From: Adineta vaga
Lineage: Eukaryota > Animalia > Rotifera
Direction: 5' to 3'
Length of the DNA: 64,000 bases
Assembly (NCBI GenBank): GCA_021613535.1
Contig: CP075493.1
Location: forward strand, 15,190,001-15,254,000
Both the position numbers and the translations under genes were made by a program. The notes beneath the pieces are model-generated. The model made no database searches, had not been told where the DNA came from, and saw nothing but the letters and a program-made list of their open reading frames with translations. Position 1 is the stretch's first letter. Every line of letters starts with the position of its first letter. Below, piece by piece: positions 1 to 64,000 of the stretch.

Positions 1-2
1 GC

Positions 3-3000
3 GTTCAATATTTTGTAAGTCATGTGTTTAATGGTAAAGAACGACAAATCGCTGATCAATTATTGTCTACTCATCGCGTTTGTTACACTCTATTGAAATG
101 TAATCGTTGTCTCGATTGGCGCGAAATATATGATGGAAAAATCGACTGTACAATCGATGGAATAGACGAAGAGAATTGTTTATCTTTAGAAATGAATGAA
201 TGTAATGAGAATGAATATCGATGTCATAATGGATTATGTATCCCTAAAGATTTTCTCGATGATTACTCATTTAGTCCAGATTGTTTAGATGGCGCTGATG
301 AATATATACCAAACCAAATGAGCAATACACTTTCTACTTATCCTGGTTGCTATCGAGATCCATCATTTCGATGTGAAGAATCTCATCATCCTCTACGATT
401 GAAAAGTTTTCCTTGTGGTGACGGTGAAACATTATTTACATTTGCATCATGTGCCAATGGTCGTCATTTTCTCGAATTTGAAATACTTTACTCTTTCGAC
501 CAAAATAATGCTCTATCATTCAATTGTTGGCTTTTATTATATTGTGCTACTGCATTTGATCGCCAATTTGATCAATGTAAAACAATTTGTAAATCTTACG
601 AATGTAGTTATAATTTATCTGAACAATGTCATTCAACATATATTTTCTTTCCACAAACTGCGATTCTTCATAATCATATTCGATTTGCTTATGCAACAAA
701 TGAAACTATACGAAGAAAACGTTATCAACGAGCATTATTACCTCATTTTGTTTGTTATGAGTTTCAACGATGTCCGTTTTTAATACCGACATTATTCATC
801 AATGGTTTACCTTGTCAACGTACTTTAGAATTAAATATTAAACAATATTATGAAATTGATCAATACTTTCGAGCATGTATAAATGAATATAAAACCAAAA
901 AATCTACTCTTATTCAATGTTCAAATACAGGAAAATTTATTTCAAAATATCGTCTTTTAGATGGAATCATTGATTGTTATAATGCGACTGATGAAAATGG
1001 TATCGATGGATGTTCGTTAAATGATCCATATCGATTTGTATGTTCATCCGAAAAGAAGTGTATTTCACGTGTTGCTAAATATGATTCTGTACCAGATTGT
1101 TTCAAAGATGAAGATGAAAGGCGTTACAAAAAAATCAGATTTTCCTTTCAAGAATTATGTAATGGATTTACACATATGAATAGAGAAATTATCGATAATC
1201 AAACGGAAACAGATGAAACGAATTGTGACGAATGGCCATGTGATAATCTCTACACACGTTGTGATAAAGCCTGGTCTTGTTTAAATGGAGCTGATGAATC
1301 AAAATGTACGGCTTTACAGTGTTCTCCTACAGATGATACCATACCATGTATTTCGCCATATAATTTTACTGAATTTTGTTTACCGATTTCTCGTGCGAAT
1401 GATGGAATCATCGATTGTCTTGGTTCAAGTGATGAACGATCATATTGTCGATCGAAATATGAAGGACAACTTCTCAATCCATACCGATGTTGGAATGATT
1501 CGAAGTGTATTCAAGCTGAAGTTATATGTTTAAAAGGATTTTGTCCTTTTGAAGATCTTTCAAATCAATGTAAAGAAAATCATTTGGATTATCTTATATT
1601 AAGTATGAAAAAAGATTATCATCGATCGCAATTTCCATATGAAAAATTTTTCTTTCTCGAAGATCAAAATATATCATTACGATCGTTCGAACAAAAATTT
1701 CCGATAGAGGAAATCGTTTCTGATTCTTATCTGATACAATTTGACCATTGGAAATGTAATCGTGGTATACCAGTTGAAATGAATAATACTTATCGTTGTT
1801 TTTGTCCACCAAGTTATTATGGAAATCAATGTCAATTTCAAAGTCAACGCGTTAGTTTAACTTTACAAATACGAAAAATCTGTGCACCAAGTTGTCATGG
1901 TGTGTTTCAACTTCTATTAACTTTATTTGATAATAAACAAATGATACATTCTCAAGAACAATTAACCTATCATACAACCACAGATTGTAAAAGAAAACTC
2001 AATAGTTATTTACTATACAATCAGCGAGCAAAAGATTTGAAGAAAAATTATAGTATTCGTATCGATGTCTATAATAAAATAAGTATATCTTATTATGCTT
2101 CTTGGTTCTACTCAATTCCATTTCAATTTCTTCCAGTAAATCGAATTGCAATGCTATTGATCATACCAGCAACTCCGATGATTTATTCTAAATGTTCAAA
2201 ATCATGTATTCATGGACATTGTTCTTTGTATGTGAACACTCTCGAACAAGTATGTATTTGTGAATCTGGCTGGTCAGGTGAAGAATGTAATATTCCACTA
2301 AATGTCGATGTTCATCTCATTCATTATGTCTTGGTGTAATTAATAATAGATCAACTTGTTTATGTCCATTAAATGAAACAGGACCACGATGTCTTCTACC
2401 TTCCATATGTCAAAAAGTATCATGTCCTGATAAAAATGAAATTTGTATTCCCCTTGATAGGCCTGATAACAGATACATATGTTACTGTTGGGCAAGATTT
2501 CCAGGAGATTATTGCGAGAAAACTTTTCGAATGGAAGTTTCCTTTTCAAAATTAGCAATTCCACAAATATTTTTAGCTCATATCATTGAGGCTAAGAGTG
2601 ATAGCGAAATTTCAAGTAAAACAACATCGATTAGAATACGACAAGATCAAGATGAAGGAATGATTATTATACAAAAATATCTTTTTAATCTTTTATTTAT
2701 TCAAATACATGATCAATATTATTTAGCTATGAAATCAAACCGTCAATTATTATCGGGAACAAAACTAATTCTTGATCCGTCTTATCATTGTCCACATATT
2801 CGAGAATTACTCGATACAAGATTGATTCCATATCCGCTTCTTCGTCGTGCGAAATTTTACCATCGAATTTGTCGACAACGATTAGATTTACATTGTTTTC
2901 ATGATCAAGAAGAATTGTTATGTCTGTGTACAAAAGAACGACATGCGAATTGTTTGAATTTTGATTTTAATTTAACGTACAATTGTGATGGATTAAGTGA

Positions 3001-4072
3001 TTGTCAAAATAATGCAAAATGTTTTCAAGATTCTGATCTATGTCCAAATTGGATTCTATGTGAATGTTCCGAATGTTTCTATGGTAGTAAATGTCAATTT
3101 ACAACGAAAGGTTTTGGTCTATCACTTGATGCGATACTTGGATATAGTATTCGACCACATCTTTCTCTTCATCGTCAATTTAATATTATCAAAATTAGTA
3201 TAATTATAACAATGTTGATGTTTATCGTAGGATTGATTAATGGAATTTTATCGATAATGACTTTTCGGTTGAAAAAATTTCAAGAAGTAGGCTGTGGATA
3301 TTATTTATTAATATTATCGATAATTTCATTATTAATTACAATTATATTTACTTGGAAATTTAGTATTTTTCTTCTTTCACAAATGTTAGTTATCAAGAAT
3401 CGAAGTTTGCTTCATTTGAATTGTATTTTGGTTGATTTTATTCTTCGATCATTACTTATAACCAGTGATTGGTTCAATGCAGTTATTTCATGTGAACGAG
3501 CTATAACAGCAATTCAAGGAGTGAAATTTAACAAAAGAAAAAGTTGTCTGATAGCTCGATCTATGATCATTCCTCTCATTGTTATTGTCTTTGTTAGTAC
3601 AATACATGATCCAATCTATCGACAATTAATTGATGATGAAGAAGATAAACGAATTTGGTGTTTTGTTCAATATTCATCGTCTCAATTGGAATTATTAAGT
3701 TTATCAATAAATATTTTTCATTTTATTTTACCTTTTCTAATCAATATTCTTTCAGCTTTGATGATTATTATTAGTACAGCAAAACAACGTGCATCAGCTC
3801 AAAAACAACGAAGTTATCGTCAACATCTTCGTGAACAATGGCGTCATCATAATCATCTCATTTTCAGTTCGATTATTCTCGTTATTTTAGCAATTCCACG
3901 ATTGATTATTTCATTTCTTACTGGTTGTATGAAATCACCTCGTCAACCAGAAGTCTTTTTAGTCGGTTATTTCATCTCATTAGTTTCATCTCTTCTTTCT
4001 TTTATCATTTATATTTTACCTTCACAGACTTATAAAAAAGAATTTATTAAAATAATGAGAACATGGATATGA
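3..4072 (+). CDS. LDLa-repeat/EGF-ectodomain 7TM GPCR, 5' end outside the window; single frameshift at ~2300
   Basis: Frame is open from base 3. Multiple LDLa motifs (CDG..DC..G.DE) and EGF motifs (CFCPPSYYGNQC). After ...CNIPL at 2300 the shifted frame reads KCRCSSHSLCLG...DYCEKTFRMEV directly into ORF 2531..4072, which has hydrophobic TM segments, SCERAI in place of DRY, and YILPSQTYKKEF at TM7/helix 8. Confidence 0.85.
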
Positions 4073-5292
4073 ATCATAAGTATACATTCCTCTTTATGCT
4101 TTTTCCCTCATCTTTGATTCTCTTGATATTTGATGAAATTTCTTAATTATCTTTTTAAAATTCTATTGTATCAAACTTGATTCTTAATTAAGACGAAAAA
4201 TAAATGAGGGTATTCTTATTTTTAAGATTTAGTGACAGAAGTTAAGTTATTTATTTGAATTTTACGCATCCTGAAATTTATTACGATATAACTATCTACA
4301 CAAGAAAGGAGAAAAATCAGTTTTAAAGTGGTCTGACGGAATAGAATCAGACAGCACAAATAAATTTTATAAGTCATCGATATTATACTTAAATTTCATA
4401 CATTTCTGCGCGTTATGCTTTCCATTATTGGTCTGAATAAAAATTAAATTTCTCGGTCGATGTTAGAGGAATCAACGGTATAAACACAAGTACGTTAGAA
4501 CGAGTCCGCCCATTATCAAAGGTTGTCGTCCCCGTTCGAAAAACCGATCGCAAGCAGTATTGTGCAATGAAATAACATCTTCTTAGTTCTTTTGTCTAAA
4601 ATCACGCCTTCAAAATATTTACTATCTTATAGGTTTATACAAATCAAAATTTTCGATCATCATTATCAAAGATTGAGTTCATACGAAATAAAATCAACTG
4701 ATTCATGATGGGATCCAACGAGCAAAAAGTTGTAAATAATGTCTATTACTAATAATTTCTATTACAATTTATGGATATTGTGAATGAAAATTCTCATTTT
4801 AGTCCTCGTCACGGTCGATATTTTAGTTTGCAGTCCTGCTGCTGCTCAATTATTTAACTTTTTGTGCTAGTGGTGTTGGTAGTTGTACCCATTATTGTGA
4901 TTGAAATAAAGAACTATATACAATTATTCTCTCTTCCTGTTCGTTTTCGCATGCGATCTTTCGATGAAAAAACTTCTTAATTACTCTTAAAAATATAACC
5001 GAGAAAAAGAAAACCTGATTTGATTCTTCGTCAAATAATAAGTTGGAAAAAAAACATTTTCGCATTACTTCCTCTTTTTCATTACAAAAATATGCAATGT
5101 ACCATGATCAAATAGAGGTCATGCATCATTTGTTTTCTTCCCATATTCAACAATATCACCATACTTTGATTTAGTCAATGAATCAGTGAATATCACGAAA
5201 TATAATAAATGAGTAGGGGTATTTTTGACACAAAAATATTGATCATTAAATACAATTTCATTCCTACTCTCTAGGTAAGCTATTCCTTCGAA

Positions 5293-7902
5293 ATGTCATT
5301 ATTACGAAGTAATCGTTATGTAAATAAAAATATCTCAGAACTTCAAGATGCCAATCGTAGTCCAATCCATGGCTATAAAAATCAAATGTTAATGACATTA
5401 GAAGAATCGGTTGAAAAACTTCTTCCATTTGTCAATGATATAGTGAAATATGTTGATGATGCTAAACAAAAATGTAATCGAGAACTTAATTTATTAACAT
5501 GGGATGAATCAGCTGCGATTTATCTCTATACAATGTCAACACCGTTCTTTTCTTCGCTTAATGATACACTTCGAGCTGAAAATCGTTATGCATTAAAACC
5601 ATGGTTTCCTTTTTTAAAATTATTTTTAAATGCCTTAGAAAAATTACCATCATCGACGACAACAGTCTGGAGAGCTGTGTCAGGTGATACGGATAATTAT
5701 TCATTGAAAGATGATATTAAAATTTGGTGGAGTATCAATTCTTCTTCAACAGCACTTAATGTTGTTCAAATTTATTTGGGTGAAAGAGGAACTTTGTTTG
5801 CTATTGAAACGATTCGCGGAAAAAGAATTGACGAATATTCAGCTTTTCCAGATGAACAAGAAGTTATTATTATGCCAGGAACATTTTTAAAAATTGAAAG
5901 TGAACCATTGAATTTTATTGATCTTCTTTTAGTTGTTCACTTGAAAGAAGAATCAATTATTCATCAAAATCATGAAAAGTAAGTTATATCTTAAGAATTG
6001 ATATGAATTCGGATTCTTTTTTTTGTTTAGTGTAAATTTAAATCTTTCGTCAAGTACAAATTCTTTATTAAATGATTTTTCTATTGATAATATGAATATC
6101 GATGATCGTTCAAGACTTCTTTTATCAGAAAATGTTCGGAATATGCGTAGTTTTTCAACACTTTCAAAATGTTCGATGATCATTTCAATAATATTTACAA
6201 TATTATTACCAGGAACAACTTTTGCTTTTTTGATAAAAACATTATTTTTCTCATCATCATATACGCATTCGTCGGATCCCTTTCAAGTATATACAACATC
6301 TACTAGAAGTACAACAACAGATTTATTAGATGGGGTTATTTCAACTAGTAAGTTTTCTTATAATTTTGAATTGAAATCATCGAATAGTAACTTCATTGAA
6401 TTTAGCTTGTTCTCATCGTCAATTTCATATCGAAGCTAATATTCTTTATTCATTTGATTGTTCAAGTTTTACTGATGAAATTGAAGGAAAATACAATGGA
6501 ATTTTAACACAAGATTTTTGGATAACATATTCTGTACGTATTTCATTTGACAATACAAATATCATAGAAGAAAAAAAAGAATATCTTCTAGGAGAAATTA
6601 AAAGGAGTAGTTTATATCTCTCCAGATTATTCTGGTAAAGGTTCCGCAATCAAATTTAATTCTAATACGAGTCAATCTATTCAATTAACTCGTTCGCCAA
6701 ACTTATTTAATCAATCGTTTACAATCAGTTTTTGGATCAATCCAAATATTGAAAATTCATCAATTTATGGTTTATTCAATCAGATTTACGTTACTGCACC
6801 TTCGTTTAATATTTCAATAATTGAAGAATATATTGTCACGAATATTTATGGTTCATCATTATGGTCAACAAAGAAATTAGAAAAAAATCGATGGCAATAT
6901 TTATCATTGATATTTAACAAAAAGAACTTATCAATGAGTATTTATATTGATGGAATTTTCAATACAGAAAGTTTGCTTGGACATCATTCGTATGGAAATT
7001 TTGAAATAACAAAAACAACGTGCGGAAGTCTTAATACAATGAATACATTTCATGGTTTAATTGATCAATTATCGATTTTATTCGAAGTTAAAAATCCGAT
7101 TGATATACTTAATGAAGCAACACTTGTTTTTCATTATAATTTTCAAGATAATAATAATGATAATGATTTTCTTTTTAAAGATTCAAGTGTTAATTCCATA
7201 CATGCACAAGGTTCATATGTATCTCATTTAATTGATAAATCAAATCATTATAGTTTATCATTATATAATTCAATGTTATCTTATTTTCAAACCGAAAATT
7301 TTCTTTCAACATTTGATTATTCATATTCATTATGGATTCATATATCAAATCAATCATCTTCGATTATATCAGTTTTACATTTAGTGACGAAATCATCAAG
7401 TAAAAATAGTACAAAAAAATGTTTAAATCATCTGATTTTCAATCAAACAGGTTTATTATTAATAGAATCAAATTTTGTAGAATCGATTTTTCTTGTTTTA
7501 GGAGATAATAAATTACAATTATCAATGTATATTTATGAGTTGAATGAAACAATTATTTTGAAATCAAATATATCAATTGATTATTCTACATGGTTTCATT
7601 TTGTATTTATATCAGGAATGAATAATTTCTCACTTTATATCAATGGTAATCTTGTTAATTTATTGAATCGAACAAATTTATTCAAAATAAATAATCAACA
7701 ACGTTTTACTTTAACTATTGGAAATCCTCAACATCAATTATCGAATAATTATCTATGTTATTTTAATCAAACGTTTATTACATCACAACAAACTGTCATT
7801 GGAATTGATGATCTAAGATTTTATTCACGACAATTAAAATATCAAGAAATTCAAGCACTCTATAAAAATGATCTCGATCCAACGAAATTCTTCTTTGATT
7901 AA
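5293..7902 (+). CDS. Mono-ADP-ribosyltransferase-TM-2x LamG/pentraxin fusion, 4 exons, 813 aa
   Basis: Exons 5293-5978, 6031-6347, 6406-6533 and 6592-7902 join in frame across GT-AG introns (2442 nt). ART motifs VWR, WWSINSSS and DEQEV; TM IISIIFTILLPGTTFAFLI; Ser/Thr stalk; LamG motifs FTISFWI, WQYL..., IYIDG, IDDLRFYSR. Confidence 0.8.
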
Positions 7903-7974
7903 AAGAACAAATTTGCGCAATTCGATGTTTTTTTTGTCTTTCAATTCAAATAAATAATTCTCGGTCACTACTGT

Positions 7975-8110
7975 CTTCTCAGTTTGTCATTGCCAGATGC
8001 GTCCCATTGATTCACGAAATATTCTTTTCTGTATACTTCTGATGGCATAGAACAAATTCAACAAATGTCATCATCGATGGAATGAACGAAATAAAATAAT
8101 CAATGAAATA
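7975..8110 (-). pseudogene. Orphan TM7/helix-8 fragment of a GPCR
   Basis: Minus strand reads approximately FISFIPSMMTFVEFVL-PSEVYRKE with frameshifts, resembling the C-terminus of the 2531..4072 receptor. Confidence 0.4.
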
Positions 8111-8128
8111 GAACCGAGAATCTCGCGC

Positions 8129-8180
8129 TGGGTATGGGTGGGTGTGGATGTGAAGAGATGCCAACACCCACACCCTCAAG
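8129..8180. repeat. Telomere-repeat hairpin element copy
   Basis: TGGGTATGGGTGGGTGTGG...CACCCACACCCTCAAG. Confidence 0.7.
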
Positions 8181-8965
8181 TGTTGATAATAAGCTTATGC
8201 TCTATTAAATAATTAGATAAGTTTTACAAGATGTTTTTTGTTCGTTTATAATAAAACGAATATAACGAAGAAGAATTGAAGTGATTGTGAGAATTAATAA
8301 TAGAAAATAACATTTTTCATCTTTTCTACATCCGCAGTTCAATCGTTTTGAATTTTATTCTTGAAAAAAAACTTTTTGATTTATTTGTCCTTATATAGAC
8401 TCTTATCTTCTAATCTCTTTTTTTATGAAATTAAAGTCAACTCGTTTGTACGTTTACACAGATTTTTTTAAAGAAATATTCTATATGTATTCATCATTAT
8501 GATAGAATGATAATTGTTTCTCTTTTCATCTAATCTTTGAGTTTAACATTACTTTTGATTTGAAAAAGAGAAAGAGATTCTTTTCTTTAATCTTTTTCAA
8601 GTATTTTATTTATATTTGTTTCTTAATACTTTACCTTTAGAGAGAATAAATAAGTTGTTAGAACAAAGTAAAATCTGCGAGTAATCGCTCATATTATTCT
8701 CTTTATCAGTGAATATAATAAAATCTATATTGAAAATGAATTTCTCTAAAGATTGAAATTTCTCTTCATATATTTTCGTAGCTCTGAATGTTTTTTCTTT
8801 TTTTTTAAGATAAAATGATGCTGATATAATAGTTTCCTACATGACTTGATACTCTTTTTCTGTATCCGAATATTCTCTAAAACCAAAATAATATTGAATC
8901 AGTGTTTTATATTTTATTAAAATTTTCTAATAAAAAAGAAAAGTATGTCGTCTTTTCCATATTAA

Positions 8966-9260
8966 TCCTTTGGTTACGGATCACATATACATATATATGT
9001 TTTGAATTTTTGCAGATATTACCATCGTTATAATATCATTTAGATTCTTTCGAAAGAAACTCCTATCTTTTCCATTTTTCTTCAGAACATTATTACATCA
9101 TCATCATCATCTTGCATTACTATACGTGTATGTGCAGTCTCGTACATTCTCCCTAGTTCCAGCAAGAACAACAGGAAAAAGTGTAAGAAAACACGTTATC
9201 ATAGTGTGGTAGATTGTTTCGAAGCGAGTATCATACTTTAAAACACGCGCAGCCAAAGGG
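8966..9260. mobile_element. piggyBac-like non-autonomous element (MITE)
   Basis: TTAA at 8962-8965 and 9261-9264 flank imperfect TIRs TCCTTTGGTTACG / CGCAGCCAAAGGG; no coding capacity. Confidence 0.65.
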
Positions 9261-10144
9261 TTAATATTTCATTCGCTAATAAAGATTGTCATCATGGATA
9301 AATATTTCGTAATAAAGTAAGGATAAGTTACACATAGTGAAAAATGATTTCTAGAATTCGTCAATAGACTATTGATAATAATACCAGAGATTAATTTCAT
9401 TATTTTTTCTTATTTTCAAATCTTGCCTCTAAATTTACTGTACTTCCTTAACTCTCGTTATGTTTGAAATCGATTATATAGCTGAAAACGTTCTTTTTTC
9501 CTTCTTTATTTAGAAAATTTATTTTATTTCATAAATTCATATTAAAACATCCTTTAAGCAGTTTATGTTGATGACGCACATATTTGTTAGTGTTCATTTA
9601 CTTGCCAGAAATACTTACTTCATATTTACAAGAAGATTAGTTTTGATCTTCATTTACTTTTCAGTTTTGATGAAATGAAAGGCTTTTTTTCTTATAATTT
9701 GACAAAAGTGAGAATTTCTTATCTTGTTTCTTCAGTATAACAATTTACACACGTAACTTTAAATTTCGAAAAAATACTCAGATCCATTTTGAATTTTGAA
9801 TTCTTCATCTATAACATAGTCATAGGTAATCGTCTTTTCATAAGTATTTGTAGAAAAATATTTCTTCAACAATGAACTTAGAATGCAATTAAAAAGTGTG
9901 TGTCACATGCAGATTTCATTATCGATAAAGAATTATTTTATATTTTGCATATCCGAGAGTATATGACCCACATCTAAATTCAAGTTTCTAAATAGTAAAG
10001 GTCATGCCTATGTATTATTATTTCGTTCAGCAATGTAAAAAAAATAGAAATTTCGTAAATGCAATAACCGCGTGTATTTCACAAACAAAACTTATCTTAA
10101 TTGATTTATTTTTTAGTTCATTTTAATCACATTCAACATATATA

Positions 10145-11111
10145 GTGGCAATTTCTTTTTCTGTACGTGTATGGATTTATTTACTACCTTTAATTCCATC
10201 GATTTTCGTAACCATATTTACTCTCTATCATTTTCTTTCTAATCGAACACTTCGTAAAGCTCTCAATAATCATGCTATTATTGCTCTTCTTACTATTGGT
10301 CTTATTGAAGAACTTACCGATACTATATGGTTAATTCATTTTTTATCGTACAAGCACACCTCTAGTAACAACACCTAGTTTTTGTATTATTTGGACGTTT
10401 TTGGGTACATCTCTGGTAGTATCTACTTATATTTTAATGGCTTGGGCATCAATTGAACGACATATGCTTATTTTTCATTCGAATTTGTTATCAACGAAAA
10501 GCAAAAGATTCTTCTTACATTATTGTCCAATGACACTATGTATTATGTGGCCTTTCATATTTTATTTTATCGTATTTATTATTATACCATGTGATAGTCC
10601 AATTATTTATAGCAGAAAACAATGTAGCTGGTATTCATGTTTACTTCGTAATTATTCTCTTGCACTGTGGGATAGTCTTGCACATTTTATTATACCAACG
10701 TTTATCATTTTGATATTCAGTGTGGCTCTTTTTATACGTGTTTTATATCGTAAGTATCGTATACATCGACGAATTGACTGGAGAAATTATAAGAAAATGG
10801 CTACACAATTATTATTAATATCTTTACTTTATATATTATTGCAGCTTCCACCAATGATTATATATGCTGGTTATTCAGCTGGTTTACCCCGAACTGTAGC
10901 AGCAGATTTTTACACTGATTCTCTTTTCTTTAGTCTTTGGATTATATTATTTACTCCATTTGTAAGCGCTGTATCATTACCTGAACTACGAACTAAATGT
11001 AGAAATATTAATGGATTTTGTAAAAGAAACCGTATTGTTGCTCCAAATATAACAGTACCAAATCGTCCAAAGAATATACCAACTACTGTAAAACTTACAA
11101 CTGGATTATAA
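10145..11111 (+). CDS. Rhodopsin-class GPCR with a frameshift in a T-run at ~10340
   Basis: TM1-2 in ORF 10145, TM3-7 in ORF 10401 (WASIERH, LPELR). Removing one T from the homopolymer gives IHFYRTSTPLVTTPSFCIIWTFLG, which joins the two. Confidence 0.8.
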
Positions 11112-11743
11112 TGTTTGTTCAACAAATTCAATCAAGACGAAGTATTTAATATAGACATTATTTGTCGATGGGCAATGTATTTGATGTTGTATCAACGTTG
11201 TTGTTTGCTTTTTGCATCACTTTGTTTGTTTCATTGTCAATAAAATGAACTCGATATAGTAAATTAAATCATTTGCATATATATTTTAAAACTTTTTGAC
11301 GCTTATAGATAAATAACTAATAGGACAAGGTGAAATGATATTTTTACTATTAGAATCCTCTCAAAAAACTTTATGTTTCAGTAGAATGGTCGAATAATCA
11401 TCGATCAATTCAAATAAATCGCGTCAATTATTGAATTTTTTTGATTGGTTTATAGTACGATGTACTTTTTTCTTTTCCATACACAATTTGATAAACATAA
11501 AAACCCAGCATCTAGAATAATTATCAAGGACAAATTATAGATGAAATATTCCATAAATACTTGTTCTCTTTTATATTATTTCTTTATTCATGCGAATAAT
11601 AAATACATATATATGAATTTTATTCAAATTATTTCAAGAAAAAAAAACGATGAATAAGTGCCATACTCATATATATATATATGTTCGTTTGATCGATTAA
11701 GTTTGCTATTATTATTAGTTTTACGAATAAAACATATACAAAT

Positions 11744-12037
11744 ATGCGTATGATAATTCTTGTCGCTGTATCTTTATTATTATTTGTTACATCATTGAAT
11801 GGAAAACGTTTATACAACGAAAATGATGAGAATTTGGAAATAACGGATAAAAAAGCTCGAATGTTTCTTCGTTCAATGATCGATGATAGTGATGATTCAG
11901 CCATGTTGGATACTCGTCAAGCTCAAAAACAATGTACTCCATGTAAATTTAATATTGCACCTTGTTGTTCCCCGAATTATTGCCGAAAGAAATTTCTTCG
12001 TCCAGATGAATGTGTCGAAGTTAAACAAGGAAAATAA
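11744..12037 (+). CDS. Secreted cysteine-rich prepropeptide, knottin/ICK-like framework C-C-CC-C-C
   Basis: Signal peptide MRMIILVAVSLLLFVTSLNG; acidic pro-region ending DTR; mature region QAQKQCTPCKFNIAPCCSPNYCRKKFLRPDECVEVKQ-GK. Confidence 0.75.
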   Translation: MRMIILVAVSLLLFVTSLNGKRLYNENDENLEITDKKARMFLRSMIDDSDDSAMLDTRQAQKQCTPCKFNIAPCCSPNYCRKKFLRPDECVEVKQGK

Positions 12038-12891
12038 ACAGAATCTTTTTTTTTTACTATATTTTATTCAAAATTTTCTTAATCATTTTTTGTATTTTAT
12101 ACTAGCAGTAATTATTTACTCAATTGATTATTTTAAAAGACAATTTATAATTTCAATAAAGATTTTTTTATCTTGGGTGTGCTTAGTGTGTCTGTCTAAT
12201 TTATAAAATATAATAATAAAAGAAACAGATCCTATCCATTGAATTTTATAAAAAAAAATCCAACAAAAAGAATATCATGAAAGTTCTTGCAGGAATATTT
12301 CGCAGCAGGGAGTCATTTTTTCTATGTCATCTCATTTACATATTTATAGAATATTTGTCGATTTAATCCATTTTCATTGAAGATATGGGTTCCAATTGAT
12401 GAGAATATTATCGTGGACTCTTACCCTTATATAGTCACATCTTTTAGAGATGAGTACTGAAGTTTATGAAGAGTGTGAACATCGTTTCTTGAATTTGTTT
12501 TCTTATCTACTCACACCCTCAAGATGGGATAAAGTAACACATAATTTCGATAACACTCTCGATAGATTTCACTATAATGTTCTCTTTTGATTCAACTGCA
12601 TTGACGTTACTACGGCAATCATTGCACATTCTGCACCACTATAATGGATTGATCAACAAAAATGTATTTAACTGTTGAATAGTTTCTGTTTCTGCTTTTA
12701 TAAATCAACTTTTTTTTCTTCTCACGTTGAGGTAAACAAACATCAATTCTCAATCAGCAGGTCGAAACGAATTTTCACGCATGGTATATATATATAAGTA
12801 TGAACATGTCTTCACCATAGGAGAAGGAATTATATTTTTACTTATTTAGATTGAACAACTAATAGTGTGTTCGAATTTCGATGAAGTGGCC

Positions 12892-13953
12892 ATGTCTCAT
12901 ATGCCTGTATTTTTTCGAATAGTAATTGTTGGACTTATTGTCTTTGTCTGTTTCTCAAGTTTGTATCTATCAGAAAGAACGACTTCTGAAACAACACATT
13001 TTGTTCTCCAAGTTCTCATTGAATATTTGACCGATCTTCAATCATGCATTCGACAAGAAAATGTAATTGATCAATCTACAAAGCCAGATCCTTGTAATGA
13101 AGTTTGCAAAGTTCCAGAAGTTAAAAATAATTATGATTTATCTCAATACAACTATAAATGCCCTCATCATCGATTTCACACTCGAATCATTGAACGAAGT
13201 CCATTGATTATCTATATTGAACAGTTTCTTACTGAAAATGAAATTCAATATTTAATCGATCTGGCGTAAGTAATGAATTACTCACTGTTATCGTACATAT
13301 ATGTTATTTTCAATGCACTATAGAGAGCCTTTGTTTGAACCTTCCAGAACTATGAATGATGACGGAAGTTTCAAGGTCAACGAATATCGAACATCAAGTT
13401 CAGCTCTTATCGAACATCATCAGACGCCAATTATAGAATGCGTTGAACGACGATTCGCACAGTTTCAAGGTGATGTCGATGTAGATTGTATCGAAGAATT
13501 ACAAGTAGTCAAATATACATCCGGTCAACAGGTACAATACAATCTTACATGTGTTTCGAAGAAAATCTAGTTTTGTTTTAGTATAAACCTCATTATGACT
13601 GGTTATCCAATCCAGAACATCTGAAAGATGGTGGTCAACGTGTGACAACGTTTTTCACCTACCTTCAAGCCAATTGTTCCAAGGGTGAAACTGAATTCCT
13701 TCCTATTCGATATAATAAAACGCATCATGAACGATTTTGTGATATTTTAATTTGTGATGAAAAATCACACGAATTTGGCATTCGTTTTCGTCCGATAGCT
13801 GGAAATACTATATTTTGGTATAATATGGATGAATTTGGGCAGGTTGACCATTTAACATATCATGCTGGTCGTCCACCTGGTGAAAATGGTCAGAAAATTG
13901 GATTGAATACTTGGACACGTTTACAAAAAATTGGCTATCCACCCAAGAAGTGA
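12892..13953 (+). CDS. Prolyl 4-hydroxylase-like 2OG-Fe(II) dioxygenase with N-terminal membrane anchor, 3 exons
   Basis: SPLIIYIEQFLTENE, RTSSS, LQVVKY, YKPHYDW (HxD), TYHAG and KIGLNTW motifs; introns at ~13266-13323 and ~13532-13581. Confidence 0.85.
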
Positions 13954-14176
13954 TTTGCATATCACCGTCATCTACAATGATCAGAAATACTTATAAATAA
14001 TTGTTTTTTCGTTTATTCATTCTTCTCACTGACTGCATCTTCTACCAATACATTTTCTTTCTATTCTTTTATCTATACTATAATAAAATCGTCACAACCC
14101 ACTTTTTTTTACTTATTGTAAAACAACGAAATTCAGATACACAACCTTTTTAGATTGAATAAGACGATAAAAATCT

Positions 14177-26587: not shown

Positions 26588-28317
26588 TTACAATTCATCA
26601 TCATCATCTCTGAGACGTTTCACTACGAGTATGATCACTCCATTTACATAGCGAACATCTATGGCTTTTCTTCGAATATCGTAAGCATAATTTTTCTCTA
26701 TTGCGGTGATAGGTACATCAATCTCGAATTTGCCCATTCGATGAGTGTTCATTAATTCTATAGAATCTTTGACTGTATTAATGAGTTTTTCTCCTTGAAT
26801 GATTACGAAAGTACCACGTATTGTTACTGTATAAGAATTCTCACAATGATGGACATTCTACTTCTATTTGAATATTGCCATTTTCAAATTGAAAGACTTT
26901 TACTCCAGAAACAAAATGTGAAGAATAATCGACACGCACCGAACCATCTTCAGCAAATTTCAAATTTTTCGACAAAGTTATATTCGCAGCTAACGTTGAT
27001 CTTGGACAAATAAACCATAATAGTTGTTCCTTGTCCAAGCTCAACTCTTGCACTTCAAGTTGCACATTAACATGACGTTGTGGCATTACTTTAATTGGTT
27101 TCTCTCGATTAGATGAGATCTTCGCAAGAATTCCAGAAGCCAAACTTTTTAAAAAGCTTTGCTGAGAATCTTTGATTCCATTATAAGATTTTACAGGACT
27201 TTCTTCAACGAGAACTTTACTCAGTAAAATCTCAATTTTGCGAATAATTGTATTGAGAATGTCACTATTTTTAGCGGCATTTGCTCCCCTAATCATTGAT
27301 CGAATTTGTTCAATTGCGAGATCATTGTATTTTTTTCCCGCTACACTATCAACACAAGCTATGACAAAATGTTTGAATTTATCACTCAACCAAAATCCTT
27401 GTGGCTGTTTACGTGCTCCAAACAATTTCACTAATTCATGGTTTTCAGTCTTTTCAACTTCATCAATTGTATGTAAATTGAAATAATTATGCACAAGCAA
27501 AAGTCGTTGTTCGATGTCAGTTGGACTTAAACCGTTGTCCTAAGGAGAGAAGAAAAAACAAGTTTAAAAGATGAGTGTGTCCGAAGAATCATTAATCACT
27601 TACAATTAATCTGTTGTATAAAGTCTTTAAATATAGTTGATCATCCAAAGTCAATTGATTGACAATACAAACGAAAATCCCTGCTGAACTGATTGCTACT
27701 TCTTGAATAAATGAATCACTCACTTGACGTTCATATCACCGATCTTTGAATGACTCATCACTATATTCTACTGGAGTTCGTGTACCAGCAGTGTCGATCA
27801 ATGCTAGTGGAACATTGTCTGTATCTGATAATAATGGTAAAGCAACACTTAAACCATTGGTACGTTCAGTAAAGGAATGATCGAGATTGATATTGGCTAA
27901 TAGCCGTAAGATAAAAGTTTTGCCAACATTATACCGACCCACAATATTGACAACAAAACGAGAGATATTCCTTTCGTTGCCTTGAAGTTTTTTATCGTAA
28001 GCATCTTTGCCTGCGGGATAGACCAAAGGATAAGATTTCAATTTACCAAAAATATCTGTTGGTCTAGTCAAATCGACGACAAAATCATAAGAACTGACAG
28101 GTTTTCCTGATGCATTAATGTTCTTTCCCGCAACTAACGCTGTTAAGTAATCGCCCAATGTAGGTAGAAGATCTCTCACAAAATCCCAAACATTCTTTGC
28201 TTGTTTGGTTGCTTCGATTATTAATTTTACATTGTTTAGTACAGTTGTGGGATCACTGTGAACTTGAATAAGACGAAGAAAGACGAGAAAAATGATTGTA
28301 TATTGATGCAAATACAT
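26588..28317 (-). pseudogene. Signal peptide-P-loop GTPase-Hsp20/alpha-crystallin-like protein ending DDEL; one in-frame stop and one frameshift
   Basis: MYLHQYTIIFLVFLRLIQVHS signal; G1 GRYNVGKT; G3 DTAG; TGA at 27736-27738 within a continuing frame; intron ~27603-27540; frameshift at ~26843, then ...RMGKFEIDVP...VRYVNGVIILVVKRLRDDDDEL*. Confidence 0.7.
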
Positions 28318-28804
28318 GTTCAAGGGATTGTTGTTGCTAGCAAATATGCCGTCGAGTTAATATTTTGAAACAAAAAAAGATTGTTTTTATCGGCAATGTG
28401 TGGGTTTTCTTTCTTCTCTTCCATGGTAAACGAGATTTCGACAACTGATACCTGATATGAAGAAAAATGTTTTTTTCTTGTGGTGACTCAATAGAAAGTA
28501 AATACATCATTTCCAACCCATGGTCAGGGCAACTGTCTAATTCTTGTGTTGATACTCAATCAAATTTTACTAAGTGATTGTATCTTGTTTGATGTCCTTT
28601 CTTTCTCGATTGAAAAGAAAACGGAAGAGAAAAGAAGAAGTACTACGATCATATTTTTTTCTTATGTCGAAAACACGTTTCTTTAATGTCATAGAAATGA
28701 TAAAAAAACAATTAAAATAACACGTCCTATCACATGGATCAGTGGCATTTTGTTTCGTTTCGTTCTTTCAATAAAGTCATTGTTGTGAATTTCCTTCCTA
28801 ATCG

Positions 28805-31800
28805 ATGGATCTTGATGTTCTTCCTATGAAAACAACACAAAAGCGACGCACCGACGATTGTTTGATTGTTTATTTGGATATATTCATAAATGAAGTCAAT
28901 TTAACTCAACTTTCTCAATTTAGTCTTGCGGTGAAATCATTTACTGATCCAAATGAATGTACGAATTTTATTACGCTTTTAGAGAATAAAAAGGTTTTCT
29001 GCCTTACAGTGGACTATTTCATGGATGATACCATTATCTTTCTGAATCATTCACCATTAGTCGCATTTATTTATATTATGAGTATAAATGACCTCATACA
29101 TGAGTTTTGGACAAACGATTATCCAAAAGTCAAAGGTATATATGGAACTATACACTCAGTCGTTGATGCATTAAAACGAGATATCTCATTATTTTATCGA
29201 AATACCGCTCTAGTCACTGTTATTCCTTCTGCTTTATCGTCACAATCATTAAATACTTTAGACGCAATGTTTATGTATTGTGAACTTTTGAAAGAAACAT
29301 TTCTTGAAATGAACTACGATGAGAGAGCTAAAAGTGCATTGGTTGATCTTTGTAAACGCGAATATGCTGATAGTGCGACTGCTTTACGTACAATCGATGA
29401 GTTTAATCAATATTATGAGAACCGTTCACCAACTTGGTGGTACACTCGAGACTGTTTTGTCTATCGGATGCTTAATAAAGCCTTACGAACATATGACATC
29501 GAACTTATTAATAAATTTGGCTTTTTTATCAAAGATCTTCATTATCAATTACAAAAATTTAGTTATACTTTACCATCGGAAAAATTTATTCTTTACCGAG
29601 GACAAGGGTAATGCAAATATTTTACGAGGAATTTAAATAATTTGTTTGTCGTGTAGTATGTCGATTGAAGAATTTGATAAATTGAAGAAAAATGTAGGTG
29701 GTCTTATTGCCTTCAATAGTTTCTTATCTACGAGTAGTGACAAGAATCTATCAATGAGTTATGCTTTATCTTCTCTCGACGGGATAAACATGAAGGCTAT
29801 TCTCTTCGTCATTCATGTCGATCAAACGCTAACTCCAAATGTTCTTGCGTATTTGAATGAAAATTTAAGTTATTTTCCTAATGAACAAGAATATTTGTGG
29901 GACATGAACACTGTCTTTCGAATTGGTAGAATTTTCGAAGAAGAAAATAACGTATGTCAAGTAAATCTGATGGTAACAAGTGACGATGATCTTCAATTAA
30001 GACATTTGATGGAATTTATGAGAAAAGAATCAAGGACATTATCAGGAATGCAACGATTAGGAAATCTTATGATTGACATGGGAGAATGGACCAAAGCGAA
30101 GGATCTTTATGAAACAATTTTGCGTGGAGAAGAAGGAGAAAATCTTTGTGTTATTCAACAATTAGGTTTCATCGCACATCAGATGAATGATTTAGATAAA
30201 GCACTTGAATATTATCAACAATCTCTTTCTATTATTCTCGTGACTACTCAATCGCCGAACGATCCTCGACTCGCTACTCTCTATTCTAATATTGGTTGTA
30301 TTCTTAAAGACCAAGGTCATTTCAAAGATGCAAATAAACAATTTCAACGTGCATTAGAAATTGAATTCAGCACAAATATTCCTAATCGAGAGAATATTGT
30401 AGGTAGCTCAATTGAATTTATTCATAATTTGTCTTTAACTTATCGTTTAAGGCTAGAACACGTAATAATATTGCAATTTTACTCGAACAACAAGGTCGTC
30501 GTAAAAAAGCACTTAAAAATATGAAATCGACTTTAGAAACACTTCGTGAACGTTTACCTCCAATGCATCCAGAGATTGCTGCTTCATACAATAATATTGG
30601 GACTTTGTATTACGAAATGGAAGATTATTCAAATGCTCTTCTTAATTATGAAATATGTCATGATATTCAAAAGGCATCTTTACCTCCACAACATCCTGAT
30701 CTCGTCCGTACAAATTTATACATGAAAAGAACTATGGCTATTATGCAACAACGAGAGAAAACATCGATAAAGGTAAAGAAATATCTGTTTCTGATATAGT
30801 TCTTCAAACGATTTTTGCTGTTTACTTAGCCTCTTCGATACATTGGAAGCTGCTGTCTTATTGTCGTTCTCGTGATCATCATTGGATTATTTCTATTTCT
30901 CTCAACTTCGATGAATAGAAAGATTATTCAAGTCTCAAAAAGCTCAACAATTTCTTCGCTACAAGCAACAAAATCGACGAGCAAGCTCAAATCAAATACT
31001 TGGATACAAGTAGGAAATATGTCCACTGATCGACAGCAGCATATTGCTATGTACATGCCTACGGACAATTCTGTTATGATTGTGGGAGGTTCTGATTCCT
31101 ATGGAACATTCTTAAAGAGAATGGAAAAATTCTTTTTGTCCTGCAATTGTTTTGAGAAATTTGGTCGTGACTTTTCGATCGATGGTATAGTGAAAGGTGC
31201 CGTACTTCTTCACACTGGCAATATCGTTCTTATTAATACGTCTCCAGCTAAAATTATCTTAATAGATCCAATTAATGGTACAATTGTTTCATCTTTGTCC
31301 CCATTTAGAGCAGCCAATGATACTTTTATTCCTATGTTTCTACCGGTTTCGGGTCATATACTATTAACCAATGGTAGACGTAATAATGTGAAGAGCGACA
31401 TATCTCCATATCAACTGTATGATCCTTTGTCGTTAACAATTAGCGACGTGAAAGGAGGTATAATTGCGGGAAGTGAAGATTATAGCATTTCATACATCGA
31501 TACTGTCAATCAAGTTCTTGTCACTGGAGGACGGGATACGATGATTATAGCTAATAATGCGAGGGAATTAGCTGATCTATATGATGTTGATACTAACACG
31601 GTGTCCCCTCTTGCTTCAAGAATGAACTTACCACGAGTATGGCATACATCCACCTTCATACCAACATTGAATCAGGTATTGCTTTGCGGTGGTTGCATTA
31701 GTCTGTACGCAGTAACAGGTAAATGTGAACTGTCAACTAATATTTGTGAACTATATAATCCGACTACATACAAATTTACTGTACTTCCACATACAATGGT

Positions 31801-32125
31801 CATGAATCGTTACAAACACTCAGCTGTGTATTTACCCTGGCTAGATATGGTGCTTATTGCTGGAGGAGAACGTATATTACCTGGTGGATTTACTATGAAT
31901 CAACCGTTTTTGAAGACTACAGAGTTATTTGACGCTAATTCTTTAACTTTCGTTACAGCAACCGATATGATGATACCACGTGCTTCATTTACTCTTACTC
32001 TAATGTCATCATCTGATCGTGTGCTTGCTTGTGGTGGAAACTACTATAAAATACAAATGACGACGATGACGCCATCAGACTACTGGTTAGCAACATCAAC
32101 TTGTGAAATATTTATACCATCTTGA
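28805..32125 (+). CDS. ADP-ribosyltransferase-TPR-TM-Kelch propeller fusion, 4 exons, 1053 aa
   Basis: Exons 28805-29607, 29657-30398, 30452-30772 and 30830-32125 splice in frame (3162 nt). Motifs LYRGQ, FLSTS and NEQEYL; TPRs; TM IGSCCLIVVLVIIIGLFLFL; Kelch repeats (R..H......VL..GG). Confidence 0.8.
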
Positions 32126-32176
32126 GGGTGTGGATTTTGGTAGGAGGTAAAGATGATGCCCACATTCACTTGAAAT
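32119..32176. repeat. Telomere-repeat hairpin element copy overlapping the stop codon of the Kelch gene
   Basis: ATCTTGAGGGTGTGG begins at 32119; its TGA (32123-32125) terminates the ORF. Confidence 0.65.
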
Positions 32177-33740
32177 CATGTTACGCAGATTTCACCATTG
32201 CCTTCTTTGTCAGCGTTTTGCACTACATTTTTCAGATCAATTTGAATATACATTGGAATAAATCGATTAATGTTTCTTTTCTGATTCATTTGGTTTTTAT
32301 TTATAGAAAAAGACTGAAGTAAAAAGGATTAAGCTAAATGGCCGTCTTCTTTCAAACGCTCGACAAGAACATTTAGATTATAGTAATTAATACTATTCAT
32401 TACAGTAGTGTCAAACTTGAAACTTGAATTCAACTGAAAATTCTCGCGTCAATTGAAACTTTTCAATTCCAGTTTCAAATGAGATTATCTTTAACAATTA
32501 TTTCAATTGAATATAAATTTCAAGCTTGGCGTGTATGGAAACAGCTGGTCATTATGTTCATTCTGTCGTAAAATCACTTGAGAACAGTGGCAAGATCGTA
32601 TCGCCGTACAATTAAAATGCTGCTTTAACAGTTGTGAGCATGATCTTGAAAAAGTTATCCTATAGCCGAGTAAAAGTAAGTTTTTTAAATTTAAATAAAA
32701 ATATTATTATACTTTATTTGCTTAAGACGGCAACAGAATTTTTCGCTGAAATACATCCATCATCTGGTGATGTTTACACAAATGAACAATTGCTATGGAT
32801 AATAATAACGGTAAGAAGTATCGATAGAATTTCCTTATCTATGTTTTTTTCGCTTTAGTCTCAATCTCTTTTAACTGTAATAAATAAAGATATGGGTAAA
32901 TAATTTTTTTCTATCCATAAACAAGTCTCTATCTTTATTTATTATATTTAGATGATGCTATTGAATCGTTGGCTTGATCGATTATCATCATATTCTATAT
33001 GTTTAACTTCATTCTCGACTTGTTGCGCTTAATCATCTATTCTATTAACTGTGTTTAATCGTTTTTTCTCAAATAAAGAATCATCATTTATTCTCTTTAG
33101 AAGATCAAAGAAAATCGCCCTTTTTACTATAACAAACATAAAAAAATATTTTTTTCAAACAACATAAACATTTTGTCTATTTTTCTCGAAATTTCAAATA
33201 ATATGAGTCAGTGAATGATGGGAGTGTCAATATAACAAAAAGAAAATGAGTTAATATTGTACATTAGTAAGATAATCAACTAGCTGTGAAATGAAAGATG
33301 AAATATACGTGTTAAAGGAGAGAAAGAGAAAGATAAAAGTTCTTTTATATGTGTACATACATTTACATTATCAAAAGAAGAAGATTAGATAGATTAACAC
33401 CAAATACTATCCAACTATCAGATGAAATGAATATTTATTATTATTTTTATTATGAAGAAAATAAATAATGTTTATATTAAATACATATTTGTTGAGTCAA
33501 ATGCCATTCTTCTTTTTCGTCGTTATTTAATACAAGAGCGGCTACCTTATCTCTATCTTTCAATGTTGGTAAACGATGAATAAAAAAAGTGTCCAAAAGA
33601 GAAAGAATATAAGAGCACCTTTCATTTTGTTTCACTACCTTCTTCTTATTAATAATCCTCCTTTCTTTTTTCTCAAAACAGAATCGAGAAAAGGCAAGAG
33701 CATATGGCTTATACTTTTTTTTAAATTTCGACATGATTTA

Positions 33741-33962
33741 CAGTGCTGTTCAAAATTATAAGAACAAAGCTTTTTTTTATGTATTAACAAATTTTTATCT
33801 CCCTTTTCTCTGCTTAAATTGATCTCTCAAATAGTATATATATATTCGAGTACTCGAATACATATATACTATTTGAGAGATCAATTTAAGCAGAGAAAAG
33901 GGAGATAAAAATTTGTTAATACATAAAAAAAAGCTTTGTTCTTATAATTTTGAACAGCACTG
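33741..33962. mobile_element. Tc1-like foldback MITE, 222-bp spacerless palindrome
   Basis: TA|CAGTGCTGTTCAAAATTATAAG...CTTATAATTTTGAACAGCACTG|TA; 111-bp arms with one mismatch; TA on both flanks. Confidence 0.9.
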
Positions 33963-34527
33963 TATATGGTTTTTAGTTGATCAGTGGATCTCGAATCTTT
34001 TCCATCAAATATAATTGTTACACATCAGAAACCATCACAGGACAGGACTGTGGTCGAGATTAGTTGCATTCAGGCGCTACATACAGAACTGTATGTAACT
34101 TAACCTTGTGTTTCTAAACCAATCAGATAGCATTCCGTGTTTTATCTGACGTTATTCTATAATATATTCTCGTCTTGAGCACGAATAGAGCAGAGCAGAA
34201 CAAGAACAAGACACGATTTTGACTTGCACAAAAAATGTATCTTCATCGTCATCTCATACTAAATATACAGTACTTTTCTAGTGATTCTATTGTTTTTTGA
34301 ATAGCTATTCGTATGATATTTTTCTTGATTTATTGATCGAAAATTTTGTACATGATCTAAGAATTCTGTTATTCAAACTCGATGATATATAAGATTTGAT
34401 ATTCTGATTTTATCTCATAAATTATTTTTCAGTTAGTTATGACAGATAGCTGTATTATAGCTCATGTTTGAATAAAATTTGTTTTGTATAATTGAAAAAT
34501 AACTGATAAATATGAAAGTTAATCGGC

Positions 34528-34584
34528 TGGAAGGTGTGGGTGTAGATGTTAGATGGATGTAGTACCCACACCCACCCTCAAGAT
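34528..34584. repeat. Telomere-repeat hairpin element copy
   Basis: GGTGTGGGTGTAGATGTTAGATGGATGTAGTACCCACACCCACCCTCAAGAT. Confidence 0.75.
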
Positions 34585-35269
34585 GGTTCTCTATCTTGTT
34601 TCTAAGGAACTTATTCAAAACATACAAACGAACATTCATGAGATTGTGAAACATTGTGAACAAAACAGATCTTGATAAAATTTTACTATTACACTATTTA
34701 GTTGAGGTACGATCAAATATAGCACAGAAAAATAGAGCTTCTTTTTCTTTATCAGCCTGTAAAGAAAGAAAATTTCTTCAAATCTAATATAGAGGAAAAA
34801 GGCGTCACTACCACTACTTTTGGTATGTCCATGTAATTGATTTTATTTTCACTCATCAGAATCAAAATCAGATCTAGAATCGAATTAAGTCACTCAATAT
34901 CACACAGTTATAAATAGATTGTTTATAAATAGAAATAATCATGACTGTTTTCCAGAAATGTTTTCATTGGATACTCAAAATGCGTCGAATATATTTTAAT
35001 AAGCCAAAAAAACAACACAAAGTTCTTGGTATGATCCTTTTGCCTTTTTCAAAATTATATTTCTAAGAAGGAAATTGACAGGATCTCTTCTGATGTCTTT
35101 GATGTGGATGATAGTAATTCCTCTATTGTGTGTGTTAATTAATTTATAATTGAAATCGTGTTATTAACAAAAACCAATTCCTTTCATTATGGATCCTTTG
35201 TATTTTTTAATATAAGAACAAGTGAATAAAGCTGCTACAAGAAACAGTAGTTGTCTCATTTCTGAAAGT

Positions 35270-36579
35270 ATGCAAAGGAAAATGTCTAACAATAGTAATG
35301 AAACTGTAGATTACGAAGATGTTCGTTTCTTTACATTAGAAACTCCGTTTAGTAGAGCTTTAAACTTCAGTATGTTAATCACTTGTTTAATTCCTGCAAT
35401 GATCTGTAGTCTGGTAATCTTTTATTATTTTATTCGATTAAGAAATCTACGGGAAAAGCAACAACATCATGTGTAAGTAAAACTTTTAATTATTTTATTC
35501 GATTAAGAAATCTACGGGAAAAGCAACAACATCATGTGTAAGTAAAACTTTTAATTATTTTCTTATATTTAAATAAATATAAGTTGTGTAAGATATTAAA
35601 TGATTTAAACATGTTAAATATGAAAGATGTAATCAAATAAATATATTGAAAAGAAAATATCCTTTTATCTAATTTCAACGATAATTAATTATTTTATGGT
35701 ATGCTATTTCTTAAAATGAATTAAAATAAGTAATCTATACTTTCGATATGTGACAATATTAGAAAAATATTATCTTGAAATAATCTAAGTGAAATTTGTA
35801 GGAATTAATAATATTTATATGTTCAAAAGAATAAATTTTGTTTTAGTGTAATTTTTTTATTGATTATCAATTTCATTATTATGACAACTGAATTACCAAT
35901 GACTCTTATACATCTTCATTATGGTCAACTTATTCCAGCGTCTTATTCTCTTTGTATTTACTGGATATTTTTTTGTAATTCTCTTTTTTCAGTGAGTTTT
36001 TGGATAATGACAGCTGCATCAATCCAACGATATATTCTTATCTTTCATCGAAATCTTATGAATACACATTTTAAACATTACGCTCCTTTTATTTTATTAC
36101 CTGGACTTGTTTTTATATGGTATATCGTTCTTGTTCTATTTTATCCATGTGAACAACAGTTTGATTACACTCAAGGTTGGTGTGGGGGTGCATGTTATAT
36201 ATATATAGGAATAATTGGCACTGTTGATTGGATTATAAATTCATTTATACCTATTATAATCGTAGTTATTTTTAACATTCTTCTTATTATACGAGTAGTT
36301 TATCAAAAATATAAGATGCAACGTGCTCATACTTGGCGCACTACTCGCAAACTGACAATTCAACTTTTGTCAATTTCTTTTCTTTATCTGTCAATTTATT
36401 TGCCTACAATAATCTTTGCATTGATTCGACTTTGGATTGATCCATTCTTTCTTTTTGTTTTTACTTCAGTCTACTTTCTTTATTTTGGTTACTATCCAAC
36501 ACTGTTTATGCCATTTTTATGTTTAATTAGTTTAAAAGAAATTAGAACAGAGGTAAAGAAATTATGCTTTTGTACATAA
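35270..36579 (+). CDS. Rhodopsin-class GPCR, 2 exons
   Basis: TM1 in the exon ending at 35472; intron 35473-35846; in-frame exon 2 with AASIQRY and CLISLKEIR; resembles the 10145 receptor. Confidence 0.85.
35424..35561 (+). repeat. 65-bp exact tandem duplication spanning the GPCR splice donor
   Basis: Unit ATTATTTTATTCGATTAAG...GTGTAAGTAAAACTTTTA starts at 35424 and 35489; ATTATTTT microhomology recurs at 35554. Confidence 0.9.
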
Positions 36580-36627
36580 TATCATCAAAAATTTATTTTA
36601 AATAAACATAATAATTAGAAATCATTT

Positions 36628-37507
36628 TTATAGTTCGTATTTCTCTTTATTCAAGACACTGATTGCAGATCGAAGTGATTTCATATGTTTCAAAAATTGT
36701 GTACATTGTTCATGTACAGTTTCATTGTCACGATGACAGATATCTAAGCAAAACTGAATTGTCTTTAGTTTTGGCAGCCAATTTGGATCGGATGCACACT
36801 TATACCAGACGGATAGATGATTCGCTAAAGTTGACGGTCCTCGAAATCGTAGAACTTCTACATGAGGTGGGAAAAAGGCAGATAGTTCTATTAAATAATT
36901 TTTCTCAGACAAACTACTCAGAATTAGTTCGAGAGATTTGAGTGAATGACATTGAGTCATAGTGCTTTACCAAAGCAGTCTTCTTCGTATTGATGAGTAA
37001 AATCACAACCATTAGTACTCTGGATTTTTAATTCAATGAGATTATTCATCAGAGATGTTTCTTCTTGAAATTGGATAAAATGATCACAAGCATCATTCTC
37101 AATAATAGTTAGTTGTTCTAGTTTACTTGGCTTGTCCCGACTTGCCAAATTGAAGGTCAAACTACAGCAATAATCAAGTTTTAAAGAAGTAATGGTGTAT
37201 AAATGAGCTGTATTGATAGATTCACCACATGCACTTCCAATGATTAGTGATTGTAAAGGCCACGATGAACCAATTTGGTCTAATGGTATTATATTGCAAG
37301 TTTCATCGTATCCACTATGCATTTCGAGATGAGAAATATTCTTCAGATCTTGCTTAAATTATTGAGAAAATTTGACTGTTGTGTGTCAGTAGTTGGACTT
37401 AGATCGATGATGAGTGCATGGCGAAGATGAGATGGATACGATGTGTTTACTTCTGTAGCAGTAGTAGTTGGTCCGTTGTTGAGAGATATAGTTGTTGTGG
37501 TTAGCAT
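36628..37507 (-). pseudogene. LRR-like gene with two frameshifts
   Basis: Leucine-patterned segments (ITSLKLDYC, LEQLTI, LKSLELIL, LPKLKTI) are split across frames at ~37350 and ~36958. Confidence 0.55.
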
Positions 37508-37986
37508 TCTACATATCCAAGAAGAAGTAATGAACTGTTAGATGAATCCTACTTATTGATAACTTCGAATTTACTTGTTTTGTTAAAGGCTGTTTTATAC
37601 TATGTAATAAAAAACAATAATAATGACGAAAGAATAGTCGTGAATCACTATCAAACATGATGATGTAAGTATTTTTTTATCTTTTCACATTCTAAAGTCA
37701 ATAGTTATTCAATATCGAAGAACGCAAATGATCGCACATGCATTTTACTTTTATTTTGTAAACTAAAAATTCAGCGTGAAGTGAATCTCGAGGTATGGAC
37801 ACATGAGAGTGTTGCGGATATTCATGTAAGTGTGTAAATAAAGGATAACTGCGTCCACATGCTTCATCCTCGCCCACAGCCTCAAGATTATCATCAGTAG
37901 GTAAAACGATGGAGATCCAGAATAAAAATAATGATAAAAAAAAACTGTAAGAGAAAAAGTTAATCATTGAATAGAGATACTGTCTA

Positions 37987-39912
37987 TCACAATTCTGTAA
38001 TTTTTTCACGTTTTTTAAGTATATTTTCTTCAAATAAGGTATAAGTGCCAATCATCTTGGTGTATTCTTCAGTTATCTGCATTAGTTCAAGAACAATTCG
38101 ATCTCTTCGTCTAATGTGGATGTGAACACTAACAATTTTTGAAACATTCGACACACGCACAGCAATTAATGCAAGTTTTTCCTTACATATTTTGGAGGAT
38201 TTTTGTTGTTTTTCCAATGCCTTTCGATATTGCGTCAATAAAATATTTATATTTTCTCGTAAAATTTCAACATGTTCCAATTCTGCTTCGTATTGTGTTG
38301 CATCGTGAAACTTTTGGAAACTATCCACAGCGAATTTCGCTACTAGACTGAGAGCACCTAATGCGCCGGCGGCAGTCACGACAGGAACAATAGCAGCAGC
38401 TGACGTGATCGAAACAATGGCGATTCCGGACTTGACGGCAATGGATCCAAGCATGACAGAAGTGCTGGTAGCACCAAATACTTTTGCAACGTCACTAATC
38501 ATTGAACTGAACTTCTTACCCTTGATCTCTTCCTGCAAATCACTGATTACTTGTTTCATGGAATAGGGTTGATCATTACCAACTATTCGAAGAATTCCTT
38601 CTACTCTCAGTGTTACATTAAGTAGTTTGTCATCTAACTCTATATGGACTTTGCTATGAGATTCAATGGTAGGACTAATCTCTAGTAACCGGTTTTGTAG
38701 AACGACTTTCCTCATCAATTGTGTTTCCTCTCGTAATATGGGTAATATTCGCCGTTGAGCATGCATTAGTGTTACAAGATGCTCATGCATTTCTATGTAC
38801 GTTTGTAAAGTTTCATTCAAAGCAACTAAGAGATCGTTTGCTTGTTGTCGTCGCCTTGCTTTAATTGCTTTCGCTTCAATCCGTTTGTATGCTTGTTTGA
38901 GTGCAAGTGGTATGTCTTCGCTCACGGAATATAGTTCTGCCAGCTCTTGACTTGGCGATCGTATTGCAATATGGAGATTTTCGACGAGTTCAGTCATGTT
39001 TGCTTGAAAATTTTCATCCACATGCAAAGCTGCATATATCTGAAGTTCTTTGATTACAGGTATTTGATCAATTAACATAGACTCAAATTGATCTCTGTCA
39101 TTACTTAATGATTTTAATGTAGTAGTAGCATCAACATACCAACATTGTCGGTGCGATGGAGTAAAGGAGATTTGAGATAAATAGTGGAATAGTACAAAAG
39201 GAACGAGTCCACAGATGATAACAAAGCAGAGTATCTTAATCACACCTGTATCCGAGTTATTATCCTCGTGCCGTGAATTCGTAGAGAATAAGTGAAATAA
39301 TGAAACAATCCAAGACCGAAATGTTGAACCCATCTGCTCCCGTATTCGTGGCCGTATCCACGAAATTAATAAATATCCAAGGAGCATTATAGAAGACCAA
39401 ATTATCCAAGGATTCCAGCTATCATAATAAAAGATTTCATTATCATCGAGCATAATATTGAGTGGAACATCGGTGACCAGGAAACTGAGCTTCAAATTTG
39501 TTGCTAGTTCAAACCAATGTTGAAGGCTTTCCTCCACCAATGAATAATCGCCTGAATCCAAATCGTCTAGAATCGCACCACCACTTTCTAGACCTTTCAT
39601 CAAAATGTTTGAGAATTCCCAACAAGTTTCTGATTGTTTCATAACTAGAGTATGGTATTGTTGTGCGTTTTTTTTCATATTCGCTACTCGAATCTTTAAT
39701 TTTTTATCATTTGGACATTTAGTATGCGCATCTTCCATAAGATTTTTGAACTGTTTTGCTGTGACGAGTGACGTTTTATCCACGTAGGAACAGATTTTAC
39801 GAATACTATTCTGAAATCTAGTAATATTTTCCTCGAATATTGAAATACCAATAGTATTTTTCTCGGCCTGTACGAAGGACGAAAGAATTGCATAATTGCT
39901 AACCGACAGCAT
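37987..39912 (-). CDS. Helical coiled-coil membrane protein with two TM segments and a C-terminal Ala/Gly-rich hydrophobic hairpin
   Basis: 641-aa uninterrupted ORF; TM-like WIIWSSIMLLGYLLISWI and VIKILCFVIICGLVPFVLF; long hydrophobic stretch VFGATSTSVMLG...GALGALSLVAKFAV between heptad regions. Confidence 0.65.
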   Translation of the reverse strand: MLSVSNYAILSSFVQAEKNTIGISIFEENITRFQNSIRKICSYVDKTSLVTAKQFKNLMEDAHTKCPNDKKLKIRVANMKKNAQQYHTLVMKQSETCWEFSNILMKGLESGGAILDDLDSGDYSLVEESLQHWFELATNLKLSFLVTDVPLNIMLDDNEIFYYDSWNPWIIWSSIMLLGYLLISWIRPRIREQMGSTFRSWIVSLFHLFSTNSRHEDNNSDTGVIKILCFVIICGLVPFVLFHYLSQISFTPSHRQCWYVDATTTLKSLSNDRDQFESMLIDQIPVIKELQIYAALHVDENFQANMTELVENLHIAIRSPSQELAELYSVSEDIPLALKQAYKRIEAKAIKARRRQQANDLLVALNETLQTYIEMHEHLVTLMHAQRRILPILREETQLMRKVVLQNRLLEISPTIESHSKVHIELDDKLLNVTLRVEGILRIVGNDQPYSMKQVISDLQEEIKGKKFSSMISDVAKVFGATSTSVMLGSIAVKSGIAIVSITSAAAIVPVVTAAGALGALSLVAKFAVDSFQKFHDATQYEAELEHVEILRENINILLTQYRKALEKQQKSSKICKEKLALIAVRVSNVSKIVSVHIHIRRRDRIVLELMQITEEYTKMIGTYTLFEENILKKREKITEL

Positions 39913-40675
39913 TAAGATGAAGATGTAAAAGCCATATTGATGAACACTTTACCTTAGTAATGCGTAATAAGTATACTTACATGGGACTACAATGATTGCA
40001 AGTATAATGTTACGAAACAATACGCAAATATATTTGTAATTGTATTTATACTGATATAGCCGAACAGCTATTGAATATCTCTAGACAATATTATGGCGAT
40101 AAATCATTTTCTCACACTCTGACATAAACATCGCTGGGATTTCTTCCAGGTTTTAAGCAGTTATTTGCATGAGATATATCCAATCAACCTTTGACAACAA
40201 CAATAGAATGTTAGTGTACGTGTCATTGACGAAGGGAAAAAAACCTTCAAACAAAGAAGTAAAAGAAAGCAAAAGAGCAATTGTGACTTCATAAAATATA
40301 CCTCTTATCGTATTACCAGTAGAGAAGAAGAAGAGAACTATCAATATCTTATGAGTGAAACGAAAAGTATAGATTTGATTGTATTGAATACGAGATATTT
40401 ACATACACACTATGAAAATAGTTCGTACTTTTATTTTTTTCTTATTACAAAAAGAAATGTGTATTGTCATCTTGAATTCCACTCATTACGACTACTACAT
40501 CGAAATTAAAATTGAAATAATTTCGAGTACCATTGATTCAGAATCATCAAACTTTTTAGAGATTGGGTACTTTTGTTTTCTACCGAATGAAAAAGATAAT
40601 TATCTTCACCTTATCTCAAGGTATATATCTATACCACTGCTATTCTTTAGAGAAAGACAAATATATTTTGAAGTG

Positions 40676-42457
40676 ATGTATAAAAAATTGTTTTATATAT
40701 GTTTCATCGTTCTTTTTTTCTGCGATTCAATCAATTCCGTTGTTGTTGTCCCATTAACAGGCGATGATTGGACAATACACAATAATGGCTCCTATTCTGT
40801 TCAAGGTCAAATACCTGGTACTATTCATACAATTCTTCTTGCTGCAAATCAAATTACTGAACCCTATTGGGGTTATGATGATGTTAATCTACGCTATTTA
40901 ATTTACACTTCATGGACATTTAAAAAACGATTTTTCTTAACAGATGATTTTCTCATATTGACACAATTCACACTTCATTTTGATCAGATTGATGCAATTG
41001 CTAAGATAACATTAAATAGATGTTTTATCGGTCAAACAAATAATATGTTTCTCGGCTACACATTTAATGTGATGAAAAGTTGTTTACAATCGAATAATGA
41101 ACTTCAAATTGATTTTGAATCACCAGTGATGTATGCATTAAATCAAGCTCGTGCATATCATGATGATGTACCACCTGATTGTCCACCTGACATTCAATAT
41201 GGTGAATGTCATGTACAATTTATTCGAAAAGAACCTTGCTCATTCAGTTGGGATTGGGCTCCAGCATTTGCTCCAATTGGTATTACTGGTAATCTTTATC
41301 TACAAGGTACAAATAATTCCACCAAATTCATTCTACTCGAAAGTATTAACATTGCATCTTATCAAACATCGATCAATAAATGGCAAGTTGATGTTTTGCT
41401 AAGTAGTACCAATGATCCATTTTTAAGTCAACTGAAATTTGTATTAGAAAATACTTCATTTATATTTGAAACAAATATTACATTTAATCATAACATATCA
41501 ATTTCCTTCTTGATTCCTAATGATATCATTGAACTTTGGTGGCCAAATGGATATGGTAATCAGATTTTGTATAATTTATCTGTTTATAATCAAGAACAAC
41601 GAGTTGGATCACGTTCGATCGGTTTTCGAACAATTGAACTTGCTCAACATGATTATGGACCGAATATAAATGGAACATCGTTCTATTTTATTATTAATAA
41701 TCGTTCAATCTTTATCAAAGGAAGTAATTGGATACCACCAGATGCATTTCAAGAACGTGTAACGGATGAAAGACTTGAACGTTTACTTTATTCAGCAAAA
41801 CTAGCCAATATAAATATGCTACGAATTTGGGGTGGTGGAATCTATGAACGTGATTCATTCTACGAAATGGCGGATCGTTTTGGTATTATGCTATGGCATG
41901 ATTTCATGTTTGCCTGTAGTTTGTAAGTATAGAGTCATATCAATTCATATGTTTTATATTCGTCTATATTGTTAGATATCCAGTTGATGACGAATTTCTA
42001 GTGAATGTTCATGATGAAGTTATTTATCAAGTAAAACGTCTTCAATCACATTCTTCGATTGTTTTATGGTCAGGAAATAATGAAAATGAACAAGCAGTTG
42101 CACTCAATTGGTATCGTTTATCACCAGAAAAAATACCGAAAGCAAAAGACTAATATCGAAAATTATATGTTGATACAATTATGGATGCTGTGAAGAAAGT
42201 TGATAAAGGTAATAATCGACCATTTATAACATCATCACCAACGAATGGATTAGAATCAATCAAAGAAAATTATATTGCCACGAATCCTCAAGATCCACTC
42301 TATGGTAAGTATATCAATTTGAAAGTATTATTAATTGAGAATGAATTGTATAGGTGATGTTCATTTTTATGGTTTTAATAATGATACTTGGAATCCGGCA
42401 ACATATCCTATCACGCGTTTTTTATCCGAAACAGGTATGAATTCATTGCCAAGTCTT
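40676..42457 (+). pseudogene. MANBA: Beta-mannosidase (GH2), premature stop and 3' truncation
   Basis: [50 protein letters not shown] and RFLSETG motifs; TAA at 42151-42153; similarity ends abruptly after SLPSL (~42457). Confidence 0.85.
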
Positions 42458-43200
42458 GGTTTCGATCACCATTCTATACCACGTTTTTTTGCTAATACAT
42501 TTCGTTCTTCTTGCTTCTGTCCCGTTCCATTTGCAACATAACCAGTATATCGTTTAGTTTCTCATTTTGCATAACAATTTGCTGTTCCATTTCATGTTTT
42601 AATTCAATAACAGATATGTTATCTAAACCCAACTTTACCGGTAGGTTCTTACTTGTGTTTTTTTGTATTGTTCCATTATATGGTTTTGTACCAACGTATT
42701 TAACTAGCCACGGACCCACGCACTTCTTCGTTAACTTGATAAGTTTTGTTTTTTCCAGTACTTTGACATGACTCGAGTTAGCATAATTATTAATCATAAA
42801 ATTAAATTTGTTTTCTACATTTTTAATTTTGCTGTTGTGATTTACTATTGTGTTGATCAAGCCCTGATTTTTGTTCTCATTCAACAGTTGTTCTTCATCT
42901 TGTTGTGTGTTGACTCTCTCTCTATGCCGTGCAGCAGCTGATGCTGTCTACAAGGTTCGATCAAGGCCCGACTTCATTGTTACGAATTCTACTGGTATTG
43001 ATTGAACAATTAGCAAGATAATATATAATACAATTAAGTGAAAAATCATCGAGAGAGAGAGAGAGATGTAATTCGAATCGAATGAATAATGTAAACAGGA
43101 CTGTAATGAATATCTAGCTGTCGTACTATCCACCGTGGACGATTTTATCTCGTTCTGTTAAACGTATAAATATCGTAAAGAAGACCTAGTAGTACGAGGG
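42458..43200 (-). mobile_element. Unrelated inserted or rearranged sequence truncating the mannosidase; possible transposon fragment
   Basis: Sharp junction; minus-strand 130-aa coiled-coil-like ORF 42492..42884; TACGAGGG at ~43193 resembles a mariner terminus but no partner TIR was found. Confidence 0.3.
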
Positions 43201-44063
43201 TCGAATCAGATATGATTCTAACCAATAGGAAATATTACAAAGTCGTCATGTTGAAATAGTGAATAGGAATAAAATTTATCACATAAATACAAGATTGCAA
43301 GAATCGTTAATGACTTTTCGCGATTAGAACAAAGGGATGGTTTATATAGACTTCGAGTTTTGTTCGACAATTTTGATCACTTTCAAGTTCTGATACTGAA
43401 ATAATTAAAGTATTTTATCCATAAGACATTTTCTTGCAAGACATATTGTTTCGTAACAGATCATGGTCTTACCTAATAGCAATTTAAATATGAAAACCTT
43501 ATTGTCGATGGAATTTTTATTAAGAATTCATCATTTTCAATACAACTTTGCAGCCAATTTACAAACCATAATCTGTAATTGATATTGATATTCAGAGAAA
43601 TATCTCACGACAAACTTTACTACAAAACATAGTTTGCACTTGCCAATCGAAATTATCATGTATTTTTTAACTTTTATTCTCTCTTCTCTGATGCATATCC
43701 TTTCCGCATAATTTGCTTGAATTTATTGTCAGGTTCATTGTGATCGATATTCTATCTGTCATTATATCGTTGTACAACTGCTTCGCTTTGGCATATATAT
43801 CTGACTATTGAAAGTAATGACGGACTACTCTAACCGCACCAACTATAAGATGTCAAAATAATGCTAGACGACTGCTTTATTCTCGCTTCGATATCCATTT
43901 TCTATATATACCTCATGTATTGAATTCGAAGTCAGCAAAACATTGATTTTATTGTATGACTTACATTCACCAATAGTTTTTATATAAAACACTATTTCAT
44001 AATACATCTGACTTTCAATTATCGTAGCAAGCCTAAAGGATCAACTGTCATTGTCACATTATA

Positions 44064-45163
44064 ATGGCTACCACATTGAGTATGCTAATAACATTAACAA
44101 CAAATTGTCTGTTGAAACAAACGATTTCAGAACATTCAGTTGTTCAGCAACTTGCCAATACAATGAATGCTCATACACTACGAGTAATTTGTTCTTTTCA
44201 AGGTCGACAGAGTAAATATTTCTTTTTTGTTAAAACATAAATTCTACTTTAATCACTCTGTCATATAGATCTTACGATTTGCTCTCACATACTGCTGATC
44301 ATTGATAATAATGGTTACGAATCAAATCTAATTATGCTTATTTTTATTTTGACAATCGTAGTATATTTGTGTTATGGAAAATAAACACTTAATTATATTC
44401 GTATGATAATCTACATGTTCTTGCTTGTCTGGCTTTTGGCTCGTTATTGTAACTATAATAATAATAATTGCTGTTATCAAATAGATATATTCACTGTTTA
44501 TTTTCTTGTTTGGCAATTTATGTATGTTATGTGTAAATGGGAATGTTATGAACTTTCATGGCCTCTTTTAATATTTCAACAAGCATCAAGTTGTATATCT
44601 TCTTCACTAACAGTATTTTTCTTGTATGATATTCTCTATCGCTACGTACCATTTCAACTTAAAATCATTTTTGTATGGTCATTATCATTATATGACATGT
44701 AAGTGAAATCTTTGAAAAGTATATCAAACAATAAAAAGAAACGAATCTATTGTAATTTTCTAGCGTTGCCTGTCTTTACATTCATGGACGTCTTCAAAAG
44801 CTATTTAAACGCTATAAATCAACAGGTGAAATACCCTATGATACCTACGTCACATACGATGTCGAAGATGGAAAAGATAATGACGATTCTCAACAATCTA
44901 TAGGTTTGGGTGATTTCTGTATTTACAATCTTATGATTTTATGCATTATCAATCTAATTCCATCGACAACAATACAGATATTCATAGGGTTTGGATGTAT
45001 AGCTTGTATACAAGTTGGTTATTGTATTACGATTCTTCTTAAAAAGGTATGGAAACTAGATATGGGTCCTGCTTTACCATGTTCTGTTGTTAGTTTTTCT
45101 ATATATAGCTTAATTATTGATTTTATCATGAACTATCATACATCACATAATTGTAACAATTAA
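44064..45163 (+). pseudogene. Compact presenilin-like GxGD aspartyl protease with one in-frame TAA
   Basis: Spliced product has DIFTVYFLVWQF..W...PLLIFQQA, SLYD|IVACL, IGLGDFCIY and GPALP motifs; TAA at 44382-44384. Confidence 0.8.
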
Positions 45164-45744
45164 TGAATATAGCTAAATAAAAACACTCCTTAATTTAGGA
45201 ACATCTATTGTATTGTAAAGACTTAGATTGATTTCGAAAATCAGTAAATAATTAAGACAACTAATCAATATTTTTGGTAATCATTCAATTAGAGAAATAT
45301 ATAGTATAATAATACGAAACATTTCATATAGTGAGTAATCCATTAATAAAATGAAATATCCCCCATTAAATCGCTTCACAATCAAAATATACGCACTAAT
45401 ATATCATATATTCTCAACTAGAGAAAACAATCGTACTAATAATATTCATATCCAACCAAATTCTTATATTAAATGTTATTCAAGTTACATACAAACACAT
45501 ATCACAAAAGCGAAAAAAAGATCAACTATATGCATAGTTATAAAATGCAAATTGACAAAAAAATCATCAAACTAATCATAATAATTGAGATTTCTTTAAC
45601 AAATTCTTCACTAAACAAATATTATCATTCATAAGAGTAGTCGTTCCATTTTCATCATCATCATTTAAATCATTATTAACAAAAGAATATTTCGTCCATT
45701 GAATTAACATAGATAAAACATGAAATCTATTTGCATATCTTAAT

Positions 45745-45850
45745 GTCAAATGTGGAGAAAAACATCGTGTTCGGTAATGATTTGTCAATGATCCAACAAT
45801 TAACCCATCAGATTTCCATTCATTCTTTTATGTCATCATGATAATAACAA
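45745..45850 (-). pseudogene. Isolated GPS-motif fragment of a polycystin-1-like gene
   Basis: Reads CYYHDDIKE-WKSDGLIVGSLTNHYRTRCFSPHLT (C..W..C..HLT GPS pattern) with a 4-bp GAAT duplication causing a frameshift. Confidence 0.55.
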
Positions 45851-46020
45851 TCTGATGTAAATATAAATTCTCATTTCATAATTTGAACTAAAATTATATT
45901 TATTATTTTTCATTATGGTAATTCATTTTTCAATAAATGAGAAAAACAAAGAAATGTTCACCCATCAATTTCTTTTCTTTTCTTGTAATGGACCATTTAC
46001 ACCCTTCATCAATTCTTCTA

Positions 46021-46095
46021 TTGAGGGGTATGGGTGGTAGTGGGTGTGGGTGTTGGATAGCTGAAATATATACACCCACACCCACACCCTCAAGA
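46021..46095. repeat. Telomere-repeat hairpin element copy
   Basis: TTGAGGGGTATGGG...TGGGTGTGGGTG...CACCCACACCCACACCCTCAAGA. Confidence 0.8.
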
Positions 46096-46663
46096 ACTTA
46101 TTAACTTTTTACTCCATTTGTTAGATAAGCTTTGAAAAAAAAGAAGCCTCATAGTACCTGCCGTTTTCGAAGCTCTTTCAAACAAAAAAAAGTCTGTATA
46201 TTTAATGAAGGCTTACAAAGAAATCCTGCAGACAAAATGAGCAATTTTTGGATCCCTGTTTGGTTCATATCTTCGTCAAATAACGTCATATCGAGCTGAA
46301 AATTTTATCGCATTCTCCTCACTCTTAAATAACAAATGCATATCGAAGAAAAATTACGATAGAACAATAAATCTTATAAACTCGATTTTTTATTGTTTCA
46401 TTTTAATTGAAACTTAATTCATTATGGCAATTATTTAAATGATTATGTACTTTCTATGTGTTAGTACACAAGTAATTTTTATATCATATTATGATATATG
46501 GAAGATATACAGCCATTTTCATTTACTGCTGAAAGTGCATAAGTGTATTATAAAAAAATTACCTTAGATAAGAGTAATGTGAAAATACACCTACAAAATA
46601 ACCAAACATTAGTCATACTATATAAAAAAAAACTTACTATGTGTGTCTAGAGAATCTATAACG

Positions 46664-47179
46664 ATGGCTAGTAACTATACTGACAATTCGATTGATCGAC
46701 TAACTGAACAAATCCAAATTCTGTCACGTCGTGTTGAACAACTTGAAAAAAGGACAATGAAACAAATCGTCAAGAAATTATTAGTACCATCGGAACTACA
46801 AAAAATTCAGCTGCATGAAAGTGAAAGGCAATTTCATGTTAATCTTTCGGAATATCTCCCAGAAAATGAAGATGTCAAAGCCGTTCTTCTGTCGGTAAAG
46901 GTTGTACATAGTAATCATCCTTTTGGACATGCATATTTGGGATTCACTGCTCATCAAGAACGGTGTTTATCTGATCAGAAAACTGAATTTTATGAACAAA
47001 CTTATAACTGTCATGGTACTGTACATCAACAAGAACTGATCGTTCCTTGGAACAATTGTGAAAATAATCCATCAATGAATTTGGTGATTGATATTACCCA
47101 TTCAAGAAATACTGGAAGTTATCGAAACGTTGGAAATGTAAATCACTTTGAAATTAAAGTAACTGGTTATATTATATGA
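46664..47179 (+). CDS. Hypothetical protein: short coiled coil plus beta-rich C-terminal domain
   Basis: Intronless 171-aa ORF; heptad IDRLTEQIQILSRRVEQLEK followed by alternating beta-strand patterns ending FEIKVTGYII. Confidence 0.6.
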   Translation: MASNYTDNSIDRLTEQIQILSRRVEQLEKRTMKQIVKKLLVPSELQKIQLHESERQFHVNLSEYLPENEDVKAVLLSVKVVHSNHPFGHAYLGFTAHQERCLSDQKTEFYEQTYNCHGTVHQQELIVPWNNCENNPSMNLVIDITHSRNTGSYRNVGNVNHFEIKVTGYII

Positions 47180-47219
47180 AATTGTTTTTCGAACAAATCT
47201 TACTATTTGAGTTCTAATC

Positions 47220-47270
47220 ATCTTGAGGGTAAAAGGGAGTGAAGAGAACAACGACACCCTCACTCAAGAT
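47220..47270. repeat. Telomere-repeat hairpin element copy
   Basis: ATCTTGAGGGT...CACCCTCACTCAAGAT. Confidence 0.75.
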
Positions 47271-47368
47271 GCATGAAAGATGAATGATAGTGTTCTCTTT
47301 TTTTTCTCGTCTGCTGCAAAATATTTAAGAACAATACTTGAAAGAATACATGATCGTTTTTTTTTTCG

Positions 47369-47424
47369 TTGAGGGTGGTTGTGGGTGAGAGTATATTCTC
47401 TTTACTCTCACCCACACCCACGAT
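47369..47424. repeat. Telomere-repeat hairpin element copy
   Basis: TTGAGGGTGGTTGTGGGTGAGAGTA...TACTCTCACCCACACCCA. Confidence 0.7.
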
Positions 47425-47983
47425 GTTGGGTTGGTATCGTGCATTGGCCTATACAAAATGTTCTAATACCGTGAAATTAGTAGGAAAAGTTTTTAATTCA
47501 TGTCTTAATAATATCTGTCATCAAACAATAGTTCTAAAACGGACAGTAGTCCAGAAATACTTTGTCGCTGTACATATGTATCATATGATGAAAACATGTT
47601 CCGACTAAAATTTCTCTATGGATAGGCCTCCCTAGAGTATTGTTTCATACTTGACATCAACGCTCCTTGCGTAAGAAATCCACACAATATCACGCTTCAA
47701 CTCGAGTGATCATTTCGCGCCTATCCCTTGTGAAAGAAACTTGACGATCTTGATTATTTTATTGAGAAGCATTAGAATTTATAATAAATGATCGAAATAA
47801 AAGCGCAGAGCAAATACAAGAAAAATTATGGCTAATGTGTGTGCCAAAAAAAGGAATAAAAGAACGTTTATCGTAGAATGCTTAAAAAAATTAAGATACA
47901 TGAATGAATGATCTCGGTGGATCACTTACTTTCATCAAATCAACGTTCTGGAGAAAAAACGATGTATCGTTAGCAGTTAAGTT

Positions 47984-50900
47984 CTAACAATGAAACAAAA
48001 TCCCGACATAGTTTGCACCATTGATTGCATCATTGTTCGCCGTAACTATATCAGGTTTGTTGTCACCATTTATATCGACCACGGCAACTGAGTATGGATA
48101 ATTACCAACTGAGTAACTAATTTTAGAAAAAAAAGTACCATTGCCTTTATTGAGAAAAACACTAACAGTGGGTACACCAGTCTCTCCCGTAATTATATCA
48201 GGTTTGCTGTCATTGTTTACATCCATGACTGCGACTGAAGTTGGATAATTACCAGTTGTATAAGTAATTTGAGAAGAAAACGTACCGTTGCCTATATTAA
48301 AAAGAACACTAACAGTGCCAGACCCATAGTTAGCCGCAATTATATCAGGCTTATTGTCACCATTTATATCGACCACGGCAACTGAACGGGGTCCGGTACC
48401 AATTGAATATGTAAGTTGAGAAGCAAATGTGCCATTCCCAACATTCAGAAGAATACTAACAGTGTTTGCACGATTGTTTGCCGTAATTATGTCAGGCATA
48501 TTGTCATTATTTACATCGACAACTGCAACTGAGTATGAACCGTTGCCAGTTGAGTAATTAATTTGAGAAGAAAAGGTAGCGTTACCTTTATTCAGAAGAA
48601 TACTAACAGTGTTTTCACCATTATTTGCCGTAATTATATCAGGTTGATTGTCACCATTTATATCGATCACAGCAACCGATCGTGGATAAGAACCTGTTGA
48701 GTAACTATTTTGAATAGAAAATATACCATTGCCTGTGTTGAGCAAAACACTAATAGTGTTTACAGCATAGTTTGCCGTAATTATATCAGGCTTGTTATCA
48801 TTGTTTACATCGGCAACCGCAACTGAGTATGAACCGTTGCCAGTTGAGTAATTACTTCGAGAAGAAAAGGTAGCATTGCCTGCATTGAGAAGAATACTAA
48901 CAGTGTTTGCACCATCGTTTGCCGTAACTATATCAAGTTTGTTGTCACTGTTCACATCGATAATCAGTACTGATTGTGGACTGCTTCCTGTTGGGTACAT
49001 AATTTGAGAAGAAAAAGTACCGTTGTTTACATTCAAAAGAACATTAACAGTGGCTGTCCCATAGTTAGCCGTAATTATATCAGGTTGATTGTCACTGTTT
49101 AAATCAACTACGGCAACTGAGGATGGACTGGCGCTAGTTGAATACATAGTTTGAGAAGAAAATGTGCCATTACCTTTATTGAGAAGAATACTGACAGTGC
49201 TCACAGCATAGTTTACCGTAACTATATCAGGTTGATTGTCATTGTTAACATCTTTGACAGCAACTGAATATGGATATTTACCAGTTGAATAAGTAATTTG
49301 AGAAGCAAATGTGCCATTTCCGGTATTCAAAAGAACACTAACAGTACTTGGACCATAGTTGGCCGTAACTATATCAGGCTTATTGTCACCGGTTATATCG
49401 ACCACAGCAACTGAGCGGGGTCCGGTACCAGTTGAGTAAGTAATTGGAGAAGCAAATATACCATTCCCAGTATTAAGAAGAATACTAACAGTATTTGCAC
49501 CATAGTTGGCCGTAATTATATCAGGCTTGCTGTCGTTATTTACATCGACCACGGCAACTGAGTATGGAAGATTACCAGTTGAGTAATTACTTTGAGGAGA
49601 GAATGTACCATTACCGTTATTGAGAAGAATACTGACAGTGCTCACAGCATAGTTTACCGTAACTATATCAGGTTGATTGTCATTGTTAACATCTTTGACA
49701 GCAACTGAGTATGGATAATTACCAATTGAATAAGTAATTTGAGATGCAAATGTGCCGTTCCCGGTATTCAGAAGAATACTAACAGTATTTGCACCATTAT
49801 TCGCCGTAACTATATCAGGCTTATTGTCACCGTTTATATCGACCACAGCAACTGAGCGCGGACTGTGACCAGTTGAGTAAGTAACTTGAGAAGAAAACGT
49901 ACCGTTGCCTATATTTAGAAGAACACTAGTAGTGTTTCCTGTGTAGCTTGCCGTAACTATATCAGGTTTGTTGTCACTGTTCACATCTGCGACAATTATT
50001 GTGAGCGGAGACAAGCCAACTGTGTAACTGGGTCGATTGTAGTACATGTTATTGCATGCTGTCAGAAAAAAATGAAACGGGTTACTTAGAAGTACTACAA
50101 AAATGAGTGCACATCTTCGGAGTCTTCTGTAGTCGAAATTTTTCTAGAATATTTTGTTCTGAACCGAAGAAGGAGATTAGCTAGGATGGATTAGAACAGG
50201 ATATTAAATCAAAGAATGTCGCATATGTTTGGCTATTTGAGTTCTGTGTGTGTGTCAATATGATTAGGCTCCGCATTAGGTGAAAATCGATAATGATCTA
50301 CAAGAGTCTAGTAGTTTTGGGCTGCAGTTTATGCTCAGTAAACTCATTGCTCTTGTGTAATCATTTCTATGGTGTGAATATATTGTGTAAAACAATCCGC
50401 TTGACTTCTATTACAGTTGAAATAGCAAAAATATGGCGTCATATTCTTAGTTTACATTCAAAGTAGCTAGCATTGGCACAAGTAATATTAGGCGAAGGAT
50501 ATACTGAAAAGAAATTGGATGTTTTACCAAACTTCTTAAAGTTCAGCAAGTTCTAAAAGCTTCGGCCTCGTGAGATACTTTTTCGAAAACTACCAACATG
50601 GGAGGAGTCTTTTTCTTCGAGATTTTCATAGATTTCTGCAAAAATTGAATAAACTATCGAATTTATTACAAAGATCGCAAGTGTCTTACGTACCATCAGG
50701 TATTGGAGTTGTCGAGGTTGTTGTCGTAGTTGTTGTTGAGATCGGTGTTGAGGTTGTTGTTGATGTAGTGGTGGGTTCTATGTTTTGTGAAAAAAATAAA
50801 CACAGAAATGAAAGAATAGAATCGACAAGCTTTGATTAGAATATTTTTCTATCTACCAAGAATACATCTAGCTCTTAAGGATTTATGATAATTTGTAAGC

Positions 50901-64000: not shown

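Follow-up and report, generated by a model that had tools for sequence, protein, structure and literature searches.

A four-exon gene of Adineta vaga predicted to encode a single-pass ADP-ribosyltransferase with an exchangeable outer head

Animal receptor enzymes couple an outer binding domain to a kinase, a phosphatase or a cyclase. Receptor kinases, guanylyl cyclases and receptor tyrosine phosphatases do so through one transmembrane (TM) helix that leads to a cytosolic catalytic domain, and the ectodomains of such single-pass enzymes have been varied by exon or domain shuffling. To our knowledge, no receptor enzyme with an ADP-ribosyltransferase (ART) of the R-S-E type is known in animals, and our literature search found no animal receptor enzyme in which an outside binding domain is coupled to such a transferase. 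The vertebrate ecto-ARTs (ARTC1-5, PF01129), which carry the R-S-ExE signature, have a signal peptide, so that their catalytic domain is extracellular, and are either GPI-anchored or secreted. The bacterial C2/C3-like exoenzymes (PF03496), which have the S-T-S and ExE motifs, are secreted toxins. Expansions of the TPR, Kelch, NHL, LRR and FG-GAP families in the rotifer A. vaga are on record (PMC3846280), and the combination of ART, TPRs, TM helix and outer head described here is absent from that account.

The gene that we describe occupies positions 28805-32125 of the forward strand of a 64,000-nucleotide stretch of A. vaga DNA, which we call the window. With the vertebrate ARTCs it shares the R-S-ExE signature, the Pfam clan and membrane association, but it has no signal peptide, its TM helix is internal and C-terminal to the ART domain, and TPRs and a propeller are attached. 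The bacterial exoenzymes provide the best Pfam match to the C-terminal half of its ART domain, with S-T-S and ExE in common, whereas this is an intron-bearing animal gene with an additional N-terminal domain, TPRs, a TM helix and a Kelch propeller. Its likeness to receptor kinases, cyclases and phosphatases is functional only. The catalytic domain is unrelated, the predicted N-in/C-out orientation is the opposite of most receptor kinases, and signalling would proceed by ADP-ribosylation; the varied ectodomains recur in the ART-TPR-TM orthogroup to which the gene belongs. A membrane-anchored Kelch protein of A. vaga (UJR06988.1, contig C3) likewise has a stalk and Kelch domain behind a TM helix, but its cytosolic part consists of a few residues only, where the present gene has ART and TPRs.

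Four exons on the + strand join in frame to 3162 nt, or 1053 codons plus stop, across three GT..AG introns. Coordinates, phases and length all agree with the preliminary description of this DNA. Exon 1 (28805-29607) holds the start codon, a family-specific N-terminal domain and the N-terminal half of the ART domain, and closes with YRGQ, in which the catalytic Arg is encoded at 29597-29599. Intron 1 (29608-29656; 49 nt, phase 2) separates the Arg from the Ser motif of the ART. Exon 2 (29657-30398) contains the C-terminal half of the ART with the S-T-S motif (NSFLSTS, 29727-29735) and the E-Q-E motif (NEQEYLW, 29883-29891), followed by the first TPRs. Intron 2 (30399-30451; 53 nt, phase 0) lies within the TPR array, and exon 3 (30452-30772) adds two more TPR pairs and a short basic tail. 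Intron 3 (30773-30829; 57 nt, phase 0) marks the boundary between TPRs and TM helix. Exon 4 opens at 30830-30910 with a short basic lead-in and the single TM helix (exon residues 5-27, 30842-30910), continues as a Ser/Thr-rich stalk (30911-31000) and ends with the Kelch beta-propeller head (31001-32125, stop codon 32123-32125).

Pfam, database and fold analyses were carried out exon by exon rather than on the joined 1053-residue chain. Because the exons were not joined, the ART domain was tested against profiles in two pieces. The exon 2 translation scores 25.1 bits (cutoff 23.4) against the C-terminal half of PF03496 (ADPrib_exo_Tox), over positions 100-180 of the 196 in the profile. Pfam finds nothing in exon 1 by itself, but its identity to the first 278 residues of the paralog that starts at 19750 in the window is 34%, and residues 178-383 of that paralog match PF01129 (ART). 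In a motif alignment, YRGQ, NSFLSTS and ExE are kept here, in five relatives (L073-L077) and in a further A. vaga copy on chromosome 4 (L080, in the region C4:9213578-9216967). The gene thus carries an intact R-S-ExE motif set and is a predicted mono-ADP-ribosyltransferase. One relative with an NHL-type head (L078) reads E-N-A at ExE, a loss of the second catalytic Glu, and exon 1 of the chromosome-4 copy is frame-shifted, so enzyme activity does not seem indispensable in all members of the group. Exons 2 and 3 both match TPR_12 (58.6 bits, and 61.4 bits with 9.6e-17, respectively; cutoff 30.1), and the array comprises about five repeats in ~225 residues.

The paralog at 19750-22902 (1050 aa) has the same N-terminal domain, R-S-ExE ART and KLC-type TPR_12 repeats, and had been proposed as a soluble counterpart of the present gene. 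It is one, though a distant one at 29-37% identity, and the TPR array of the present gene is shortened relative to its ~600 residues, as had also been proposed. Soluble ART-TPR paralogs, mostly intronless, number in the hundreds in A. vaga: most consist of one open frame of ~600-1400 aa, have a long TPR array and lack both TM helix and head. The present gene, with its three introns, short TPR array, TM helix and propeller, falls outside that family. A first look gave 651 ART-TPR, 186 Kelch and 896 NHL candidates, of which the best 144 (all <1e-28), 97 and 125, respectively, were scored, and a cross-check for fusions by eye covered these scored lists only. The Kelch and NHL families are very large and mostly single-exon.

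The head encoded by exon 4 matches Kelch_3 (3e-13), Kelch_6 (2.1e-11) and Kelch_1 (1.1e-8). An AlphaFold2 model of exon 4 (pLDDT 81.9, pTM 0.81) has a helix at residues 6-27, disorder at 28-54 and an all-beta region at 57-429. Foldseek relates the model with probability 1.0 to Kelch domains and galactose-oxidase-type propellers, with TMq values of 0.64-0.66 to seven-bladed copper radical oxidases, and from a count of GG motifs in the alignment the propeller is probably seven-bladed. Of its eight cysteines, the ones compared by eye are also present in close orthologs. Among the matches listed, its nearest relative is the membrane-anchored Kelch gene on another chromosome (contig C3; UJR06988.1, equal to P0074; 43% identical), whose annotated product has an N-terminal signal anchor, an S/T linker and a Kelch domain, and which has no ART-TPR within 3 kb upstream. 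None of 24 loci examined, out of ~79 in A. vaga, has an ART-TPR directly upstream of its Kelch exons. At one locus (L053) an ART-TPR lies 5.5 kb upstream of the Kelch exon and is probably a separate gene.

The helix at exon-4 residues 5-27 is the sole strong hydrophobic segment of the protein. The maximum of the Kyte-Doolittle 19-mer score is 3.12 at exon-4 residues 5-23, compared with 1.67, 1.34 and -0.05 in exons 1, 2 and 3. Exactly one TM helix is therefore found, as in single-pass proteins, and it comes ~620 residues past the start, behind ART and TPRs. A hydrophobic helix is present in every relative despite diverged sequence. By inspection and hydropathy, the N-terminus of exon 1 is charged and has no hydrophobic signal (the peak of 1.67 is at residue 76), and a signal peptide of the ARTC type is absent. 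In most relatives the flank of the helix on the ART-TPR side is the more basic one, and the S/T stalk and the recurring cysteines sit on the Kelch side. N-x-S/T sequons are not enriched in the head relative to the ART-TPR region. Since there is no signal peptide and the ART is N-terminal to an internal TM helix, the catalytic domain is predicted to be cytosolic, with stalk and propeller outside, in an N-in, type II-like topology.

The ART-TPR-TM orthogroup is present in several bdelloid-like genomes, with relatives of exons 1 and 2 in other genomes that are 50-76% identical. The chromosome-4 copy of A. vaga reaches 65% identity in the C-terminal half of the ART, and other A. vaga paralogs at most 48% among the matches listed. 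A small tree sets the orthogroup apart from the sampled paralogs (support 84/83) and pairs the present gene with contig L073 (support 98/98), which comes from a second Adineta-like species. On that contig exons 1, 2 and 3 are followed by the TM exon and the first part of the Kelch exon, the order seen here, and the amino acid identities are 72% (start codon shared), 76% and 83% for exons 1 to 3. The TPR-TM-Kelch part recurs in four further contigs (L025, L026, L027 and L028), where the introns have other lengths; L028 was found in a metagenome scan with the exon 3 alignment, and a scan with exon 2 peptide patterns returned no relative. Exon 3 is 78-84% identical to its orthologs at the amino acid level with dN/dS of 0.03-0.08, the TPR part of exon 2 gives 0.125 against L028, the TM part 0.24-0.42, and stalk plus Kelch 0.34 against L026. 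Across all comparisons dN/dS ranges from 0.03 to 0.42 at dS of 0.8-2.5, and constraint is strongest in the TPR exons (0.03-0.13). By these measures, junctions and reading frames are kept under purifying selection in the second Adineta-like species, and the architecture is older than the split of several bdelloid-like lineages.

The heads behind the TM exon differ among the relatives. Three have NHL propellers (L075, L076 and L078; Pfam 2.7e-28 and 1.9e-24), and a fourth (L077) has an LRR_6 frame downstream, so that its head is possibly an LRR domain. A 116-residue piece of the head of the chromosome-4 copy has no Pfam match; its Atlas scores are below 0.9, and a ThuA or GATase1-like fold is a lead only. 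In a Rotaria relative, no match to Kelch, NHL or the chromosome-4 type of head was found within 5 kb downstream of the TM exon. Varied heads behind a conserved TM exon mean that the modular reading given in the preliminary description, with interchangeable outer modules, is largely right: Kelch, NHL, possibly LRR and a head unmatched in Pfam are all joined to the same TM exon. Two of its details have to be changed. The helix and propeller had been thought to be appended at the intron between 30772 and 30830. That intron is in phase 0, as stated, but it is the boundary between TPRs and TM helix common to the whole orthogroup. In all inspected relatives a phase-1 N|GTAAG donor closes the TM exon, though not in the present gene; in L025, L026, L028 and L073 the phase-1 intron follows ..IQ, and the homologous site here is near 30932. 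The gene has thus lost this intron, and the point at which heads are swapped is the conserved phase-1 intron behind the TM exon. Nor does a free-standing propeller in the window represent the type of donor, as had been supposed: the propeller in the window is of the FG-GAP type, and the nearest Kelch relative is the one on contig C3. In our estimate, both the gene model and the modular orthogroup are very probably real.

We read the locus as one functional four-exon gene encoding a single-pass putative ADP-ribosylation receptor, the specificity of which is diversified by exchange of the head exon, with a probability of roughly 0.6. In such a protein the ART-TPR part, having no signal peptide, would stay in the cytosol. 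The TM helix would act as an internal signal anchor (N-in) and direct stalk and propeller outward, where the propeller could recognise a ligand, the likeliest candidates being glycans and molecules of microbial surfaces. Such recognition may then alter clustering or a TPR-mediated autoinhibition, upon which the ART would mono-ADP-ribosylate cytosolic targets or consume NAD+. The protein would thus be a receptor that signals by ADP-ribosylation, with head exon swapping as the source of diverse specificity. Gating by a ligand is the more tentative element of this proposal, and we rate its chances as somewhat short of even.

The strongest competing explanation accepts the fused membrane protein without gating: TM helix and head would tether or sort a TPR-ART immune effector, or the head would be a trafficking lectin, and sensing would be left to the cytosolic TPR array, as it is in other conflict-system proteins that pair TPRs with an effector. 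Hundreds of soluble ART-TPR paralogs presumably work without an ectodomain, the strongest constraint falls on the TPR exons, and the heads are exchangeable, one of them being retained in the relative that lacks a catalytic Glu. Yet the heads are ligand-binding propeller types drawn from very large families, and the nearest Kelch relative among the matches listed is annotated as membrane-anchored. The TPR array that would do the sensing is reduced compared with the soluble paralogs, and the repeated exchange of heads at one conserved junction is consistent with selection acting on their binding partners. We consider a mere tether or sorting device unlikely, though it deserves to be kept in mind.

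Much less credible is a misjoining of two adjacent genes, in which an ART-TPR gene would stop at 30799, a Kelch gene would start at an ATG or GTG in 30872-31020, and the in-frame junction would be due to chance. No RNA reads across the junctions were obtained: four runs guessed to be RNA yielded, besides an unrelated TPR fragment, only two contigs of 151 nt, both internal to exon 4, and none spans an intron, and the run search turned up no run recorded as RNA that contains sequence of the locus. Searched with the exons as separate queries, 1.84 billion representatives contained no fused ART-Kelch protein, and the top match was a 381-aa Kelch-only model; the fused product is thus not seen in the public gene sets searched. 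In public gene calls the orthologs appear as Kelch-only models (P0001, P0155 and P0156), and no ART-TPR lies within 3 kb upstream of the closest Kelch paralog listed for A. vaga. These models, however, are calls on short metagenome contigs in which each exon is its own ORF, and the genomic evidence speaks for a single gene. The phase-0 GT donor of intron 3 was seen in nine of nine related loci inspected. Between species the length of this intron varies, from 57 nt here to ~120 nt in L025/L026 and ~530 nt in L028, yet its donor, acceptor and phase are preserved, as is a hydrophobic helix with no start codon ahead of it. The position of intron 2 is common to L028, and the matches to exons 1 and 2 stop and resume at identical residues in L073-L078 and L080. 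Such sharing of junctions and frames by contigs that differ in intron length and sequence is more than chance would give. Orthologs do not preserve the tail that reading through to the stop at 30799 would add. An in-frame TAG (30827-30829) shuts the exon 4 frame immediately 5' of the exon, no ATG precedes the helix in that frame, and the TM exon likewise has no start codon 5' of the helix in L026 and L028, so that a Kelch protein begun at the first ATG would miss a helix that is under selection. In L076, the end of the TPRs and the TM helix lie in one open frame. The conserved junctions and the order of exons on L073 bear out the original claim of one gene with ART-TPR and Kelch propeller on opposite sides of the helix.

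A decaying fusion, a recent accidental juxtaposition that no longer functions or never did, is slightly less probable again. The frame shift in exon 1 of the chromosome-4 sister copy and the failure to detect expression in the four runs guessed to be RNA would suit it, but the 1053 codons of the present gene are free of stops and frame shifts and include every catalytic motif, each part of it shows dN/dS well below 1 when compared with species at saturated synonymous divergence, and the architecture predates the split of several bdelloid-like lineages. Least probable of all is a reversed topology with ART-TPR extracellular or luminal and Kelch cytosolic: vertebrate R-S-E ARTs are established ecto-enzymes, most animal Kelch proteins are cytosolic, the solved Kelch domains among the Foldseek matches are mostly cytosolic adaptors and sequon density favours neither side, but the missing N-terminal signal, the basic flank on the ART-TPR side, the stalk and cysteines on the Kelch side and a closest Kelch paralog that is a signal-anchor protein with a C-terminal Kelch domain all argue against it.

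Returning to the receptor reading, we tentatively extend it to a class of bdelloid 'receptor ARTs', a suggestion somewhat less secure than gating itself. A cytosolic ART-TPR-TM chassis would have had its outer head (NHL, Kelch, LRR and others) repeatedly replaced via one phase-1 intron, and the heads, taken from large single-exon binding families, may form a home-grown innate recognition repertoire. If the predicted topology and gating are true, the gene would represent a new route for a signal across the membrane. The orthogroup further provides a clear example of exon shuffling in nature, with one chassis and different heads joined in one intron phase across species and sister copies. It offers constructs for probing the roles of the huge ART-TPR and propeller families of rotifers, possibly in defence against fungal or other pathogens.

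The gene at 28805-32125 is composed of four exons on the plus strand (28805-29607, 29657-30398, 30452-30772 and 30830-32125), delimited by reading the DNA and by a script check. The window belongs to a 100.8 Mb assembly of six contigs and has a G+C content of about 30% and introns of around 50 nt; the three introns of this gene measure 49, 53 and 57 nt, each with GT..AG ends. The coding length of 3162 nt gives 1053 codons and a stop, so the four-exon, in-frame structure and the 1053-aa product put forward in the preliminary description are borne out. Intron 1 is in phase 2 and falls within the ADP-ribosyltransferase (ART) domain, and introns 2 and 3 are in phase 0.

Domain searches were run exon by exon. 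Exon 1 alone gives no Pfam match; it is 34% identical to residues 1-278 of the soluble paralog at 19750-22902, an intronless gene of 1050 aa that matches the PF01129 ART domain and a long TPR array. Exon 2 matches the C-terminal half of ADPrib_exo_Tox and TPR_12, exon 3 matches TPR_12, and exon 4 matches Kelch_3, Kelch_6 and Kelch_1. All parts of the catalytic signature are present: exon 1 ends with YRGQ, and exon 2 contains NSFLSTS and E-Q-E. Strong hydrophobicity is confined to residues 5-27 of exon 4. An AlphaFold2 model of exon 4, built with 16 relatives (pLDDT 81.9, pTM 0.81), contains a helix at 6-27, disorder at 28-54 and a propeller at 57-429. Foldseek matches this model to Kelch domains with probability 1.0, the best coverage being given by galactose-oxidase-type propellers, and the alignment has seven GG motifs, which points to a seven-bladed fold.

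From the sequence we infer an N-in topology, in which ART-TPR would be cytosolic and the propeller outside. No hydrophobic signal is present at the N-terminus, in most relatives the helix is flanked by a more basic sequence on its N-side than on its C-side, and the head side bears a stalk and cysteines that recur in close orthologs. The order of transmembrane (TM) helix, stalk and Kelch is identical in a signal-anchor paralog on contig C3; sequon density is uninformative on topology. We propose that the product is a ligand-responsive receptor with a cytosolic ART. Ligand binding by the head would alter clustering or TPR autoinhibition, and this change would activate a cytosolic function, either Arg-directed ADP-ribosylation or the use of NAD+. 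Such a protein would work like receptor enzymes, although it is unrelated to any of them. The main rival to the receptor proposal is that the product is a TPR-ART effector tethered to the membrane, with the head serving for localisation only.

That ART-TPR and Kelch are two separate neighbouring genes is very improbable, because the comparison across contigs is strong in its shared junctions, frames, dN/dS and unlike read-through tails. In public data, the Kelch exon is most similar (58-63% identity) to ORFs that encode Kelch alone and come from short metagenome contigs. In two Adineta-like contigs, L025 and L026, the sequence opens with the last part of the TPR exon (84% amino-acid identity across 68 aligned residues), whose GT donor is at the identical phase-0 position. 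An intron longer than that of the window gene, a TM exon lacking a start codon, a phase-1 intron and a stalk and Kelch exon follow, in frame throughout. Another, L028, includes the last part of exon 2 and, after an equally placed intron 2, exon 3; about 530 nt of intron separate exon 3 from the TM exon, and L027 overlaps the 3' end of L028. The 3755-nt contig L073 contains, in sequence, exons 1, 2 and 3 (72%, 76% and 83% identity), the TM exon and 126 residues from the start of the Kelch exon. The read-through tails 3' of the exon 3 donor vary between contigs in length and sequence. In the window gene exon 4 cannot itself start a helix-containing protein, since an in-frame TAG lies immediately 5' of it and the hydrophobic segment has no ATG ahead of it. 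Nei-Gojobori comparisons with the Adineta-like contigs (dS 0.8-2.5) give dN/dS values of 0.125 for the TPR part of exon 2, 0.03-0.08 for exon 3, 0.24-0.42 for TM and 0.34 for stalk and Kelch; purifying selection acts on all parts of the gene. No run registered as RNA contains this stretch, and no exon junction was recovered from runs guessed to be RNA. One of the latter, X1, with an organism label differing from that of the assembly's own runs, yields two 151-nt contigs identical to parts of the Kelch exon (30906-31056 and 31288-31438) at depth 2, too short to bear on transcription or splicing. L026 also has a small F-box-like ORF at 2297-2626, 3' of its Kelch exon.

Full-length relatives retrieved by a word search with exon 2 are 51-76% identical and include one from Rotaria magnacalcarata. 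A. vaga itself holds 651 exon 1-type sequences and 549 ART C-halves, counted as first-look candidates and thus lower bounds or rough. The exon 1-type sequences lie mostly in open frames of 600-1400 aa; the 144 scored of the 651 are all below 1e-28, and none of these is more than 45% identical to the window gene. For the ART C-half a single copy on contig C4 stands out at 65%, the remaining paralogs being at 48% or less. In a small tree that includes three other A. vaga paralogs, the orthogroup is separate from these (support 84/83), and the window gene and L073 pair together (98/98); its inner branches are weak, so no order of events is drawn from it.

All members share a phase-0 donor, with a GTx codon right after the last TPR-exon codon, and the TM helix then follows in every one. 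A phase-1 N/GTAAG donor ends the TM exon in all members but the window gene, which has lost this intron (homologous site near 30932) and therefore carries TM, stalk and Kelch in one exon. Behind the TM exon, the Adineta-like contigs have a Kelch head, and L075, L076 and L078 have an NHL propeller (Pfam 2.7e-28 and 1.9e-24) whose phase-1 acceptors restore the frame; L078 has lost the second catalytic Glu. The head of L077 is tentatively an LRR_6 frame, with an acceptor that fits phase 1. Within 5 kb 3' of the TM exon of the Rotaria locus nothing is recognisable as a head. This gene (CAJNOV010000484.1, 3893-6626) is split in the public annotation, where exon 1 is a separate 268-aa model and a 348-aa model runs past the phase-1 donor into the intron. 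Head replacement occurs at a fixed junction behind ART-TPR-TM. Interchangeable outer modules (LamG, Kelch) on ART effectors had been anticipated; the swap point is the phase-1 intron behind the TM exon and not, as suggested, the phase-0 intron 30772/30830.

The 65% outlier is a sister copy on the minus strand of C4 (9213578-9216967), with one frame shift in exon 1, exons 2 and 3, and a TM exon ending in the phase-1 donor. Its last exon is of a third kind and extends beyond the locus; it has no Pfam match, and a ThuA or GATase1-like identity is a weak lead only. Because the acceptor ahead of the TM exon is not a clean phase-0 fit, this copy is possibly decaying. NHL propeller exons lie 350-700 nt upstream of, and on the same (minus) strand as, the ART N-domain of this copy (C4:9216986-9217909 and 9215719-9216312) and another on C3 (8072903-8073772 and 8071765-8072553). 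They may belong to tandem neighbours, as their last exon, or represent a distinct NHL-first arrangement.

First-look candidates number at least 186 for Kelch propellers, mostly ~350-aa open frames starting just before the propeller, and 896 for single-exon NHL propellers. The nearest relative of the Kelch head, on C3 (43% identity), is annotated as UJR06988.1 and comprises a signal anchor, an S/T linker and Kelch; no ART-TPR was found within 3 kb upstream of it, nor directly upstream of any of the 24 best Kelch loci among the at least 186. Free-standing propeller and LamG genes of the window had been regarded as plausible donor types, but neither the FG-GAP protein with 13 repeats (47984-50047, minus) nor the Laminin_G_3 protein (61768-62658, minus) donated the head. 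The head family seems more akin to Kelch propellers of bacterial type than to the BTB-Kelch proteins of animals, because its best non-rotifer matches are long multi-propeller proteins (31-39% identity; P0051, P0158), some on large contigs and named N-acetylneuraminic acid mutarotase by JGI. The other candidate receptor-type ART of the preliminary description, at 5293-7902, belongs to another subfamily (PF01129, 1e-11), with an open frame containing a hydrophobic helix (6023-6439) and a Laminin_G_3 frame (6907-7902) 3' of the ART. Pfam also identifies, on the plus strand, two rhodopsin-type 7TM receptors (2531-4072 and 35860-36579), a protein with a GH2 galactose-binding-like domain (40412-41926) and a nicotianamine synthase (53272-54243).

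Our literature search found no description of an ART-TPR-TM-head architecture. The catalytic class is common to vertebrate ecto-ARTs, whose layout the gene does not share, and to bacterial C2/C3-type enzymes. With the soluble rotifer ART-TPR family it has the N-domain, ART and TPR in common, but differs in introns, TM and head. Expansions of the TPR, Kelch, NHL, LRR and FG-GAP families in A. vaga are on record (PMC3846280). With the exon structure confirmed, a modular interpretation of this receptor-like ART family is, with the corrections made here, largely supported.
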